Notes under the pieces: generated by a model
The model's database searches: none
Seen by the model: only the letters and a program-made list of their open reading frames with translations
What the model was told of the DNA's origin: nothing
Translations under genes and position numbers: made by a program
In this document: positions 1-64,000 of the stretch, one piece after another
Numbering within the stretch: the first letter of the stretch is position 1
How the letters are laid out: each line of letters begins with the position of its first letter
Source: Clostridia bacterium
GTDB taxonomy: Bacteria > Bacillota > Clostridia > Christensenellales > CAG-138
DNA length: 64,000 nt
Direction: 5' to 3'
Assembly (NCBI GenBank): GCA_030533005.1
Contig: JAUNJX010000007.1
Span: 1,166-65,165 of the forward strand

Positions 1-200
1 ATGGGCTGCGTCTGCGCCCTGTGCGGGCAAAGCTTCTCGTCCTTCATAATACAGGCATAGCAGCCAACGCAATGCGCTATGCCGTTGACGTAAAATTCCG
101 AAATTTCCTCCGGCGTGCAGTGCAGCTTTTGCAGCAGCAGCTGTGCGGCGCGGTAGGTGCTCCCCTGATGCTGCTGGCCATAGATGACGGTGACCTTCAT
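1..200 (-). CDS. Iron-sulfur flavoprotein / NADPH-dependent FMN reductase (flavodoxin family), N-terminal part; runs off the window
   Basis: Manual translation from ATG at 200: MKVTVIYGQQHQGSTYRAAQLLL...HCVGCYACIMKDEKLCPH. Flavodoxin-like N-terminus plus CxxCxxC-x7-C motif; not in the ORF track. Confidence 0.75.
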   Translation of the reverse strand, partial: MKVTVIYGQQHQGSTYRAAQLLLQKLHCTPEEISEFYVNGIAHCVGCYACIMKDEKLCPHRAQTQP

Positions 201-274
201 GTTTTTTCTGTCCTTATCGTTTTTTTCGCCGCCATCATATAATAAAAGCGCCGCTATTGTCAACTTTTCTTATT

Positions 275-991
275 TTACTTTTTTTGCAGGACTGCGGCGA
301 TGAAATTGAGGTATTTGCCCCCGCCCGCCTCCATGGACTTTCGGTCGTTAACGGCATATTCGTTATCGCAGGCGAGCCAATCGCGCCAAAGCTCCTCGTT
401 CCCCTCCGTTTCGCGCAGGGAAAGGATTTCCGCGCCCTCGCTTTGGTGGAACATATCCCGCCAATAAGCAAGATCGTGCATGTAATCGAGCTGCTCGGGC
501 GTCCACGAAAGCAAAAGCTCCGCCGGCAGGTCGTCATGGCAGTCCCGCGTCATGCCGGGAAACACAAGATAGAGATAACCGCCCGGCTTGATAAAGGGCA
601 GCAGGCAGGCGTCCAGATACTTAGGGTCGCGGCCAAAGTAGTTGTAGGAATCGACGCTGATCACCGCATCGAAGAATTCCTTTTCAAAGGGCAGCGCCAT
701 CGCGTCCGCCTTGACGGGTATGAGCCTGTCGCGCGGCACGCCCATCTCGTCAAAAAACCTCTGGTTTTCCGCCGGGTCGCTCCAAAGGTCGGCTGCGTAA
801 ACGCGAAAGCCGTATTCCTGCGCAAGAAACACCGAAGTCACGCCCTGCCCGCTGCCAAGATCCATCACCACGGCGTTTGCGGGGATCAGATTGTCCCGCA
901 AAAGCTCCTCCTCCAATTTGATGGGGTTTGGCCCCATGATCTTTTCCCGTATGAGAGGAACGTCGTATTTTTTGCTTTTTGTGTACTCCAT
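275..991 (-). CDS. Class I SAM-dependent methyltransferase
   Basis: Motif I VMDLGSGQG, then ADAMALPFEKEFFDAVIS and IKPGG; RBS AAGGAG upstream. Confidence 0.85.
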   Translation of the reverse strand: MEYTKSKKYDVPLIREKIMGPNPIKLEEELLRDNLIPANAVVMDLGSGQGVTSVFLAQEYGFRVYAADLWSDPAENQRFFDEMGVPRDRLIPVKADAMALPFEKEFFDAVISVDSYNYFGRDPKYLDACLLPFIKPGGYLYLVFPGMTRDCHDDLPAELLLSWTPEQLDYMHDLAYWRDMFHQSEGAEILSLRETEGNEELWRDWLACDNEYAVNDRKSMEAGGGKYLNFIAAVLQKK

Positions 992-1003
992 GGCCTTGTC
1001 TCC

Positions 1004-2062
1004 TTAGCGTTTTTTGTTCGTCTTATTGACCTTCGAGATATCCTTGCATTTTTGCTCCTTCTGCGCCAGATACGCCGCCGCGTCCGCAGCGTAAGCGGCC
1101 TCCTGCTTGAGCTTTTGGTAGGAAGCCCAGCGTTCCTCCGTCAATTCGCCGCAGCCGATCGCCCTTTTTACGGCACAGCCCGGTTCGTTCGTGTGGCTGC
1201 AATCGTGAAAGCGGCAGCGGGCAAACAACGCCTCGATATCCGCAAAGGTCTTGTCTATCCCCTCGTCCGCCTCCCACATGCCCAGCTCCCGCATGCCCGG
1301 CGTATCGATCACCATGCCGCCGTCAGGCAGCAGCAAAAGCTCGCGCCGGGTGGTGGTGTGCCTGCCCTTGTCGTCGTTTCGCAGCCCGTTGGTGTCAAGC
1401 ACTTCCGCGCCCAGCAAACGATTGATGAGCGTGGATTTGCCCACGCCGGAGGAGCCGATGAACGCCACGGTCTGCCCGGGCGAAAGATAACGCTTCACCT
1501 GTTCGTAACCGTCCCGCGCCATGGCGGTCGTCACAAGCACGTCAGCGCCCACGGCGACAGACTGCACCTCACAAAGCCTTGCGGGCACGTCCTCGCTAAG
1601 GTCGGCTTTGGTCAGCACCACCACGGGCAGCGCCCCGCTGTTCCAGCCGATAGAGAGATACCGCTCCATCCGCCGCAGGTTAAAATCGTTGTTGAGGGAC
1701 ATGCATAAAAACACCGTGTCGATGTTCGCGGCCACCACCTGCTCCGCGTTGGCCGTGCCTGCCGCCTTGCGGACAAACACGCTTTTGCGGGGCAGCACAC
1801 GATGGATTACCCCATTGCCGTTTTCATCCGTGGCGCGATCCAGCAACACAAAATCCCCCACCGCCGGATAGTCCGCAGCCTCCCGCGCCGCAAAGCGGAA
1901 TTTGCCGGACACCGCCGCCATCATGTCGCCTTGCTCGCCCGCCACGCGATACATATCCTTGCCTTGCGAAAGCACACGCCCCGCATGGAGCGTTGGATCG
2001 CTTGCGGCCTGCGCCGCCAGCCTTTCATTGAAGCCATAGCCCAACATACGAGCCCCTTTCAC
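1004..2062 (-). CDS. rsgA: Ribosome small subunit-dependent GTPase A (RsgA family, long form)
   Basis: Circularly permuted GTPase motifs TKAD, GSSGVGKST, GRHTTT, DTPG and zinc finger CRFHDCSHTNEPGC. Confidence 0.9.
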   Translation of the reverse strand: MKGARMLGYGFNERLAAQAASDPTLHAGRVLSQGKDMYRVAGEQGDMMAAVSGKFRFAAREAADYPAVGDFVLLDRATDENGNGVIHRVLPRKSVFVRKAAGTANAEQVVAANIDTVFLCMSLNNDFNLRRMERYLSIGWNSGALPVVVLTKADLSEDVPARLCEVQSVAVGADVLVTTAMARDGYEQVKRYLSPGQTVAFIGSSGVGKSTLINRLLGAEVLDTNGLRNDDKGRHTTTRRELLLLPDGGMVIDTPGMRELGMWEADEGIDKTFADIEALFARCRFHDCSHTNEPGCAVKRAIGCGELTEERWASYQKLKQEAAYAADAAAYLAQKEQKCKDISKVNKTNKKR

Positions 2063-2673
2063 GCCTGCTGCAAGCCTGCAAAAAACCCATCGATGTGCGC
2101 GCTTGCCAGCGCCACCGTTCCCGCTTTGTCCGCCGTGCCGTCATACAGATTCATCAGCATGTAGACCGGCGCGTAAAACAAAAGCGCAAGCTGCCGGGGC
2201 TCCCTGCCCCGCCAATCATAAAACCTGCCCATCTCGCGGAACAGATCCTCCACATAGTCGATCACGCCGCCGGAAAGATACTGCTGATACAGCGCCATCA
2301 TCTCGTCGCTGCGGTATTGCTCCAGCGTTAGCATGCGGCGGAAATCGGCGGCAAAATCATCCTCCACCCAATACAAAAACTGCGCGAAGGTATAGCGTTG
2401 TATGGTTTCGACCCGCATGCCCCTATAGGCCGCGGCATCGTCGGCCAAACGCGCTTCCGGCACCGCAAATGCCTGCGCCCTAGATAGATCCTCCGCCTGC
2501 ATGCGGGAAACGATGCTCTCGAATATCGCGCGCTTGTTGGCGTAATGCTTATACAAGGCGCTTTGCGCGATCCCCAGCCGCCCTGCGATATCCCGCACCG
2601 ATACGGCCTCATAGCCATTCCTCGCAAAAAGCTTCAGCGCCTCCTGCTGGATTCTTTCTCTGGTATTTTGCAT
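2059..2673 (-). CDS. TetR/AcrR family transcriptional regulator
   Basis: N-terminal HTH: ERIQQEALKLFARNGYEAVSVRDIAGRLGIAQSALYKHYANK. Confidence 0.92.
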   Translation of the reverse strand: MQNTRERIQQEALKLFARNGYEAVSVRDIAGRLGIAQSALYKHYANKRAIFESIVSRMQAEDLSRAQAFAVPEARLADDAAAYRGMRVETIQRYTFAQFLYWVEDDFAADFRRMLTLEQYRSDEMMALYQQYLSGGVIDYVEDLFREMGRFYDWRGREPRQLALLFYAPVYMLMNLYDGTADKAGTVALASAHIDGFFAGLQQA

Positions 2674-2697
2674 GCGCGGCTCCTTTTCTGCATCATG

Positions 2698-2746
2698 GTT
2701 AACGTTCGTTCTCCTGTAGTATAGTTAACGAACGTTCACTTGTCAA
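2698..2746 (-). promoter_or_regulatory. Sigma-A promoter of the tetR operon with two putative TetR operators
   Basis: Minus strand TTGACA (2741-2746), 17 nt, TATACT (2718-2723). Imperfect palindromes GTTAAC-GAAC-GTTCAC (2724-2739) and GTTAAC-GTTC-GTTCTC (2698-2713) flank the -10. Confidence 0.8.
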
Positions 2747-2862
2747 TACACTTCCGCAAAAAAACCAACAAACGCGATAAAAAATCTCATTGGCTTTCTG
2801 CAAAACGTGTTACAATATGAACGAAAGGTATTTCTTATATCTTGGGAAAGGGTTTGGGACAG

Positions 2863-4479
2863 GTGTTTAAGGTCTTTCTGGTTGAAGATGAGATCGTCGT
2901 GCGCGAGGGGCTGCGCAACAACATCCTTTGGGAGCAATACGGCTTTACCTATGCGGGCGACGCTTCGGACGGGGAAATGGCGCTGCCGCTGATCCGTGAG
3001 GTGCAGCCCGATCTTTTGATCACGGATATCAAGATGCCCTTTATGGATGGTCTTGCGCTAAGCGAGCTTGTGCGTAAGGAGCTGCCCCACACCAAGATCG
3101 TCATCATCAGCGGCTACGATGATTTTTCTTACGCCCAGCAGGCGATCCGCATGGGGGTGGAGCAATATCTGTTAAAGCCTGTCACCAAGGACAAGATGGT
3201 GCAGGTGCTTGCGGAGCTGCAAAAGAAAATGCAGGCCGAGGAGCAGCAGCAGGAGTATTTGCAGCAATTTCAACGGGAGGCGCAGGCTTATGAAACCTTT
3301 TCCCGCAGGCGCTTTTTTGAGCAGGTGGTAAACGGCGACCTCACCGTTTCGCAGATCTATGAAACCGCGCAGGCCATGGACATGGATATCAACGCCCAGG
3401 CCTACAACATCGTGTTCTTTTCCCTCAACGGCATGGGGCACAAGGGCAGCATGCCGGACGCCTATACGGACGCGCTGGCAAGCGTGCAGGACAGGATCAC
3501 GCAGTTTTTTGCAAGCCATGACGAGCTGCTGCTGTTCCGCTGGAATCTGACCACCTACGCCGTACTCGTCAAGGGCGCGCAAGGCGATATCGATGCGCGC
3601 ACGGACGTATGTGTGGAGGGTATACAAAGGATATGCCAGGCAGTGGATGGCGAAATGCATTATTATATTGCCTGCGGCACGCCGGTCACGCGCATCAGCG
3701 CTCTGCCCGCCTGCTTTATGGAGGCAAACCGCATCATTTCCTACCGCCATATCTGCCCCGAGGAGCATATCCTTACCGAAGCGAGCATCGATACCTTCCG
3801 CAAAGCCGAAAGCACGCAGGCCGACGCCGGAACAAGCGTTGTAGACCCCGCGCTCATCCACAACTTTTTGAGCGACGGCAGCGAGGAGGAGATCGACAAT
3901 TTTGTGGAGCAGCTGCTTCGCTATGTGGGCAAGGATACGGTAAAATCGCTGCTTTTCAGCCGCTATTTTACTATGACCATCTGCTTTGCGGCGGCGGAAT
4001 ATGTGGAAGGGCTGGGCTACGACCCCGAAGCCTTCTTAACGCCGGAGCTTAGAAGCCTCAGCCAGTCGGCACAGCCGGATACCGCCAAGGCGAACGTGCG
4101 CGAGCTTCTTAAGCAGGCGCTTGAGCTGCGCGACAGGGAGAGCAAAAAACAAAAGCGCGATCTTTTGGTGCAGACCATCGCCTACATCGACGAGCATTAC
4201 GCGGACGAGTCCATCTCGCTCAACAAGGTCGCCAAGGAGGTCAACATAAGCCCCAATTACCTCTCTGCCATATTCAGCCAGGAGGAGGGACAGACCTTCG
4301 TGGAATACCTGACCGGCAAGCGCATAAGCGAAGCGAAGCGCCTGCTGCTGCACACGGACAAACGCTCCAACGAGGTAGCGTTTGCGGTAGGGTATAAAGA
4401 CCCCCATTATTTCAGCTTCGTATTCAAGAAAACCGTGGGGCTCTCGCCCCGGGAATACCGCCGCAGGGGCGTGCAGTGA
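2863..4479 (+). CDS. YesN-type response regulator (REC + AraC HTH)
   Basis: REC: FLVEDE...ITDIKMPFMDG...YLLKP. C-terminal AraC: ISLNKVAKEVNISPNYLS...VGYKDPHYFSFVFKK. GTG start chosen at 2863 (ORF track starts at 2842). Confidence 0.92.
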   Translation: MFKVFLVEDEIVVREGLRNNILWEQYGFTYAGDASDGEMALPLIREVQPDLLITDIKMPFMDGLALSELVRKELPHTKIVIISGYDDFSYAQQAIRMGVEQYLLKPVTKDKMVQVLAELQKKMQAEEQQQEYLQQFQREAQAYETFSRRRFFEQVVNGDLTVSQIYETAQAMDMDINAQAYNIVFFSLNGMGHKGSMPDAYTDALASVQDRITQFFASHDELLLFRWNLTTYAVLVKGAQGDIDARTDVCVEGIQRICQAVDGEMHYYIACGTPVTRISALPACFMEANRIISYRHICPEEHILTEASIDTFRKAESTQADAGTSVVDPALIHNFLSDGSEEEIDNFVEQLLRYVGKDTVKSLLFSRYFTMTICFAAAEYVEGLGYDPEAFLTPELRSLSQSAQPDTAKANVRELLKQALELRDRESKKQKRDLLVQTIAYIDEHYADESISLNKVAKEVNISPNYLSAIFSQEEGQTFVEYLTGKRISEAKRLLLHTDKRSNEVAFAVGYKDPHYFSFVFKKTVGLSPREYRRRGVQ

Positions 4480-5915
4480 GCATGGCGATGGAAAAAAGCG
4501 CAAAGATGCGCATGCAGGGAAAGCTTTGGAACATGATCCTGACGGTGGCGCTGCCGCTGATGCTCGTGATCGTTGTGATCGCGTCCATCGGCATATGGTA
4601 TGCGTGGCAGTATAACGCCATACTCAACAACGTCACCACAGCCTCCGATTTCAACCAGAATTTCAAGGACGACGTCGATCTTAAGATGTACTACTATGTG
4701 ATCGACAGCCAGTATTCCGAGGGGCTTCCCATCGAGGAGGTACAAAGCGCCGAAGCGATTGCCCGCAAGCTCATCGACATGAGCACGGAGAAGGAAAGCA
4801 TGCGCGCCATCACGAGCGTGCTGAACCTCTGCCACAATCTGGAGGAAAAGATCCACCAGATCGCCGCCACGGAGGATTACGAAGCCCGGCAGGAGCAGCT
4901 GGAAAACAACATTTACATCCTCACGGACTTGATCCAGGAATACATGTACACCTATCTGTATTATGAAGCGGTGCACCTTGACACGCTGCAATCCCGCATG
5001 ATATCCAGCATGATCGCGCTGATGACGGTCATTCTCATCATGGCGCTGATCCTGCTGGTGGTGCTGCTGAGCCGCTCCCGCAACCTGAGCCGCAAGATCG
5101 TCGATCCTGTGGATAAGCTGTGCAGGCGTCTGGAGGATATCGGCAGCGGCAAGCTTGCCGTATGCGACCCCATACAGGCGGACGTGGCGGAGGTGCAGCT
5201 CCTTTCCGACGGCATCGAACAGATGGTAGGCCATCTCCAGCGCTTGATCGCGGAGAACACGGAACAGGAGAAGCAGCGCCGGCACGCGGAGCTGGCGCTG
5301 CTGCAAGCGCAGATCAACCCGCACTTCCTATATAATACGATGGATACCATCATCTGGCTCATCGAATCCGGCGACGTTGGCAAGGCCGTCACCATGATCA
5401 ACAGCCTGTCAAACTTCTTCCGCTTTTCCCTTAGCCGTGGGCAGAGCATCATCACGCTTGCGGAGGAGGAGCAGCATATCCGCAGCTACTTGGAGATCCA
5501 GCAGGTGCGCTACCGCGACCTCATGGAATATGAGATCGACATTCCGAACGACCTGAAGCAATATATGCTGCCCAAGCTTACGCTGCAGCCGTTGGTGGAA
5601 AACGCGCTGTACCACGGCATCAAGATGAAACGGCGCAAGGGCAGCATCCGCGTCAGCGGCAGCGCGCGCGACGGCAATATCTTTCTTGCGGTCAGGGACG
5701 ACGGCACCGGCATGACGGCGGAAAAGCTCCACGCGCTGCAGGAATCCCTGACGGAGGGCGGGCGCGAAGGCTTCGGCCTTCGCACGGTGCACCAAAGACT
5801 GCAGATCCTATTCGGCAAGGCATACGGCCTGACGCTTGCAAGCACGCCGGACGAGGGCACGACCGTGACGGTAACGATCCCCATGCAGATGAACGACAAG
5901 GAGGCGGAGGCATGA
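4476..5915 (+). CDS. YesM/LytS-type sensor histidine kinase
   Basis: Two TM helices, HAMP-like region, LQAQINPHFLYNT, LQPLVENALYHG, DDGTG, GFGL; overlaps the regulator stop codon. Confidence 0.92.
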   Translation: MSMAMEKSAKMRMQGKLWNMILTVALPLMLVIVVIASIGIWYAWQYNAILNNVTTASDFNQNFKDDVDLKMYYYVIDSQYSEGLPIEEVQSAEAIARKLIDMSTEKESMRAITSVLNLCHNLEEKIHQIAATEDYEARQEQLENNIYILTDLIQEYMYTYLYYEAVHLDTLQSRMISSMIALMTVILIMALILLVVLLSRSRNLSRKIVDPVDKLCRRLEDIGSGKLAVCDPIQADVAEVQLLSDGIEQMVGHLQRLIAENTEQEKQRRHAELALLQAQINPHFLYNTMDTIIWLIESGDVGKAVTMINSLSNFFRFSLSRGQSIITLAEEEQHIRSYLEIQQVRYRDLMEYEIDIPNDLKQYMLPKLTLQPLVENALYHGIKMKRRKGSIRVSGSARDGNIFLAVRDDGTGMTAEKLHALQESLTEGGREGFGLRTVHQRLQILFGKAYGLTLASTPDEGTTVTVTIPMQMNDKEAEA

Positions 5916-6898
5916 AAAGACTGACGATATGGGTAGCATGCATGCTGACCTTGGCCGGCTGCACGCTTGCGCCGGGTACTGCGGAGCCCGAGGACAGCGA
6001 GCTTATCGTAGTAGGCTTCTCGCAGGTGGGTGCGGAATCGGAATGGCGCGTGGCCAACACGGAAAGCATGCGCGCGGCGCTTTGCGAAGCAAACGGCTAT
6101 GAGCTGATCTACGATGACGCGCGGCAGGAGCAGGAAAACCAAATCAGGGCCATCCGCAGCTTTATCCAGCAGGACGTGGATTATATCGTGCTCTCCCCCA
6201 TTACGGAATCCGGCTGGAGCTCCATTCTCCAGGAGGCAAAAAGCGCGGATATCCCTGTCATTTTGGTGGATCGATGCATCGAGGTGGCGGACGAAAGCCT
6301 GTATACGGCCTATATCGGCTCCGATTTCAGCAAGGAGGGCGAAATGGCGGTACAATGGCTGGATGCGCAGCTTGAAAGGCAGGGGCGTACAAAGGAACCC
6401 CTCAACATCGTGCATATCCAAGGCACGCTCGGCTCCTCCGCCCAGATCGGGCGCTCCGGCGCTTTGGAAAACGCCGTGCGCAGCCACGCAAACTGGCGGC
6501 TCATCGCGCAGGAGGACGGCGACTTCACCCGCGCCAAGGCATACGAGGTCATGACGGACATCGTCAAAAAAGATGCGCAAATCGATGTGGTCTACTGTGA
6601 GAACGACGGCGAAGCCTTGGGCGCGATCGACGCGCTGGAACAGGCCGGTTACAAATGCAACGTGTGGGACGGCGTGATCGTGGTCGCCTTTGACGCGACC
6701 AACCTCGGCCTAAACTACTGTCTGGACGGACGCATCAGCCTCAACGTCGAATGCAATCCCCTGCAGGGGCCTTATGTGGCGGATATCATCAGCGCCTTGG
6801 AGCAGGGCGCGCCCATCGAGAAGGTGCAGCATATCGACGAAACGCTGTTCGACTGCTTCACCATCACCCAACAGATCATCGACGCAAGAGCGTATTGA
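5912..6898 (+). CDS. Sugar ABC substrate-binding lipoprotein (YtfQ-like), encoded in the two-component operon
   Basis: Lipobox LAGC; VGFSQVGAESEWRVANTESM and NVECNPLQGP resemble YtfQ-type periplasmic binding proteins. Confidence 0.85.
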   Translation: MKRLTIWVACMLTLAGCTLAPGTAEPEDSELIVVGFSQVGAESEWRVANTESMRAALCEANGYELIYDDARQEQENQIRAIRSFIQQDVDYIVLSPITESGWSSILQEAKSADIPVILVDRCIEVADESLYTAYIGSDFSKEGEMAVQWLDAQLERQGRTKEPLNIVHIQGTLGSSAQIGRSGALENAVRSHANWRLIAQEDGDFTRAKAYEVMTDIVKKDAQIDVVYCENDGEALGAIDALEQAGYKCNVWDGVIVVAFDATNLGLNYCLDGRISLNVECNPLQGPYVADIISALEQGAPIEKVQHIDETLFDCFTITQQIIDARAY

Positions 6899-6962
6899 TG
6901 TGCGTGTAAAAGCAAATTGCAAAACGGCGCCGCAAGGCGCTTTTTCTATATTCATATACAAA

Positions 6963-7068
6963 TGGTGGATATTTTACGATAGAGGTTGAAAAATCTACGC
7001 GCGCCAAAATACGGACAAACATAGGGATTGTCAGCATTTTTTATGAGTTGGTGGACATTTTTACGCGC
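6963..7068 (+). promoter_or_regulatory. Direct-repeat boxes upstream of the ABC operon; putative YesN (AraC) binding sites
   Basis: TGGTGGATATTTTACG (6963), GGTTGAAAAATCTACG (6984), TTGTCAGCATTTTTTATG (7028) and TGGTGGACATTTTTACG (7049): two pairs about 20-21 bp apart, upstream of a TGnTATAAG -10-like element near 7103. Confidence 0.55.
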
Positions 7069-7177
7069 TTTGCCCAAAGCCCTTTCCATTCGATTTTTGA
7101 TGTGCTATAAGTGAGATACAGCAAATCGATACACATTTGCGGCACATTCAAATTTTATTAGGAAGGGAACAAAAATC

Positions 7178-8224
7178 ATGAAGAAACACATTGCGATTCT
7201 CCTCGTTGCTTTGATGGCGCTCTCCCTCGTTGCCTGCGCCGCTCCCGCCCCCGCCGCCGCTCCCGCTGCGCCCGCAGCCGAGCCCGCCCCTGCTGCCGCC
7301 GAGCCTGCCGCTCCCGCAGCTGAGCCCGCTCCCGCCGCCGAAGGCCCCATCAAGGTCGGCATCATCAACAACGACCCCAACGAGTCCGGCTATCGTACCG
7401 CCAACGACAAGGATATGAAGGCCACCTTCACCGCGGAAAACGGCTATGACGCGTCCTTCGCTTACAGCCTGAAGAACGACGAGCAGATCGCCGCCGCACA
7501 GAAGTTCATTCAGGACGAAGTCGATTATCTTCTGATCTCCGCTGCCGGCACCTCCGGCTGGGATTCCGTGCTGCAGGACGCACAGGCCGCCGGCATCAAG
7601 GTCATCCTGTTCGACCGCACCATCGACGCTGACGTAAGCCTGTATGAAGCTTCCATCGTTTCCGACATGGCGCTTGAAGGCAAGACCGCCGTTGATTGGC
7701 TAGCCACGCAGGGTCTTAGCGAGTACAACGTGATCCACATTCAGGGCGTTATGGGTTCCTCCGCACAGATCGGCCGTACCGGCGCGCTGGACGAAATGGT
7801 CGCCGCCAATGCCAACTGGACGCTCGTGACCCAGCAGACCGCCGAGTGGAACGCCGAGACCGCGCAGCAGATCGTGCAGGCCGTCATCGACTCCGGCAAA
7901 GCCTTCAACGTCATTTATGCTGAGAACGACGACATGGCAAAGGGCGCCGTCGCAGCGCTCGACAAGGCGAACATCTCCCACGGCGTAGGCAAGGACGTTA
8001 TCGTCATGGGCTTTGACTGCAACAAGTGGGCGCTCGAGGAGCTGCTTGCCGGCAACTGGAACTACGACGGTCAGTGCAACCCCTTCCAGGCTTCCTATAT
8101 CGACAGCATCATCAAGGATCTTGAGCAGGGCGTAGCACCCGCCGAGAAGGTCGTCGTCATGGTGGAAAAGGGCTTTGACGCCAGCACCATCACCCAGGAG
8201 GACGTTGACACCTACGGCATCTAA
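7178..8224 (+). CDS. Sugar ABC transporter substrate-binding lipoprotein
   Basis: Lipobox LVAC, Ala/Pro/Glu linker, type I binding-protein fold (NDPNESGYRTAND, AENDDMAKGA, QCNPFQ). Confidence 0.9.
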   Translation: MKKHIAILLVALMALSLVACAAPAPAAAPAAPAAEPAPAAAEPAAPAAEPAPAAEGPIKVGIINNDPNESGYRTANDKDMKATFTAENGYDASFAYSLKNDEQIAAAQKFIQDEVDYLLISAAGTSGWDSVLQDAQAAGIKVILFDRTIDADVSLYEASIVSDMALEGKTAVDWLATQGLSEYNVIHIQGVMGSSAQIGRTGALDEMVAANANWTLVTQQTAEWNAETAQQIVQAVIDSGKAFNVIYAENDDMAKGAVAALDKANISHGVGKDVIVMGFDCNKWALEELLAGNWNYDGQCNPFQASYIDSIIKDLEQGVAPAEKVVVMVEKGFDASTITQEDVDTYGI

Positions 8225-8257
8225 ACGTATACTGTAGCTGCAACATCAATTGACTTG

Positions 8258-8311
8258 TACACGCGGTACGGCGAATATGGATAGTATGTCCGTGTATCCG
8301 CACCGCGTGTA
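8258..8311 (+). other. Long intergenic stem-loop between the binding protein and the ATPase (mRNA stabiliser or attenuator)
   Basis: TACACGCGGT...ACCGCGTGTA outer stem with inner ATATGGATA/TGTCCGTGT pairing. Confidence 0.55.
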
Positions 8312-8391
8312 TTCTTTCACCGAAAAACACGCAACGATACAAAACACCGCATACAGGCTCGACATTCGATGATGTAGGGAGGCAAAACGCT

Positions 8392-9906
8392 ATGCAAGAG
8401 GGCGCGATACTCGAGATGCGCGGCATCTCTAAATATTTCCCCGGCGTGCGTGCCCTTCAAGATGTGGACTTTACCCTGCGCGGGGGCGATATTCACGCAT
8501 TGATGGGAGAAAACGGCGCCGGAAAATCGACTTTGATCAAGGTATTGACCGGCGTTTATCCGAAGGACGCGGGGCAGGTCTTTATGAAGGACAGCGCAAA
8601 GCCCGTATCCATCAAATCACCGCAGGATGCGCAAAAGCTGGGCATCAGCACCGTATATCAGGAAATTACGCTTTGTCCCAACCTCACGGTTGCGGAGAAC
8701 ATGTATATAGGAAGAACCAAGGGCGCGCTCACCAACTGGAAGCAGATCAACGCGCGCGCGGGCAGCATGCTCGAATCCCTCGGGATACCCGCGGAACCCA
8801 CACAGCAGCTTGCAAGCTGTTCCATCGCCGTGCAGCAGATGGTCGCCATCGCGCGCGCAGTGGACATGGAATGCAAGGTGCTGATCCTCGACGAGCCAAC
8901 CTCGTCGCTGGATGAGCGTGAGGTCACCAAGCTCTTTACGCTCATGCGCGATCTCAAGGCGCGGGGCGTGGGCATCATCTTTGTCACGCATTTCTTGGAA
9001 CAGGTCTACGAGGTGTGCGACCGCATCACCGTGCTTCGGGACGGCAAGCTCGTAGGCGAATATGTGATAGACGACCTGCCGCGCGTGCAGCTTGTTTCCA
9101 AAATGCTCGGCAAGGAGCTGGACGATCTTTCCGGCATGCAGAAGGTTGAAACGGCATTTGCCGAAAAAGACGCGCAAGCCCCCGTGCTGGAGGCCGAACA
9201 GCTCGCAAGCATCGCGGGCGTCAAGCCCTTCGACTTTACGATACGCAAGGGCGAGGTCAACGGCTTTACGGGGCTTTTGGGCTCCGGCCGAAGCGAGTGC
9301 GTGCGCGCCATCTACGGCGCGGACAAAACCACGGGCGGCGTGGTGAAGATGAACGGCAAAAGGGTCAAAATCGCCAAGCCCCTGGACGCCATGAAAAACG
9401 GCATCAGCTATCTTCCCGAGGATCGCAAGCGCGACGGGATCGTAGGCGATCTCTCCGTCCGGGAAAATATCATACTCGCCCTGCAAGTGATGAAAGGCTT
9501 TTTTAAGCCGTTTACAAGGGCGCAGGCGGAAGCCTTCGCGGACGAATACATCAAGCTGCTGGACATCAAGACGGCTTCCTCCGATACGCCGATCAAATCG
9601 CTTTCGGGCGGCAACCAGCAGAAGGTCATACTGGCTCGCGGCCTTTTGTCCAATCCCGTGTATCTCATTCTCGACGAACCGACGCGCGGTATCGACGTAG
9701 GCACCAAGGTGGATATTCAAAAGCTGGTGCTCAAGCTTGCAAGCGAAGGCAAAAGCATCACCTTCATTTCCTCCGAAACCGACGAAATGCTGCGCACCTG
9801 CTCACGCCTCATCGTCATGCGCGACCGCAGGGTCGTAGGCGAGCTTAGCGGCGCAGAGCTTACGCAAAACAGGATCATGACCACGATTGCCGGAGGTGAC
9901 GAATAA
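8392..9906 (+). CDS. Sugar ABC transporter ATP-binding protein (two ABC domains)
   Basis: GENGAGKST, LDEPT, LSGGNQQKV, DEPTRGIDVG. Confidence 0.95.
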   Translation: MQEGAILEMRGISKYFPGVRALQDVDFTLRGGDIHALMGENGAGKSTLIKVLTGVYPKDAGQVFMKDSAKPVSIKSPQDAQKLGISTVYQEITLCPNLTVAENMYIGRTKGALTNWKQINARAGSMLESLGIPAEPTQQLASCSIAVQQMVAIARAVDMECKVLILDEPTSSLDEREVTKLFTLMRDLKARGVGIIFVTHFLEQVYEVCDRITVLRDGKLVGEYVIDDLPRVQLVSKMLGKELDDLSGMQKVETAFAEKDAQAPVLEAEQLASIAGVKPFDFTIRKGEVNGFTGLLGSGRSECVRAIYGADKTTGGVVKMNGKRVKIAKPLDAMKNGISYLPEDRKRDGIVGDLSVRENIILALQVMKGFFKPFTRAQAEAFADEYIKLLDIKTASSDTPIKSLSGGNQQKVILARGLLSNPVYLILDEPTRGIDVGTKVDIQKLVLKLASEGKSITFISSETDEMLRTCSRLIVMRDRRVVGELSGAELTQNRIMTTIAGGDE

Positions 9907-11021
9907 TGCCTTCCATGGAAAATAAACCCAAGGCGACAGCCGCCGGAAAGCTTCCCGCTGCGCTGCTGGGGCTTGCCAAGCACCAGATATTCATCCCGAT
10001 CGCGGCGCTTATGATACTCATACTCTTTAACCTGATCGCCGACCCCTCCTTCTTTACGATCACGCTCGACCAAAACAGCGCGGGCGATCCGGTGTATTCA
10101 GGCTATCTGATCACGATACTCGACAACGCCTCCGAGCTTGCCATACTCGCCATCGGCATGACGCTTGTGACGGCCGCCTCCGGCGGACAGGACATCAGCG
10201 TGGGCTCCGCGATCGCCATCAGCGGCAGCGTGGTGCTGCGCGTGCTGTGCGGAACCAATTCGCGCCCGGATACCCTGCAAACACCCATCATCGTCGCGTT
10301 CCTCGTCTGCTGCGTGGTGGCGATGCTCTTTGGCGCGTTCAACGGGGCGCTCGTCGCCTTCTTCAAGATACAGCCCATGGTAGCGACGCTCATTCTCTTT
10401 ACGGCGGGTCGTTCCATCGCCGCGTGGATCAACAACAACGAGCTGCCCATCATCAGCGACGCGGCGTTTGGCTACTACGGCAACTTCATTCCCGGCATAC
10501 CCGTCCCGACGCCCATCTTCATCGCCATCGCCTGCATGCTCGTGATCGCGCTGGCGCTAAAGTTCACCAACCTTGGCCTCTACACGCAGTCCGTCGGCAT
10601 CAACGCCGAATCGTCAAGGCTCAACGGCATCAATCCGACCTGGGTCAAATTCATCACCTATGTGATTTTGGGGCTTTGCGTGGCGGTTGCAGGCTTCATT
10701 AAGGTAAGCCGCTTCTCCACCATCAACTATTCGGTCGTGGCAAAGGACATCGAGATGGACGCGATCCTCGCCGTCGCCCTTGGCGGCAACGCGCTAAGCG
10801 GGGGCAAGTTCAACATGTCCGCCTCCATTCTGGGCGCGTACGTTATCCAGTTCCTCACGACCACCTTGTTCAAGTTCAACGTCGTCTCAAGCGCGCTGCC
10901 CGCGTATAAGGCTGTCGTGGTCATCCTTCTGGTCGTTTTAAGCGCGCCCATCGTCAGGGACAAGATCTCGCAGCTCTGGAAAAAACGCACGCCCGCAAAA
11001 ACAGTAAAGGAGGCGAACTAG
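9906..11021 (+). CDS. Sugar ABC transporter permease
   Basis: Hydrophobic; LAIGMTLVTAASGGQDISVGS, AILAVALGGNALSGG. Confidence 0.92.
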   Translation: MPSMENKPKATAAGKLPAALLGLAKHQIFIPIAALMILILFNLIADPSFFTITLDQNSAGDPVYSGYLITILDNASELAILAIGMTLVTAASGGQDISVGSAIAISGSVVLRVLCGTNSRPDTLQTPIIVAFLVCCVVAMLFGAFNGALVAFFKIQPMVATLILFTAGRSIAAWINNNELPIISDAAFGYYGNFIPGIPVPTPIFIAIACMLVIALALKFTNLGLYTQSVGINAESSRLNGINPTWVKFITYVILGLCVAVAGFIKVSRFSTINYSVVAKDIEMDAILAVALGGNALSGGKFNMSASILGAYVIQFLTTTLFKFNVVSSALPAYKAVVVILLVVLSAPIVRDKISQLWKKRTPAKTVKEAN

Positions 11022-11022
11022 G

Positions 11023-12054
11023 ATGTCTCTACGCAATAACAAGGCGCTAAGGAATCTTTCCGACACCAATTTGCTCCTTTTCATCACCATCGTCGTGTTT
11101 TTCGTCATGTACGGCTGTGCGGTCGTGTTCCTTGGCTCCGGCTTTTTAAAGCCGCAGACCTTCTTCAACATCCTCAACGAGAACGCCGCCCTCATCATAC
11201 TCTCCTGCGGCATGAGCCTCGTCATGATCACCGGCGGCATCGATATATCCGTCGGCATGGTGACAGCACTCGTGTGCATGAGCTGTGCGGTGCATCTTGA
11301 CTATAACGGCGGCAGCGTTCCTACGGCGATATTGCTTGCATTGTTCGTCGGCCTCATGTTCGGCCTCGTGCAAGGCTTTTTGATCGCCTATCTGGAGATA
11401 CAGCCCTTTATCGTGACGCTTGCGGGCATGTTCTTTGCAAAAGGCATGACCACCATCGTCAACGCCACCCAGTTCAACGTGGAGCATGAGGCATTCAAGG
11501 CGCTAAAGGCCACGCGGATCACGGTTCCGGGCATGGGCTCCCTCAACAAGCTTGGCAACTATGTGCCGGCCTATGTGGAGATCGGCGTGATCGTGGCGCT
11601 CATCGTCGTCGTGGTGCTGTTTGTGCTTCTCAAATGGGTGAAGCTTGGGCGCAACTTCTATGCGGTCGGCGGCAACAACCAAAGCGCGAACATGCTGGGC
11701 ATCAACGTCAAGCGGACGAAATTCCTGGCGCATCTGCTTTGCGGCCTGCTTGCCGGCATCGGCGGGTTCGTCTACTTCCTGCACGTCGGCTCCGGCTCCC
11801 CCTCGCACGCAAGCGGCGCGGAGATGAACGCCATCGCCTCCTCCATCATCGGCGGCACGATGCTTACCGGCGGCGTAGGCAATATCATAGGCACCTTCTT
11901 TGGCGTGCTGTCGCTTAGCACCATCAAGAACATCGTATCCTCGCTGGGGCTGGACGAAGCATGGTGGACCAACATCACCGTGGCCGCCATGATATGCCTG
12001 TTCCTTCTTATCCAAAGCGTCGTTTTGTCGCGCAAGAACAAACGAAAGCTGTAA
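11023..12054 (+). CDS. Sugar ABC transporter permease (YjfF-like)
   Basis: GMSLVMITGGIDISVG, GRNFYAVGGN, AIASSIIGGTMLTGGVG. Confidence 0.92.
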   Translation: MSLRNNKALRNLSDTNLLLFITIVVFFVMYGCAVVFLGSGFLKPQTFFNILNENAALIILSCGMSLVMITGGIDISVGMVTALVCMSCAVHLDYNGGSVPTAILLALFVGLMFGLVQGFLIAYLEIQPFIVTLAGMFFAKGMTTIVNATQFNVEHEAFKALKATRITVPGMGSLNKLGNYVPAYVEIGVIVALIVVVVLFVLLKWVKLGRNFYAVGGNNQSANMLGINVKRTKFLAHLLCGLLAGIGGFVYFLHVGSGSPSHASGAEMNAIASSIIGGTMLTGGVGNIIGTFFGVLSLSTIKNIVSSLGLDEAWWTNITVAAMICLFLLIQSVVLSRKNKRKL

Positions 12055-12070
12055 GCAGGCAGGAAAACAC

Positions 12071-12099
12071 AAAACGCTCCGATTTTTCGGGGCGTTTTT
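12071..12099. terminator. Bidirectional intrinsic terminator
   Basis: AAAACGCTCCG-loop-CGGGGCGTTTTT between convergent genes. Confidence 0.75.
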
Positions 12100-12108
12100 C
12101 TTTGCAGC

Positions 12109-12633
12109 CTATTTTTCCCGCGCGCCGCTGTCGCACGCTTTATTGACGGTCTCCTCCACGAGTGCCTGAAACGCCTTCCCTTTCTCCTTTAGGTCGCCCG
12201 ACAGACCCTCCGCCCGGCGCATGATCGTCTGCAAGGTTCCTATATCCTGCCGTATGAACAGCTCGCACAAATACCGTTTCATGCGCCCGTTGTTGTAGCG
12301 TTCCAGCGCCACGGTGAGCATATCGGCTCGCTTTTCATAGTCCCGATACCACGCTTCCAGCCCCTGCGCGGCGACCGTCCCACAATTGCGCAGCTTTGCG
12401 TGATCCGTATTGAAATCACGAAAGTCGCTCATTTTCCCCAGCCTTGCGCAAGGGAAATCGCCGCACTGCCCGCAGTGGAGCAGCTGCTTTTCCCTGCAGC
12501 AATGGTGCACCTTGCAAGGATCCGTGTAATAACCGTCATGCGAACAGCCCGGGCATCTGCTCGTCCCCGCCGCGCAATAGCGCGGGCACAGCGCGCAGGG
12601 CATCCCGCAGTAACCGTATGCGTATGCCGTCAT
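12109..12633 (-). CDS. Cys-rich DUF3795-like protein
   Basis: CGMPCALCP...CPGC...CKVHHCC...HCGQCGDFPC pattern. Confidence 0.75.
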   Translation of the reverse strand: MTAYAYGYCGMPCALCPRYCAAGTSRCPGCSHDGYYTDPCKVHHCCREKQLLHCGQCGDFPCARLGKMSDFRDFNTDHAKLRNCGTVAAQGLEAWYRDYEKRADMLTVALERYNNGRMKRYLCELFIRQDIGTLQTIMRRAEGLSGDLKEKGKAFQALVEETVNKACDSGAREK

Positions 12634-12655
12634 GCTTCAAGCCACCTCGCGTTTC

Positions 12656-13564
12656 TTAAGCCTTTTCTGCTTCGCTTGCCTGCCGCTCGCGCCGCAAGCC
12701 CAGATAATTTTCCACAACCACGCACACCAGAATCACCGCAGCCCCCGCCAAACCCATAAGCCCCAGCCGTTCCCCCAGCAGCAAAAAGGAGAACAGCGCC
12801 GTAAGGACGGGCTGCGTGCATTGGAGCAATGACACCGCCGAGGCGGAAAGGCCGCTCAACGCCACGTTTTGCAGCACATAGGCAAGGCAGGAGCAGATCA
12901 GCGCCAGATACAGCACCACAAGCCACGCCTGCGGTTCCACGCGGCCAAGCGCCGCAACATCGTCAAAGCAAAGCGCGGCGGCTACGCTGATGATGGCTGT
13001 CACGCCGGTTTGCGCCGCAGCCATGGCAACGGGTCCCAGGCGTGTGATGGAACGCTCCGAAAGCACCAGCGTCCCGGCGATAGACAGGGCGCACAGAAGC
13101 GAAAGCGCCTCGCCCAAGCCAAAGGTAAACGTCCCGCCGCCGCAGCAGAGCATATACAGCCCCGCCACAACGGCAAGCTGCACGGGCAGAGAGCGAAAGG
13201 GATATTTCCTTTTAAGCAGGAATACGGAAAGTATAGGCGCAAACAGCACCGGCAGCGACATCAAAAACCCCACGTTGGTCGCGGTGGTCAGTCCCAACGC
13301 GAGATTGCAGGATATATACGCAACGGCCATGCAAAGGCTGTTGGGCAGCCATGCCCCAACACCTGCCGCGCGAAGCTGTGCCACGGCCTTTTTGCCGCCA
13401 AATGCGAGCAGCAGAAGCGACGCCAGCGTAAAGCGGACAGCCAGACACCACAAAACGGTGATGCTCGCAAAACCCACCTTGGTAAGCGGATTGCCCAGCC
13501 CGTAGACCACGCTTTGCAGCAGTATACAGGCGATATAGAGCCACTTCCTGTCCGTTTTTTGCAT
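12656..13564 (-). CDS. DMT/EamA family transporter
   Basis: About ten TM helices in two repeats; C-terminal QPVLTALFSFLLLGE. Confidence 0.88.
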   Translation of the reverse strand: MQKTDRKWLYIACILLQSVVYGLGNPLTKVGFASITVLWCLAVRFTLASLLLLAFGGKKAVAQLRAAGVGAWLPNSLCMAVAYISCNLALGLTTATNVGFLMSLPVLFAPILSVFLLKRKYPFRSLPVQLAVVAGLYMLCCGGGTFTFGLGEALSLLCALSIAGTLVLSERSITRLGPVAMAAAQTGVTAIISVAAALCFDDVAALGRVEPQAWLVVLYLALICSCLAYVLQNVALSGLSASAVSLLQCTQPVLTALFSFLLLGERLGLMGLAGAAVILVCVVVENYLGLRRERQASEAEKA

Positions 13565-13678
13565 GAAAGCATCCTCGTTTTGCTAATTTTTTATATCATA
13601 TCATATTCGTTTCGCCATATCTACAGCGCAAAATGGCCGAAGCTTATAATTTTTCCTGCCTTGCCGGCCAATACAAAA

Positions 13679-13709
13679 ATGCCGCCGTGTGGGGTACACA
13701 CAGCGGCAT
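13679..13709 (-). terminator. Intrinsic terminator after serA
   Basis: ATGCCGCCGTGTG...CACACAGCGGCAT stem next to a plus-strand A-tract (U-tract on the minus strand). Confidence 0.7.
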
Positions 13710-13728
13710 CTGCTGTTTACCTTTTCGC

Positions 13729-14637
13729 TTATTTTACGAAGCCCTCGATGATGTCCACGATCTCCGCGCCGATGCGCTTCTGCGCTTCCTTGGTGGCAGC
13801 GCCGATATGCGGCGTGCAGGAAACGGCAGGATGGCTGTAGAGCGCCTTATTCTTGGCGGGTTCCTCCGCGTACACGTCCAGACCTGCCGCGCGAACCTTG
13901 CCGCTGTCCAGCGCCTCAATCAAGGCAGCCTCATCCACGTTGTTGCCGCGGGAGGTGTTGATGAACACCACGCCGTCCTTCATCTTGGCGATGGTCTCTG
14001 CATTGATGAGGGGCTTGCCGTCGATGGCGGGGGTATGCAAGGAAATGAAGTCGGACTTTGCGAGCAGCTCGTCCATCTCCACATAGCGCATGGTGTCGCA
14101 CGCCAGACCGTCCACCTTATAGATGTCGTAAGCGAGCACGGTCATGCCCAAACCCTGCGCCATGCGACCCAGCGCCTGCCCGATGCGGCCGTAGCCGATC
14201 ACGCCCAAGGTCTTGCCGCCGATCTCGATGCCCTTGCCGTAAGCCTTCTTTTCCCACTTGTCCTCGCGCATGGTGTGACCCGCGATGGAGATGTAGCGCG
14301 CGCAGGAGAACATGTGCGCCAACGCCAGCTCCGCAACGGAATTGCTGGAAGCGCGCGGGGTATTCTTTACGGTGATGCCGTTTTCCTCGGCATACTTGAC
14401 GTCGATGTTGTCAACGCCCACGCCGCCGCGGATGATGAGCTTAAGCTTGCCGCCCTTGGCCGCGTCGATGTGCTCCTTGCGAACCTTGGTGGCGCTGCGG
14501 ACGACGCAAGCGTCAAAATCCTTGAGTGCCGCACCCAGCTCGGCGGGTTCGTAGAACTGCTCCACAACCTCATGACCCTTCGCCTTCAACGCGGCGATGG
14601 CGTCCTTATCCATACCGTCGGTAATCAAAATACGCAT
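13729..14637 (-). CDS. serA: D-3-phosphoglycerate dehydrogenase (short form without ACT domain)
   Basis: VRSATKV, GVGVDNID, GYGRIG, NTSRG, TPHIGAAT; directly downstream of serC; start set at MRILITDG. Confidence 0.8.
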   Translation of the reverse strand: MRILITDGMDKDAIAALKAKGHEVVEQFYEPAELGAALKDFDACVVRSATKVRKEHIDAAKGGKLKLIIRGGVGVDNIDVKYAEENGITVKNTPRASSNSVAELALAHMFSCARYISIAGHTMREDKWEKKAYGKGIEIGGKTLGVIGYGRIGQALGRMAQGLGMTVLAYDIYKVDGLACDTMRYVEMDELLAKSDFISLHTPAIDGKPLINAETIAKMKDGVVFINTSRGNNVDEAALIEALDSGKVRAAGLDVYAEEPAKNKALYSHPAVSCTPHIGAATKEAQKRIGAEIVDIIEGFVK

Positions 14638-14662
14638 GTCGTTTTTCTCCTTTATGCCTTGT

Positions 14663-15760
14663 TTATGCCTTGTAGTTTGCTTCAAAGTCCTTGAGGAACT
14701 TCACCAGCGCCTCCACGCCCTCCTTGGGCATGGCGTTGTAGGTGGAGGCACGAAGGCCGCCCACGCTCTTGTGACCCTTGAGGTTGTCAAAGCCCGCTGC
14801 CTTGGTGGCCGCCACGACCTCCGCGTCAAGCTCCTTGCTCGCGGTAACGAAGGGGATGTTCATCCAAGAGCGGAACTCCTTCTCCACCGTACCATTGAAC
14901 ATCTGGCTTGCATCCAAGAAATCGTACATGATCTTGGCCTTTTCGATGTTGCGCTTGTCCATGGCCTCCAAGCCGCCGATCTTCTTGAGATACTTGAACA
15001 CCTGGCCGCAGACGTAGATGGACCAGCAGTTGGGGGTATTGTACATGGAGCCGTTGTCCGCGTGCGTCTTGTAGCTGCAATAGGTGGGCACCCAGGTGGG
15101 GAGCTCCGCCGTATCGCGGATGAGATCCTCGCGGATGATGACGATGACCATGCCCGCGGGGCCGATGTTCTTCTGCACGCCGCCGTAGATCATGCCGTAA
15201 TCGGACACGTTGCAGGGCTTGGAGAGGAACATGGAGGACTGATCGGAAACGAGGATCTTGCCCTTGGTGTTGGGCAGCTTCTGATAGGTGGTGCCGTGGA
15301 TGGTCTCGTTCTCGCAGATATATACATAGTCCGCATCGGGGCTGATGGGAAGATCGGAGCAATCGGGGATATAGCTGTAGTTCTTATCCTCGCTGGTGGC
15401 TACCAGATTGATCTTGCCGTACTTCTTGGCCTCCTGATACGCCTTCTTGGACCAGTTGCCCGTCACGATGTAGTCCGCCACGCCGTTCTTCATCAGGTTC
15501 ATGGGGATCATGGCGAACTGCAGCGTCGCGCCGCCCTGAATGAACATGACCTTATAGTTGTCCGGGATCGCCATGAGCTCACGAAGATCCGCTTCCGCCT
15601 CATCGATGATCTTCTGGAAGACCTTGGAGCGATGGCTCATCTCCATCACGCACATGCCGGAGCCTTCGTAATTGAGCAGATTGTCCCTTACGCTTTCCAA
15701 CACTTCCTCGGGAAGTATGGAGGGGCCTGCGGAGAAGTTGTAGATGCGGTCGTACTTCAT
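14663..15760 (-). CDS. serC: Phosphoserine aminotransferase
   Basis: YNFSAGPSILP, EMSHRS, QGGATLQF, GVQKNIGPAG, NTP, GHKSVGGLRAS. Confidence 0.95.
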   Translation of the reverse strand: MKYDRIYNFSAGPSILPEEVLESVRDNLLNYEGSGMCVMEMSHRSKVFQKIIDEAEADLRELMAIPDNYKVMFIQGGATLQFAMIPMNLMKNGVADYIVTGNWSKKAYQEAKKYGKINLVATSEDKNYSYIPDCSDLPISPDADYVYICENETIHGTTYQKLPNTKGKILVSDQSSMFLSKPCNVSDYGMIYGGVQKNIGPAGMVIVIIREDLIRDTAELPTWVPTYCSYKTHADNGSMYNTPNCWSIYVCGQVFKYLKKIGGLEAMDKRNIEKAKIMYDFLDASQMFNGTVEKEFRSWMNIPFVTASKELDAEVVAATKAAGFDNLKGHKSVGGLRASTYNAMPKEGVEALVKFLKDFEANYKA

Positions 15761-15989
15761 TGTGGTTTCTCCTTTGTTATCTGTTTTTTTAGGTGTGTTT
15801 TTCATCATTTCGTGTGGAACTGCTAACGTCTTTATTATAGCCCATACGCTATAGGAAATACAATATGTCTTATTTAATAAACTTATATATTTTGTACGCC
15901 ATACAAAAATTTTGTTTCCGCAGAAAATCCAAGACGGATCAGCGTTTTTTGCTAGTGCTTTTCCCCTGCGCGTGTGCTATATTTACCTT

Positions 15990-17168
15990 ATGAATAATGA
16001 AGAACTGCGTTCCGCCTTTTGTGCGCTGTACGGGCCCGGCCCCGTGCGTTTGTTCAAGTCCGCCGCACGCATCAATCTGATTGGCGAGCATATCGATTTC
16101 AGCGGGGGACTTGTTTTTCCCGCCGCCGTAGCGCTTCGTTCCGCCTGCGCCCTGCGCGAGCGCAGCGACGGGCTGATCCATCTTGCCTCCACCTCCTGCA
16201 CGCACCGCGTGGAATGCAGGGTGGACGATTTGGATGGGCACAGCGATCTGCCATGGGGCGGTTATCAGCTTGGCATGCTCTGCCTTATGCAGCGCGAAGG
16301 CTATACCATCACCGGCATGGACATGCTCTTTGACGAGACCGTGCCGCACGGGGGCGGCCTTTCCGCTTCCGCCGCCATCGAGCTGGCTACGGGCATTGCA
16401 GCCGCGACGCTATCCAATGAAAAATCCGGCACGCCGATAGACCGCGTGGCGCTTGCCAAGCTCGGGCAGCGCGCGGAAAACGAATATATGGGCATGAACT
16501 GCGGCATTATGGATCAGTTCGCCTCCGCCATGGGCAAAAAGGGGCAGGCGATGCTATTGGACACGGCGGCCGTCACCTGCGAATACGCGCCGGTGGATTT
16601 GGAGAAGGACGGCCTCTGCCTTTGCATCATGAACACCAACAAGCCGCATAATCTCGTAAACTCCCCTTATAACGCGCGCCGCGCAGACTGCGAAGCCGCC
16701 TTGGCGGATATTCGGGCGATTCGCCCCTTGGAGCACCTTTGCGATCTAAGCCCGGCGGAATTTGAAACGGTAAAGCATGCCATCAAAACGGAAAACGGGC
16801 TCAAGCGCGCCACGCACGCGATCTACGAAAACCAGCGCACCAAGGACGCATATCAAGCGCTGTGCGCCGGAGATATGCAGGGCTTTGGAAAAATATTGGT
16901 CGAGGGGCACGCCTCCATGCGCGATCTTTACGAGGCGACAGGGCCGGAGCTCGACGCCATCGTGGACGCCGCTTTGGCGCAGGAGGGCGTGCTGGGCGCG
17001 CGCATGATGGGCGGCGGCTACGGCGGCTGCGCCATAGCGCTTCTCAGGGAGGAGAAGCTCGAAGCCTTCAAGGAAGCCGTAGCAAAAGCCTATACCGCGA
17101 AAACCGGCTTTGTACCCATCTTTTATCCCGCCCATATCGACGACGGCGCGATGGAGATCGTCGAATAA
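15990..17168 (+). CDS. galK: Galactokinase
   Basis: RINLIGEHIDF, GGGLSASAA, CGIMDQ, GARMMGGGYGGC. Confidence 0.92.
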   Translation: MNNEELRSAFCALYGPGPVRLFKSAARINLIGEHIDFSGGLVFPAAVALRSACALRERSDGLIHLASTSCTHRVECRVDDLDGHSDLPWGGYQLGMLCLMQREGYTITGMDMLFDETVPHGGGLSASAAIELATGIAAATLSNEKSGTPIDRVALAKLGQRAENEYMGMNCGIMDQFASAMGKKGQAMLLDTAAVTCEYAPVDLEKDGLCLCIMNTNKPHNLVNSPYNARRADCEAALADIRAIRPLEHLCDLSPAEFETVKHAIKTENGLKRATHAIYENQRTKDAYQALCAGDMQGFGKILVEGHASMRDLYEATGPELDAIVDAALAQEGVLGARMMGGGYGGCAIALLREEKLEAFKEAVAKAYTAKTGFVPIFYPAHIDDGAMEIVE

Positions 17169-17182
17169 GTAGGCAACGGCAC

Positions 17183-17219
17183 AAAAAAGGGCGTTCCCCG
17201 CATCGGGGGACGCCCTTTT
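17183..17219. terminator. Bidirectional intrinsic terminator (galK / trpS)
   Basis: AAAAAAGGGCGTTCCCCG-CAT-CGGGGGACGCCCTTTT. Confidence 0.85.
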
Positions 17220-17244
17220 CAACGCTTTTGTGTTTTTCGCCTTT

Positions 17245-18234
17245 TTATCCGTGCAGACCCACGCGATCGTACACCGCGCGCAGCGTTTGGTTCGCGTGCT
17301 CGCGTGCGCGCGCCGCGCCGCTTTGTATCATCTGGTTGAGATACGCCTGATCGTCAAGCAGGCGCTGGTATTCCTTCTGCACTGGCGTAAGCTCGTCGAT
17401 CACGGCCTGCGCGACCTCGGTTTTCAGGCTGCCGTAGCCCTTGCCCGCAAAGCTTTGCACCGCATCCTCCATGCTTAGCCCCGTAAAGGACGTGAAGATG
17501 GAAAGAAGGTTGGATACGCCCGGCTTGTTTTCGGGATCGTAGCGAATTTCGCCGTCGCTGTCCGTCACGGCGCGCTTGAATTTTTTGAGGATCACGTCCG
17601 GCGCGTCCATGATGGCGACGAAGCCGTTGGGATTGGAATCGGACTTGCTCATCTTCTGCAAGGGATCCTGCAAGCTCATCACGCGGCCGCCGAATTTGGG
17701 TATAAAGCCCTCCGGCACCTTGAAGGTCTCGCCGTAGGCGTTGTTGAAGCGGATGGCGATGTCGCGGGCGATCTCGATATGCTGCTTCTGATCTACGCCC
17801 ACCGGCACCAAATCCGTCTGATACAGCAGAATGTCCGCCGCCATCAGCACGGGGTAGGTGAACAGACCCGCATTGATGTTGTCCGCATGCTTGGCGCACT
17901 TATCCTTATACTGCGTCATGCGGTTCAATTCGCCCATGTAGGTGTTGCAGCACAGTACCCAGTTGAGCTCCGCATGCGCGGATACCTGCGACTGGATGAA
18001 CAGCGCGGATTTTTCAGGGTCGATGCCGCACGCGATCAGCAGCGCCACGGTCTCCATAGACCGGCGGCGGAGCGCTTCGGCGTCCTGCCGCACGGTGATG
18101 GCATGCATATCCACCACGCAATAATAGCAAAAACGATCCTCGCCCTGGAGCAGCGACCAGTTGCGCAGCGCCCCCACATAATTGCCTAACGTCGGCGAGC
18201 CCGACGGTTGGATGCCGCTGAATACATACTTCAC
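17245..18234 (-). CDS. trpS: Tryptophan--tRNA ligase
   Basis: FSGIQPSG, TLGN (HIGH equivalent), YPVLMAADIL, VPVGVDQKQH, KMSKS. Confidence 0.97.
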   Translation of the reverse strand: MKYVFSGIQPSGSPTLGNYVGALRNWSLLQGEDRFCYYCVVDMHAITVRQDAEALRRRSMETVALLIACGIDPEKSALFIQSQVSAHAELNWVLCCNTYMGELNRMTQYKDKCAKHADNINAGLFTYPVLMAADILLYQTDLVPVGVDQKQHIEIARDIAIRFNNAYGETFKVPEGFIPKFGGRVMSLQDPLQKMSKSDSNPNGFVAIMDAPDVILKKFKRAVTDSDGEIRYDPENKPGVSNLLSIFTSFTGLSMEDAVQSFAGKGYGSLKTEVAQAVIDELTPVQKEYQRLLDDQAYLNQMIQSGAARAREHANQTLRAVYDRVGLHG

Positions 18235-18389
18235 TGTCGTTACCTCCTTTTTACAAAAATCGTTTATGTATACGCTTTACGCATCCCGAACATTATAAAC
18301 CTTTGTCGCACGCTTGGCAACGGTTCACATTGCATGTGGAACAGAAAAATGGTATCATGGGCATAGAATTTTCACGATGGGGGTATAGG

Positions 18390-20015
18390 ATGTCCTATCA
18401 GGCGCTGTACCGCAAATACCGCCCCGCGACCTTTGATGCGGTCGTCGGGCAGGATCATATCACCACCATACTCAAAAATCAGGTGCAGTCGGGGCATATC
18501 GCCCACGCGTACCTGTTTTCCGGCACGCGCGGCACGGGCAAAACCACCACGGCGCGCATATTCGCCCGCGCCATCAACTGCCTTGACCCGCAAAACGGCG
18601 AGCCCTGCGGCAGGTGCGAGGCGTGCCTCGTGTCCGCCTCCGACAACGCGGACATCATAGAGCTGGACGCGGCCTCCAACAGCAGCGTGGACGATATCCG
18701 CTCGCTCGTGGAGAAGGCGCGCTATACGCCGCTGCAGCTTAAGACCAAGGTCTATATCATCGACGAGGCGCATGCGCTTTCCAGCTCCAATCAGGCGTTC
18801 AACGCGCTGCTAAAGACGCTGGAGGAGCCGCCCGCCCATGTCGTGTTCATACTCGCCACCACGGAGCCGCAGAAGCTCCCCGCCACCATACGCTCCCGCT
18901 GCCAGCGGCTGGATTTTCACAGGCTGCGCGTGGCGGACATGACGGCGCTGTTACGGGATGTGCTGCAAAAAAGCGGCGCTTCTATCGAAGAAGAAGGACT
19001 TTTATCCATCGCCCGGGCTGCCGACGGCGGCATGCGCGACGCGCTCTCCTTGGCGGATCAATGCCTCGCCTTTTGCGGGGATACCGTTTCCGCGCAGGAC
19101 GTATATCGAGTATTGGGCAGCATGGACAGCGATTTTCTTTATCGCATCGCGGACGCGCTGATAACGGGCGACGCCGCTGCGGCGCTGACGCTGCTCGATC
19201 AGGTCATACGCGACGGGCGCGACCTTACCGTGTTCACCCAGGACATGGCCCGGCACATGCGCGCGCTGCTCATCACCAAGGTCTGCGGCGAATCGGCGGA
19301 GCTGTTGGACTGCACGCCCGACGACGCGCACCGTTATACGGAGCAAAGCGCCGCCTGCGGCGAAGCATGGCTTTTATACACACTAGAGCAGCTTTCCGCC
19401 GTGCAGGCGGAGCTCAAATGGCTCACCACCCCGCGCGCGCGGATCGAAAGCATGCTGGTGCGCATCGCGCGGCCGGATCAGGCGCGCTCACTGGACGATC
19501 TTACCGCACGTTTGGACGCGTTGGAGCAGCGCAGCCAAGCAGCGCCGCGTCCAAGCGTCTCCCCCGCGCCACAGCCCGCCGCACAGCAGGCCGCCCCGGA
19601 GGAAGCGCCGCCGTGGAACGACACGCCGCCCATGGAGGATGCGCCCCCATGGGATAACACGCCGGAAGCTGCAAAGCCCGCGCCCAAAGCGCCGCCCAAG
19701 TCGAAAACGGCGCCCGTGAAAGCTGCGGGAAGCGACGCAAAGAACAAATGGAGCGCCGCGCTGGAAGCGCTCAAAACAGCCGATATGATGCTTTTCGCCA
19801 TGGCGCGCCACGCCGCGGCGGAGGAGCGGGACGGGCATGTGCTGCTGCGCTTTGAAAAGGATATCTATGTAGACGCGGTCAAAAAGAACCACGAAAAGAT
19901 CGAAGCGCTGCTGGGCTGCCCCATCGTGGTGGAGCTTCGCGGCGCAAGCGCGCAGGAAACGCCCGAGGCGCGCGCGCGCGCCCTCTTTGGCGATACATTG
20001 AAAATCACAGACTGA
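18390..20015 (+). CDS. dnaX: DNA polymerase III subunit gamma/tau
   Basis: MSYQALYRKYRP, GTRGTGKTT, ELDAASN, IIDEAH, TIRSRCQ, GGMRDALS. Confidence 0.96.
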   Translation: MSYQALYRKYRPATFDAVVGQDHITTILKNQVQSGHIAHAYLFSGTRGTGKTTTARIFARAINCLDPQNGEPCGRCEACLVSASDNADIIELDAASNSSVDDIRSLVEKARYTPLQLKTKVYIIDEAHALSSSNQAFNALLKTLEEPPAHVVFILATTEPQKLPATIRSRCQRLDFHRLRVADMTALLRDVLQKSGASIEEEGLLSIARAADGGMRDALSLADQCLAFCGDTVSAQDVYRVLGSMDSDFLYRIADALITGDAAAALTLLDQVIRDGRDLTVFTQDMARHMRALLITKVCGESAELLDCTPDDAHRYTEQSAACGEAWLLYTLEQLSAVQAELKWLTTPRARIESMLVRIARPDQARSLDDLTARLDALEQRSQAAPRPSVSPAPQPAAQQAAPEEAPPWNDTPPMEDAPPWDNTPEAAKPAPKAPPKSKTAPVKAAGSDAKNKWSAALEALKTADMMLFAMARHAAAEERDGHVLLRFEKDIYVDAVKKNHEKIEALLGCPIVVELRGASAQETPEARARALFGDTLKITD

Positions 20016-20031
20016 CGGAGGACACAAAACA

Positions 20032-20367
20032 ATGGCAAAAGGCGGATTTCCCGGAATGGGCGGTGCAAACATGCAGCAGATGATGCAAAAGGCGCAGCGG
20101 ATGCAGCAGGAAATGGCAAAGCTGCAAGCGGAGCTTGAAACGCGTGCATTCACGGCGACCGTAGGCGGCGGCGTGGTCACGGCGGTGGCGTTGGGAAACA
20201 AGACGCTCCAATCCATCAAGATCGACCCGGCCTGCGTCGATCCAGACGATGTGGAAATGCTAGAGGACTTGGTGGTAAGCGCCGTAAACGAGGCGCTGCG
20301 CACGGCGGATGAGACCGTGAGCACGGAAATGAGCAAGATCACGGGCGGTATGAACCTTGGATTCTAA
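20032..20367 (+). CDS. ebfC: YbaB/EbfC nucleoid-associated protein
   Basis: MQQMMQKAQRMQ, DPDDVEMLEDLVVSAVNEAL; located between dnaX and recR. Confidence 0.93.
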   Translation: MAKGGFPGMGGANMQQMMQKAQRMQQEMAKLQAELETRAFTATVGGGVVTAVALGNKTLQSIKIDPACVDPDDVEMLEDLVVSAVNEALRTADETVSTEMSKITGGMNLGF

Positions 20368-20401
20368 AATGCCCCGCTGTGAATGAAGGACGGCCTCTTT
20401 T

Positions 20402-20989
20402 ATGGATGCGATCAATAACCTGATAGCCCAGCTTTCCCGCCTGCCGGGCGTGGGCAGCAAAAGCGCGCAGCGGCTTGCCTATCACATTTTGGATATGCCG
20501 GAAAGCCACGCGCATGAGCTTGCCGCCGCGATCGAGACCGCGCGGGCAAACATACACTTTTGCCCCGTCTGCGGCAGCTATACCGAGCAGGATCCCTGCC
20601 CCATCTGTGCCGATCAGCGGCGCTCCGCTGCTTTTTTGTGCGTTGTGAAGGACGCGCGCGACGTGTTTTCCATGGAAAAGATGCGGGAGTTTCAGGGCAA
20701 GTACCATGTGCTCCACGGCACCATTTCCCCCATGGACGGCATAGGCCCCGACGATATCGCCATCAAGGAGCTGCTGCAGCGGGTGGAGCAGGACGACGTG
20801 CATGAGGTGCTCATCGCCACCAACCCGGACGTGGAGGGGGAAGCGACCGCCACCTATATCGCGCGCCTGCTCAAGCCAAAGAACGTACGCGTGACGCGCA
20901 TCGCCCACGGCATCCCCATAGGGGGCGATCTTGAGTATGTGGACGAGATGACGCTTTTGAAGGCCGTAGAAGGCCGAAGGGACATGTAG
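20402..20989 (+). CDS. recR: Recombination mediator RecR
   Basis: LPGVGSKSAQRLA, C4 zinc finger, ATNPDVEGEATA, GGDLEYVD. Confidence 0.97.
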   Translation: MDAINNLIAQLSRLPGVGSKSAQRLAYHILDMPESHAHELAAAIETARANIHFCPVCGSYTEQDPCPICADQRRSAAFLCVVKDARDVFSMEKMREFQGKYHVLHGTISPMDGIGPDDIAIKELLQRVEQDDVHEVLIATNPDVEGEATATYIARLLKPKNVRVTRIAHGIPIGGDLEYVDEMTLLKAVEGRRDM

Positions 20990-21020
20990 AGCCGCCTTTT
21001 GCGGCTTCGGAGGATCGACC

Positions 21021-21971
21021 ATGCCAAAGGGTGTACGCACCATCGCCATATTGCTTTGCGTGCTTTTGCTGTGCACCGGCTGCACCGCACAGGAGACGCT
21101 TGCCGATGAAAGCCGCGCGCTGTCTGCACTGCGCGTTTGCTATCGCAGCGCCAAGCTGATCGCTACAGGCGTGTGCACGCGGATGTATTACGGCGAAAAC
21201 GGCGCCGTTCTTTCCGAATTTCGTCTTAGCGAGGTGCTTGCTGGACGCGGCGAGCCCGGCGACGTCATCACCTGCGAAACGGAGGCGATGACGCTGCAAG
21301 CGTCCTATTTGTGCTACTTCACTTATGATGCGGCAAACCGGGCGCAGGCCGTCTCTTTGGCGATCTGCCCATGGGATACCGACGCCAACGAAATACAATA
21401 TGAAGAAAGTACCCTCTCCCTCACCGCGGTCCGCGAGGATATGGCGCTTTTGCAAAACGTCATCATTGCGCCGCCTGACACCTGGTACTATGGCAACATC
21501 CTGCAGCTTATGGAGGCGTGCACCGAGGTGTTCATAGGGCGCGTCACACAGGTGCCGGCGCTTGCCGATACGGAATTCCGCGAGGAATCCGGCAGCGCCA
21601 CCATCGAGCATACCATGCCCGCGAGCATCGTTCCCGTCACGGTATACGGCAGCATCAAGGGCACGCTGCGCTACGGCGAGGCCGTCTCCTTCGTCAACGT
21701 ACCCGCCCACGCGGCGGATATGCTGGACGCAGCGACGCTCACCGCCGTGCAGGCTGATGCGGCGTCTCTGCCGGCGCTTCGTGAGGGCGCATTCTGCATT
21801 TTCTTCCTGCTTCGCGGCCCGGACGCCAAGCAGGAAAGCTATTTTTGCGTCAATCCCCTGCAAGGCTTCATCCCCTTGGAGGAGGATATTCTGCTCGTGC
21901 CGCAGGGCAACGAGGCGTTTTCCTCCTGCGCAACGCTGCTGGATTTCCTGCACGCCATACAGAACGTGTAA
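21021..21971 (+). CDS. Hypothetical lipoprotein with an apparent internal duplication
   Basis: Signal peptide with lipobox CTGC; RBS GGAGG; two similar halves (SAKLIATGVC / CTEVFIGRVT). Confidence 0.65.
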   Translation: MPKGVRTIAILLCVLLLCTGCTAQETLADESRALSALRVCYRSAKLIATGVCTRMYYGENGAVLSEFRLSEVLAGRGEPGDVITCETEAMTLQASYLCYFTYDAANRAQAVSLAICPWDTDANEIQYEESTLSLTAVREDMALLQNVIIAPPDTWYYGNILQLMEACTEVFIGRVTQVPALADTEFREESGSATIEHTMPASIVPVTVYGSIKGTLRYGEAVSFVNVPAHAADMLDAATLTAVQADAASLPALREGAFCIFFLLRGPDAKQESYFCVNPLQGFIPLEEDILLVPQGNEAFSSCATLLDFLHAIQNV

Positions 21972-22062
21972 TTTTTTTCGTTTTTATATTCCCCTTTTCC
22001 CATTTTTCTGCTATAGTAAATATATCATTTCACCTTAACAGGCCATTGAAAGGAGTTTACAC

Positions 22063-22434
22063 ATGGGAAAATTCGAGGTCAAAAAAGCAAAAACCGGTTT
22101 CGTGTTCAATCTGAAAGCAGGTAACGGTGAGATCATCGGCGGTTCCGAGGTGTATGCCACGATGGGTTCCTGCAATAAGGGAATCGCTTCCGTGGCCAAA
22201 AATGCGCCCGTAGCCGGTGTGGAGGATCAGACGGAGCCTGACTTCAAGAAGGTCAAGCACCCCAAATTCGAGGTCTATAACGATAAGGGCAAGGAATTCC
22301 GTTTCCGCCTCAAGGCCACCAACGGCGAGATCATTCTCGCATCCGAAGGCTATACGGAAAAGGGCGCTTGCCTTAAGGGCATCGAATCCGTTCGCAAGAA
22401 CGCCGCTTCTCCCACCGTCAAGGTCGAGGAGTAA
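22063..22434 (+). CDS. YegP / DUF1508 family protein
   Basis: Two repeats F.LKA.NGEII..SE.Y....C.KGI.SV.KNA. Confidence 0.9.
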   Translation: MGKFEVKKAKTGFVFNLKAGNGEIIGGSEVYATMGSCNKGIASVAKNAPVAGVEDQTEPDFKKVKHPKFEVYNDKGKEFRFRLKATNGEIILASEGYTEKGACLKGIESVRKNAASPTVKVEE

Positions 22435-22552
22435 GCATCGAGCAGCATAGCCCGAACTGCGCCGCTTCACGCGGGGCAGTTCTCTTTTGTTTACAAGCGG
22501 GGAAAAGTACCGTATACTAGATAAAAGCAACCTGCGAGAAGGAGGCGATCCC

Positions 22553-22972
22553 ATGGATGAAGCGCAGCGCGAGCTTCTCGTTCCCGCCCAAATCGAATAC
22601 CTGGACGAGGTGCAGTCTTTTATCGATGACCAGCTTGCACAAGCCGGCTTCTCCACCAAGACGAAGCTTAAGATCGCCATCGCGGCCGAGGAGATATTCG
22701 TCAATATCGCAAGCTACGCCTACGCCCCCGCAAGCGGCGACGTGCGCGTTCGCTTTGGCTTGACCCCGGAGGGTGATGCACAGATCACCTTCCTTGACAG
22801 CGGCGTACCCTATGACCCTCTCTCTCGAAAAGACCCTGACGTTACGCTGGAAGCGGCGGATCGCGGCATCGGCGGATTGGGTATCTACATGGTGAAAAAA
22901 TCCATGGACGATATGCGCTATGCCTATTGCGACGGCCAGAACAGGCTGACGCTGATAAAAAAGAAGGACTGA
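22553..22972 (+). CDS. RsbW/SpoIIAB-like anti-sigma factor kinase (HATPase_c_2)
   Basis: AEEIFVNIASYAY, DSGVPYDP, GGLGIYMVKKSMDD; RBS GGAGG before ATG at 22553. Confidence 0.88.
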   Translation: MDEAQRELLVPAQIEYLDEVQSFIDDQLAQAGFSTKTKLKIAIAAEEIFVNIASYAYAPASGDVRVRFGLTPEGDAQITFLDSGVPYDPLSRKDPDVTLEAADRGIGGLGIYMVKKSMDDMRYAYCDGQNRLTLIKKKD

Positions 22973-22986
22973 ATCCTGCACACAAC

Positions 22987-23019
22987 AAAAAAGGCTGCGC
23001 CCAAACGGGTGCAGCCTTT
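22987..23019. terminator. Bidirectional intrinsic terminator
   Basis: AAAAAAGGCTGCGCCC-AAAC-GGGTGCAGCCTTT. Confidence 0.8.
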
Positions 23020-23054
23020 CTGCATGGCGTTAAATCATCGTCCGGTCATAAACG

Positions 23055-24203
23055 TCAGTTGCCAACGACCGCAACGGGAATCGCGCCGGTGCCGATCGCG
23101 GGGGACGAATTGCTCACGACCGCAACGGGAACATCGCCGCCGACCACAGGCACAACGGGAGCGGTATTGCCGTAAACGACGGGTGCTACGGGGATGGAGC
23201 CGCCGTAATAGACGGGCTTATAGAAATAGGTAATGACGGTATCGTTATAGACGGTGACGACGCCGCGATCCGACGACGAGCCCGTCACGGTGCAATAATC
23301 GTACACATACCCCTGTATGTTGGGCGCATTGAGCGCCATGGCGGAACCATAGGATACGGCGTTGTTGTAGAATTCGCGGAAAACACGGCCCGTACTCTCG
23401 TCCACACCGCGTACCAGCAACGTGGCGTCATGCGTAACGGGCTGCGTCCAATGGCTGGTGGTCTGATAATAGTAAACGATGGTGGTATCCCTCGTCAGCG
23501 CAACATCGGAGGACGTCGCTTTCACGCCGTTCACCGTAACGCCGGTGAATTGATATCCCTGCACCGTATGCCGGTAATTGCTGATATCCACATGCGTGCC
23601 GTAGGGCTTGTCCGCATTTTCAAGCAGAGTGAGCACGGCGCCCGTTCCCTGATCCACAGACTGCACGCGCAGATGCACCATTTGGCCGGAAACCGGCACC
23701 ACGGAGGAGGCGCTGCTGGCACGGTAGACCACCTTGATGGTCTTGCTGTCAGCGCGGATCACGCCGTTATTGGGATCGTCCACGCGCAAAAACGTGTATC
23801 CCGCAAAGTAAGGCGTATCCACGGTATAGCCCTGCCCTTCACGCCCGCTGATCGTTTTGGACGCGCCCAGCTTGTTGCCTTTTTCATCCACATATTTCAC
23901 GGTGATCCCGTCTTGCTTTGCGTAGTGCGCGAGGAGGGTGACGTCCTTCTCGGGGAACACGAAGCTGTTCATCGTATTATGCGTAAACCCTATAAAGGTA
24001 TAGCCGCTGATGTCCTTGAGATCCACCTGAAAATATGCGCCCGGCACGCCGGTGATCCTTTCCGTATCGGCGATCTTGACGTTCTTGTCACCGGTAACAT
24101 ATTTGACGGTGACCGTCACCTTGGATGCAGCCAAAGCGGGGGCTGCAGCAGTCAGCAGCAGCATGGCGCACAATAGCAGCGCCAGCATTTTTTGTTTACG
24201 CAT
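23055..24203 (-). CDS. Secreted protein with four MucBP-like domains
   Basis: Signal peptide (ALA-A); repeats such as ITVKYVDEKGNKL...G..Y...GYTF...I.VVY. Confidence 0.75.
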   Translation of the reverse strand: MRKQKMLALLLCAMLLLTAAAPALAASKVTVTVKYVTGDKNVKIADTERITGVPGAYFQVDLKDISGYTFIGFTHNTMNSFVFPEKDVTLLAHYAKQDGITVKYVDEKGNKLGASKTISGREGQGYTVDTPYFAGYTFLRVDDPNNGVIRADSKTIKVVYRASSASSVVPVSGQMVHLRVQSVDQGTGAVLTLLENADKPYGTHVDISNYRHTVQGYQFTGVTVNGVKATSSDVALTRDTTIVYYYQTTSHWTQPVTHDATLLVRGVDESTGRVFREFYNNAVSYGSAMALNAPNIQGYVYDYCTVTGSSSDRGVVTVYNDTVITYFYKPVYYGGSIPVAPVVYGNTAPVVPVVGGDVPVAVVSNSSPAIGTGAIPVAVVGN

Positions 24204-24421
24204 AAGGGAAATTCCTCCTCAGTCATTTTACAGCATAGTACCATATTTTCGGCCGAAACACAAGATTCCGGGCAAAGCGACCCACACATCCCGAATTTAG
24301 CCGAATTTAACAGCCGGTGTTGTGGTTTGCAGGATCGCATGCTATAATAATGGAAAGTATTACAAACATATATCTTTCGCTGCTATACATCAATATTATA
24401 TATGTCGGAAGGATTATCCGC

Positions 24422-27400
24422 ATGGCGCCACGCACCAAGGGACGCAATTTTAAAGGTCTGCTTTCGCGTTTGCTGATCCCCTTGATCCTTATCATAGGGG
24501 TTCTATGCGCTATTCTCATCGTGCATGAAAAGGTGGAGGATACCACCCTTACGCGCGTAAAAAGCATACTCCGCACCGCCTCTGAAAACCACGCGCAGGT
24601 GATGAGCGCCACCCTTGAAGGCAAATACGGGGTGCTGGAATCCTTTGCGGACGAATTGGCATGGGTGGACAACTATGACATACCCGAGCTTCAAAAACGC
24701 ATGGACGCGGTCAAGCAGGCTGCGGGGTTCGACCGCATCTTCGTGCTGGACGCCTATGGCAAGGGTCTGACCAATGACGGCAGGGTCTTTACCGCCGCCC
24801 AAAGGGAGTATTTCAGCAAATCCATGCACGGCAGGCGCGCGCTGGATTTCGTGGAAACGTCCGTGTTCGATAATCAAAGCTGTTTTGTGCTTGCCGTGCC
24901 CATCAGGGACGATAGGGGCGCCAAATCCGTGCTGGCGGGCTCCTATATGCAGGAGGGACTACGCAAGCTGCTCATATCCAACGCCTACGGCGAAGAAAGC
25001 TACGCCTATGTCGTGGACGCGGACGGGCATATCATCATCGGCGCGGACGGCGACTACTTCGACGGCAAAAGCAGGACGATCGACGAGCTTCTCAGCGACG
25101 CCACATTTTCCGAAGGCTATTCTCTGGACAAAATACGCAATGCGTTACAAAGCAACAGCGGCGGGGATTTTTCCTATTCCAAGGGCGGCCGGCAGATGTA
25201 TTGCTTTTTTCAGCCCGTAACAAGCCGGACGCTTCCCCTAAACGACTGGTATATCGCGGAGGTCATCCCCGCGCAGGTCATCAGCGACGATGTGCGCACC
25301 ACCACCAGCAGCATAGCGATCCGCTTGGGGCTGATATTCCTGCTCGCCCTGCTCCTCATTCTTTTCAGCTACTATACCACCTCGCGCAACGAGCGGGCGC
25401 TGGCCGACGAGACCATCGCCAAGCGCGTTGCGGAGCAAACCGCGTCCGAGCTCCGCGCGGGCTGGGAGCAGGCGCGCATCGCGCTTGCCCACAGCAGCCG
25501 CATCATCATGCGCTATAACGTCAAGACCGGCACGCTGTATTATTTTTCCGACGCCTCTCCCACCTACACGCACTATGTTAAGAACGTGCCGGACGCGCTG
25601 ATCGAAAACGGCGAGGTCGCGCCCGAGAGCGCGGAGGATTTCATCGCCTTCTGCGACGCGATCAAGCGGGGCGAGCCCAACGGCTCCGTGGAGGTCAGCG
25701 CACGTTGGCAGGACAGCGAAAATTACATTTGGGTGCGGGCGGATTATACGCTGCTGCTGGACGACGAGGGACGCCCGGATATGGCCGTGATCTCCGCGGG
25801 CGACGTTACCGCCCAGATCGAAAAGGAGCTTGCGTACAGGCGTTGGCGCAAATCCATTGAGCTGCTGCCGGAAAACGATTACGCCATCTACGAATACAAC
25901 CTCTCCACGGATACGCGCGTGAACTACGAAGGCCACCTTTTTGATTTGGTGGAGGTGCCGCGCGAGCTTGATTTCGACGGGCGCACCTATTTCTATGCCA
26001 GCAAGACCGTCCATCCCGACGACCGTGACGAATACATCGCGCTCATGCAGCGCGACCGGCTCATTGCAGCCTTCTATGAAGGCGCGCCCAATTCCAGCAT
26101 GGATTTCCGCCTGTTCATCGAGGGGCGCGACATGCACTGGGTTCGCCTTACGGCACAGCTGACGCAATACCCCAATTCCAAGGAAATCAAGCTGTATCTT
26201 CTGTATCAGGACATCGATCCGGAGAAGCGCAAGGAGCTTGCGCTCAAGGATCGCGCGGAGCGCGATTCCCTCACCAGCGCCTACAACCGGCAAACCTTTT
26301 TTGAACGCGCCAACGCCGCCATCGCCCAAAGCGGCCCCGATACGCGCCATGCGCTGCTCTACATCGATTTGGATCACTTCAAGATGCTCAATGACACCCT
26401 GGGGCACGCCGCAGGGGATGAAGCGCTCATACAGGCGGCCGCCTCCATTCGTTCCGTCCTTCGCACGGGCGATTTGGTCGGGCGCATCGGCGGTGACGAA
26501 TTTGCTGTTTTTCTCCAAAACATCCCCTATAACGCCGTGATGGAAAGACGCGCGCAGCAGATATGCAGCCTGCTTCGCAAAACCTATAACAATACGGTGC
26601 AGCTCTCTGCAAGCATAGGCGTCGCCATCTACCCCGACGATGGCGAAACGCTGGACGATATCGCCTTATCCGCTGACAAGGCGCTCTATTATGTAAAGGA
26701 TCGCGGCCGCGACGGCTATCAGTTCTGCATGGGCGAAGCCGCCGATCTTCCTGCCGTGGGTGAAACGGTACAGGGTCATACAGGCAAAAAGCTCATTCTC
26801 GCAATCGATAATAACGCCGCCTCTCTCCACGCCATCGAACGGGCGCTGGGCGACGCCTATCATTTGGAAACCGCGAGCAACAGCCTGGATGCGGAGCGTA
26901 TACTCAAGCGGTATGGCTCCAGCATCTCCGTCGTGCTGCTGGACATCCATATGCCGCAGGTGGATGGCGTGGACTTTTTGATGCGGCGTAAATCCAATAA
27001 AGAATTTTCCATGGTGCCGGTCATTGCCATGTGCGACGAGCCCGAAAAAGAGGATATCCAGCGTGCGCTGCGCGCCGGTGCATGGGTATTTTTGAGCAAG
27101 CCCTTGGATATGGAGCTGCTCAACATGCACATAGAAAACGCCATCATCCGTACGGAAAACGATCAGGCACGTTTACAGGACGGATATTTGCAGCTGCAGG
27201 ACAGGGAGGAAGCCCGCTACCGAAGCGTGATCGCCAGCACCAAAACGGTGGTATTTGAGGCGGATCTGATCAACAACGTATATACCTACGACGCCTTGAC
27301 GGGCGCATTGCTTTCCGGCAATTACGATTCGCGGCCGCTGTGGACCATCCTCAGCACGGACGGCGTTGCGGATGAAAAGACCATACTTGACATGCAGCGG

Positions 27401-28870
27401 CTCATGGAGGAAACGGCTGAGCTTGGCACGGATGAGGTCAACAGCATGGACGTGCTGCTCAAGACGGCTTCGGGCGAGCACCGCTGGTTCAAAATGAACG
27501 TCGTGCGGCAGGGCGATACGGAAACGCTTTCCAAACGCCTGTTTTTGACCCTTAACGACGTGAACGAGGAAAAGCTCTCCAACGAGCATTTGCGCTATCT
27601 TGCCGAGTACGACGAGCTGACCAGCATCTATAACCGGGCTGCCTTCCTGCGCCATACGCGGGAAATGATCGACAAAGCGCCCAACGAGACCTATGCCTTC
27701 ATCTATTTCGATATCGACCGCTTCAAGGCCATCAACGAGGTCTATGGCCACGCCGAGGGTGACCGCCTGCTTTGTCTTGTGGCAAACACCCTACAGGAGC
27801 TTATAGGCGATCTTGGCATTTGCAGCCGCATTTCAGGCGATCTGTTCGCAGCCTTCGTGCGCTATACAAAGCCCTCGCTGCCCACGGAGCTATTGGGCGG
27901 CTTCAACCGGCGCATCATGCAGTTCCACCTTCCCTTTGAGTTCACCTCCAGCTTCGGCATCTATGTGGTGGACGATCCTTCGCTGCCTACGGACGTCATG
28001 ATAGACAAGGCCGCCTTGGCGCAAAAGAGCATCAAGGGCAGCTATATCACGCGCATCGCCTACTACGACGACACCATGAACGCACAGGTGCTGGAGGAGC
28101 AATCCATCACCGCACAGATGGAAGCCGCGCTGCGGGACGGTCAATTCGTTCCCTTCCTTCAGCCCAAGGTGGATTATACCAGCGGCGACGTTGTGGGCGC
28201 GGAAGCGCTTGTGCGGTGGCTGCACCCCGAAACGGGTCTGATCCCGCCGGGCAAATTCATCCCGCTGTTTGAACGGAACGGCTTCATTTCCAAACTCGAT
28301 CCCTATATTTGGGAGCAGGTGTGCAAGCTGCTTCACGCGTGGATGGAGCAAGGCCGCAGCGTGCTCCCCATATCCGTCAACGTATCACGGCTGGATCTGC
28401 AAAACATCAACATTCTGGAAGTAATGTGCGATCTGGTGGAAAAGTATGATATCCCGCCCGCGCTTTTGCATCTTGAGATCACGGAAACCGCTTATGTGGA
28501 TAACCCGGCGCTGCTCAATAAGGCGCTGGCTTCGCTGCGTACCAAGGGCTTCATCATCGAGATGGACGACTTTGGCAGCGGCTTCTCCAGCCTCAACACC
28601 CTGCGGGACGCGCCGGTGGATATCCTGAAGCTGGACACCATGTTCGTTTCCGACGGCAGGCAGGACGCGCGCGGCGCGCAGATCCTGCGCAGCATCATTG
28701 AGCTTGCGCAAAGCCTGCGCCTGGGGCTTATCGCAGAAGGCGTCGAATCCGAGGATGTGGCGGAGCAGCTCTGCGCCATGGGCTGCAGGCACATGCAGGG
28801 GTATTATTTCTCCAAGCCCGTAGACGTTGACGAGTTCGTTGCCCTGTTGAGCACGGCCAATAAGGCGTAA
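24422..28870 (+). CDS. Membrane c-di-GMP cyclase/phosphodiesterase: Cache-TM-PAS-like-GGDEF-REC-PAS-like-degenerate GGDEF-EAL
   Basis: DLDHFK...RTGD...IGGDEF; REC (AIDNN...LLDIHMP...LSKP); DIDRFK...SGDLF; EALVRW...DDFGSGFSSL...AEGVE...QGYYFSKP. Confidence 0.92.
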   Translation: MAPRTKGRNFKGLLSRLLIPLILIIGVLCAILIVHEKVEDTTLTRVKSILRTASENHAQVMSATLEGKYGVLESFADELAWVDNYDIPELQKRMDAVKQAAGFDRIFVLDAYGKGLTNDGRVFTAAQREYFSKSMHGRRALDFVETSVFDNQSCFVLAVPIRDDRGAKSVLAGSYMQEGLRKLLISNAYGEESYAYVVDADGHIIIGADGDYFDGKSRTIDELLSDATFSEGYSLDKIRNALQSNSGGDFSYSKGGRQMYCFFQPVTSRTLPLNDWYIAEVIPAQVISDDVRTTTSSIAIRLGLIFLLALLLILFSYYTTSRNERALADETIAKRVAEQTASELRAGWEQARIALAHSSRIIMRYNVKTGTLYYFSDASPTYTHYVKNVPDALIENGEVAPESAEDFIAFCDAIKRGEPNGSVEVSARWQDSENYIWVRADYTLLLDDEGRPDMAVISAGDVTAQIEKELAYRRWRKSIELLPENDYAIYEYNLSTDTRVNYEGHLFDLVEVPRELDFDGRTYFYASKTVHPDDRDEYIALMQRDRLIAAFYEGAPNSSMDFRLFIEGRDMHWVRLTAQLTQYPNSKEIKLYLLYQDIDPEKRKELALKDRAERDSLTSAYNRQTFFERANAAIAQSGPDTRHALLYIDLDHFKMLNDTLGHAAGDEALIQAAASIRSVLRTGDLVGRIGGDEFAVFLQNIPYNAVMERRAQQICSLLRKTYNNTVQLSASIGVAIYPDDGETLDDIALSADKALYYVKDRGRDGYQFCMGEAADLPAVGETVQGHTGKKLILAIDNNAASLHAIERALGDAYHLETASNSLDAERILKRYGSSISVVLLDIHMPQVDGVDFLMRRKSNKEFSMVPVIAMCDEPEKEDIQRALRAGAWVFLSKPLDMELLNMHIENAIIRTENDQARLQDGYLQLQDREEARYRSVIASTKTVVFEADLINNVYTYDALTGALLSGNYDSRPLWTILSTDGVADEKTILDMQRLMEETAELGTDEVNSMDVLLKTASGEHRWFKMNVVRQGDTETLSKRLFLTLNDVNEEKLSNEHLRYLAEYDELTSIYNRAAFLRHTREMIDKAPNETYAFIYFDIDRFKAINEVYGHAEGDRLLCLVANTLQELIGDLGICSRISGDLFAAFVRYTKPSLPTELLGGFNRRIMQFHLPFEFTSSFGIYVVDDPSLPTDVMIDKAALAQKSIKGSYITRIAYYDDTMNAQVLEEQSITAQMEAALRDGQFVPFLQPKVDYTSGDVVGAEALVRWLHPETGLIPPGKFIPLFERNGFISKLDPYIWEQVCKLLHAWMEQGRSVLPISVNVSRLDLQNINILEVMCDLVEKYDIPPALLHLEITETAYVDNPALLNKALASLRTKGFIIEMDDFGSGFSSLNTLRDAPVDILKLDTMFVSDGRQDARGAQILRSIIELAQSLRLGLIAEGVESEDVAEQLCAMGCRHMQGYYFSKPVDVDEFVALLSTANKA

Positions 28871-28902
28871 AGCGGCAGAAACGAACCGCATATGGCAGCG
28901 CA

Positions 28903-28931
28903 AAGGCGACCCGGCCAAGCCGGGTCGCCTT
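28903..28931. terminator. Intrinsic terminator-like hairpin between convergent genes
   Basis: AAGGCGACCCGGC-CAA-GCCGGGTCGCCTT perfect stem. Confidence 0.75.
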
Positions 28932-28957
28932 ATTCTGCGTACGCGCATTTTTCGCGC

Positions 28958-29536
28958 TTATTTCTTTCCGTTATACCGCAGCAGCTTTATGCCGCCGATG
29001 ATGGGCAGCGGCTCCATGCTCCCGCAAAAAACGCGTATCATGCCCAGCACCATCAAATAGAACAGGCCGCCGAAAAAGCCCATGCAGATGGAATACATCA
29101 CGGGCGAATCGCCCAGCATGTTGACAGCCACGACGCCCACGGCCAAAAGAAGCAATATCACAAGCCCCTGATTCGCGTGGAAGGTCGCGTATTCCTTGTT
29201 CTTGCAAGCTCTAAGCGGCACAAAAAACAGCAGTCCCGTATAGGCCGTCGCCGCGAACAATTTATGCTCGCGTATCTTTTCCCGCCTGCCCTCATCCGAG
29301 GCATGCAGCTCGGCAGCGGGATCGTCCGGCGCAAGCGCCGCCTGTGCGGCGCGCTCCGCCTCCGCCTGTTCCCGCGCGATACGCTCCGCCTCCGTTTCCG
29401 CCGCTGTCTTTTTATGGCGGGACTGGCGCAGGGTGGGAAATATCGCCTCGTCAGGCGGCGTAATGGGCGTTTTGCATTTGGGGCAGACGGTACAGGTATC
29501 CTTTACATTGTTTCCGCAGAAAGCACAGACTTTCAT
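28958..29536 (-). CDS. Zinc-ribbon + DUF4870-like membrane protein
   Basis: CAFC...CPKC at the N-terminus; AYTGLLFFVP...FHANQGL...PLPIIG at the C-terminus. Confidence 0.8.
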   Translation of the reverse strand: MKVCAFCGNNVKDTCTVCPKCKTPITPPDEAIFPTLRQSRHKKTAAETEAERIAREQAEAERAAQAALAPDDPAAELHASDEGRREKIREHKLFAATAYTGLLFFVPLRACKNKEYATFHANQGLVILLLLAVGVVAVNMLGDSPVMYSICMGFFGGLFYLMVLGMIRVFCGSMEPLPIIGGIKLLRYNGKK

Positions 29537-29554
29537 CGCGTTCCCCTTTCTTGA

Positions 29555-30580
29555 TCAGGCTTTTGTCGATACGCTGAACGCATATTGGGTCACTGTTTCA
29601 CACGTCTCTCCCGGCGCAAGCAGCACCGAGGGCAGCGCGGGCAGGTTCATGGCGTTGGGATATCCCTGCGTTTCAAGGCACAGGCCGCCGCGCGCCTCAT
29701 GCACGCGATCCTTCCCCTGCTTTGGCGGCAGGAAGTTTGCTATGTAAAGCTGTACGCAGGGCGCGTCGGTCAGCACGTCCATCACGACGCCGTTCTCCGC
29801 CGACAGCCTCGCCGCATGGCGCAGTCCGTCGCCGCGCAGGACGAAATTGCAGTCGTAGCCGCCGCCGATCTTGATCAACGCATGCGGCTTATCGATATCC
29901 CGCCCCACCTCTTTGGGCGTGCGGAAATCAAACGGCGTACCGTCTACGGGCAATAGCTCCCCGTGCGGGATGAGCATTTCATCCACCACCGAAACGGCGT
30001 CCGCGTCGATGGAAAGCGTATGTTGCAGCACCGTGCCCTTGCCCATAAGATTAAAATAGGTGTGATTGGTCATGTTGACGGGCGTTTTTTGATCCGTTTG
30101 GGCATGATACGCAAAGGTCAGCACGTTATCATCGGAAAAGGAGAGGCGCACGGTGGTCTTGAGCGTGCCCGGAAAGCCGTCCTCGCCGTCCGGCGACAGG
30201 CAGCTTGCCAGCAGCGCGCCGTCCGCTTCCGTCACATCCCAAATCCTCTCGTTGAAAATGCTGCCGCCATGCAGACAATTACAATTGTCGTTCACGGGAA
30301 CATGATAGGTCGTCCCATCGATGGTAAACTGCGCATTCTGGATGCGGTTGGCGACGCGCCCCACGGTAACACCCACAAAGGAACCGTCCATGGGCGTGGT
30401 AGGATCGGGATAGCCCAGCACCACATCCACGAGCGTACCCTTTCCATCCGGCACGCAAAGGCTGTAGAGCGTAAGGCCGTAATCCAAAAAGGTGGCCTTG
30501 CTTCCGTTCTTATTGGTCATGCAATAGGCTGTGATGCTTCTTCCGTCATTTGTCTTGCCGAATTGATAGGTGCTGATCAT
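29555..30580 (-). CDS. galM: Aldose 1-epimerase (galactose mutarotase)
   Basis: GRVANRI, LHGG, DGFPG, NMTNHTYFNL, CLETQ. Confidence 0.93.
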   Translation of the reverse strand: MISTYQFGKTNDGRSITAYCMTNKNGSKATFLDYGLTLYSLCVPDGKGTLVDVVLGYPDPTTPMDGSFVGVTVGRVANRIQNAQFTIDGTTYHVPVNDNCNCLHGGSIFNERIWDVTEADGALLASCLSPDGEDGFPGTLKTTVRLSFSDDNVLTFAYHAQTDQKTPVNMTNHTYFNLMGKGTVLQHTLSIDADAVSVVDEMLIPHGELLPVDGTPFDFRTPKEVGRDIDKPHALIKIGGGYDCNFVLRGDGLRHAARLSAENGVVMDVLTDAPCVQLYIANFLPPKQGKDRVHEARGGLCLETQGYPNAMNLPALPSVLLAPGETCETVTQYAFSVSTKA

Positions 30581-30650
30581 GTTTTTTTCTCCTAGTATGT
30601 GCAATGTAGATATTATACCGCAAAGCGCAGGATTATGCTATACTACAACC

Positions 30651-31481
30651 ATGTTTGATGCGATGAAAAACTTGGCCGCGGCTCACGGCTTTGCGCGATT
30701 CTACGCGCTGCCTCCCGTCGATCTTTCCCAATGGCGTGAAGATGCAACGAAGGCCTATGTGGGCGTGCAGCTTCCCTATGCCCTGCCCGCGCTGTTCCCT
30801 TGGGCGCGCAGCATACTGCTGCTCGTTTACGCCTACGCGCCTTACCCGCCCGATTGCCGCATCCCAGCTTACTACATTGCCTCCAACCACGCCTATCACG
30901 CGCATAAAGCGCTTGCAAAGCAGATCGCGGCGCTGGGCTGCCGCTGCGAGCCGATCGAACCGCCGCTTCGCGCGCTGTGCCTCGCCTCGGGCGTGGGCGT
31001 CCAGGGCAAAAACGGGCTATTGCGCATCGATCCATTCGGCTCTCGCATCGTGCTGTTTGCGCTGCTTACGGACGGCTGCGCGCCCGTGCCCGTGACCGAC
31101 GCGCCGTCCGTGCCCTGCCCGGAAAGCTGCACAGCCTGCATCAATGCCTGCCCTCCGCACGCCATCCATCCCCACGGCCTGCCCGTATCGCAGATCGTGC
31201 AGGAGGAGTGCATGCGCTATTATATGGACGACGCGCCCTATCCGCCCATCGTGTACAGGTTACAGCAAAAACATATGGGGTGCGAAATCTGCATGGACGC
31301 CTGCCCTTTTAACGCGTGCAACGCGCCGGTAAGTCCCGCCGCTGAAATCAGCGCGGCCTTTGCGCTTCCCCGCCTTGCTTCGGGGGACGATACGGAAGCC
31401 CGCAGGCTTGTTGGAAAGAATATGACGCGCCACGGCAAGCTGACGCTGGAAGCGCAAAATTTCCTTTCCCGCCAAGAATAA
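30651..31481 (+). CDS. QueG-like 4Fe-4S protein (epoxyqueuosine reductase family)
   Basis: GVGVQGKNGLL...FGS; CPESCTACINACP; GCEICMDACPFN. Confidence 0.7.
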   Translation: MFDAMKNLAAAHGFARFYALPPVDLSQWREDATKAYVGVQLPYALPALFPWARSILLLVYAYAPYPPDCRIPAYYIASNHAYHAHKALAKQIAALGCRCEPIEPPLRALCLASGVGVQGKNGLLRIDPFGSRIVLFALLTDGCAPVPVTDAPSVPCPESCTACINACPPHAIHPHGLPVSQIVQEECMRYYMDDAPYPPIVYRLQQKHMGCEICMDACPFNACNAPVSPAAEISAAFALPRLASGDDTEARRLVGKNMTRHGKLTLEAQNFLSRQE

Positions 31482-31484
31482 AGG

Positions 31485-31513
31485 TTGCAATCCCATCCCA
31501 TGCTATGTAAAAT
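31485..31513 (+). promoter_or_regulatory. Sigma-A promoter of SRP RNA
   Basis: TTGCAA, 17 nt, TAAAAT just upstream of the SRP RNA 5' end. Confidence 0.7.
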
Positions 31514-31530
31514 AGAGAACAGTCAGAAAG

Positions 31531-31803
31531 TTTGCCGCGCTAGGCGGGGAGTCAGCGGTGCCCTGTACCTGCAATCCGCTATAGCAGGGCTGAATTCCCG
31601 TGCCGAGGCAAACATCTGTGGGGCTGGTGCCGTCATGCGGTGCTGAGGGCCGGGTCCCGTGCAATCGACGTCTGTGAACCATGTCAGATCCTGACGGAAG
31701 CAGCATTAAGCGGAATCGTCGATGTGCCGCGGGTTTACCTGGCCGGAGCCGTACGCCGGCGTGCCGCCCATGGATGCTTTGTCCAAGCGCGGGTGCGCGG
31801 CAA
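31531..31803 (+). ncRNA. ffs: Large bacterial signal recognition particle RNA (scRNA, with Alu domain)
   Basis: 5' TTTGCCGCGCTAGGCGGGGAGTCAGCGGTGCCCTGTACCTGCAATCCGCT closely resembles Bacillus scRNA; helix-8 GTCAGATCCTGACGGAAGCAGC; 5' TTGCCGCGC pairs with 3' GCGCGGCAA. Confidence 0.93.
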
Positions 31804-31810
31804 TTTATTT

Positions 31811-31977
31811 TCGGCCAAGATCAAATGATCTTGGCCGATGTTTTTCCTCATTTTGACTATGCCCTGTGGGCATGGCCGTCAAAACGAGAAAGGGGGCGGC
31901 CACATGGGCCTATCCGTTCCATCGGCAAAGCCGATGGAGCCGGAATATAGTCAAGGGGACTGCCCCTTGACAATCCC
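31811..31977 (+). repeat. Five-hairpin non-coding element, diverged copy C
   Basis: Same hairpin order and similar length as copies A and B; shares the terminal AGTCAAGGGG-loop-CCCCTTGACAATCCC and a first hairpin core AAGATC/GATCTT. Confidence 0.65.
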
Positions 31978-32002
31978 CTTGCAATAAAAGGTTTATACAA
32001 AT

Positions 32003-33190
32003 TTATTTTTGTAACTCGCGGATGGCGTCGCCCAATATCTTCATGCCCGCGTCGATCTGCGCTTCGGTGCTGTTGGAATAGTTCAGGCGCATGGTGCGCA
32101 CGCCGCGATCCTTCTCGTAGAAGGGGTCGCCCGCCACCACCAGCAGACCCTTCTTGATGGCGACATTGCCCACGTCCACTGCCTTGACGCCTTCGGGCAT
32201 GGTAGCCCAGATGAACATGCCGCCCTCGGGCTTGGTGTAGGTAGTTCCCTCGGGGAGATATTTATCCATCGCGGCCATCATCACATCCGCCTGATGCTGA
32301 TAGAGCTTCTTGATCTTCTCCATATGCTCGTCCAGATCGTTATCCGCCAAATACTGCGCCAGCACCATCTGGCAGAAGATATTGGTGTGCAGATCCATCA
32401 CCTGCTTATAGGCCATGAGCTTGTCGCGCAGCGCCTTGTTCTTGCAGCACACCCAGCCGATACGCATGCCGGGGGACACGGTCTTGGAGAAGGTGCCCAT
32501 CATGCAGCACTGTTCGCCCAGATAATGCGCGAACGAATAGCCGCCCTCGCCGCGGAAGCGGAGCTCGCCATAGGGGTTGTCCTCGATCATGAGGGTGTTG
32601 CTCTTTTTCATCAATTCCGCCGCCCTTTCGCGGGTCGCCACGGAATAGGTAAGACCCGTGGGGTTTTGGAAATTGGGGATGGCGTAGAAGAAGACCGGCT
32701 TGACGTTTTGCAGGATATCCGCAAGCTCGTCGCAGTTGCAGCCCGCTTCGGTCAGCTCTACGGTGTGCACGGTGGGATCGTACAGATGGAAGGTCTGCAG
32801 CGCGGCCAAATAGCTCGGGCGCTCCAAAAGAATGGGATCGCCGGGGTTGAGCATGACGGCAGCGAACATATCCAGCGCCTGCTGCGAGCCGTTGGTAATA
32901 ATGATCTCATCCGCCGTGGCCTCTACGCCAATGCGCGCGTAGCGCTTGGCAATGTACTCGCGCAGCGGCGCATAGCCCGCCGTGGTGCTGTACTGCAAGG
33001 CCTGCACGCCGTTCTTTTCCAAAACCTTCGCAACCGCATCCTCCATTTCATGTATGGGGAAGGATATGGGGTTTGGCAGCCCACCGCCAAAGGAAATGAG
33101 GTCGGGCGACGCTGCGGCTTTGAGTATCGCGTCAACGAACTCGCCTTGGAAATCCGGCTTGGTCATGCGATCTGAGATCTGAAATTGCAT
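32003..33190 (-). CDS. PLP-dependent class I aminotransferase (LysN/ARO8-like)
   Basis: ISFGGGLP, TNGSQQAL, PNFQNPTG, EDNPYGEL, TFSKTVSPGMRIGW. Confidence 0.92.
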   Translation of the reverse strand: MQFQISDRMTKPDFQGEFVDAILKAAASPDLISFGGGLPNPISFPIHEMEDAVAKVLEKNGVQALQYSTTAGYAPLREYIAKRYARIGVEATADEIIITNGSQQALDMFAAVMLNPGDPILLERPSYLAALQTFHLYDPTVHTVELTEAGCNCDELADILQNVKPVFFYAIPNFQNPTGLTYSVATRERAAELMKKSNTLMIEDNPYGELRFRGEGGYSFAHYLGEQCCMMGTFSKTVSPGMRIGWVCCKNKALRDKLMAYKQVMDLHTNIFCQMVLAQYLADNDLDEHMEKIKKLYQHQADVMMAAMDKYLPEGTTYTKPEGGMFIWATMPEGVKAVDVGNVAIKKGLLVVAGDPFYEKDRGVRTMRLNYSNSTEAQIDAGMKILGDAIRELQK

Positions 33191-33303
33191 CTGTGTGTCC
33201 TCCCTGCGAAATTTTTAAACTTAACAGGAATTGTATCACTTTATAGGAGGAAACACAAGAATGGGTTTCGCCCATAATAGAAATTTTATATAACGTATAT
33301 CAC

Positions 33304-33334
33304 AAAAATGTCCCCCGGCAAGGCCGGAGGACAT
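33304..33334 (-). terminator. Intrinsic terminator between the two aminotransferase genes
   Basis: Minus strand ATGTCCTCCGGC-CTT-GCCGGGGGACAT-TTTT. Confidence 0.7.
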
Positions 33335-33425
33335 GTGGTGCGCGATCCTGCCCCGCCCTCATGCTTTGGAGTGCAATACAAAGCATGGCGCTGAAAAGGA
33401 TACGGCAACGAAATAGCAGGTCAGC

Positions 33426-34607
33426 TTAGCAAAGCTCGTTAAGAACCTCGCCCAAGCGCTTCACGCCCTCGACGATCTTCTCGTCGGGCATGGCGGAATA
33501 GTTCATGCGGAAATGGTTGGCGTTGCCGCCGTTGGGATAGAAGGGCTCGCCCGCGACAAAAGCCACCTTCTTTTCCATGGCCTTTTTGAACACGTCGGTG
33601 GAATCCATGCCCTCGGGCAGCGTGACCCAGAGGAACAGACCGCCGTTGGGGTAGGTGTAGGAAACGTTCTTGGGGAAGTATTTCTTCATCGCGTCCACCA
33701 TCACGTCCCTTCTGCCTCGATACACCTCGATGATCTTCTTGATATGCTCGTTGATCTCATACATATCGAAGAATACGGCGCACTCGCGCTGGGCAATGGT
33801 GCTGCACTGAAGATCCGCGCCCTGCTTGATAAGGTTGAACTTGTTAAGTATGGCGGGGGCTGCATAGATCCAGCCGATACGCATGCCGGGGCAGAAGATC
33901 TTGGACATGGTGCCAAGATAGATCACGCGATCCTCGGTGTCAAAGCTCTTGATGGCGGGATGGATCTCACCCTCAAAGCGAAGCGAACCGTAGGGATTGT
34001 CCTCCACGACGCAAACATCGTACTTGTTGGCAAGCTCAACGAGCTTTTTCCGTCTTTCGATGGTCATGGTGCGGCCGGTGGGGTTCTGGAAATCGGGAAT
34101 GGTATAGATAAACTTGACGTTTTCGTTGGCACGAAGCGCCTCCTCCAGCTTATCCATGAGCATGCCTTCCTCGTCCATCTCCACCTCGACGAACTTGGGC
34201 TCATACGCCTTAAAGGCATTGAGCGCGCCAAGATAGCTGGGGCTTTCGGTGATGACCACATCGCCGGGATTGACGAAAAGCTTGGCGCAGAAGTCAAGCC
34301 CCTGCTGGGAGCCTGCGGTGATGAGAATGTCCGCGGGATCGGCCTTGAAGCCCTGCGGCTCCATCAGCTTGCAGATGTGCTCGCGCAGCGGCAGGAAGCC
34401 CTCGGTGGAGCTATATTGCAGCGCCTTGCGGCCGTCCTCCTCAAGCACCTTCTTGCTTACGATCTCCATGCCCTCCACGGGGAAAAGCTCGGGCGCGGGA
34501 AAACCGCCCGCGAAGGAGATAACGTCGGGCTTATCGGCAATTTTGAGAAGCTCGCGGATGGCGGAACCCTTAAGTCCATCCATTCTGGATGCAAATTGTA
34601 TGGCCAT
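33426..34607 (-). CDS. PLP-dependent class I aminotransferase (LysN/ARO8-like)
   Basis: SAIRELLK, ISFAGGFP, PDFQNPTG, TMSKIFCPGMRIGW; RBS AGGAGG before MAIQ. Confidence 0.92.
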   Translation of the reverse strand: MAIQFASRMDGLKGSAIRELLKIADKPDVISFAGGFPAPELFPVEGMEIVSKKVLEEDGRKALQYSSTEGFLPLREHICKLMEPQGFKADPADILITAGSQQGLDFCAKLFVNPGDVVITESPSYLGALNAFKAYEPKFVEVEMDEEGMLMDKLEEALRANENVKFIYTIPDFQNPTGRTMTIERRKKLVELANKYDVCVVEDNPYGSLRFEGEIHPAIKSFDTEDRVIYLGTMSKIFCPGMRIGWIYAAPAILNKFNLIKQGADLQCSTIAQRECAVFFDMYEINEHIKKIIEVYRGRRDVMVDAMKKYFPKNVSYTYPNGGLFLWVTLPEGMDSTDVFKKAMEKKVAFVAGEPFYPNGGNANHFRMNYSAMPDEKIVEGVKRLGEVLNELC

Positions 34608-34705
34608 GGCTGGTGATCCTCCTATATGATGATTATGATGTTGTCTTTTGTTGGCAAAAGATGATATTGACAAAATGATGGAAAGGATATGGGCTTGTAA
34701 CGCAT

Positions 34706-34741
34706 TTCCCGGGGAATGCCCCTGCGGGCATCCCCCGGGAA
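34706..34741 (-). terminator. GC-rich hairpin after the oxidoreductase gamma subunit
   Basis: TTCCCGGGGAATGCCC-CTGC-GGGCATCCCCCGGGAA. Confidence 0.6.
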
Positions 34742-34750
34742 GGTATCAGC

Positions 34751-35287
34751 TTATTTTACGAACGCTGCGCCGCGCTTGAGGGCCTCGATATTGAGATCCA
34801 CCAGCTTGGCCTTGGGGCCGGTGAACATATGCACCAGCATTTCCTTGATGGTATCGGTGGAAAGGTTCTTCATCGCCTCTATGTAGGCGCCCAGCATGAC
34901 CATGTTGGCCACCTTGGAATTGCCCAGCTCCTCTGCCGTCTTGATGCAGTCCACATAGATCGCGCGCACGTCCGTGCGGGTGACCTTTTCGGAAATGACG
35001 GAGCTGTTGACAAAGATGGTACCGCCCTTTTGCACCGTCGGCTCGAACTTGATGAGCGACGGCAGGTTCATGGCGATCAACTCGCTGGGTTCCAGCACGA
35101 TGGGGGAAACGATAGGCTCGTCGGAAACCACGACGCAGCAATTGGCCGTGCCGCCGCGCATTTCGGGACCATAGGAGGGCAGCCAGGATACTTCCTTGCC
35201 CTCTTTCATGCCGGCCTCCGTCAGCGTCTTGCCGATAGCCATAACGCCCTGTCCGCCAAAGCCGGAGATAATAATATCATTCGTCAT
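34751..35287 (-). CDS. 2-oxoacid:ferredoxin oxidoreductase gamma subunit
   Basis: [25 protein letters not shown]. Confidence 0.93.
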
Positions 35288-35288
35288 G

Positions 35289-36038
35289 TTACTTCACCTC
35301 CGCAGTATCTTTGTATACGCCTAAGGGATAATAGGGGATCATGTTTTCCTTGAGCCATTCCACCGACTTGATGGGCGTTTTGCCCCAGTTGGTGGGACAG
35401 GCGGCAAGGATCTCCACAAAGGTGAAGCCCGCGTTCTTCTGCTGCAGCTCGAAAGCCTTTTTGATGGCCTTCTTGGCGTTGTTCAGGTTGGGGATATCCG
35501 TCACGCACACACGCTCCGCATACACGCAGCCGTCGATGGTGGAGAGAAGCTCGCACATCCTGATGGGGGAACCGTAATGCTCCTTGGAACGGCCAAGCGG
35601 GCAGGTGGTGGCCTTCTGACCCACGAGCGTCGTGGGCGCCATCTGGCCGCCGGTCATGCCGTAAATGGCGTTGTTGATGAAGATGGTGGTGAACTTTTCA
35701 CCGCGCATGGCGGCATGGACGATCTCCGCAGTGCCGATGGCGGCCAGGTCGCCGTCGCCCTGATAGGTGAACACCGTGGTACCCGGAGGGGACACGCGCT
35801 TGATGCCGGTCGCAACGGCGGGCGCGCGGCCATGGGCGGCCTCGTGCATGTCGCAGGAGAAGTAATCATACGCGAACACCGAGCAGCCGACCGGCGCTAC
35901 GCCGACGGTGGTGCCGATCACACCCAGCTCCTCTAGCGTTTCTGCCACCAGCTTGTGCGCGATGCCATGCGTGCAGCCCGGGCAGTAATGCAGTTCTTTA
36001 TCTGTTAAGCCCTTGGATTTCTGATATACAATAGCCAT
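35289..36038 (-). CDS. 2-oxoacid:ferredoxin oxidoreductase beta (TPP-binding) subunit, Vor-type
   Basis: HYCPGCTHG, HGRAPAVATG, QGDGDLAAIG, NNAIYGMTGGQ, CPTNW. Confidence 0.93.
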   Translation of the reverse strand: MAIVYQKSKGLTDKELHYCPGCTHGIAHKLVAETLEELGVIGTTVGVAPVGCSVFAYDYFSCDMHEAAHGRAPAVATGIKRVSPPGTTVFTYQGDGDLAAIGTAEIVHAAMRGEKFTTIFINNAIYGMTGGQMAPTTLVGQKATTCPLGRSKEHYGSPIRMCELLSTIDGCVYAERVCVTDIPNLNNAKKAIKKAFELQQKNAGFTFVEILAACPTNWGKTPIKSVEWLKENMIPYYPLGVYKDTAEVK

Positions 36039-36043
36039 TCTTC

Positions 36044-37105
36044 TTACCTCCCGATTGCCTTTTTGGCAGCGTCCGCGACCTCGCGCGGGGTCGGTACGAT
36101 ACCGCCTGCTCTGCCGATAAAGGAGATGGGCTTGCAGCCCTCCAGCGCGATCTTGACGTCGTCGATCATCTGACCCATGGAAAGCTCCACGTCCACGATA
36201 CCCTTGACGCTCTTGCGCTCGGCGGCGTTACGCAGCTGCGCATAGGGGAAGGGCCAAACGGTGACGGGGCGGAACAAACCGGCCTTGATGCCTTCATCGT
36301 TGAGCAGCTTCATGGCGGCCCGGCATACGCGGGACATGGTGCCATAGGCTACGAACAGGATCTCGCAGTCGTCGGTATCCACTTCTTCAAAGCGGACTTC
36401 CTTCTCCTCGATCAGCTTATACTTCTTATCCAGCTTTTCGTTGTGCTCCGCACAGGGCTCGGGCTGGATGTAGAGGGAGTTGATCACGTTATGCTCCCGC
36501 TTGTTCTGTGTGCCGGTGGTGGCCCAGGGCTTGGCGGGAAGCTCGCGCTTCTCGATATCGTGCCACTCAACGGCTTCCATCATCTGGCCGATCATGCCGT
36601 CTGCAAGCACCATAACGGGGTTGCGGTAAATATCCGCGATGTCGAAAGCCATGCGGACGAAGTCCGCCGCTTCCTGCACGTTGGCGGGCGCAAGCACGGG
36701 GGTACGATAGTCGCCGTTGCCGCCGCCGCGGGTCGCCTGGAAATAGTCGCCCTGCGCAGGCTGGATGGTGCCCAGACCCGGGCCGCCGCGCATGACGTTG
36801 ATGATGACGCAGGGAACCTCAGCGCCGCAAAGATAGGTGATGCCTTCCTGCTTCAGGCTGATTCCGGGAGAGGAGGAGGAGGTCATTACGCGCACGCCAC
36901 AGCCGCCCGCGCCATAGACCATGTTGATCGCCGCTACTTCGCTTTCAGCCTGCAGGAAGCAGCCGCCGATCTCGGGAAGATGCAAAGAGAGGTACTCCGG
37001 CACCTCCGTCTGCGGTGTGATCGGATAACCGAAGAAATACTTGCAGCCCGCGCGTATGGCGGCTTCTGCGATGGCTTCATTGCCTTTCCAAAGTTCTTTT
37101 TCCAT
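36044..37105 (-). CDS. vorB: 2-oxoacid:ferredoxin oxidoreductase alpha subunit (3-methyl-2-oxobutanoate dehydrogenase VorB-like)
   Basis: KGNEAIAEAA, GYPITPQ, QAESE, TSSSSPGISLK; start set at MEKELWK. Confidence 0.88.
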   Translation of the reverse strand: MEKELWKGNEAIAEAAIRAGCKYFFGYPITPQTEVPEYLSLHLPEIGGCFLQAESEVAAINMVYGAGGCGVRVMTSSSSPGISLKQEGITYLCGAEVPCVIINVMRGGPGLGTIQPAQGDYFQATRGGGNGDYRTPVLAPANVQEAADFVRMAFDIADIYRNPVMVLADGMIGQMMEAVEWHDIEKRELPAKPWATTGTQNKREHNVINSLYIQPEPCAEHNEKLDKKYKLIEEKEVRFEEVDTDDCEILFVAYGTMSRVCRAAMKLLNDEGIKAGLFRPVTVWPFPYAQLRNAAERKSVKGIVDVELSMGQMIDDVKIALEGCKPISFIGRAGGIVPTPREVADAAKKAIGR

Positions 37106-37119
37106 TTTTGTTCCCCTTC

Positions 37120-37332
37120 CTACAGTCTTTCCACCGTGATGATCGAATCCGGGCAGATCTTCGCGCAGCTCGCGCAGCCGATGCACTTGTCCATCTCCTT
37201 GACCGTCGCGGGATGATAGCCCTTGCGGTTCGTCACGTCCTGATCGATGGCGATGATCCCTTTGGGACAGACGCTGACGCATAGCTCGCAGCCTTTGCAT
37301 CTGTCTTGGCAAAACGTTACTTTTCCAGCCAT
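37120..37332 (-). CDS. 2x[4Fe-4S] ferredoxin (oxidoreductase delta subunit)
   Basis: CKGCELCVSVCP and CIGCASCAKICP; RBS GAGGAGG. Confidence 0.92.
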   Translation of the reverse strand: MAGKVTFCQDRCKGCELCVSVCPKGIIAIDQDVTNRKGYHPATVKEMDKCIGCASCAKICPDSIITVERL

Positions 37333-37357
37333 AATTACAAAGTTCCTCCTCTTTAAT

Positions 37358-38032
37358 TTACAAGCCGAATTCCCAAGGCTTGCACATGTATATATCGATG
37401 GGCAAAAGCTCTCCCTCACCCAACTGATACCGTACCTGATCCACGAATTTGCGCTCCACCGCATGATAGGCGACGGGTACGCCCGTTTCCTCCGAAACCG
37501 CCCGCGTAAGCGCCACGCCCTTCAGGATGTCCTCTACGCCGGTATCCCGGCACAGGTGTGTGTTGTTGACAAGACCCGTTACCTTAAGCCCGCTTGCCAC
37601 CTCGATGGCCTTAAGATACAGCGCGGCCTTTTCGGGGGTCTTGGTTTCCGGCCGGTTAGCGTTAAGGACGCAGAGCACATCGTAATCCCCGCGCGCAAGC
37701 TGACGCTCAAAGCGCCCCAGCACATGCGCCCCTTCGGGATCGCCGCCCATATCGATCACGCCCTTGTAGCTCGGATCGTCAAATATCGCCAGCACCTCCG
37801 GCGTGATCGCGGGAAGATCCACATAGCCCGAAAACGAAGTGGAGATCACCCGTACGCCATGCTCCTCCAGCAATGCCCGCCGCTCGGTGGAACGGAAATA
37901 GGGGTTAACGATGTCCAAGTCCGCCAGCGCGGTCTTGAGACCCGCCTTGGCATACTTGAGCGCCAGATTGACGGCGAATTCCGTCTTGCCGCTGCCGTAA
38001 TGCCCGGTGATGATCTGTATGCGTTTCTCCAT
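37358..38032 (-). CDS. Uncharacterised MinD/ParA-like P-loop ATP-binding protein
   Basis: GHYGSGKTEFAVN, ADLDIVNPYFRS, IDMGGD. Confidence 0.8.
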   Translation of the reverse strand: MEKRIQIITGHYGSGKTEFAVNLALKYAKAGLKTALADLDIVNPYFRSTERRALLEEHGVRVISTSFSGYVDLPAITPEVLAIFDDPSYKGVIDMGGDPEGAHVLGRFERQLARGDYDVLCVLNANRPETKTPEKAALYLKAIEVASGLKVTGLVNNTHLCRDTGVEDILKGVALTRAVSEETGVPVAYHAVERKFVDQVRYQLGEGELLPIDIYMCKPWEFGL

Positions 38033-39105
38033 CAGTATGTTTTGACCCCTTCCTCGCCGGTGAGCACGCGCAAGGCGCCAGCCGCAAGCGCACCCATCTC
38101 ATCCTCGCCGGGATAGACCTTCACGGGCGCAATAAACTGCACCTTTTCTTCAATCCAGCCCATGAGCATCTTGTCATAGGCAAAGCCGCCGGTAAGCAAA
38201 ATCGCGTCCACCTCGCCGCAGAGCACCGCGGACATCGCGCCGATCTCCTTGGCGATCTGATAGGCCATACCGCGATACACAAGCTCCGCTTCCTTATCGC
38301 CCGCCTTGATGCGCTCGCCCACCTCGATGCCGTTGTTGGTGCCAAGGTATGCGATCAGCCCGCAGCGGGATGTAAGGGTGCGCTTCATGGCGGCATAGTC
38401 GCCAAGCTCGCCGGAATCCATCACCCGCATGACCTCCAATACAGGGAGGCCGCCCGGACGCTCGGCGGAATACGGCCCTTCGCCGTCCAGCCCGTTGTTC
38501 ACGTCGATCACGCGCCCCTGCATGTGCGCGCCCACCGTCACGCCGCCGCCCATGTGGGCAACGATCAGATTAAGCTCGTTATAGGGCACGCCGACCTCCG
38601 CCGCGTAGCGCTTGGCGATCGCCTTTTGATTGAGCGCATGGAAGCAGGTGCGGCGCTTGAAGGAGGGATGGCCGGAAAGCCTTGCGACATCCTCCATCTC
38701 ATCCACCACAACGGGGTCTACGATGTAAGCGGGCACGCCGATCTCGGAGGCGATCTCGCTTGCGAGTATGCCGCCCAGATTGGAGGCGTGCGAGCCGTAT
38801 TTGCAGCTTGCAAGGTCGTCAAGCATCGCCTGATTCACGGCATAGGTGCCGCCCGGGATGGGGCGCATCAGGCCGCCGCGCCCGACCACCGCGTCAAAGC
38901 TCTTGATATCGACGTCGTTATCCTTCAAAAAGTTCAGGATGAGGGGCTTGCGGAACGCCGCATTGTCGGCCATGGTCTTGATAGCACCCATCTCCTCCTG
39001 CGTATGGCGAAGCACCTGCTCCATCTTCTGTTCGCCGCCCTCAAACACCGCAAGCTTGGTGGAGGTGGAGCCAAGGTTCAACGCGAGTATTCTATAATTC
39101 TTCAT
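38032..39105 (-). CDS. buk: Butyrate / branched-chain fatty-acid kinase
   Basis: NLGSTSTK, GRGG, HASNLG, VDPVVVDEM, HALNQKA, HMGGG, YPGEDEM. Confidence 0.95.
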   Translation of the reverse strand: MKNYRILALNLGSTSTKLAVFEGGEQKMEQVLRHTQEEMGAIKTMADNAAFRKPLILNFLKDNDVDIKSFDAVVGRGGLMRPIPGGTYAVNQAMLDDLASCKYGSHASNLGGILASEIASEIGVPAYIVDPVVVDEMEDVARLSGHPSFKRRTCFHALNQKAIAKRYAAEVGVPYNELNLIVAHMGGGVTVGAHMQGRVIDVNNGLDGEGPYSAERPGGLPVLEVMRVMDSGELGDYAAMKRTLTSRCGLIAYLGTNNGIEVGERIKAGDKEAELVYRGMAYQIAKEIGAMSAVLCGEVDAILLTGGFAYDKMLMGWIEEKVQFIAPVKVYPGEDEMGALAAGALRVLTGEEGVKTY

Positions 39106-39121
39106 GCGTGCTTTCCTTTCC

Positions 39122-40033
39122 TTACGCTTTGTGCTGCGCCACGGCGATCGCCAGAGCAATGGAATTGAGCTTGGTCTCGTCGCTGTCCGCACGCGAGGTC
39201 ACGACCACGGGAGCCTTTGCGCCCACGATCATGCCCGCGTTGTGCGCTTTTGCCATATAGGTGAGGGATTTATAGAAAATGTTGCCCGCCTCGATAAAGG
39301 GAACGAGCAGGATATCCGCCTTGCCCGCGTTGGGATCGCTGATGCCCTTATGCTTGGCCGCCTCCTCGCTGATGGCGTTATCCAGCGCCAGCGGGCCGCA
39401 AACGGTGCAGCCGGTGATCTCGCCGCGCTGGTTGCGCGCCACAAGCTCCGCCGCATCCAGGGTCGCCTGCATCTTGGGATTGACCTTCTCCACAGCGCAC
39501 AGGCAGGTCACGACGGGGTTGTCGTTTCCCAGCGCGTGCGCCACCTTCACGGCGTTGCCGATGATGTGCGCCTTTTGCTCGACATCGGGCGCGATGCACA
39601 TGGCGGAATCCGTAACGTAAAGGAGGCGATCAAACCCCTCTACGCTAAAAACGGCCACATGCGACAGCACGGGCGCGTCCCTAAGGCCGATCTCCTTGTC
39701 CAATACGGCCTTCAATATAATGGAGGTATCCACGATACCCTTCATCACCACATCCGCTTCCCCGTCGTGCACGAGCTTGACGGCCTTGCGGCACGCTTCC
39801 ACCTTGTCAGGCTCATCCAGTATCGTCATGCCGGTAAGCGGCACGTCGATGGCCTTTGCAATGCTGCGTATCTCCGCTTCGTCGCCCACGAGGGTGGCGT
39901 TGACGATGCCCAGCTTGCAAGCCTCGTTCACGGCAAGAAGCACTTCCTCATCCTGCGCCACGGCCACGGAAATACGCCTGTTTGCGCCCTTGACGCTCTC
40001 GATCAATTCATCAAAAGAATGAAGCATTTCCAA
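39122..40033 (-). CDS. ptb: Phosphate butyryltransferase
   Basis: VMKGIVDT, LSHVAVF, AVEKVNPKM, GPLALDNAIS, TSRADS. Confidence 0.93.
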   Translation of the reverse strand: MEMLHSFDELIESVKGANRRISVAVAQDEEVLLAVNEACKLGIVNATLVGDEAEIRSIAKAIDVPLTGMTILDEPDKVEACRKAVKLVHDGEADVVMKGIVDTSIILKAVLDKEIGLRDAPVLSHVAVFSVEGFDRLLYVTDSAMCIAPDVEQKAHIIGNAVKVAHALGNDNPVVTCLCAVEKVNPKMQATLDAAELVARNQRGEITGCTVCGPLALDNAISEEAAKHKGISDPNAGKADILLVPFIEAGNIFYKSLTYMAKAHNAGMIVGAKAPVVVTSRADSDETKLNSIALAIAVAQHKA

Positions 40034-40116
40034 ATTTCTCCTCTGTCCTTTGTTGGTTGTATTCTGTTATTCACGGTTCTGAATATTGTGCGCTGAAAAA
40101 ATATGCTTGCCACAAC

Positions 40117-40147
40117 TTGTCTGACGTTGTATCATATTGTATGACAA
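40117..40147. promoter_or_regulatory. Putative FadR/GntR operator pair
   Basis: TTGTCTGACGT (40117) and palindromic TTGTATGACAA (40137), 20 bp apart, just downstream of a minus-strand TTGACA (40173-40178)...TAATCT promoter for ptb. Confidence 0.55.
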
Positions 40148-40243
40148 CAGATTACACCATATGCACGTCCTTTGTCAATGTTCGGGGAGACAAAAACGAT
40201 CAAATTGCGCGAAAATCCCGCAATATATTTATAGGAGTTTATT

Positions 40244-40924
40244 ATGGCCGCAAAAAGCTTATCAGAGCGCACCGCCGACGCGCTCTACGACATGATCATG
40301 ACGGAAAAAGCCTTTCTTCCCGGCGATAAGCTCCCCAACGAAAACGAGCTTTCCGACCGTCTTGGCGTAAGCCGCGCCACGCTGCGCGAAGCCATACGTT
40401 CCCTTGTGGCGCAGGGCATTTTGCGGGTGCATCGCGGCAAGGGCACCTTCATCACGGACAACGTGTATGAAAGCGCCTTCGGCTTTGACCAGCTCGACCG
40501 GGCACGGGTGCGCTTGAAGGATCTATACGAAATGCGCCTTATATTCGAGCCGCAGTGCATTGCATTCGCCTGTGTGCGCGCTTCCGACGAGGAGATCGAG
40601 CACATATGCCGGCAGGGCAACAAGGTAATACGGGAAATAGAGACGCAGGACGCGAATTGGCCGGAAAGCGACCAGCGTTTCCACATGCTTATCAGCAAGG
40701 CCTCCCATAACGAATTCATCATCCAGCTTTTCCCCATCATCAATTCCGCCGTGCACGAGACCATGGAGATCGCCAACAACCAGAAGGTGCTGGAGGATTT
40801 AACCATCTCGGATAACCGGCTTATCATGGAATTTCTGACACGGCGGGACGCGAAGGGCGCAAGCTGTGCCTTGAACCTGCACATGCGCCATACCATTAAC
40901 GCCTTGGGCTTAGACAAAAACTGA
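40244..40924 (+). CDS. FadR/GntR family transcriptional regulator
   Basis: PGDKLPNENELSDRLGVSRATLREAIRSL...GKGTF; FCD-like C-terminus. Confidence 0.93.
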   Translation: MAAKSLSERTADALYDMIMTEKAFLPGDKLPNENELSDRLGVSRATLREAIRSLVAQGILRVHRGKGTFITDNVYESAFGFDQLDRARVRLKDLYEMRLIFEPQCIAFACVRASDEEIEHICRQGNKVIREIETQDANWPESDQRFHMLISKASHNEFIIQLFPIINSAVHETMEIANNQKVLEDLTISDNRLIMEFLTRRDAKGASCALNLHMRHTINALGLDKN

Positions 40925-40939
40925 CATTGCGGGCATAGA

Positions 40940-40971
40940 AAAGGCGTACGGAGGGATTCCGTACGCCTTTT
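40940..40971. terminator. Bidirectional terminator, left copy of a 32-bp direct repeat
   Basis: AAAGGCGTACGGAGGGATTCCGTACGCCTTTT. Confidence 0.85.
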
Positions 40972-41171
40972 AGCTTATCGACAAAGGTCATTCGACCTTT
41001 GTCGATGGTTACAATTTGCAACTGTTCGCTACTCTCACGGTCGTTGCAAATTGCAGAGAAACCCTTGCTGCGCAAGGCCTTCCGCCCTCACCGCACATGT
41101 CGCTTCGGGCGGTTGAAAGTCAAGGGGTTTCGACCCCTTAACAATCCCTAAGGGGGTTTGTCGATGGTCTG
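40971..41171 (+). mobile_element. Putative MITE (~200 bp) carrying five-hairpin element copy A
   Basis: Imperfect inverted ends TAGCTTATCGACAAA / TTTGTCGATGGTCTG; flanked by identical 32-bp repeats; interior homologous to 49569-49738. Confidence 0.7.
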
Positions 41172-41203
41172 AAAGGCGTACGGAGGGATTCCGTACGCCT
41201 TTT
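41172..41203. terminator. Bidirectional terminator, right copy of the 32-bp direct repeat
   Basis: Identical to 40940-40971. Confidence 0.85.
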
Positions 41204-41214
41204 CTGTTCAAGCA

Positions 41215-42831
41215 TTATCTGTCTTTTCGCCGTTTCAGCACGGGGATCGCGCCCGCAAGCACAAGCAGCACCATGCCGCATGCCGCGCCGCCCGTAGAGG
41301 GCACGCCCGCAACGGGCGTTTTGCCAAGCTTTTCTTCCTTCAGCCTTTTCGCTTCCGCTTCGCGTTCCCGCCACGCCGCAAGGTCAAAATCCGTAAAGCC
41401 GCTGTTGATCGCGCGGCTCGTGCCGCTTCCGCCGCCCGATCCTCCACGCTGCACGATCATGAAGGGGCTGCACGCCGTTATGGTCATCTCTAAGCCCGTG
41501 CCGTCCGCCGCTACGCGCATGTCCTCATAGACGATGCTGCCGTTCTGCAATTTATGCGCCGCCTTGTAGACTGCACCGCTCACTACGGCATAGGGTATTT
41601 TGACCGTCTCCGCCTTGGGCAAGGTATAGATGATACCCCGCGCCGGGTCGTTCGCGTCGCTGCGCGCGCCCGACCATGCCTGCAGCTCGAATTTTTCGCC
41701 AAACGCGCTGTAGCCAGCGGCGGCAGCCGCACGTTCAAGCTCTGCGCCATCGGCGGCGTTAAGCAAGGGACGCTTCACGATGGTGACCTTGTCCGCGTCC
41801 GCCACAGCATCGCCGTTGGGGTCATGATTGCCGCCCGCGTCCCATGTAAGGTCGGAATAGGATATTAAGCCCACCGCGCCGTCGCCGTCGATATGTCCGA
41901 CCAATTCGTCTGTCAGCATGCTCTGCTCCGTTGCGACGATCAAGCCCTCGTTATGGATCGCGCCGTTGGGGCCGATCTCAAGGGCTGCACTTTTGCCGGG
42001 CGATGCAAATAAATTCAGATACCCGCCGCGCGTGATCACCAGCGTCCCCTCGATACGAAGCGTCGTGTTGCCAAGGCTCCATATCATCCTGTCGGGTATG
42101 ATAAGGCGCGCGCCCGCAGGCACCGTCAGCACGTTGCCGCCACCGTAATTCGCCGCCTCGTAGATCATTTTATGCCCCAGCTTGCCGGGTACGCTGGTGA
42201 ATATGGCGTAGTATTCGTTGCCGGCGCTCGCGTAACGCTGCATCAAATCAAAGGCGGGCTTGACATACTGCGGCATCATGATGGAAAACGGCCACTCCCT
42301 GTTGCCGATGGTCACCGGGTCACCGTCATAATTCACCGCATTGCCGCGCCTGTTTTGTATCGTCACGGGTATCACCGCCTGCTTGCCCATTTGATCCGTG
42401 ATGGTCACGTTCGCCGTACCCGCACCCATGGCAATCAGCACCACATGCGGATATTCAAAGCCTATCCAATCCACATGCACGACGTTTTCGTTGCTGGAGG
42501 TTATGGCCGTGGGGCGCACGCGCGCCGCCGTCGTTGACGGATCATAATCCGGCATGGGCCAGCCCTGTCCCGCGCTGTCCAGGAAACCGCCAGAGGACAC
42601 CGGGGTCGCGCCGCTTGAATCGATGGTGAAATGCGGCAGCACGCGCAACGCAGCGCCATAGCCGTTAGAAAACGAAGCCACTGGCAATCTGCTTGCCTGC
42701 CCGTTTGCCGGGTGCGTATCGCCGCCAAGCGGCCAAAGCTCGTGCAGCACCAGCGTGCCTGCAGCGCTCGCGCTCACGGCGACGCCAAGGACGAGAACGA
42801 CCGCCAGGCAAAGCGAAAATATCCTGCGCAT
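41215..42831 (-). CDS. Secreted, probably sortase-anchored surface protein with an Ig-like segment
   Basis: Signal peptide MRRIFSLCLAVVLVLGVAVSASA; SSNENVV...GAGTANVTIT (Big_2-like); C-terminal VPSTG + hydrophobic stretch + KRRKDR. Confidence 0.75.
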   Translation of the reverse strand: MRRIFSLCLAVVLVLGVAVSASAAGTLVLHELWPLGGDTHPANGQASRLPVASFSNGYGAALRVLPHFTIDSSGATPVSSGGFLDSAGQGWPMPDYDPSTTAARVRPTAITSSNENVVHVDWIGFEYPHVVLIAMGAGTANVTITDQMGKQAVIPVTIQNRRGNAVNYDGDPVTIGNREWPFSIMMPQYVKPAFDLMQRYASAGNEYYAIFTSVPGKLGHKMIYEAANYGGGNVLTVPAGARLIIPDRMIWSLGNTTLRIEGTLVITRGGYLNLFASPGKSAALEIGPNGAIHNEGLIVATEQSMLTDELVGHIDGDGAVGLISYSDLTWDAGGNHDPNGDAVADADKVTIVKRPLLNAADGAELERAAAAAGYSAFGEKFELQAWSGARSDANDPARGIIYTLPKAETVKIPYAVVSGAVYKAAHKLQNGSIVYEDMRVAADGTGLEMTITACSPFMIVQRGGSGGGSGTSRAINSGFTDFDLAAWREREAEAKRLKEEKLGKTPVAGVPSTGGAACGMVLLVLAGAIPVLKRRKDR

Positions 42832-42904
42832 AAGAAAAGCCCCCCTATGTATCCATATGGGGGCAGTATAGCAAATCGCAGCCTGACTTTGGTATGCAGG
42901 CTGC

Positions 42905-44287
42905 TTACCGCAACCCGTTTTCGTAGGCTTTTGCGGCATTCGCCATAATGACGGCAAGCTCGCCCATGGTGTAATGATCGTGCTTTCCTACGCCGTCAAA
43001 GATCCCGTTTTCCGCAACGAAGGGCTCCGCGACGCGGATACCCGGATATTCGCCCGTATCCTCCTTGCCCATCAGCGATTCCCAGTCCCCCACACGCGCC
43101 GGCCAGAAGAATTTCACCACGCAATAGGTAAGGATGCGCTTATCCACGCGGTCGTCATCCTCCATGATCCAAGGAAAGAAGCTGTGATCCGATTCATGCG
43201 GATAGCGCGGCTCCGGCTCGGGCAGGTTCTGCATATAGACGCCATCCAGCCCAAACACCCGCACACCCATGTCGCGGATGGTTCCGTTTGTGACATAGCC
43301 CGCCTCCTCGCCGTCAGCCGTAAAGAAATCCGTGCCGAATTTTTCATTGAGATACGCAACGGATTCTTCTATCAAGGCAGGGTCGGCGTCCGTTACCCAC
43401 ATGGCGTCGTCCACGCCGAACACATGGGCGGGCTTTTTGCTCTCCCCGATGCGTATGCCGATAAGCAGCGCCGCAGTCAGGCTCAACAGCGCCGCAGACG
43501 CAATGACAAGGCCGCGCAGCAGCCTTCTTTGCGGACGAAGCTGCAAAAGCGCGCGCTGGAAGGCGGCGGCGCTCGCATAGCGATCCTTGGGCGCAAAGGC
43601 GGTGCTTCTTCGCACGACCTCCGCCACCTCTTTTTTCCGTATCCGCGCATACGCGTCCGGCAGCGTGATCTCCCCCGTGAGCATATACAGCAACACCATG
43701 CCCAACGCGTATACATCCGTACGCGCGTCCGTCTGCGCATAGCCGTACTGCTCCGGCGGGCAAAACGCCGCGGTGCCAAGGGCCTGCGTGTCGCGCCTGC
43801 TGTCGGGATCGTATTCTCTTGCAATGCCAAAGTCGATCAGATACGGACGCTCGTCCATCCCAATGATGATGTTCTGCGGCTTCACATCTCTATGGATCAC
43901 GGGCGGCTGCTGCGCATGCAGATACGAAAGCGTATCGCAAAGCGATATGGCGATAGACAGCGCCTGCTTTTCGCCCGGATGCCTTTCCTCCCTATAGCGA
44001 TCAAGCGGGCAGCCCTCGATATAATCCCGCACAAGGTAACAGCATGTCCCGTCCGTATAGGTATCGCGCCATTTGGGAATAAGCGGATATGCCAGGCGCG
44101 ATAAAATTCCCCCCTCCTCGGCTTGCGCGGCGTCCTTGGCAAAGCATTTCACGATGCAGCTTTGGCCGCTTTCGCGCGCCCTTGCCAGTATGGTTTCCGC
44201 GCCGTCCTCTTTTTTTGAGAGCAGCTCCAACAGCTCATATTTTTCCAGCAGGGCAGAAGGATACGTCCCTGTAAAATCCATCGTCAT
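42905..44287 (-). CDS. Membrane Hanks-type Ser/Thr protein kinase
   Basis: HRDVKPQNII, DFGIAR, GTAAFCPPEQY, DVYALG; one TM helix (LVIASAALLSLTAALLIGI); C-terminal extracytoplasmic domain. Confidence 0.9.
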   Translation of the reverse strand: MTMDFTGTYPSALLEKYELLELLSKKEDGAETILARARESGQSCIVKCFAKDAAQAEEGGILSRLAYPLIPKWRDTYTDGTCCYLVRDYIEGCPLDRYREERHPGEKQALSIAISLCDTLSYLHAQQPPVIHRDVKPQNIIIGMDERPYLIDFGIAREYDPDSRRDTQALGTAAFCPPEQYGYAQTDARTDVYALGMVLLYMLTGEITLPDAYARIRKKEVAEVVRRSTAFAPKDRYASAAAFQRALLQLRPQRRLLRGLVIASAALLSLTAALLIGIRIGESKKPAHVFGVDDAMWVTDADPALIEESVAYLNEKFGTDFFTADGEEAGYVTNGTIRDMGVRVFGLDGVYMQNLPEPEPRYPHESDHSFFPWIMEDDDRVDKRILTYCVVKFFWPARVGDWESLMGKEDTGEYPGIRVAEPFVAENGIFDGVGKHDHYTMGELAVIMANAAKAYENGLR

Positions 44288-44727
44288 TCTTTTCTCTCTC
44301 CCAGAAGCGTCGCGCCTCTTTCATGAAGCAGCTCCTGCGTTTGGAAAATGTCATAGTGGTTGCTGATCGCAAAAAGCAGCGCCGCGTCCCGCTCTATACG
44401 CGGATACAGCGCGGGCTTTTGCGCGGACGAAAGCATATGCTGGCTCTCCTCCACGTCCAGCCCCAGCCCTATGCAAAGCTGCACGACCTTATCGCGGCCC
44501 GGCGCGCGCACGCCAGAAAGAAGCTGATAGCCATATACGCGTTCGACGCCGCTTTTGGCGATCAGCTGTTCCTTGGTCATGCCGGTTCTTTGCAGATGCG
44601 CCGCCACCCGCTCCTGAAAGGACGCGACATGCAGCGCATCCCGATTTTCCCTTACAAAGCATGAAAAATCGCGGGACGCGAAGATGCGGTTGAGCAGCGC
44701 CCCGGTGGTAAGCCGTTTTTGTTCCAT
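44284..44727 (-). CDS. XRE-like HTH protein
   Basis: GMTKEQLIAKSGVERVYGYQLLSGVRAPGRDKVVQLCIGL; RBS AGGGAG before ATG at 44727; stop overlaps the kinase ATG. Confidence 0.8.
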   Translation of the reverse strand: MEQKRLTTGALLNRIFASRDFSCFVRENRDALHVASFQERVAAHLQRTGMTKEQLIAKSGVERVYGYQLLSGVRAPGRDKVVQLCIGLGLDVEESQHMLSSAQKPALYPRIERDAALLFAISNHYDIFQTQELLHERGATLLGERKE

Positions 44728-44744
44728 GGCGATCTCCCTGTGCG

Positions 44745-46070
44745 TCAATATTCCTCGCGCCCGGTCGCGTTGGTGAATTTGGCGACGTTATCGATCCACG
44801 CAAGATGCACCGTGCCTGTGGGGCCGTTTCGGTGCTTGGCGACGATCAGCTCCGTATCGTTATCGTCGCTTTCGCCATAGACGGCGGGGCGGTAGAGCAT
44901 CATAATGATATCCGCGTCCTGCTCGATGGCGCCGGATTCACGCAGATCCGCCATCATGGGGCGGTGATCCTTACGCGCCTCGGGGCCGCGGGAAAGCTGG
45001 GAAAGCAATATAATGGGGATATTCAGCTCGCGCGCCATGATCTTGAGGGAGCGCGTGATCTCGGATATCTCGAGCACACGGTTGTCCGATTTGCCGGAAG
45101 TCTGCATCAGCTGCAAATAGTCGATGATGATAAGATCCAGCCCCTCGCGGGACTGCAAGCGCCTGCACTTGCTGCGAATGCCCGCAACGCCTGCCGCCGC
45201 GTTGTCGTCGATATAGATGTTGCAGCCCGAAAGTGAGGGCAGCGCGTCCGCGATGCGCAGCAGCTCATCGTCCTCCACGCTGCCGCTGTTGACGTGCTGC
45301 ATGTCTACAGCCGCCTCGGCGCAGAGCATGCGCTTGACGAGCTGCTCGGCGGACATTTCCAGGCTGAATATGCATACCGTGGCGCCCTTGAGCGCCGCGT
45401 TTTGCGCCAAATTCAGCGCGAACGCCGTTTTGCCCATGGAGGGGCGTCCCGCGATGATGATGAGGTCGCTTTTTTGCAGGCCGCTTGTCATGGCGTCCAA
45501 GTCCGTAAAGCCCGTGGGCACGCCCACAAGGCTACCCTTATGCTTGATCAGCTCGCCTATGTGATCATAGCTTTCGATCAGGGTATCGCTGATGTGCACC
45601 AGCGTATCCTGCTTTTTGCCCATGGAGATGTTGTAAACGGCGCGCTCCGCGTCGTCGAGCATCTGTTCAAGCGGCTTTGCGCCCTCCATCGCGTCATGGA
45701 CGATGCCGCCGCCCGCTTCCGCAAGCCGCCGCATGATGGAGCGTTCCTCCACGATCTCGATATACTTTTCCACGTTGGCAGCCGTGGGCGTTACCATGGA
45801 AAGCTCCGCAAGGTACGCCAAATTGCCAGCCATCGTGAGCTTTCCGTCGCGCTGGAGCATCTCGGCGAGCGTCACCACATCCACGATGCTGCCCTTTGCC
45901 GCGACCTTTGCCATGGCGTCAAAAATGACCTGATGGCGCGGCTGGAAAAAGTCGCTGACGACCAGGCGCTCCAGCGCCGTCTCCACAGCGCTTTGCGCCA
46001 GAATCATGCTGCCCAGCACCGCGCGTTCGGCCTCCTCGTTGCGGGGCATGGTGTTTGTGCCTGTGAGCAT
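44745..46070 (-). CDS. dnaB: Replicative DNA helicase
   Basis: EAERAVLG, GRPSMGKT, FSLEM, IDYLQLM, LSQLSR, DLRESGAIEQDAD, KHRNGPTG. Confidence 0.97.
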   Translation of the reverse strand: MLTGTNTMPRNEEAERAVLGSMILAQSAVETALERLVVSDFFQPRHQVIFDAMAKVAAKGSIVDVVTLAEMLQRDGKLTMAGNLAYLAELSMVTPTAANVEKYIEIVEERSIMRRLAEAGGGIVHDAMEGAKPLEQMLDDAERAVYNISMGKKQDTLVHISDTLIESYDHIGELIKHKGSLVGVPTGFTDLDAMTSGLQKSDLIIIAGRPSMGKTAFALNLAQNAALKGATVCIFSLEMSAEQLVKRMLCAEAAVDMQHVNSGSVEDDELLRIADALPSLSGCNIYIDDNAAAGVAGIRSKCRRLQSREGLDLIIIDYLQLMQTSGKSDNRVLEISEITRSLKIMARELNIPIILLSQLSRGPEARKDHRPMMADLRESGAIEQDADIIMMLYRPAVYGESDDNDTELIVAKHRNGPTGTVHLAWIDNVAKFTNATGREEY

Positions 46071-46074
46071 GGGA

Positions 46075-46524
46075 TTACTCCTTTATCGGCAGTACCTCTA
46101 CCTTGAATTTGCTGTCGGTCTTTTCGTATAGATGCGCCGTCACGTCCGTAATGCCAAGGGTCTTGATGGGCTCGTCAAGGCGTATCTTTTTCTTATCCAC
46201 CTCGATATCGTACTGCTCCTTTAGCGCCTGCGCGATCTCCGCAACGCCTATGGAGCCGAACAAGCGCCCCTGCCCGGCCTTTGCATAGACCTTCACGGTC
46301 AGGCCGCTCATCTCGTTGGCAAGCGCCTTGGCGTTTTTGCGCTGCACCTCCAGCCTGTGCTGATCCGCGCCTTTTTTGAGGGTGGCCGCGTGCATGTTAT
46401 TGGCGTCCGCCATGACCGCAAGACCCTGCGGGATGAGGAAATTGCGGGCATAGCCGTCGTTGACGTTGACGATCTCGCCGTTTTTGCCCTTGCCCTTTAC
46501 ATCCGCCGTTAATAGTACCTTCAT
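46075..46524 (-). CDS. rplI: 50S ribosomal protein L9
   Basis: [13 protein letters not shown]...[15 protein letters not shown]. Confidence 0.97.
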
Positions 46525-48473
46525 TTGATATCCGCCTCCTGTAAATATGATTGTATGGCAGCCGTAAGCTGCTCTATCGCCTCATCGATGGTCACGTTTC
46601 TCAGCTGCGCGCCCGCTACCGTCATGTGTCCCCCGCCGCCAAGCTTCTCAAGTATCAGCTGCACGCTTATAACGCCCGTGCTGCGCCCGCTGATCATCAC
46701 CACGCCGTTGATGTTGGAGAGTACGAACGCCGCCGAAATATCCCGTATGGTGATCAGCTCATCCGCTGCCTGCGCAGCGATCAGCTGCGCGTCCGACATG
46801 CCGTCGGGGCAGGTGGAGATGGCAATGCCCTTTTCCATGATCAAGGCGGACTGCACCACGCGCGTGCGCTCCCGGTACACCGCCATATCGTCCTGAAACA
46901 TCATCTTGACCGCGCTGTTGTCCGCGCCGCTGCGCTTTAGGTAGCTCGCCGCCTCGAAGGTGCGCGCGCCCACGTTGAACACGAACCGCTTGGTGTCAAG
47001 CGTGATGCCTGTAAGCAGCGCACCGCACTCAAAGGTGGTGGGCTTTACGTTATCGTCAAAATACTGGATGACCTCGGTGACGATCTCGCAGACCGACGAC
47101 GCGCCCGCCTCCATATAGCTTAACGTCGGGTTCGCCAGCGCGTCCACGGGCCGCCTGTGATGATCGATGATGACGGTCTTGCCCGCCCGCTCGTAGAGCG
47201 ACTTATCCATGACCGTCGTGGAGCGCTGCGTATCCACCACCACCATCACCGCGTCCGGACGCATGATGGCATGCGCCTGCTCCGGCGTGAGGATGCGTTC
47301 ATGGTATATCTTATTGGCGCGCATGGTATCAAGCGCCGCGCGTATGGTGATATTGGGCGCATCCAGCACCATATAGGCAAATTTGCAGTTGACGTGGTTG
47401 GCACAGCGCATTACGCCAAGGGCTGCGCCCACGCAGTCCATATCCGAATTCTTGTGCCCCATCACAAACACCTGATCGGTATTCTCGATAAGCTGCCGCA
47501 GCGCGCGGGCAAAAAGGCGTATCTTGACCCGGCTGTAGCGCGTTGTCACCATCTTGTTACCGCCGTAGAACACGAAGTTGGAGCCTTTTTTTACGACCGC
47601 CTGATCGCCGCCGCGCCCCAGCGCCAGCTCCATGCTCTCCCGCGCCGCCTCGTCCGACGCGTTCATGCGCTCCGCAGCGCCTATGGCGATGGAAAGCGTG
47701 ACGGACTGGTTGGTGCCCGTGTCGATTCCGCGGACGCTGTCGAGCAGCGGAAAGCGTTTCTTTTCAAGCTCCGCCAAGCGTTTCGCCTCAAAGAGCACAT
47801 AGAACTTGGCGTTCTCATAGCGGCGATAGACGCCCTCAACGCCCTGCACAAACTCCTTGACCTGCTTTTCCACCTCCGTCAGCACGGAATTGCGGCGGAA
47901 CTGCTCGTTGGCGGCAAGATCCTCGTAGTTATCCACGCTGATGATGGCGACCGTAGGCATCTGTTCCTCATAAAGGCGGGAATAGTGCAGCGCCTCCGTA
48001 CGATCGATCCAGTATTGGAAGGTAAGGGGTCGCATCTTGGCGTTCCGGCGCTTGACATGCATGTTGGTCACGGTAAAGCTGCGGCCATTGCGCTCGGTAA
48101 TAAGCGTTTTTTGCGGTATGGGCAGCTCGATGTTAGGCAGCGTCTGCTTGATGTCCTTGCCCGCATACATCGCGCGCAGGGCTTTGTTTTCCCAAAGGAT
48201 GCGTCCGTTTGCATCAAATATGCAGGCGGGAATATCCACGCGGCTGATCACGCTGCCCGCAGCGGACTGGTTGTCGCGGAAAACATCATCGTAAAGCGCC
48301 TGCGCCTCCTTGCGATAGCGTATGCCCTGCCCCAGCGCGAGCAGCAGCAGCGCGATGACCGCAACAGCCGCAAGCAGGCCGTAAAGCGGCCGCACGTCCT
48401 TAGCAAGCGCCGCGCAGCCCAGCAGCGTCGTGCAGGCAAAAAGAACGGTTATAAAGATAGGCGGTTTTCGCAC
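46521..48473 (-). CDS. gdpP: c-di-AMP phosphodiesterase GdpP/YybT (TM, PAS-like, degenerate GGDEF, DHH/DHHA1)
   Basis: [31 protein letters not shown]; synteny with rplI and dnaB. Confidence 0.9.
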
Positions 48474-48489
48474 GTCGTTACTCCTTTAC

Positions 48490-49446
48490 TCATTCCTCCG
48501 GCCCGTTGGTAGGCAGGTTTTTCAATCGGTCGCGCAGGTTGAAAACGCATTCCGCAATGCCCGTAAGGCAAAGCACAATGAGGCTGTAAGGGAAAAACAG
48601 GACATAGAGCACATAGCGCAGCGCCTGCCGCCCGCTAGACTGCCGGACGAACACGCGGGACATATACTCGCTGTAGCAAAACCCGTTCAGGGCAAATTCG
48701 CCCAGCAGGATCATTTCGATGGTAACGACGATGGCTCCTGCGTTTTTGAGGGACAGCAGCCGCACCGCGATCGCGCCCGCGACCAATATGCCAGCCCCCA
48801 TCAAGGATTCCTTTGTCAGCCGCCAGTCCCAAAGCTTTGCCATGGGTCTAAGCTTTGCGCCGCCCTTTAGGGCTATCCACCTTAAGAGCAGCACATCCGC
48901 AAAGGCATAGGCCATGGCGGTCGCCATGACGGTGATCATGGTCAATTGCGGCGTCATATCCAAAAGCACGGCGGAAAATGCCGGGGGCAGACTGTACCCC
49001 ACCACCTTGCCCATGGCCTCATAGAGTGTTAGCACCTGACCCGTCAGCTCCCGCATGGCGGCGTAAGCGTCCTCGCCCGCAAGCAGGGAGGGCAGGCAAA
49101 GCTCCAGATAATAGGCAACGGCAAAAAGCGCCGTCAGGCAGCCCACGGCGGAACGATATGGGCTTTGGTTTTTAAAAAGCAGTACGAGCGCCGCGGCGGC
49201 GGGCAGCAGCATAGCGATCGCATAAGGCGCCTGCACGCCCGTAACAAGACCCACGCCCGCACAGGCTGCGACAAAGGCCGCCACCGTATACATACCGCCC
49301 CAGCACAGCGCCACATACGCAAGCGCCACGGGCAAAAGCAGCAGCACAGGCACAAAAATGCCGCCCGCAGCGCCCCAAAGCCCCAAGGCGATTATGACCA
49401 GTATTCGTTTCATGGGTATGTTTGTTTCCAATTTTATATCCTTCAT
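48490..49446 (-). CDS. YybS / DUF2232 family membrane protein
   Basis: Polytopic hydrophobic protein directly upstream of gdpP, in the usual position. Confidence 0.75.
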   Translation of the reverse strand: MKDIKLETNIPMKRILVIIALGLWGAAGGIFVPVLLLLPVALAYVALCWGGMYTVAAFVAACAGVGLVTGVQAPYAIAMLLPAAAALVLLFKNQSPYRSAVGCLTALFAVAYYLELCLPSLLAGEDAYAAMRELTGQVLTLYEAMGKVVGYSLPPAFSAVLLDMTPQLTMITVMATAMAYAFADVLLLRWIALKGGAKLRPMAKLWDWRLTKESLMGAGILVAGAIAVRLLSLKNAGAIVVTIEMILLGEFALNGFCYSEYMSRVFVRQSSGRQALRYVLYVLFFPYSLIVLCLTGIAECVFNLRDRLKNLPTNGPEE

Positions 49447-49475
49447 CCTTTTCGGCTATTGTCTACACATATTTT

Positions 49476-49504
49476 ATTGTAGCGCAAGCGGGGGCAGATT
49501 ACAA
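49476..49504 (-). promoter_or_regulatory. Sigma-A promoter for yybS-gdpP-rplI-dnaB
   Basis: Minus strand TTGTAA, 17 nt, TACAAT. Confidence 0.6.
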
Positions 49505-49568
49505 CAAATTCGTACATGAACTCATGCGTACAGTATAAGCATAACTGTTTTAACGTAACCATAGCTTC

Positions 49569-49738
49569 GGGATTGTCAAGGGGCCGCGGCTCCTTGACTT
49601 CCAACCGCCCGAGGCGACATGTGCGGTGAGGGCGGAAGGCATTGTTTTGCAATGCCCTCTTTGCAATTTACAACGACCGTGAACGATAGGGAACAGTTGT
49701 AAATTGTAATCTCAGGCAAGGTCGCAGACCTTGCCTGA
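49569..49738 (-). repeat. Five-hairpin non-coding element, copy B
   Basis: Reverse complement aligns with 40977-41148, including the identical core GCCTTCCGCCCTCACCGCACATGTCGC, with compensatory stem changes. Confidence 0.85.
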
Positions 49739-49746
49739 AGAACGCA

Positions 49747-49772
49747 AAACAGCCGTCATAAGACGACTGTTT
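49747..49772 (-). terminator. Intrinsic terminator of rpsF-ssb-rpsR
   Basis: Minus strand AAACAGTCGTC-TTAT-GACGGCTGTTTT. Confidence 0.7.
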
Positions 49773-49809
49773 GACATTCTAACGTTCTTCTGTGAAGTGG
49801 ATTTTTGTT

Positions 49810-50055
49810 TTACTCTGCTACGTAGGGCAGCAGCGCCATAATGCGGGCGCGCTTGATGGCGATGGCCAGCTCGCGCTGGTGCCGTGCGCAAACGCCGCTC
49901 ATACGGCGGGGCATGATCTTGCCGGACTCGGTAACAAACTTGCGCAGCCTGCTCACGTCCTTATAATCGATATGCTCAACCTTATCTACGCAGAAGCCGC
50001 AAACCTTGCGGCGGCCCTTGCGGGGACGGGGTCTCATGTTTTTGCGTTCTTCCAT
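49810..50055 (-). CDS. rpsR: 30S ribosomal protein S18
   Basis: RKVCGFC...IDYKD...GKIMPRR...CARHQR...AIKRAR; zinc-binding form. Confidence 0.97.
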
Positions 50056-50091
50056 GGTCAAACTCCTTTCTCGGTAATATAGCCCCGTTGT

Positions 50092-50514
50092 TTAGAACGG
50101 GAGCTGATCGTCCTCGATATCCGTGAAGCCTTCCGCCGCGGGCGGCGTGTTGCCGGCCGGGGCAGCTTCGTACGAGGGCGTGTAATTTCCGGAACCTTCG
50201 CGCGGCGTGAGGAATTCCACATCGTCCGCGATGATCTCCGTTACATAGCGTTTCGTACCGTCCTTGGCGTCGTAAGTGCGGGTCTGGATCTCACCGATCA
50301 CGGACACCTTGCGTCCCTTGGCAAGATACTTGGCACAATTTTCGCCCAAGCCGCGCCACGCAATGATGTTGAAGAAATCGGTCTCTCTTTCGCCCTGCTG
50401 GTTCGCCCTCCTGCGGTTGACCGCAATGGAAAACGAGCACACGCTTACGCCGTTGGGCGTGGTGCGCAGTTCGGGATCACGGGTCAGGTTGCCAATCAAT
50501 ATCGCTTTGTTCAT
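50092..50514 (-). CDS. ssb: Single-stranded DNA-binding protein
   Basis: MNKAILIGNLTRDPELR; C-terminal EDDQLPF. Confidence 0.97.
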   Translation of the reverse strand: MNKAILIGNLTRDPELRTTPNGVSVCSFSIAVNRRRANQQGERETDFFNIIAWRGLGENCAKYLAKGRKVSVIGEIQTRTYDAKDGTKRYVTEIIADDVEFLTPREGSGNYTPSYEAAPAGNTPPAAEGFTDIEDDQLPF

Positions 50515-50562
50515 CTTCCTTATCTTCCTTTCCCAACACGGTTCTATGCTTGTACGATGTGA

Positions 50563-50850
50563 TTACGCTTCGCGGCGCACGACCATGTAACGCATGATGT
50601 TCTCGTCGTTCTTGAAGTTACGCTCGAGCTCACGGGGGAGTTCGCTCGCCGCCTCAAAGTGCACGAGTACATAGTAACCTTCCGTCTTGTAATCGATGGG
50701 ATAGGCGAGCTTTTTCTTTCCCCACTCATCCGTCTTTTCGATCACACCGCCGTTGGTGGCGATGATGCCGGCAAACTTGTCGATAACGGCACGATTGGCC
50801 TCCTCCTCAAGTTCCGGCGTGATGACGTACATTACTTCGTATTTATTCAC
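50563..50850 (-). CDS. rpsF: 30S ribosomal protein S6
   Basis: GTG start; NKYEVMYVI...WGKKKLAYPI...EGYY; RBS AGGAGGTG. Confidence 0.96.
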   Translation of the reverse strand: MNKYEVMYVITPELEEEANRAVIDKFAGIIATNGGVIEKTDEWGKKKLAYPIDYKTEGYYVLVHFEAASELPRELERNFKNDENIMRYMVVRREA

Positions 50851-50855
50851 GCTTT

Positions 50856-50912
50856 TCACCTCCTTCTGGTCTAGTGGCCCCCCTTGGGGGGGCAAGAAGC
50901 ACGTTAGCTTTC
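50856..50912 (-). promoter_or_regulatory. S6:S18-binding autoregulatory leader of rpsF
   Basis: Minus strand CTTCTTGCCCCCCC-AA-GGGGGG-CCA-CTAGACCAGAAGGAGGTG: a hairpin with an unpaired CCR motif whose outer stem pairs with the SD. Confidence 0.7.
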
Positions 50913-50924
50913 CAATATTATCAC

Positions 50925-50952
50925 AAAAAAAAGCCCTTTGCAAGGGCTTTTT
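50925..50952 (-). terminator. Intrinsic terminator of gltX, overlapping the rpsF promoter
   Basis: AAAAAAAAGCCCTT-TGC-AAGGGCTTTTT. Confidence 0.75.
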
Positions 50953-50961
50953 ACGCTATTT

Positions 50962-52407
50962 TCAGTTCAGCTTTTCCCGACCCAGCCGCAAGCGCCGAAG
51001 CGTCTCCGCTTTACCCAGCAGCACGGCGATCTCGATGGCGCCGCCGGGGGTGACGGTCTTGCCCGCCATGGCGATGCGCACCGGCCATAAAAGCGTGCCG
51101 TTTTTCATGCCCTGCGCCTCCGCCATGCCGATGAGCAGGTCGTGGATGGCCGTTTCACTCCAATCCGCAAGCGCGTCCAGCGCCGGGATGACCTTATCCA
51201 GCACCTGTGCGGAAACCGCCGCGTCCGTCTTGGACTTTTTGTTGGTGAACAGCTCTATGTCATATTCGGGCAGCGCTGCAAGGAAATCCACCCGCTCGGG
51301 CAGATCCGCAAAGTATTCGACCCTGGGCTGCAAAATGCGGCAGAGCACGTCTTCGTCCATGCCGCCCACGCCCGCTTTTTCATACCATGGGCGGGCATGC
51401 GCCGTAAAAGCTTCCGGCGTAAGCCCGCGGATGTACTCGGCATTCATCCATGTAAGCTTGTTCACGTCGAATATGGCGGGGGATTTGCTCATGCCGGACA
51501 CGTCGAAGGCCTCGCAAAGCTCCTCCAGCGTGAAGAATTCCCGCTCGTCGCCCGGATTCCAGCCCAAGAGCGCCACATAATTGAGCAACGCTTCCTTTAA
51601 ATAGCCCTTGTCGATGAAATCCGCGTAGGACGCATCCCCGTCCCGCTTGGACAGCTTATGCTGCGCGTCCCGCATGATGGGGGTCATATGGATGTACTGC
51701 GGTATCTCCCAGCCAAACGCTTCATATAAAAGGTTGTATTTAGGCGTAGATGCAAGATACTCCATGCCCCGCATGACATGCGTGATCGCCATAAGGTGGT
51801 CATCCACGACGTTGGCGAAGTTATAAGTGGGCATGCCGTCCGCCTTGATGAGCACGTTGTCGTCCAGCTCGCTGTTGTTGACGGTGATGGTGCCGAAAAT
51901 GAGGTCGGTAAAGCTGGTCGTCCCTTCGGTGGGCACATTCTGGCGGATGACATAGGGCTGCCCCTCCGCCATGCGCCGCTGCTGCTCCGATTCGCTCATG
52001 TGCAGGCAGTGCTTATCGTACTTGAAGGTTTCGCCCTTGGCGGTGGCTGCGGCGCGGCGCGCGTCCAGCTCCTCCTTGGTGCAAAAGCACCGATAGGCAT
52101 GACCGCTTTGGATCAGCTGCTCGGCGTAGGGCATATACATGCGCTTTCGCTCGCTTTGGACATACGGGCCGTAATCGCCGCCTATGTCCGGGCCCTCGTC
52201 CCAGTTCATGCCCACGTCCTTGAGCGTGCGATAGATCAGCTCCGTCGCGCCCTCGATGAATCGCTCCTGATCCGTATCCTCGATGCGCAGCAGAAATTTA
52301 CCGTGGTTGTGTTTGGCAAAAAGATAGGCGTACAAGCCGCTTCTAAGATTGCCTATGTGCATATACCCCGTAGGCGACGGGGCAAATCTCGTCCTTACTT
52401 CCTTCAT
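50962..52407 (-). CDS. gltX: Glutamate--tRNA ligase
   Basis: RTRFAPSPTGYMHIG, RIEDTD, KLSKR. Confidence 0.96.
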   Translation of the reverse strand: MKEVRTRFAPSPTGYMHIGNLRSGLYAYLFAKHNHGKFLLRIEDTDQERFIEGATELIYRTLKDVGMNWDEGPDIGGDYGPYVQSERKRMYMPYAEQLIQSGHAYRCFCTKEELDARRAAATAKGETFKYDKHCLHMSESEQQRRMAEGQPYVIRQNVPTEGTTSFTDLIFGTITVNNSELDDNVLIKADGMPTYNFANVVDDHLMAITHVMRGMEYLASTPKYNLLYEAFGWEIPQYIHMTPIMRDAQHKLSKRDGDASYADFIDKGYLKEALLNYVALLGWNPGDEREFFTLEELCEAFDVSGMSKSPAIFDVNKLTWMNAEYIRGLTPEAFTAHARPWYEKAGVGGMDEDVLCRILQPRVEYFADLPERVDFLAALPEYDIELFTNKKSKTDAAVSAQVLDKVIPALDALADWSETAIHDLLIGMAEAQGMKNGTLLWPVRIAMAGKTVTPGGAIEIAVLLGKAETLRRLRLGREKLN

Positions 52408-52471
52408 CGGTTCTCCCTTACTGTCTCCCTGTTTGTCTGTCCGTGCAGCGCACACGCACGATTATGAATCG

Positions 52472-54121
52472 CTAATTCGCCTTAAAGCTGTCCTTCAAGC
52501 CCACCGCGCGGTTGAACACGGGCTTTTCCTTTGTATAATCCAAATCGGCACAGAAATAGCCCACCCGCATGAACTGCGCGCGATACCCCGGCTGCACCGC
52601 CGCGAGCGCGGGCTCCACAAAGCCCTGCCGCACGATGAGGGAATCGGCGTTGAAGCGCTCCACGAAGTCAAGCTCCGCGTTTTCCTCGTTCACGTCCTGC
52701 ATCATGGGCTCATAAAGGCGGAATTCTGCGGGCACGGCGTCCGCGCAGCTTACCCAGTGGATGGTGCCCTTGATCTTGCGCTCGCACTCGCCGCCCTTGG
52801 TTTCGGGGTCGTAGGTGCAATACACCGTCGTCACGTTGCCCTCTGCGTCCGTTTCATAGCGCGTGCACTTGACGACATACGCGCCCTTTAAACGCACCTC
52901 GCCGTCCGGCTTGAGGCGGAAATACTTCTTAGGGGGATCATAGGAGAAATCCTCCCGCTCGATATAAAGGTCTCTGCCAAAGCGCACGGTGCGCGTTTCT
53001 TCGCTGCCGGGCAGGTTTTCGACCTGCACGTCCTCGAATTTTCCCGCCTCCCAGTTCTCGATCACGACCTTGATGGGGTCTAGCACCGCCATCATGCGGG
53101 GCGCATGGGCGTTGAGATCCTCCCTAAGGCAATGCTCGAGCATGGCGCTGTCCACCACGGAATCCGCTTTCGCCACACCCACGCGGGTGAGGAAATCCTT
53201 GATGGCCTCCGGCGTGTAGCCCCGGCGGCGCAGGGCGCAAAGCGTGGGCATGCGCGGATCGTCCCAGCCCGAAACATAGCCCTCCTCCACCAAACGGCGC
53301 AGGTAGCGCTTGCTCATGATGGTGTTGGTAAGATTTAATCTGGCAAACTCGATCTGGCGGGGCTTATGCTCGAATTCGCACTGCTCCACCACCCAGTTGT
53401 ACAGGGGTCTGTGCGCCTCGTATTCCAAGGAGCACAGGGAATGGGTCACGCCCTCGATGGCGTCCTGAATGGGATGCGCAAAATCGTACATGGGATAGAT
53501 GCACCACTTGTCCCCCGTGTGATGATGGGACATGTGGATGATGCGATACATCGCGGGGTCGCGCATGTTCATGTTGGGGGAGGCCATATCGATCTTGGCG
53601 CGAAGGGTGCGGGAGCCGTCGGGGAATTCGCCGTTCTTCATGCGCGCAAACAGATCGAGATTCTCCTCGACGCTCCGCTCCCGCCAGGGGCTGTTCTTGC
53701 CCGGCTCCGTAAGCGTGCCGCGATATTCGCGCATCTGATCCTTATCCAAATCGCAAACGTAGGCCACGCCCTTTTTGATGAGCTTGACCGCCAGATCGTA
53801 GCAGGTATCAAAATAGTCGCTGCCGTAGAACACGTTGTCCCAATGGAAGCCCAGCCACGCGATATCCTCCTGAATGGCGTCCACAAACTCCTCGTCCTCT
53901 TTGGTAGGATTCGTGTCGTCATAGCGCAGGTTGCACTTGCCGCCGTACTTCTCCGCCATGGAAAAGTCGATGAACAGCGCCTTGGCGTGGCCTATATGCA
54001 AATAACCGTTAGGCTCTGGCGGGAACCGCGTTTGGATGCGGTTTTCCTTGGTCGCCATATCCTCCTCGATAAAAGCCTCGATAAAGTTTTTCGTGGTGCG
54101 TGCTTCTTCCATTGTTGGCAT
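52472..54121 (-). CDS. glnS: Glutamine--tRNA ligase (start uncertain, 54112-54142)
   Basis: TRFPPEPNGYLHIGHAK, YPMYDFAH, MSKR, WDDPRMPTL, QFMRVGYF. Confidence 0.95.
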   Translation of the reverse strand: MPTMEEARTTKNFIEAFIEEDMATKENRIQTRFPPEPNGYLHIGHAKALFIDFSMAEKYGGKCNLRYDDTNPTKEDEEFVDAIQEDIAWLGFHWDNVFYGSDYFDTCYDLAVKLIKKGVAYVCDLDKDQMREYRGTLTEPGKNSPWRERSVEENLDLFARMKNGEFPDGSRTLRAKIDMASPNMNMRDPAMYRIIHMSHHHTGDKWCIYPMYDFAHPIQDAIEGVTHSLCSLEYEAHRPLYNWVVEQCEFEHKPRQIEFARLNLTNTIMSKRYLRRLVEEGYVSGWDDPRMPTLCALRRRGYTPEAIKDFLTRVGVAKADSVVDSAMLEHCLREDLNAHAPRMMAVLDPIKVVIENWEAGKFEDVQVENLPGSEETRTVRFGRDLYIEREDFSYDPPKKYFRLKPDGEVRLKGAYVVKCTRYETDAEGNVTTVYCTYDPETKGGECERKIKGTIHWVSCADAVPAEFRLYEPMMQDVNEENAELDFVERFNADSLIVRQGFVEPALAAVQPGYRAQFMRVGYFCADLDYTKEKPVFNRAVGLKDSFKAN

Positions 54122-54189
54122 CCTCTTTTCTTCCAATATCACGTCAGTTTATTATCGTTAATCTTCCTGCTTCTGTCAAGAAAAACGCG

Positions 54190-54705
54190 CTAATCTTCTT
54201 CGGTTTCGGCGGGTATATCCAAGATGCGCACGGTGTTGCCCGTGCTTTTGATAAACTTCATCAGATCCCCACCCGTGATCGCCAGCGAAGCCGTGGATAC
54301 GCACGGGTGCACGCAGACCATGGGAAACTGCGCTACCTCCGAATCCACCACCACCGTCACGTCCTTGGCGTTGGGGCACAACAGACCCAGCGCCGTCACG
54401 CTGCCCGGCAATAAGCCAAGCTTGTCCATGAGCTGCTCCGCGTCGCAAAAGGACAGGCGGGACACGCCAAGGAGCTTTGACACCACGGCGGTCTTGAACT
54501 TCTTGTCGCCGCGGATGAGCACGAGATAAAAATCCGTTTTCTGCCTGTTGCACAGGAAAAGGTTCTTGCAGTGGCGCGCGCCCACGTCCGCGCCGATATC
54601 CGTGCAGTCCTCCATGGTCAGCGCACAGGCGTGCTCATAGCGCTTATAGGGTATGGCAAGACTATCCAATGCGGCCAGCGCCGGTCTTTCCCTCTCGTCG
54701 ATCAT
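54190..54705 (-). CDS. ProX/PrdX-type aminoacyl-tRNA deacylase (YbaK superfamily)
   Basis: KNLFL, RLSF, LGLLPGSVTALGL, HP motif. Confidence 0.85.
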   Translation of the reverse strand: MIDERERPALAALDSLAIPYKRYEHACALTMEDCTDIGADVGARHCKNLFLCNRQKTDFYLVLIRGDKKFKTAVVSKLLGVSRLSFCDAEQLMDKLGLLPGSVTALGLLCPNAKDVTVVVDSEVAQFPMVCVHPCVSTASLAITGGDLMKFIKSTGNTVRILDIPAETEED

Positions 54706-54794
54706 ACAAAAATCCCCCCTCCAAAATTCTTAATTATTAGCATATGACAAAAAACTGCATTTTCCCGTGCCGCAAATTAGCATATTCCAGTAAC

Positions 54795-55274
54795 TTATTT
54801 GTGATAGGGCTCGTTGCGAAGGATTTTAAAGCACCTGTAAATCTGCTCCAGCAGCATCAGCCGGAATATCTGGTGGGAAAAGGTATTCTTTCCAAAGCAA
54901 AGCGCATAGTCCGCCCGCCGCAACGCCGCCTGCGACAGCCCCAGCGACCCGCCGATCAGAAAAACGACGCTGCTTTTTCCCTCGTTCATGCGATCCTGCA
55001 AAAAGTCCGCCATCTCGTCGCTTGCAAGCGCCTTGCCGCCCAAGTCCATGGCGATCACATAATCGCCCGGCTGAATGCGCTCGAGCATCCGCGCGCCCTC
55101 CGCGTCCTTGACCTGCTGTTTTTGCGCGTCTGACATGCTCTCGGGCGCTTTTTCATCCGCCACCTCGAGCACCTTCGTTTGCGCATAGCGGGACAGGCGC
55201 TTTACAAACTCCGCGCATGCGTCCGCATAATATTTTTCCTTCAGCTTGCCTACGCAGATCACCGTAATATTCAC
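54795..55274 (-). CDS. rlmH: 23S rRNA (pseudouridine1915-N3)-methyltransferase
   Basis: VGKLKEKY, IGGSLG, LLEQIYR, EPYHK. Confidence 0.96.
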   Translation of the reverse strand: MNITVICVGKLKEKYYADACAEFVKRLSRYAQTKVLEVADEKAPESMSDAQKQQVKDAEGARMLERIQPGDYVIAMDLGGKALASDEMADFLQDRMNEGKSSVVFLIGGSLGLSQAALRRADYALCFGKNTFSHQIFRLMLLEQIYRCFKILRNEPYHK

Positions 55275-56056
55275 AGCACGAACACCCCCGTAATGCGATC
55301 CCGGTGCGCCACCGTCAGCTTGAATTCCTCATCGGGTATATCCTCCATGCGCAATTCGCTGCGCACGGTCTCCATGGCAAGCTGCTCATAGTTGTTTTCC
55401 TTGGATAAATGCCCCAATATGGCGCAGCGCACGCCGCGCTTATAGAGCTTGCAGAGCGTTTTGCCGCAGTTTTCGTTGGATAAATGCCCCTGATCGCTCA
55501 GAATGCGCCGTTTGAGCGGATACGGATAAGGACCGACCTTGAGCATTTCCTCGTCATGGTTGGATTCGATCAAAAGAAGGTCGCTTCCTTCCACCGCGTC
55601 CAGCAGTCCCTCGTGGATATAGCCTACGTCCGTCATGACGGAGGCGCACCGTCCCTCCGCGCTGAAGCAATAGCCCACGGGCTCCCGCGCGTCGTGCGGC
55701 GTTGCGAAGGGCTGCACGAGCAGCTTGTCCACAAAAAAAGACCGCCCCGTTTCAAACATGCGCATATTGCAAAGCGCGATGGGTCCAACGTCCGCCTGCA
55801 TGCCCGCCCATGTGCCGGCGTTGGCGTACACGGGCAGGTTCAGCTTACGCGAAAGCACGCCCACGCCGCGCGTGTGGTCGGTATGCTCATGCGTCACAAG
55901 AATGCCGGTAAGCGTTTCGGGCAGCACGCCCGCGGCCGAAAGCGCGCCTTCGATGGTGCGCCCCGGCAGGCCGGCGTCCACCAATAAGCGCACGCCGTCC
56001 GCCTCAATGAGTATGCAATTGCCGGAGGAGCCGGAAAACAATGGGATCAGGCGCAT
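55271..56056 (-). CDS. MBL-fold metallohydrolase (YycJ/WalJ-like)
   Basis: SGSSGN, THEHTDH, ESNHD, GHLSN, GHLSKENN. Confidence 0.88.
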   Translation of the reverse strand: MRLIPLFSGSSGNCILIEADGVRLLVDAGLPGRTIEGALSAAGVLPETLTGILVTHEHTDHTRGVGVLSRKLNLPVYANAGTWAGMQADVGPIALCNMRMFETGRSFFVDKLLVQPFATPHDAREPVGYCFSAEGRCASVMTDVGYIHEGLLDAVEGSDLLLIESNHDEEMLKVGPYPYPLKRRILSDQGHLSNENCGKTLCKLYKRGVRCAILGHLSKENNYEQLAMETVRSELRMEDIPDEEFKLTVAHRDRITGVFVL

Positions 56057-56065
56057 AGAATCACG

Positions 56066-56638
56066 CTACATCGCAAACACGATACCCGCCACGGCAGCAA
56101 GGCCGATATAGGCGAGAGGGTGCAGGTCCTTCTTTTTATATTTGAGCCAATAGGAAAGCCCCAGCAGCACAAGCAGCAGCACTGCGGGCTTTAGCAGCGC
56201 CGGGGAAAACGCGGCAGCCGCCTGCACGGGTGCGATCACCGCCATTTGCAGCACGGACCAGCCCGCCGCCGCGATCAGCCCCGTCACCGCCGGGCGAAGA
56301 CCCGCAAACGTGTCGTTGACGAGCTTGCTTTCCTTGTATTTCTGCAAAAAGCCGAAGATGATGCAAATGATGATATAGCTTGGCAGGATGAGCGCGAGGG
56401 TCGCCGTAAGCGCGCCGGGAATGCCCGCCGTTTTAAAGCCTACATAAGTCGCGCAGTTGACGCCGATAGGCCCGGGCGTGCTCTCGCCCACGGCGATCAT
56501 GTCCGCAAGCTCCGTGAGCGTAAACCATCCGCGTTTATTGGAGATATCCGTCAAAAAGGGAATGGTGGCCAAGCCCCCGCCCACGGCGAACAGGCCGGCC
56601 TTAAAGAACTCGTAGAAAAGCAGAAACAGCGTATTCAT
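56066..56638 (-). CDS. Short-chain chromate transporter (CHR) subunit
   Basis: FFKAGLFAVGGG, ESTPGPIGVNCATYVG. Confidence 0.88.
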   Translation of the reverse strand: MNTLFLLFYEFFKAGLFAVGGGLATIPFLTDISNKRGWFTLTELADMIAVGESTPGPIGVNCATYVGFKTAGIPGALTATLALILPSYIIICIIFGFLQKYKESKLVNDTFAGLRPAVTGLIAAAGWSVLQMAVIAPVQAAAAFSPALLKPAVLLLVLLGLSYWLKYKKKDLHPLAYIGLAAVAGIVFAM

Positions 56639-57189
56639 GCCTGTTTCCCCCATCTTCCCCGTCCGACGCCCACAAGCGCCGCGCCCAGCACCACATAGAC
56701 GGGTGAAAGCTTGAAAAGCGCCACGCAAACGAACGCAGCGACGCACAGGGCGATATCCCAGCCGTTTTTGACGCTGCTTTTGTACAGCTTCACCACGGCG
56801 TTAAAAATGAGCACCGCCACCGCTACGCGAATACCCGCAAACGCATGCTGCACCGCGGGGATGTGCGCGAAATTGGCAAGCAGGGAGGCGATCACCAATA
56901 TAATAAGGATACTGGGGGTGACGACGCCCAGCGTCGCAACCGCCGCACCCAAAATACCCCGCTGCGAGCAGCCCACGAAGGTGGCCGTGTTCACCGCGAT
57001 CACGCCCGGCGTGCATTGGCCGATGGCGAAGAAATTCAGCAGCTCCTCCTGCTTGACCCAAGGATGCTTCTGCACGCACTCCCTCTCCAGCATGGGCAGC
57101 ATCGCATAGCCGCCGCCGAAGGTGAACGCGCCAATGCGGAAAAAGGCCGTATACAGTTCCCAAAGGGACGTTGTTTTCTTATCTTCCAT
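56635..57189 (-). CDS. Short-chain chromate transporter (CHR) subunit
   Basis: FFRIGAFTFGGGYAM, QCTPGVIAVNTATFVG. Confidence 0.88.
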   Translation of the reverse strand: MEDKKTTSLWELYTAFFRIGAFTFGGGYAMLPMLERECVQKHPWVKQEELLNFFAIGQCTPGVIAVNTATFVGCSQRGILGAAVATLGVVTPSILIILVIASLLANFAHIPAVQHAFAGIRVAVAVLIFNAVVKLYKSSVKNGWDIALCVAAFVCVALFKLSPVYVVLGAALVGVGRGRWGKQA

Positions 57190-57240
57190 AGTGTAGTATT
57201 ATAACAAAGAAAGCACAAAAATGCCATGGGGGAATACGAT

Positions 57241-57627
57241 ATGTTGGAAATCGGCCTGAAAGGCTGCGCGCAAACCACCGTCGGCACGGAAAACATCGCC
57301 TCAACCTATTCCTCGGGCTCGCTGCCCGTGTTTGCCACCCCTGCCATGCTCGCGCTGATGGAACAGGCGGCGCACACATGCGTGCAGCCCTATCTTGAGG
57401 AAGGGCAGGGCACCGTAGGCACGCTGCTCAACGTAAAACACCTTGCCGCCACACCGCTAGGCATGGGCGTGCGCGCGGAGTGCGAGCTGATCGAAGTGGA
57501 TCGCCGCCGCCTCGTTTTTACCGTTTGCGCCTATGACGACGTAGAGCGCATCGGCGAGGGCGTGCACGAGCGCTTCATCATCGACGACAGCCGTTTTATG
57601 GAAAAGGCGCGCACGAAGATCAAATAG
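57241..57627 (+). CDS. FlK-like hotdog-fold thioesterase
   Basis: VFATPAMLALME, TVGT..NVKHLAATPLG, IGEGVHER. Confidence 0.85.
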   Translation: MLEIGLKGCAQTTVGTENIASTYSSGSLPVFATPAMLALMEQAAHTCVQPYLEEGQGTVGTLLNVKHLAATPLGMGVRAECELIEVDRRRLVFTVCAYDDVERIGEGVHERFIIDDSRFMEKARTKIK

Positions 57628-57653
57628 CGTCTGCCACGCACAGGATCGCACAG

Positions 57654-57690
57654 AAAAAAACAAGGCCGCCAACCGGCGGTCTTGTTTTTT
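57654..57690. terminator. Bidirectional intrinsic terminator
   Basis: AAAAAAACAAGGCCGCC-AACC-GGCGGTCTTGTTTTTT. Confidence 0.85.
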
Positions 57691-57709
57691 GTGTTTGCTG
57701 GACGTTTGT

Positions 57710-59125
57710 TTATGCGTCTTCCTTCTTGTTGGACTCGCCAAGGCGCACGCCGGCGAAGTACTCTCTGGTGAGCTTGAAGACCACCGGGGAGAGTGCAAGC
57801 AGCGCTACCAAGTTGGGCAGTGCCATCAAGCCGTTGAGGGTATCGGCGATATCCCAAACAGCCTGCAGAGGCACAACCGCGCCGACCACAACGATCAGGC
57901 AGAACAGGATCTGATAGGGCTTAATGACCTTGGTGCCCAAGAGATACTCGGTGCAGCGGGTACCGTAGAGGCACCAGCTGAGGATGGTGGACACTGCGAA
58001 CAGCGTGATACCAACAGCAACCAGGATGCCGGCAAACTTCGCGCCATAGGTCATACCGAAGGCAGCGATGGTGAGGCCGGTGCCCGCGCTCTCGCCAAAG
58101 GCGATGGGCGTGCCGCTCATGAGGATAGCCAGAGCGGTCAGGGTGCAGATCACGATGGTGTCCATGAATACTTCAAAGATGCCCCAGAGGCCCTGACGAA
58201 CGGGGCTGTCCGTGTCAGCAGCAGCGTGGGCGATAGGCGCGGAGCCCAAGCCAGCCTCATTGGAGAAGATACCGCGGCTGATACCACGGCGCATGGCCGT
58301 CGAAATGCCAACGCCTACCAAGCCGCCGCCCAGCGCGGAGGGATTGAAAGCGCCCACGACGATGTCGCGGAGAACGCCGCCGATGTTGCCGATGTGCGTG
58401 ATGACAACGATGATCGCAGCCACGATGTAGATCGCCGCCATGGCGGGAACCAGCTTTTCAGTGGTCTTAGCGATGCTCTTCAAGCCGCCAAGCACGACAG
58501 CAGCGGTGAAGATCGCAACGACGATACCAACGATCAGATGCACGGTGTTCGTATTGATGTTGGGATTGAACTCGGCGATGGTGCCGGAGATGGAGGTCGC
58601 AATGGTGTTGATCTGGGTCATGTTGCCGATACCGAAGGCGGCAAGCGCTCCAAACACGGAGAATACGACGGCGAGCCATTTCCAGCTCTTGCCAAGGCCG
58701 TTGGAGATGTAGTACATGGGGCCGCCGACCCAGTCGCCCTTTTCGTTGCGCTCGCGGTAGTTGACCGCCAGCACGACTTCGGCGTACTTGGTGCACATGC
58801 CCAGCAGTGCGGAAACCCACATCCAGAAGACGGCGCCAGGGCCGCCCAATGCGATAGCGCCAGCGACGCCAGCGACGTTACCGGTACCAACCGTTGCCGC
58901 AAGAGCCGTTGCAAGTGCCTGGAAAGGCGTGACAGCGCCTTCGCCCGCCTCTTTCTTCTCGAACATCTTCATCAAGGTGTTCTTCATCGTGTAACCGAAT
59001 TTGCCAAACTGCATGCCCTTGGTGCGCAGCGTGTAATACAGGCCGGTGCCAAGAAGCAGGATCATGCCGGGCCAACCCCAGACGATACCGTTCAGCCAAG
59101 AGTTGAAACTGAGGAATCCATCCAT
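57710..59125 (-). CDS. Alanine/glycine:cation symporter (AGCS)
   Basis: ATVGTGNVAG, GGPGAVFWMW, GGPMYYI, FSNEAGLGS. Confidence 0.93.
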   Translation of the reverse strand: MDGFLSFNSWLNGIVWGWPGMILLLGTGLYYTLRTKGMQFGKFGYTMKNTLMKMFEKKEAGEGAVTPFQALATALAATVGTGNVAGVAGAIALGGPGAVFWMWVSALLGMCTKYAEVVLAVNYRERNEKGDWVGGPMYYISNGLGKSWKWLAVVFSVFGALAAFGIGNMTQINTIATSISGTIAEFNPNINTNTVHLIVGIVVAIFTAAVVLGGLKSIAKTTEKLVPAMAAIYIVAAIIVVITHIGNIGGVLRDIVVGAFNPSALGGGLVGVGISTAMRRGISRGIFSNEAGLGSAPIAHAAADTDSPVRQGLWGIFEVFMDTIVICTLTALAILMSGTPIAFGESAGTGLTIAAFGMTYGAKFAGILVAVGITLFAVSTILSWCLYGTRCTEYLLGTKVIKPYQILFCLIVVVGAVVPLQAVWDIADTLNGLMALPNLVALLALSPVVFKLTREYFAGVRLGESNKKEDA

Positions 59126-59628
59126 AAATGTTTCTTTCCTTTCTGATTACTGAATTTTTCTTTTGGTGATTTGAACTGGAAGAAGCTAACGTCCTGTTTA
59201 CATAAAAGTGTTTGCGAGAAAAGATGATATTAGGCTATCTGTATTGTGGACGGACGCATAGCGACTCTTCGCAGCACATCCAGCTTCGCATATCTTAACA
59301 TGCTGTGTTAATAAACGTCAATGGGTTTCTTTTGCCAAACGCCCAAAAATCATCGTCACAGCAGAGAAAAATGCTTATTTTCTCTGGATTTTCCGGTCAA
59401 GATTTTTACGCTTGCGCCATCCGCGGCCTCGCGCCCTCGTTTGTTGTTATATTATATAATGAATATTATACATTGTATTGTATCCAACCTGTATCTACAA
59501 ATAAAAGACCCTATGCGCCGCATCTGGCAGTTGCAATCCCCGTCCCGGTTATGTATAATGGCTTTACCATAATGTATGCTTTTGTGATTATGCAGAAGCA
59601 TAAATCTGATTTGGAGGATAAAAGGAAC

Positions 59629-60819
59629 ATGAAAAAAACTTTCGCCATCCTTCTGGCACTGTGCCTGATCGTCGCCATGTTTACCGGCTGCGCTTCTCAG
59701 AGCGCTTCCGCTGGCGGTGACGTCGTAAAAATCGGCGTCTATGAACCCGCTTCCGGCGATAACGGCGCAGGCGGCAAGCAGGAGACCCTCGGTATCCAGT
59801 ACGCCAACAGCCAGGTCAACACCGTCGAGATCGGCGGCAAGACCTACACCGTAGAGCTCGTGATCGTGGACAATGAGTCCAGCAACGACAAGGGCCCCAC
59901 CGCCGCTTCCAATCTGGTATCCGCGGGCGTATCCGTGGCGTTGGGTTCTTACGGCTCCGGCGTCTCCATCGCGGCAAGCGATGTTTTCGCCAAGGCGGGC
60001 ATCCCCGTCATCGGCGTTACCTGCACCAACCCGCAGGTCACCGAGGGCAACACCCACTATTTCCGTATCTGCTTCCTCGATCCCTTCCAGGGCACGGTTC
60101 TTGCGAACTTCGCGGCGGGCGACTTCGGCGCCAAGACCGCTTACAGCCTTGCCAAGCTGGGTGACGATTATTCCGTAGGTCTGTGCAACTATTTTAATGA
60201 AGCTTTTGAAGCGCTCGGCGGCACCGTCGTTTACGAAACCTTCCCCGAGGGCAACAGTGACTTCACCTCTTACCTGACCACCGCTGCCAACAGCGGCGCG
60301 GACGTATTCTTCGCCCCCGTCTCCACCGAGGCTGCTGCGCTCATCATCGACCAGGCCGCTTCTCAGGGTCTTGCAGCCCCCATCCTGGCCGGCGACACCT
60401 GGGACAGCAACGTCATCACCGAAGCTGCCAAGGGCAAGAACGTTGACGTATACGTCACCACCTTCTTCGACGAGGGCGACACCTCCGAAGCGGGCGTAGC
60501 GTTCGTTACCGGCTTCAAAGAGTGGCTCAACGCCAACCCCAACATGCTGACCAACAACGGCGGCAATGACGCCGTGGCAGCCGTTTCCGCCATGGGCTAT
60601 GACGCTTACATGGTCGCCCTCGAGGCTCTCAAGGCCGCCGGCTCCACCGAGCCCGCCAAGGTCAACGAGGCGCTTTGGGGAACCACCCACACCGGTGTTT
60701 CCGGCGCCATCGCGTTTGATTCCACCACCGGCGACGCCATCCGTGACGTTGCGTTCATCAAGCATGCCAACAACGAGACCGGCACTTGGGAGTTCGTCCG
60801 CATTCAGGGCGTTTCTTAA
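59629..60819 (+). CDS. livK: Branched-chain amino acid ABC substrate-binding lipoprotein
   Basis: Lipobox FTGC; KIGVYEP, FRICFLDPFQG, GDTWD, GYDAY; first gene of the liv operon. Confidence 0.85.
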   Translation: MKKTFAILLALCLIVAMFTGCASQSASAGGDVVKIGVYEPASGDNGAGGKQETLGIQYANSQVNTVEIGGKTYTVELVIVDNESSNDKGPTAASNLVSAGVSVALGSYGSGVSIAASDVFAKAGIPVIGVTCTNPQVTEGNTHYFRICFLDPFQGTVLANFAAGDFGAKTAYSLAKLGDDYSVGLCNYFNEAFEALGGTVVYETFPEGNSDFTSYLTTAANSGADVFFAPVSTEAAALIIDQAASQGLAAPILAGDTWDSNVITEAAKGKNVDVYVTTFFDEGDTSEAGVAFVTGFKEWLNANPNMLTNNGGNDAVAAVSAMGYDAYMVALEALKAAGSTEPAKVNEALWGTTHTGVSGAIAFDSTTGDAIRDVAFIKHANNETGTWEFVRIQGVS

Positions 60820-60866
60820 GAGATTGCAGGTCTAAGGCAAAACACAAGCACATCCTGATTATCTAT

Positions 60867-60906
60867 GGCGGCGGGAAGCCTCTTGCCTCCCGCCGTCTTA
60901 TTTTTG
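60867..60906 (+). terminator. Hairpin with U-tract between livK and livH
   Basis: GGCGGCGGGAAGC-CTCTT-GCCTCCCGCCGTC-TTATTTTT. Confidence 0.6.
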
Positions 60907-60955
60907 AGAGCAGCTCAATCTCGTAACGCTCCATAATGACGGAGGTAAACAGCAT

Positions 60956-61840
60956 ATGGATTTCTTGCATGCCAATCTGCCCTATATTCTCGCGGGTATT
61001 TCCGTGGGCGGGCAGTACGCACTGATCGCCATCGGCTACACCATGGTCTATGGCATATTGCGCCTTATCAATTTCGCGCACGGCGACGTATTCATGATTG
61101 CGGGTCTTGTGATGATCTACGCCGCGGCCTCCATGCCGCTTTACATCGCGCTGCCGCTTACCGTGATCGTGACCGTGCTGATAGGCTTCATCATCGAACG
61201 CGTCGCCTACAAACCGCTTAGAAATGCACCGCGTATGTCGGTCATGATAAGCGCCATCGGCGTATCCTATCTTTTGCAAAATCTCGCCCTGTATGTCACG
61301 GGCGGTCTATCCAAAATGTATCCCACGATCCCGGGAATCAGCAATTCCATCACCATCTTCGGCGCCACGACCAAGGTCGTCACCGTCGTCACGCCGGTTT
61401 TGACGCTGGTGCTGGTCATCGCGCTGGTGCTCTTCATCCAGAAAACCAAGATCGGCATGGCCATGCGCGCAGTCTCCAAGGATTTTGAGACCAGCCAGCT
61501 CATGGGCATCAAGATCAACTCGGTCATCAGCGCCACCTTTATCATAGGTTCGCTGCTCGCCGCGGTGGCATCTTTCCTCTATTTTTCCAATTACGCCGCC
61601 GTCGTCCCCACCTCCGGCGCAATGCCCGGCCTTAAAGCCTTCGTTGCGGCCGTGTTCGGCGGTATAGGCTCCATCCCCGGCGCCGTGATCGGCGCGTTCA
61701 TCATCGGCATATGCGAGAACATCATCAAGGGCCTCGGTTGGACGACCTTCTCCGACGCTTTCACGTTCGCGCTGCTCATCATCATCCTCATTGTGAAGCC
61801 CACCGGCCTGTTCGGTGAACGCGCTTCCGAGAAAGTGTAA
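60956..61840 (+). CDS. livH: Branched-chain amino acid ABC permease
   Basis: YALIAIGYTMVYGILRLINFAHG, KAFVAAVFGGIGS. Confidence 0.93.
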   Translation: MDFLHANLPYILAGISVGGQYALIAIGYTMVYGILRLINFAHGDVFMIAGLVMIYAAASMPLYIALPLTVIVTVLIGFIIERVAYKPLRNAPRMSVMISAIGVSYLLQNLALYVTGGLSKMYPTIPGISNSITIFGATTKVVTVVTPVLTLVLVIALVLFIQKTKIGMAMRAVSKDFETSQLMGIKINSVISATFIIGSLLAAVASFLYFSNYAAVVPTSGAMPGLKAFVAAVFGGIGSIPGAVIGAFIIGICENIIKGLGWTTFSDAFTFALLIIILIVKPTGLFGERASEKV

Positions 61841-61850
61841 GGTGACGCAT

Positions 61851-62939
61851 ATGGATCAGAAAAAGAAACAGGATTTGATCGTTTCGGCATGCCTTATCGC
61901 CTTCATACTGGTCGTGCTGTTCGTGCTGGAAAAGATCATGCCGTCGGGCAACATGCTTTTCGTCGTATTGAAGAAGGGCGCCATCTACGCGCTGGTCGCG
62001 GTCTCCATGAACCTGCTGAACGGCTTTACGGGGCTGTTTTCGCTGGGTCAGGCGGGCTTCATGCTCATCGGCGCGTATACCTACGCCATCTTTACCATTC
62101 CGCCGGATCAGCGTCTGGCCGTTTACCAGTACTTTGACGGCGGCGTCGTGCAGTTCACCGTGCCGATCATCGTCGCGTTTTTGCTGGCCGCAGCCGTGGC
62201 GGGGCTTTTTGCCTTCCTCATCGGCTTGCCCGTGCTCAGGCTCAAAAGCGACTATCTGGCGATCGCCACGCTGGGCTTTGCCGAGATCATCCGCGCGTTC
62301 TTCCAGTGGGACGTTCTTGGTCCCATCACCAACGGCTCCAACCTCCTTCGCAAGTTCCCAACGTTTGATTCGGTGCTCTTTCCCTTCATTGTATCGGGCA
62401 TATGCATCGCCATCATCGTATTGCTGATCAATTCGTCCTACGGGCGCGCCTTCAAGGCCATCCGCGACGATGAGATCGCGGCGGAGGCCATGGGCATCAA
62501 CCTCTTTAAGCACAAGGAGATGGCCTTTGTCATAAGCTCCGCCTTCGCGGGCGTTTCCGGCGCACTCCTTGCGATGTATCAGACCACCGTGCAGGCCGCA
62601 GCCTTCAAATCGGCCATGACGTATGAGATTTTGCTCATCGTGGTCATCGGCGGCATCGGCTCCATCACGGGAAGCTGCCTCGCCTCCTTCCTGTTCGTTG
62701 CGTGCAGCGAATGGTGGCTGCGCTTCCTCGATAACGAAACCTTCATAGGCGCGTGGCAGGTACCTCTGCTTCGTTCCGGCTTCCGCAAGGTCGTATTCTC
62801 CGTCATCATCATGATCATGGTGCTTTTCTACAACCGCGGCATCATGGGCACACGGGAGTTTTCCATAGACAGTGTGACGGGGCTTCTCAAACGAAAACGC
62901 CTGCCCGGCGACAAGAAGATGAAGAAGGAGGGCAAATAA
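61851..62939 (+). CDS. livM: Branched-chain amino acid ABC permease
   Basis: GFTGLFSLGQAGF, LRLKSDYLAIATLGF, AIRDDEIAA. Confidence 0.93.
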   Translation: MDQKKKQDLIVSACLIAFILVVLFVLEKIMPSGNMLFVVLKKGAIYALVAVSMNLLNGFTGLFSLGQAGFMLIGAYTYAIFTIPPDQRLAVYQYFDGGVVQFTVPIIVAFLLAAAVAGLFAFLIGLPVLRLKSDYLAIATLGFAEIIRAFFQWDVLGPITNGSNLLRKFPTFDSVLFPFIVSGICIAIIVLLINSSYGRAFKAIRDDEIAAEAMGINLFKHKEMAFVISSAFAGVSGALLAMYQTTVQAAAFKSAMTYEILLIVVIGGIGSITGSCLASFLFVACSEWWLRFLDNETFIGAWQVPLLRSGFRKVVFSVIIMIMVLFYNRGIMGTREFSIDSVTGLLKRKRLPGDKKMKKEGK

Positions 62940-62940
62940 C

Positions 62941-63783
62941 ATGGAAAACAAGAATGTTCTTCATCTTGAAAACATCACCATGCAGTTTGGCGGCGTGGTC
63001 GCGGTCAACGATCTGACGCTGGACGTCAACGAGCATGAGATCGTCGCCCTCATCGGCCCCAACGGCGCGGGCAAAACCACGGCCTTCAACGTCATCACCG
63101 GCGTATACGAGCCCACCAACGGCTGTGTGAGCTTCTACGGCGAGCCCATCGTGGAAAATTTCCCGCAGGGCAAAATGAAGAAGCTTTATGCCGGCACCAA
63201 CAACGGCAAGTTCACAAAGACCATCAGCCCCACGCCGGATAAGATCACCAAGCTGGGCATCGCCCGCACCTTCCAGAACATCCGTCTGTTCAAATCCCTG
63301 ACGGTGTTTGAAAACGTGCTGGTCGCCAAGCATATGCGCGCGGAGCAGAACGTGTTCACCGCCACCTTCCGTCTCAATCACAAGGAAGAAAAGCGCATGC
63401 GTGACGAGGCCATGGCGCTCTTGGAGGAGCAAAGCCTTGCGCACCTCAAGGACGAGATATCGGGCAGCCTGCCCTACGGTTTGCAGCGGAGGCTGGAGAT
63501 CGCCCGCGCGCTTGCCACCAACCCCAAGCTTTTGCTGCTGGACGAACCGGCGGCGGGCATGAACCCGCAGGAGACCAAGGAGCTGGCCAAATTCATCATG
63601 CAGATACGCGACAAGTACGGCATTGCCATCCTTGTTATCGAGCATCACATGGATCTGGTGATGGAGATCTCCGAGCGCCTGTATGTGCTGGACTTCGGCA
63701 AGCTGATCGCCGTGGGCAACGCCACCGAGGTACAGAACAATCCCGATGTTATTACCGCTTATCTGGGGGTGGATGAAGAATGA
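62941..63783 (+). CDS. livG: Branched-chain amino acid ABC ATPase
   Basis: GPNGAGKTT, RTFQNIRLF, LPYGLQRRLEIARAL, IEHHM. Confidence 0.93.
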   Translation: MENKNVLHLENITMQFGGVVAVNDLTLDVNEHEIVALIGPNGAGKTTAFNVITGVYEPTNGCVSFYGEPIVENFPQGKMKKLYAGTNNGKFTKTISPTPDKITKLGIARTFQNIRLFKSLTVFENVLVAKHMRAEQNVFTATFRLNHKEEKRMRDEAMALLEEQSLAHLKDEISGSLPYGLQRRLEIARALATNPKLLLLDEPAAGMNPQETKELAKFIMQIRDKYGIAILVIEHHMDLVMEISERLYVLDFGKLIAVGNATEVQNNPDVITAYLGVDEE

Positions 63784-64000
63784 GCATGTTGGAAATCAAA
63801 GACCTCAAGGTCAACTATGGCGGCATTGAAGCGCTCAAGGGCATAGGCTTCGAGGTGGAGGCGGGCGAGATCGTGACGCTGATCGGCGCAAACGGCGCGG
63901 GCAAGTCCACCACCCTTCGCTCCATCATGAGCGTGGTCAAGCCCTCCGGCGGTTCCATCTTCTTTGAGGGTGAGGATATCACCACCATGAATACCCAGAA
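63780..64000 (+). CDS. livF: Branched-chain amino acid ABC ATPase, N-terminal part; runs off the window
   Basis: Manual translation MSMLEIKDLKVNYGGIEALKG...GANGAGKSTT. Confidence 0.9.
   Translation, partial: MSMLEIKDLKVNYGGIEALKGIGFEVEAGEIVTLIGANGAGKSTTLRSIMSVVKPSGGSIFFEGEDITTMNTQ

What the first reader, a model, noticed from the sequence alone, without database searches (positions are those of the whole stretch)
31811..31977. Highly diverged third copy of the five-hairpin element directly behind SRP RNA
Seen: 7 nt after the SRP RNA 3' end the same order of stems appears over a similar length. H1 is TCGGCCAAGATC/GATCTTGGCCGA (core AAGATC versus AAGGTC in A and B). H2 is CTCATTTTGAC-TATGCCC...GGGCATGGCC-GTCAAAACGAG. 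H3 is a short GGCC stem. H4 is TCCG-TTCCATCGGC/GCCGATGGAG-CCGGA. H5 is AGTCAAGGGG/CCCCTTGAC-AATCCC, nearly identical to A and B. Primary sequence is otherwise almost unalignable. Inference: the family is old and conserved at the structure level, H5+AATCCC is the likely recognition end, and H1 with its following T-run may have been co-opted as the SRP terminator.
Basis: partly seen in the sequence, partly recalled or inferred. Interest (0 to 1): 0.7.

Follow-up and report, generated by a model that had tools for sequence, protein, structure and literature searches.

The report
Mobile five-hairpin repeat behind SRP RNA
The hairpin-rich stretch behind the SRP RNA gene is an old, diverged copy of a small non-coding mobile repeat that this gut-type Clostridia lineage carries in dozens of copies, always facing the same way just behind the end of a gene.

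Summary
The five hairpins at 31811-31971 are real (fold z -9.3). A covariance model built only from A/B-type copies matches copy C over its full length (59.8 bits, E 2.5e-16; best unrelated hit 23.9).

C is not a "third copy". The model finds about 41 full-length copies in this 2.26 Mb genome, and C ranks 37th. It also finds the family in 13 of 18 sampled genomes of the same family, and patchily across the order.

The middle of C (H2-H4) scores only 3.6 bits against the A/B model. It belongs to a separate subfamily, joined to A/B by intermediate copies.

The family behaves as a mobile, MITE/BIME-like repeat:
- Copies can be near-identical.
- Orthologous sites can be filled or empty.
- Flanking duplications of 17-32 nt are the target's terminator hairpin.
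- Polarity is strict: 25 of 47 copies start within 11 nt of a co-oriented stop codon (null 5%).

Stems co-vary heavily, but G·T equals A·C mismatches, so RNA-level selection is not shown. No transposase was found. C is shared with two congeners, and its H1 plus T-run is the only terminator-like site behind SRP RNA.

This scan had already noted the repeat family on another contig of this genome.

The parts
31535..31800 (+). Large bacterial SRP RNA gene (ffs). A promoter-like site lies at 31485-31513.
   Evidence: RF01854, 209.2 bits, model positions 1-256; promoter-like hexamers.
31802..31811 (+). Left copy of a 10-nt A/T-rich direct repeat that flanks copy C. It may be a target-site duplication of the T-tract behind SRP RNA, but the evidence is weak.
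   Evidence: Flank comparison score 10; the null 95th percentile is 9 and the 99th is 11. Congeners without the element have a similar T-rich run directly behind SRP RNA.
31808..31980 (+). Copy C of the five-hairpin repeat, as matched by the A/B-trained covariance model.
   Evidence: R1 59.8 bits, E 2.5e-16, model positions 1-177; fold z -9.29.
31811..31838 (+). H1: 12-bp hairpin with a 4-nt loop, followed by a T-run (31840-31845). It is a terminator-like site for SRP RNA.
   Evidence: Only terminator-like site found in 31400-32200. There are three compensatory double changes against the G003 ortholog.
31847..31888 (+). H2: long hairpin with an inner stem-loop at 31858-31874.
   Evidence: pairs co-vary within C's subfamily.
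31898..31910 (+). H3: short GGCC hairpin.
   Evidence: 4 pairs, 3 with double changes.
31913..31944 (+). H4: 13-bp hairpin with a conserved GGCAAAGCC apex.
   Evidence: The G003 ortholog keeps the pairing through several double changes.
31949..31978 (+). H5 hairpin plus the AATCCCC tail, nearly identical to A and B.
31979..31999 (+). Probable degenerate 3' tail of copy C. It corresponds to the 23-nt tail of A-type copies.
   Evidence: By position and weak similarity to the A-type tail. This is an inference.
32000..32009 (+). Right copy of the 10-nt direct repeat. It overlaps the stop codon of the convergent aminotransferase gene (32003-33190, minus strand).
40972..41171 (+). Copy A: a young A-type element, 99.5-100% identical to two other copies and 96.5-98% to two more.
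   Evidence: blastn; R1 218.4 bits.
40940..40971 (+). Left copy of the duplicated 32-nt terminator hairpin of the upstream gene. This is the target-site duplication of copy A.
   Evidence: Perfect 32-nt direct repeat. Orthologous sites in G001, G003 and G004 have a single terminator and no element.
41172..41203 (+). Right copy of the same 32-nt terminator hairpin. This copy keeps the T-tract.
49566..49741 (-). Copy B: an older A-type element behind a co-oriented gene and its terminator.
   Evidence: R1 169.2 bits; sequence.

Best explanation
Copy C is an old, diverged copy of a lineage-specific family of small non-coding mobile repeats, each about 175-200 nt. Each copy is an ordered array of five palindromic hairpins (H1 to H5).

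The family behaves like a non-autonomous MITE/BIME-type element. It multiplies in the genome and lands at the 3' boundary of transcription units in one fixed orientation, with H1 next to the end of the upstream gene. In the young copies it sits between a terminator stem and its T-tract, or directly after a stop codon. There it duplicates a variable stretch of 10-32 nt, which is typically the whole terminator hairpin.

Copies then diverge. Both arms of each palindrome change together, and inner modules are exchanged between copies by recombination.

Copy C went into the T-rich stretch just behind the SRP RNA gene before three species of this genus split. Its H1 hairpin with the following T-run now most likely ends SRP RNA transcription.

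Shown: multi-copy family, insertion polymorphism, hairpin-sized duplications, polarity, co-variation, module swapping.
Inferred: the cutting enzyme (not identified), that the hairpins matter as DNA rather than RNA, and that H1 terminates transcription.
For: Membership:
- R1, trained without C, matches C full-length at 59.8 bits.
- C's own subfamily has 7 further loci at 74-80% identity.
- Intermediate copies join the subfamilies.

Copy number and spread:
- 53 hits at E<=0.01, of which 41 are full-length matches of 38 bits or more, in the genome.
- 13 of 18 family genomes have hits and 0 of 12 genomes from other families do.
- 11 of 151 genomes in an order-wide sample have hits.

Mobility:
- Five copies are 96.5-100% identical over 200 nt at unrelated loci.
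- The site of copy A is empty in G001, G003 and G004. G002 holds a 14-nt remnant of the element's two ends.
- Another locus is empty in G001 and G004 and filled in G000, G002 and G003.

Duplications:
- 6 of 47 copies in G000 have flanking direct repeats scoring 17-32, all hairpins. Mismatched flank pairs reach a score of 12 or more in 0 of 432 cases.
- 3 of 19 copies checked in relatives show the same (17, 28 and 32 nt).

Polarity:
- 25 of 47 copies start within -6 to +11 nt of the stop of a co-oriented ORF of at least 120 codons. The figure is 5.1% for random intergenic positions, p 2e-20.
- Reading the element backwards gives 1 of 47.
- Orientation does not follow GC skew: 18 positive, 29 negative.

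Hairpins:
- 92.9% of cells are paired and 46 of 52 pairs co-vary; 0 of 500 shuffles reach this.

SRP locus:
- An element sits behind SRP RNA in G000, G003 (88% identical ortholog) and G002. G002 has the same H1 and H5 but an H2-H4 of another subtype.
- H1 of C is scored terminator-like.
Against: - No transposase, recombinase or reverse transcriptase could be tied to the family. Y1_Tnp and RVT_1 are not found in this 85%-complete genome. Among five element-rich relatives, 2 of 5 have Y1_Tnp and 1 of 5 has RVT_1.
- Only 9 of the 66 copies examined show a clear flanking duplication. The duplication length is unlike that of any classical transposase.
- The strict gene-end polarity and the conserved order of hairpins could equally reflect a function in the transcript.
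- The middle of C is not recognised by the A/B model on its own (3.6 bits). Its homology there rests on transitive links.
- The alignment used for pair counts was fitted to the model, which favours pairing.
- The 10-nt repeat around C is within the range of chance.
- Termination at H1 is a consensus match only. The shuffles give 0.9 such sites per region.
Confidence: 0.7

Rival explanations
1. The family is a functional structured RNA. It would be a cis-acting 3'-UTR module, or an sRNA processed from the ends of mRNAs and of SRP RNA. Its five helices would be kept by selection on the transcript, for example as a terminator, a 3'-end protector, or a stop-codon-proximal hairpin that affects terminating ribosomes.
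For: - Orientation is fixed relative to the upstream gene and is independent of the replication strand.
- H1 begins within the footprint of a terminating ribosome in 25 of 47 copies.
- 13 of 44 H1 hairpins are followed by at least 5 T in 8 nt.
- Co-variation is heavy in all five helices.
- Loop and junction sequences are conserved.
Against: - In stems, G·T/T·G (73) and A·C/C·A (65) mismatches are equally frequent. Selection on an RNA of one strand should favour G·U strongly.
- There are dozens of copies, some identical, with presence/absence differences between species and flanking duplications.
- Modules are freely swapped or deleted.
- No Rfam family matches.
- Where H1 has a T-run, H2-H5 would lie behind a terminator.
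Confidence: 0.15
2. Copy C is unrelated to A and B and merely shares one REP-like hairpin (H5) with them.
For: The stretch 31840-31947 (H2-H4) scores only 3.6 bits with the A/B-trained model. blastn of C against the genome finds A-type copies only through the 30-33 nt of H5.
Against: - The model aligns C end to end (59.8 bits), with H1 also matching. H1 alone scores 17.9 bits on the reverse read.
- The order and spacing of the hairpins are the same.
- The G002 ortholog at the same site has C's H1 and H5 around an A-like H2 and scores 118 bits.
- Intermediate copies link the H2, H3 and H4 variants.
Confidence: 0.03
3. The repeats are non-autonomous derivatives of a known single-strand DNA transposon system. 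They would be REP/BIME elements moved by a RAYT, or IS200/IS605-type palindrome-associated elements moved by a Y1 HUH transposase that recognises the hairpins.
For: - The elements are built of hairpins, and solo H1 hairpins are scattered in the genome.
- The apex of H1 (GGTC, loop, GACC) is conserved.
- A single Y1_Tnp gene is present in 2 of 5 element-rich relatives.
Against: - Y1_Tnp was not found in G000 or in 3 of 5 element-rich relatives, two of which are 94-95% complete.
- These systems insert without target duplication (recalled), whereas young copies here have 17-32 nt duplications.
- Orientation does not follow the replication strand as judged by GC skew.
Confidence: 0.1

Closest known systems
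REP sequences and BIMEs of Enterobacteria and Pseudomonas
   Same: Both are extragenic palindromic hairpins present in many copies. They are assembled into mosaic arrays, lie in 3' untranslated regions often close to stop codons, and turn over quickly between relatives.
   Different: - Here the unit is a fixed order of five different hairpins of about 175-200 nt.
- It has one strict orientation behind genes.
- Young copies carry 17-32 nt duplications of the target hairpin.
- No RAYT was found in this genome.

The properties of REP/BIME given here are recalled, not tested.
Pneumococcal BOX, RUP and SPRITE repeats (bacterial MITEs)
   Same: All are small non-coding repeats that fold into stable stem-loops. 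BOX is modular and SPRITE is terminator-like. They are intergenic and sometimes insert into one another (passages of PMC10969869 seen).
   Different: No sequence relation was tested. Classical MITEs have terminal inverted repeats and short duplications of fixed length. This family has only a 9-nt subterminal inverted repeat, and its duplications vary from 10 to 32 nt.
Group IIC introns that home behind intrinsic terminators
   Same: Both seek the stem-loop of a rho-independent terminator and sit just downstream of it, in the orientation of the transcript. This property of group IIC introns is recalled.
   Different: The element is far too small for a group II intron and has no domain-V-like hairpin. 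It duplicates the hairpin. No reverse transcriptase was found in G000 or in 4 of 5 element-rich relatives.

Membership tests
The A/B five-hairpin repeat family of this genome | Full-length match to a covariance model trained on A/B-type copies only | tested here: met
   59.8 bits, E 2.5e-16, model positions 1-177; the next unrelated hit scores 23.9 bits.
The A/B five-hairpin repeat family of this genome | Inner hairpins H2-H4 recognisably homologous | tested here: inconclusive
   Directly, 31840-31947 scores 3.6 bits. Indirectly the feature is met. C's subfamily shares H3/H4 variants and loops with copies that score 63-106 bits. The G002 ortholog carries an A-like H2 between C's H1 and H5.
The A/B five-hairpin repeat family of this genome | 5' end directly behind the end of a co-oriented gene | tested here: met
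   C starts 7-10 nt behind the co-oriented SRP RNA gene. For the family, 25 of 47 copies lie within 11 nt of a stop codon.
Classical bacterial MITE | Terminal inverted repeats | tested here: inconclusive
   A-type copies have a 9-nt inverted repeat of the H1 arm, 4-6 nt inside each end. None is recognisable in copy C.
Classical bacterial MITE | Short target-site duplication of fixed length | tested here: not met
   The duplications are 13-32 nt and differ between copies.
Classical bacterial MITE | A parent insertion sequence with the same ends | tested here: not met
   Partial blastn hits are solo hairpins, not ends around a gene. The genome is 85% complete, so a parent may simply be unassembled.
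REP/BIME with RAYT | A REP-associated Y1 (HUH) transposase in the genome | tested here: not met
   PF01797 gives 0 matches in G000 and matches in 2 of 5 element-rich relatives.
IS200/IS605-derived palindrome-associated element | Insertion without target duplication | tested here: not met
   9 of 66 copies examined carry clear flanking duplications.
Any curated RNA family (Rfam 15) | Match at the family's gathering score | tested here: not met
   Only SRP RNA passes in the window. The best weak hits on C, A and a long A-type copy are 21.6, 28.2 and 19.2 bits, far below their thresholds.
Intrinsic terminator (H1 of copy C) | G+C-rich stem followed by a T-run | tested here: met
   12 pairs (7 G-C), a 4-nt loop and the tail TGTTTTTCCT.
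Intrinsic terminator (H1 of copy C) | Transcripts end there | not testable with these tools
   The public RNA runs held only contigs of relatives' SRP RNA, and nothing lay on 31808 onwards.

The most novel reading that the evidence does not exclude
The family may be a terminator-seeking non-autonomous element with an undescribed way of integrating. It would be inserted in a fixed polarity at the 3' boundary of transcription units, by cuts on either side of the terminator hairpin (or of the stop-codon region). The whole hairpin would then be duplicated, giving variable duplications of 10-32 nt. The enzyme would be neither a Y1 transposase nor a reverse transcriptase. Polarity could be read from the asymmetric stem-plus-T-tract of the terminator, or from the 3' end of the terminated transcript.
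Probability: 0.2. Interest if true: 0.75.

Novelty: new variant of a known kind. Interest (0 to 1): 0.45.

Why it matters
Copy C on its own is an ordinary, decayed member of a repeat family. The family itself is more interesting. It fills many gene ends of a group of uncultured gut-type Oscillospiraceae, and it supplies or duplicates terminator hairpins. It follows two rules that classical bacterial repeats do not show together: strict polarity behind gene ends, and target duplications that equal the terminator hairpin.

If the insertion mechanism is new, it would add a mode of target choice to bacterial mobile DNA. If the elements act in transcripts, they would be a widespread 3'-end module.

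There are also practical consequences. Such repeats break metagenome assemblies, and hairpin co-variation in them can be mistaken for evidence of a structured RNA.

Tried and rejected
- Rfam. The gathering-threshold scan of the whole window, and E-value scans of A, C and a long A-type copy, gave nothing but SRP RNA. A weak Clostridiales-2 hit on the minus strand of C (21.6 bits, gathering score 58.6) was dismissed.
- Expression. The best public RNA runs hold at most 0.13 of the sampled words. Laying four runs gave contigs of relatives' SRP RNA only. Two of them end at 31800/31801 and none lies on 31808-32047. This says nothing about transcription of C.
- A wider model.
- Mobilising enzyme. Y1_Tnp and RVT_1 searches in G000 and in five element-rich relatives gave no consistent partner. 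Other transposase families were not searched.
- Parent element. A scan of genome contigs for the H1 core found 23 loci. 18 lie in one Oscillospiraceae MAG, and none shows an element with a gene inside.
- Hairpin arrays behind SRP RNA in G005 and G007. They looked family-like by eye, but R1 gave no hit at E<=0.01 in the G005 locus and only 13.7 bits, on the other strand, in the G007 locus. They were not counted.
- Promoter in H5. It contains TTGACA, but no usable -10 box follows in A or C.
- Group II intron domain V in H4. The bulge and loop do not fit (read from the sequence).
- Earlier scan notes. Look-ups by sequence and by neighbourhood gave nothing.
- Literature. Five full-text searches found no description of this family or of hairpin-sized duplications at terminators.
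- A paper on REP sequences near stop codons is recalled only. The one hit (PMC5009743) had no passage in its main text.

Full report
**What is at the coordinates**

Rfam places a large bacterial SRP RNA at 31535-31800 on the + strand (209.2 bits). A promoter-like site lies at 31485-31513.
- H1: 31811-31838.
- H2: 31847-31888, with an inner hairpin.
- H3: 31898-31910.
- H4: 31913-31944.
- H5: 31949-31971, followed by AATCCCC.

The fold of 31801-31990 has just these hairpins. Its energy is -97.3 kcal/mol against -56.3 +/- 4.4 for 200 shuffles (z -9.29, 0 of 200 as good). A convergent aminotransferase gene ends at 32003.

**Is it a copy of the A/B element?**

Copies A (about 40972-41171, +) and B (about 49566-49741, -) were found through the H5 motif. 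I built covariance model R1 from ten A/B-type copies of this genome, leaving C out.

With filters off, R1 gives A 218.4 bits, B 169.2 bits and C 59.8 bits (E 2.5e-16, model positions 1-177, 31808-31980). The best unrelated hit scores 23.9 bits.

There is a caveat. The middle of C alone (31840-31947) scores 3.6 bits. The direct signal therefore comes from H1, H5, the tail and the spacing.

The middle is tied in by other copies:
- blastn with C finds seven further loci at 74-80% identity over 95-129 nt.
- Within that subfamily, H2, H3 and H4 co-vary: 24 of 42 predicted pairs have double changes, in 13 sequences aligned without the model.
- Some copies mix A-like and C-like modules. G000:C72:51009-51185 scores 106 bits, and C51:16637-16809 scores 63.4 bits.

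**Size and spread of the family**

In the window's own genome (2.26 Mb, 95 contigs, 85% complete), R1 gives 53 hits at E<=0.01. Of these, 41 are full-length matches of 38 bits or more, and C ranks 37th. Five more C-like copies come from blastn alone. I analysed 47 copies in all.

Among relatives:
- 13 of 18 sampled genomes of the same taxonomic family have hits, up to 57 per genome. 0 of 12 genomes from other families do.
- In an order-wide sample scored with stricter filters, 11 of 151 genomes have hits, some of them in other families.
- Record titles returned by a collection scan name an uncultured Oscillospiraceae MAG.

No Rfam family fits.

What I see agrees with it.

**Evidence for mobility**

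- Five A-type copies at unrelated loci are 96.5-100% identical over 200 nt.
- Each of these five is flanked by a direct duplication of 21-32 nt, and that duplication is the terminator hairpin of the upstream gene. For copy A it is the perfect 32-mer at 40940-40971 and 41172-41203. The element sits between the stem and the T-tract.
- In a systematic test, 6 of 47 copies have flank repeats scoring 17-32. None of 432 mismatched flank pairs reaches a score of 12.
- In congeners, 3 of 19 checked copies show the same, with repeats of 17, 28 and 32 nt.
- A solo H1 hairpin has a 13-15 nt duplication that includes the upstream stop codon.
- The site of copy A is empty, with a single terminator, in G001, G003 and G004. 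In G002 it holds a 14-nt remnant matching the element's first 8 and last 5-6 nt.
- Another locus is an uninterrupted operon junction in G001 and G004. In G000, G002 and G003 it carries an element directly at the stop codon, and the last codons are altered.

**Polarity**

- 25 of 47 copies start within -6 to +11 nt of the stop codon of a co-oriented ORF of at least 120 codons. For random intergenic positions and strands the figure is 5.1% (p 2e-20).
- Read backwards, only 1 of 47 copies does so. Within 60 nt the counts are 36 against 11.
- Orientation does not follow local GC skew (18 positive, 29 negative; both orientations occur on one contig). It is therefore tied to the gene, not to the replication strand.

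Copy C obeys the rule: its H1 faces the end of the co-oriented SRP RNA gene.

**Hairpins: RNA or DNA?**

Across 62 distinct copies aligned to R1, 92.9% of cells pair and 46 of 52 pairs have double changes. No shuffle of 500 reaches this, and sliding the partners gives 35-50% pairing. That alignment was fitted to the model.

Yet in the stems, G·T/T·G (73) and A·C/C·A (65) mismatches are equally common once two constant wobble positions are set aside. An RNA read from one strand should tolerate G·U far better than A·C. The pattern is symmetric between strands.

This symmetry fits palindromes maintained as DNA. It could arise through template switching within quasi-palindromes, which changes both arms at once; that mechanism is recalled, not tested. 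It could also reflect very strict selection. So I do not take the co-variation as proof of a structured RNA.

**The SRP locus in relatives**

All 41 sampled family genomes have the SRP RNA.

- G003 has an 88% identical ortholog of C behind its SRP RNA. H1 shows three fully compensated changes, and H4 shows several.
- G002 has the same H1 and H5+tail, but an A-like H2 and other H3/H4 variants. R1 scores it at 118 bits.
- G001 and G004 have no element there.
- In the loci of 12 other genera, R1 finds no element behind the SRP RNA.

The insertion is therefore old within the genus, and its interior has been exchanged by recombination in one lineage.

In G001 and G004 a T-rich run follows the SRP RNA directly. 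In G000 a similar 10-nt A/T-rich string occurs on both sides of C (31802-31811 and 32000-32009). The second copy lies where an A-type 3' end would fall. The score of 10 is between the 95th and 99th percentile of the null, so a duplication of the T-tract is possible but not shown.

**Terminator idea**

H1 of C, with its tail, is the only terminator-like site in 31400-32200 (the shuffles give 0.9 per region). G003 has a T-run directly after H1. In the family, 13 of 44 H1 hairpins are followed by at least 5 T in 8 nt, and young A-type copies are not among them. Co-option as the SRP terminator is reasonable but untested; the public RNA data gave nothing on C.

**"Recognition end"**

Only 14 copies carry the H5+AATCCC form; others have a different H5 with a CCCC-rich tail. 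A-type elements continue about 23 nt past AATCCC to a conserved end containing a 9-nt inverted repeat of the H1 arm. Eight solo H1 hairpins were seen against at most one H5-only piece. If any end is recognised, H1 is the better candidate.

**Mobilising enzyme**

None was found. Y1_Tnp and RVT_1 are absent from the assembled G000. Among five element-rich relatives, Y1_Tnp is present in 2 of 5 and RVT_1 in 1 of 5. Other transposase families were not searched, and metagenome bins often lack repeated genes.

**Verdict**

C is a decayed member of a lineage-specific, mobile, hairpin-array repeat family. The closest known kinds are REP/BIME and the pneumococcal BOX/SPRITE type of MITE (passages of PMC10969869 seen; the REP/BIME properties are recalled). 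The family has two unusual traits: hairpin-sized target duplications and strict polarity behind gene ends. Five full-text searches found no description of it.

Noticed in passing
G000:C72:21579-21800, C51:6519-6740, C6:9456-9677, C31:37683-37902, C72:18548-18769, C76:11422-11611: A long subtype of the element carries about 45 extra nt in the loop of H4. The insert is nearly invariant between copies whose other hairpins differ, which suggests a constrained module of unknown role.
   Followed up: partly
G000:C76:13040-13200 (minus strand): A solo H1 hairpin of about 47 nt is flanked by a 13-15 nt direct repeat that includes the upstream gene's stop codon. It sits just before the next gene's ribosome-binding site.
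   Followed up: partly
L100 (G002:C5, behind 13366) and L099 (G003:C172): Behind a full element there are tandem arrays of repeated H4-H5 modules, at least three units in G002. This is local amplification of part of the element.
   Followed up: no
L084 (G002:C28, about 21290-21325): The site orthologous to copy A holds a single terminator followed by a 14-nt remnant matching the two ends of the element. It could be an excision or deletion scar, or a decayed solo H1.
   Followed up: partly
window 32003-33190 and 33426-34673 (minus strand): Two tandem paralogous class I/II aminotransferase genes. Direct-repeat families with a spacing of 1417-1423 nt reflect their similarity.
   Followed up: partly
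window 7238-7338: A G+C-rich imperfect repeat with a 9-18 nt period (six overlapping copies). It is probably a low-complexity Ala/Pro-rich coding stretch.
   Followed up: no
window 31944-31973 (minus strand): A promoter-like site (10 of 12 hexamer matches) inside H5 of copy C points back towards SRP RNA. A and B have no counterpart, so it is likely chance.
   Followed up: no
L091 (G003:C84): The hairpin duplicated by one young insertion (32 nt, 30 of 32 identical) itself has the H1-type apex. Elements can therefore target hairpins left by earlier family members.
   Followed up: no

Follow-up and report, generated by a model that had tools for sequence, protein, structure and literature searches.

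The window, which is the whole 64,000-nt stretch of DNA analyzed, contains three copies of a small non-coding element. Copy A lies between a GntR-family gene with GntR/FCD domains (40244-40924, +) and an ORF of 580 aa (41215-42957, -). Copy B is found beside rpsR (ribosomal protein S18; 49810-50061, -), whose terminator adjoins it, and the third copy starts 5 nt past the SRP RNA gene (31535-31800, identified as SRP RNA by Rfam search). In the original prediction two copies of a ~170-nt unit with five stems each were proposed. Both copies were found where they had been placed, with five stems in each and 82% mean column identity in the A/B alignment, but the unit had been drawn too short, the full unit being approximately 200 bp, and the third copy had been missed. 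The features of the three loci are as follows.

31805-31999 (+): third copy, diverged, of another subfamily (H4 loop CAAAG); covariance model (CM) score 83.6 bits, E 6e-22; also an nhmmer match
40940-40971 (no strand): left copy of the 32-bp target duplication, a bidirectional terminator hairpin; identical 32-mer at 41172-41203
40972-41171 (+): copy A, full length, ~200 bp; CM score 224 bits over model positions 1-199
40972-40987 (+): left terminal inverted repeat of copy A (AGCTTATCGACAAAGG), outermost 1-5 nt variable among copies
40977-41006 (+): H1 of copy A, 13-bp stem with 4-nt loop (arms 40977-40989 and 40994-41006)
41012-41053 (+): H2 of copy A, 11-bp stem with conserved interior CTGTTC...CACGG (arms 41012-41022 and 41043-41053)
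41063-41077 (+): H3 of copy A, CCTTGC-TGC-GCAAGG (arms 41063-41068 and 41072-41077)
41082-41112 (+): H4 of copy A, 12-nt arms with conserved loop CACATGT (arms 41082-41093 and 41101-41112)
41119-41142 (+): H5 of copy A, GTCAAGGGG-TTTCGA-CCCCTTAAC (arms 41119-41127 and 41134-41142)
41155-41171 (+): right terminal inverted repeat of copy A (GGTTTGTCGATGGTCTG)
41172-41203 (no strand): right copy of the 32-bp target duplication, a second terminator copy; identical 32-mer at 40940-40971
49530-49550 (-): probable decayed second rpsR terminator on the far side of copy B (AAACAGT..CTTAT..CTGT), judged by eye
about 49545-49745 (-): copy B, older, right end degenerate; CM score 172 bits, 81% identity to copy A
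49746-49772 (-): rpsR terminator hairpin abutting the left end of copy B, read from the sequence

Genome-wide counting took the family well beyond two copies, with 49 nhmmer matches at E<0.01 in the source genome (G000, 2.26 Mb). Copy A has near-twins (over 172 nt, two other loci are 100% identical to it and another two 99%), indicating recent mobility, and at the locus of copy B the orthologous site in a congener is occupied by a copy too. With the covariance model the element was detected in 89 of 151 genomes, representing 34 of the 50 genera of the bacterial family, and full-length matches in other genera scored 105-157 bits. Deletion derivatives and nested forms were found among the variant copies. 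The copies differ by indels, which suggests that they share no reading frame. Rfam searches gave no match on the element when the window was scanned at gathering scores, when both copies were scanned at E up to 10, or when 15 loci taken from other genera were scanned at E up to 0.01. This covers Clostridiales-1 and the IS605/HEARO-type motifs, which had been named for checking in the original prediction, as well as the intron families. It is thus a structured repeat that is currently unannotated.

Both copies were more stable in folding than their shuffled sequences (z = -4.7 for A and z = -5.0 for B, with 0/200 shuffles equally stable), and the opposite strand of copy A folds as well (z = -6.4). 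H1 is made up of the left repeat and an inverted, right-end-like repeat abutted to it. The 12-mer TTTGTCGATGGT (41000-41011), which reaches 5 nt beyond the H1 stem, is found again in the right end. The H4 loop had been described as nearly invariant, but most of it is stem in other subfamilies, where H4 forms a full 12-bp stem with the 7-nt loop CACATGT; in the subfamily of copy A the arms pair over 6 + 2 bp, which are separated by a 4x4 internal loop. Extra hairpins are confined to loops, as with the additional inner hairpin in the H2 interior in other genera, and a 45-nt loop module is present in both orientations. Interior loops so strongly conserved between genera are not usual in MITEs, and recognition of the terminal repeats does not explain them.

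The compensatory changes on which the original prediction was based are real, and many more were seen in larger alignments. In alignment A3, 90.3% of the cells were paired and 29 of 51 pairs had changed on both sides, a number reached by 0/500 shuffles, in comparison to 6-10 doubly changed pairs in slid controls. In alignment A2, 27 of 33 RNAalifold pairs were compensated. Several H4 arm sequences coexist in the source genome around one loop, indicating that complementarity is kept and not the arm sequence itself. A multi-copy family with covarying hairpins supports the earlier view that this is not a neutral duplication. Selection is not the sole possible source of covariation in DNA palindromes, as template switching can also correct one arm to match its partner.

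The element is bounded by terminal inverted repeats that are conserved across genera, with the cross-genus consensus 5'-CAGNNTGTCGAAAAA...TTTTTCGACANNCTG-3' and the form AGCTTATCGACAAA...TTTGTCGATGGTCTG in the source genus. The reverse complement of the right repeat (CAGACCATCGACAAACC) agrees with the left-end form (CAGCTTATCGACAAAGG) at 13 of 17 positions in the source genome. The 17-nt left-repeat pattern was enriched over its reversed control in four of the five genomes tested, with 102, 141, 64 and 89 matches in G064, G060, G134 and G045 as compared to 27, 17, 21 and 26 for the reversed pattern. The right end is mostly constant: as read by eye, ...GACA is followed by 5 nt in about 17 of 28 copies. 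The left end is ragged, with 0-5 nt missing or 1-3 extra nt even between copies that are 97-100% identical, and its joints show truncation, extra bases or microhomology. The ends are less exact than is usual for DDE transposons.

The element has inserted beside GC-rich hairpins, most of which are rho-independent terminators, with one joint on each side of the hairpin, so that a complete copy of the hairpin flanks the element at either end. The flanking direct duplications are 13-34 bp long and different at every site, each enclosing an entire terminator hairpin. Among 76 elements with both ends in hand, direct repeats scoring at least 26 were detected at the flanks of 32, as compared to 0 of 760 mismatched-flank control pairs; no duplication was detected for the other 44. 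The duplication is centered on the hairpin, and the cuts lie no more than about 6 nt from the base of its stem. A perfect stem of at least 7 bp was present just upstream of 37 and just downstream of 28 of the 76 elements, but in only 7 of 253 control windows, and the correlation between duplication length and perfect-stem hairpin length was modest (r = 0.34). The orientation of the element relative to the terminator T-tract is random: among 29 cases, 7 had the tract only downstream, 6 had it only upstream, where it reads as an A-tract, 11 had one on each side and 5 had none. At the locus of copy A the congener G002 has an empty site, with one terminator and no element. The element is usually located just after genes, and an intact terminator usually separates it from the upstream gene, in agreement with the proposal that each copy starts just downstream of a terminator. 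The duplicated terminator hairpin, which is the defining feature of the element, was absent from the original prediction.

No enzyme that could move the element is encoded beside the copies, as had been anticipated by placing such an enzyme elsewhere. Searches for an autonomous partner with these terminal repeats (IS1182/IS5, IS256, IS1595, ISLre2, ISNCY, IS110, rve, DDE_Tnp_1, Y1, RT and Rpn) were negative or uncorrelated. The source genome gave no match to DUF772, RVT_1, DDE_Tnp_1, Y1_Tnp (PF01797, RAYT), rve, IS1595, ISLre2, ISNCY_2 or PDDEXK_2, and no IS-sized repeat was found in it; as the genome is only 85% complete, such absence is weak evidence. No matching terminal repeat was present at 12 DUF772 loci from relatives or at 20 IS256 loci, in assemblies that are incomplete and so do not prove a parent IS absent, and ISNCY_2 was above the cut-off in 0 of 151 genomes. 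RVT_1 was detected in 41 of 151 genomes without tracking the element, and was missing from many element-rich genomes that are 94-99% complete (G019, G014, G045, G060). Ordinary IS families are rare in the bacterial family or uncorrelated with the element. The sole Cas1 of the source genome is encoded in an ordinary type I-E operon, together with Cas6e, Cas5e and a Cas2-DnaQ fusion. A repeat pair 2.2 kb apart, considered as a parent IS, was in fact two elements flanking a transporter gene.

Based on these results we consider the element to represent a large family of ~200-bp non-coding, non-autonomous, MITE-like DNA transposons that would read the structure of their target and insert across the base of a hairpin or cruciform, and we give this reading a probability of roughly 0.68. 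The MITE-like character is suggested by the terminal inverted repeats, the target duplications and the small non-coding multi-copy unit, and the putative label of transposon is given from this anatomy alone. A MITE would be expected to have a fixed duplication length and exact ends, whereas here the length varies and the left end is ragged.

The five covarying helices and conserved loops would also be expected of a structured non-coding RNA, either an sRNA or a cis-acting 3'UTR element, repeated by chance and selected for its RNA fold. Such an RNA could have expansion segments, which the additional hairpins found only in loops resemble, and the usual placement directly after genes would suit it. 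However, the stems showed no surplus of G·T over A·C (21 vs 26 in the 1620 pair cells of alignment A4, and 20 vs 29 in A3), no sigma-70-like promoter was found inside copies A or B, and the element takes either orientation relative to the T-tract. Taken together, the lack of G·T excess, the lack of a promoter and the random orientation make the five palindromes look constrained at the level of DNA and not as RNA. In addition, both strands fold equally well, the loop module occurs in both orientations, Rfam gave no match, and the terminator usually found between the upstream gene and the element is intact. The structured-RNA reading offered in the original prediction is therefore quite improbable. 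The other proposal made there, an ssDNA substrate of a transposase encoded elsewhere, corresponds to a single-stranded DNA element like REP/REPIN, IS200/IS605 PATEs or IS91. Its hairpins would fold in ssDNA, and a single gene at another place in the chromosome would supply the enzyme, of HUH type or otherwise able to read hairpins, that cuts and joins them. This agrees with the covarying stems and conserved loops. It also agrees with the family-wide, high-copy spread, with ordinary IS families rare or uncorrelated, which resembles the long-lived REPIN-RAYT pattern, and with one precise and one ragged end, as in one-ended rolling-circle elements. We nevertheless find it unlikely: the element has terminal inverted repeats and, in 32/76 cases, target duplications, and to our knowledge HUH elements (IS200/IS605, IS91) have neither. 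Moreover, Y1_Tnp is without a match in the source genome, and neither the stem mismatches nor the orientation show any strand asymmetry.

Variable duplication lengths, a precise right end, and a left end that is truncated or has extra bases or microhomology joints could likewise be produced by a SINE-like retroelement using target-primed reverse transcription, in which cDNA synthesis from the 3' end of the element would be primed at a nick beside the hairpin, the second nick being made on its opposite side. This is already disfavoured and highly improbable, as RVT_1 is without a match in the source genome and does not follow the element among the 151 genomes, there is no promoter or wobble excess, and terminal inverted repeats are present. 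A Cas1-type integrase, which naturally attaches new DNA at the two edges of a palindromic repeat and duplicates the repeat in the process, would give the same geometry, with a palindrome on both sides of the insert, and Cas1 is encoded in the source genome. This explanation is extremely improbable, since that Cas1 is part of an ordinary CRISPR operon, and spacer and casposon integration is ruler-based, which is a misfit both with the insert size of 200 bp and with duplications as long as the respective hairpin.

For the MITE-like transposon, we propose that a trans-acting enzyme would recognize the shape of its target, which would be extruded as a cruciform or hairpin, and that strand transfer of the ordinary, short-stagger type would take place across the base of the extruded structure. 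Gap repair would then copy the entire palindrome and leave a terminator on both sides. As both flanking genes retain a terminator, insertions would be nearly harmless to the host, which would account for the high copy numbers and the family-wide spread. The internal palindromes are probably maintained at the level of DNA, as hairpins or cruciforms available to both strands, and may serve transposition or donor recognition. It is possible, although doubtful, that the element belongs to an undescribed shape-reading transposition system. In such a system an unrecognised enzyme, possibly encoded by a single-copy chromosomal gene, would insert the element with its five palindromes at the base of whichever terminator hairpin is extruded, and the whole terminator would be duplicated. 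The exact right joint and the ragged left joint would then be signs of asymmetric DNA copying primed at the target, and not of classical cut-and-paste; the element would be a long-term resident of the bacterial family like REPINs, with other chemistry.

If the target is indeed read by its structure, this would be a clear natural case of target choice by DNA secondary structure, with the duplication length given by that structure, and it would bear on target capture by transposases, on parasitic DNA that spares its host by leaving both neighboring genes their terminator, and on the multiplication of intergenic regions and terminators in a Bacillota group that is large and mostly uncultured. With tens to >100 copies per genome the element also breaks assemblies, and a cruciform- or hairpin-targeting enzyme would be of interest as a tool.

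Bacterial MITEs such as Correia, RUP and MITEAba12 are, like the element, small, non-coding, intergenic and present in many copies, and share with it terminal inverted repeats, flanking duplications, stable hairpins, deletion derivatives and nested forms. They differ in having a fixed duplication of a few bp, as compared to the 13-34 bp set by the target hairpin, whereas the element has ragged ends, five palindromes with loops conserved across 34 genera, and no parent IS in our searches. The accessible part of a 2024 review of prokaryotic MITEs (PMC10969869) mentions no terminator-targeting, terminator-duplicating element. Long direct repeats are shared with the IS1182, IS1202/ISNCY and IS1634 groups, but DUF772, as in IS1182/IS5-type elements, is absent from the source genome, and the DUF772 loci of relatives lack a matching repeat. 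These groups are reputed to make direct repeats of tens of bp.

REP/BIME/REPIN sequences with their RAYT (Y1) transposases (PMC3333891) are likewise extragenic palindromes situated just downstream of genes, which reach high copy numbers, persist throughout lineages and have no transposase adjacent to the copies. Unlike the element, REPs lack terminal inverted repeats and target duplications, and no Y1_Tnp was found in the source genome. CRISPR spacer integration by Cas1-Cas2 has the nearest known geometry, as the insert is attached at either edge of a unit that is partly palindromic and becomes duplicated; it differs in its enzyme system, fixed repeat and ruler mechanism, and is used here as an analogy only. 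Group IIC introns insert beside rho-independent terminator hairpins, which they recognize by shape, and this site is shared with the element. They are ribozymes with a reverse transcriptase, orientation-specific and without duplication, whereas the element matches no Rfam intron, inserts in both orientations and resides in a genome without RT. IS1397 and ISKpn1, and ISPpu9 and ISPpu10, are autonomous and use one conserved repeat family as target, with short or no duplications. According to the accessible parts of the sources (PMC1525189, PMC12288879, bioRxiv 10.64898/2026.03.19.712850), these ISs target hairpin repeats, which for ISPpu9 and ISPpu10, of the IS110 family, are REPs, and so they share with the element a hairpin or palindrome, and not a plain sequence, as target. 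In comparison, the element accepts any terminator hairpin, and the whole hairpin is duplicated.

Both copies of the repeated element were found in the sequence at the predicted places, and they aligned along their whole length with a mean column identity of 82%. The predicted repeat is real, but its unit measures about 200 bp and not ~170 nt. A diverged copy was also present in the window.

Copies of the element in the window
40972-41171, + strand: copy A, about 200 bp
about 49545-49745, - strand: copy B, about 200 bp
31805-31999, + strand: third, diverged copy, beginning 5 nt past the SRP RNA gene (31535-31800)

Copies A and B each had five hairpins (H1 to H5) with stability z-scores of -4.7 and -5.0, respectively, and none of 200 dinucleotide shuffles was as stable. 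The complementary strand of copy A was equally foldable (z = -6.4). The compensatory differences listed in the original prediction were present in the sequence, and its view that this is not a neutral duplication was correct. The open reading frames next to copy A (580 aa, 41215-42957, - strand) and copy B (318 aa, 48490-49446, - strand) had no Pfam match with an E value of 0.001 or below.

The genome assembly that contains the window (G000) comprises 2.26 Mb in 95 contigs and is 85% complete. Copy A was 100% identical over 172 nt to two other loci in this assembly and 99% identical to two more. A profile of full copies gave 49 matches at E<0.01 in G000, including deletion forms and sister subfamilies that have the same five-hairpin plan with different sequences. 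Plain BLAST detected the family in 12 of the 41 related genomes searched. When 151 genomes from the same bacterial family were scanned with a covariance model trained on 22 copies, 89 of them, representing 34 of 50 genera, had full-length matches and the other 62 had none; many of the 151 had at least 16 scored matches each. A 17-nt left-end pattern occurred 102, 141, 64 and 89 times in four genomes as compared to 27, 17, 21 and 26 times for the reversed control, and a fifth genome showed no enrichment (36 vs 33). A plasmid collection queried with copy A and with a copy from another genus gave no match. The sole long repeat in the G000 assembly was a 1.8-kb sequence found twice on the same contig with 89% identity (C84:54890-56696 and 57552-59365).

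Terminal inverted repeats were seen in alignments both within and between genera. The cross-genus consensus of the ends is 5'-CAGNNTGTCGAAAAAGTG...TTTTTCGACANNCTG-3' (the pair is also written as CAGNNTGTCGAAAAA...TTTTTCGACANNCTG), and the form in this genus is (C)AGCTTATCGACAAAGG...GGTTTGTCGATGGTCTG, with the two ends agreeing at 13 of 17 positions. H1 consists of the left repeat, 4 nt and then an inverted copy resembling the right end, so that the 12-mer TTTGTCGATGGT occurs twice in direct orientation. H2, H3, H4 and H5 follow in this order, and the unpaired motifs CACGG in H2, GAAA before H3 and CACATGT in the loop of H4 are kept across genera. What had been described as an invariant H4 loop was found in other subfamilies to be a full 12-bp stem with the 7-nt loop CACATGT.

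Mini-elements of ~43 bp, reduced to the left and right repeats with a 4-6-nt loop between them, were scattered in G000, its congener G002 and the relative G045. A 14-bp duplication flanked one of them, and some had a hairpin on either side; the mini-elements may move on their own or result from deletions between the 12-bp direct repeats. A 45-nt two-hairpin module was found inside the H4 loop, exactly between ACA and TGT, in six G000 copies and nowhere else in that genome. The module was 98-100% identical although its host copies diverge widely elsewhere, and in the relative G019 its orientation was reversed. A nested micro-insertion or a gene-conversion tract could account for it.

Mini-elements and 45-nt modules (contigs of G000; L-numbers are fetched loci)
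C48:14412-14446, mini-element
C80:3160-3194, mini-element
C76:13095-13134, mini-element
C14:219-252, mini-element
C10:715-758, mini-element
L091-L096 and L217-L220, further mini-elements
C72:21702-21746, 45-nt module
C72:18602-18646, 45-nt module
C31:37804-37848, 45-nt module
C6:9510-9554, 45-nt module
C51:6642-6686, 45-nt module
C76:11514-11555, 45-nt module
L050, 45-nt module

Copy A was flanked on both sides by an identical 32-bp terminator hairpin (40940-40971 and 41172-41203). The other young copies in G000 each had their own duplicated flanking hairpin of 21-34 bp, all of them different, and duplicated flanking hairpins were likewise found in other species and genera. Among 76 elements with both ends available, 32 were flanked by direct repeats with a score of at least 26, as compared to 0 of 760 mismatched pairs in which the left flank of one element was combined with the right flank of another. 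The duplications were 13-34 bp long, and each had a hairpin at its centre, with joints at most about 6 nt from the stem base. A perfect stem of at least 7 bp was found directly upstream in 37 and directly downstream in 28 of the 76 elements, versus 7 of 253 control windows. At the copy A locus, G002 had a single terminator without the element. The duplication is a target-site duplication, with the two joints straddling a hairpin.

In the empty site of G002 (C28 about 21289-21323, L084) the terminator is followed by ...TTTTGCTTATCGTATGGTTTAG, which resembles the first 8 nt of the element joined to its last few nt; the element may have left this footprint on excision, or the sequence may reflect a target preference. 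Copy B adjoins the rpsR terminator, and a seemingly decayed second copy of that terminator was recognised by eye on its far side. The site after rpsR was filled in both species (49545-49745 in the window and L165:2226-2383 in G002). The two copies had a degenerate right end in common, but their H4 arm variants were species-specific, which implies that copies have exchanged sequence by gene conversion or that the element inserted again at this terminator. In G152, a relative from another genus, an element lies directly after the SRP RNA (L126:1501-1692) with the SRP RNA terminator duplicated; this terminator is either a recurrent or an ancient target.

The original prediction had considered a structured non-coding RNA as well as a single-stranded DNA substrate of a transposase. 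In an alignment of 22 sequences (A3), 90.3% of the cells were paired and 29 of 51 pairs had both partners changed; these values were reached by 0 of 500 shuffles, and slid partners gave 6-10 such pairs. RNAalifold found 27 of 33 pairs compensated in an alignment of 50 sequences (A2). Several H4 arm sequences occurred side by side in G000 around one loop, and in H4 it is complementarity that is preserved, rather than a protein-binding half-site. Template-switch correction can make DNA palindromes co-vary without selection and may be an alternative source of the covariation of the element. The RNA reading was not supported: G·T pairs were no more frequent than A·C pairs (21 vs 26 of 1620 cells in a further alignment, A4, and 20 vs 29 in A3), no promoter-like site was found inside copies A and B, and the element inserts in either orientation. 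Since A4 was fitted to the model, its paired fraction is biased towards structure, which should have no effect on the comparison of G·T with A·C. Insertion in either orientation follows from 29 reconstructed empty sites, of which 7 had the T-tract exclusively downstream, 6 exclusively upstream (as an A-tract), 11 had tracts at both sides and 5 lacked one. In a crude count, given no weight since the open-reading-frame picker mis-called at least the neighbour of copy B, the upstream open reading frame shared the strand of the element 19 times and lay on the other strand 10 times. A described Rfam family had also been thought possible; none was found on the element, whether in the window at gathering scores, on copies A and B at E up to 10 or, with a limit of E = 0.01, on 15 loci of other genera. 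Both strands of the palindromes apparently matter, whether as cruciforms or as either-strand hairpins, and an RNA is not favoured.

The element is mobile, has inverted ends, lands at hairpins and duplicates them. We propose that an enzyme supplied in trans would bind the terminal repeats and pick the target by its shape. Extrusion of the target palindrome would place its two flanks side by side, so that an ordinary short stagger would span the whole hairpin, and gap repair would copy the hairpin to both sides of the element. Each neighbouring gene would keep its terminator after insertion, which would make the insertion nearly neutral and explain the copy numbers. The outermost nucleotides differed even among 97-100% identical copies. 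By reading of 28 junction pairs, the right joint was mostly exact, with about 17 pairs having it 5 nt past ...GACA, and the left joint was truncated by 0-5 nt, had 1-3 extra nt or lay at microhomology. The ragged outermost ends and the asymmetry of the joints do not fit tidy cut-and-paste well. The asymmetry suggests that copying begins at the right end and ends imprecisely. A reverse-transcriptase version of such copying is disfavoured, as RVT_1 was not found in G000; it was present in only 41 of the 151 genomes, was uncorrelated with the element and was missing from many complete, element-rich genomes.

Profile searches of the 85% complete G000 for the mobilising enzyme gave no match to DUF772, RVT_1, DDE_Tnp_1, Y1_Tnp or rve, and no IS-sized repeats were found in it. 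A search for the 12-nt end motif that allowed up to 2 mismatches gave 283 matches, most of them random, and the exact motif was not found outside the elements. DUF772 was present in 11 of 41 relatives, and the examined loci had no terminal repeat. IS256 was detected in 39 of 151 genomes, 27 of which also had the element as compared to the baseline of 89/151 (own tally); it did not track the element, and the terminal repeat was found in 0 of 20 IS256 loci. In G000 the contig end cuts an IS256-family transposase down to an N-terminal fragment (C36:7688-8101), and the low-GC region upstream of it showed no similarity to the ends of the element. IS1595 (6/151 genomes), ISLre2 (9/151) and PDDEXK_2 (1/151) also did not track the element, and ISNCY_2 was above the cut-off in 0/151. 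For IS110, G000 had only a sub-threshold match of 22 bits within a long open reading frame. This RuvC-like IS110-domain match (C4:8969-9175, L081) lies at the start of a 1452-aa open frame, possibly a Cas9-like protein. The sole Cas1 of G000 was found inside an ordinary type I-E operon and was rejected as a candidate.

G000 C68:5695-8994 (L082): type I-E CRISPR-Cas genes, Cas5e, Cas6e, Cas1, and Cas2 fused to a DnaQ-like exonuclease

The genes within the five-copy cluster were housekeeping genes (GidB, ParB, glycine-cleavage system), and a pair of repeats spaced by 2.2 kb in G045, considered as an autonomous partner, proved to be two elements with a sodium symporter gene between them. Because most of the genomes are fragmented assemblies, an IS may be collapsed or unbinned. 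By analogy with RAYTs, a single-copy chromosomal enzyme is a possible alternative to a hidden IS.

The element is a family of hairpin-targeting, hairpin-duplicating miniature transposons, widespread in one family of Bacillota, with an enzyme acting in trans as the candidate mobiliser. By anatomy it is a MITE. It differs from that kind in having a duplication set by the structure of the target, a conserved interior and ragged ends, and in that the searches revealed no parent IS. Long duplications are said to be made by the IS groups IS1182, IS1202 and IS1634. In membership tests the element did not classify with REP/REPIN elements or IS200/IS605 PATEs, which the original prediction had named as comparators, nor as an Rfam RNA or a retroelement. 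Full-text searches of the literature revealed no description of a terminator-hairpin-duplicating element, which does not rule out that one exists; the passages available from a 2024 review of MITEs (PMC10969869) contain no terminator-duplicating elements. The targeting of hairpins is a likeness to the IS in REPs and to group IIC introns, which target terminators, and the closest likeness to the insertion geometry of the element is Cas1-Cas2 duplicating the CRISPR repeat.
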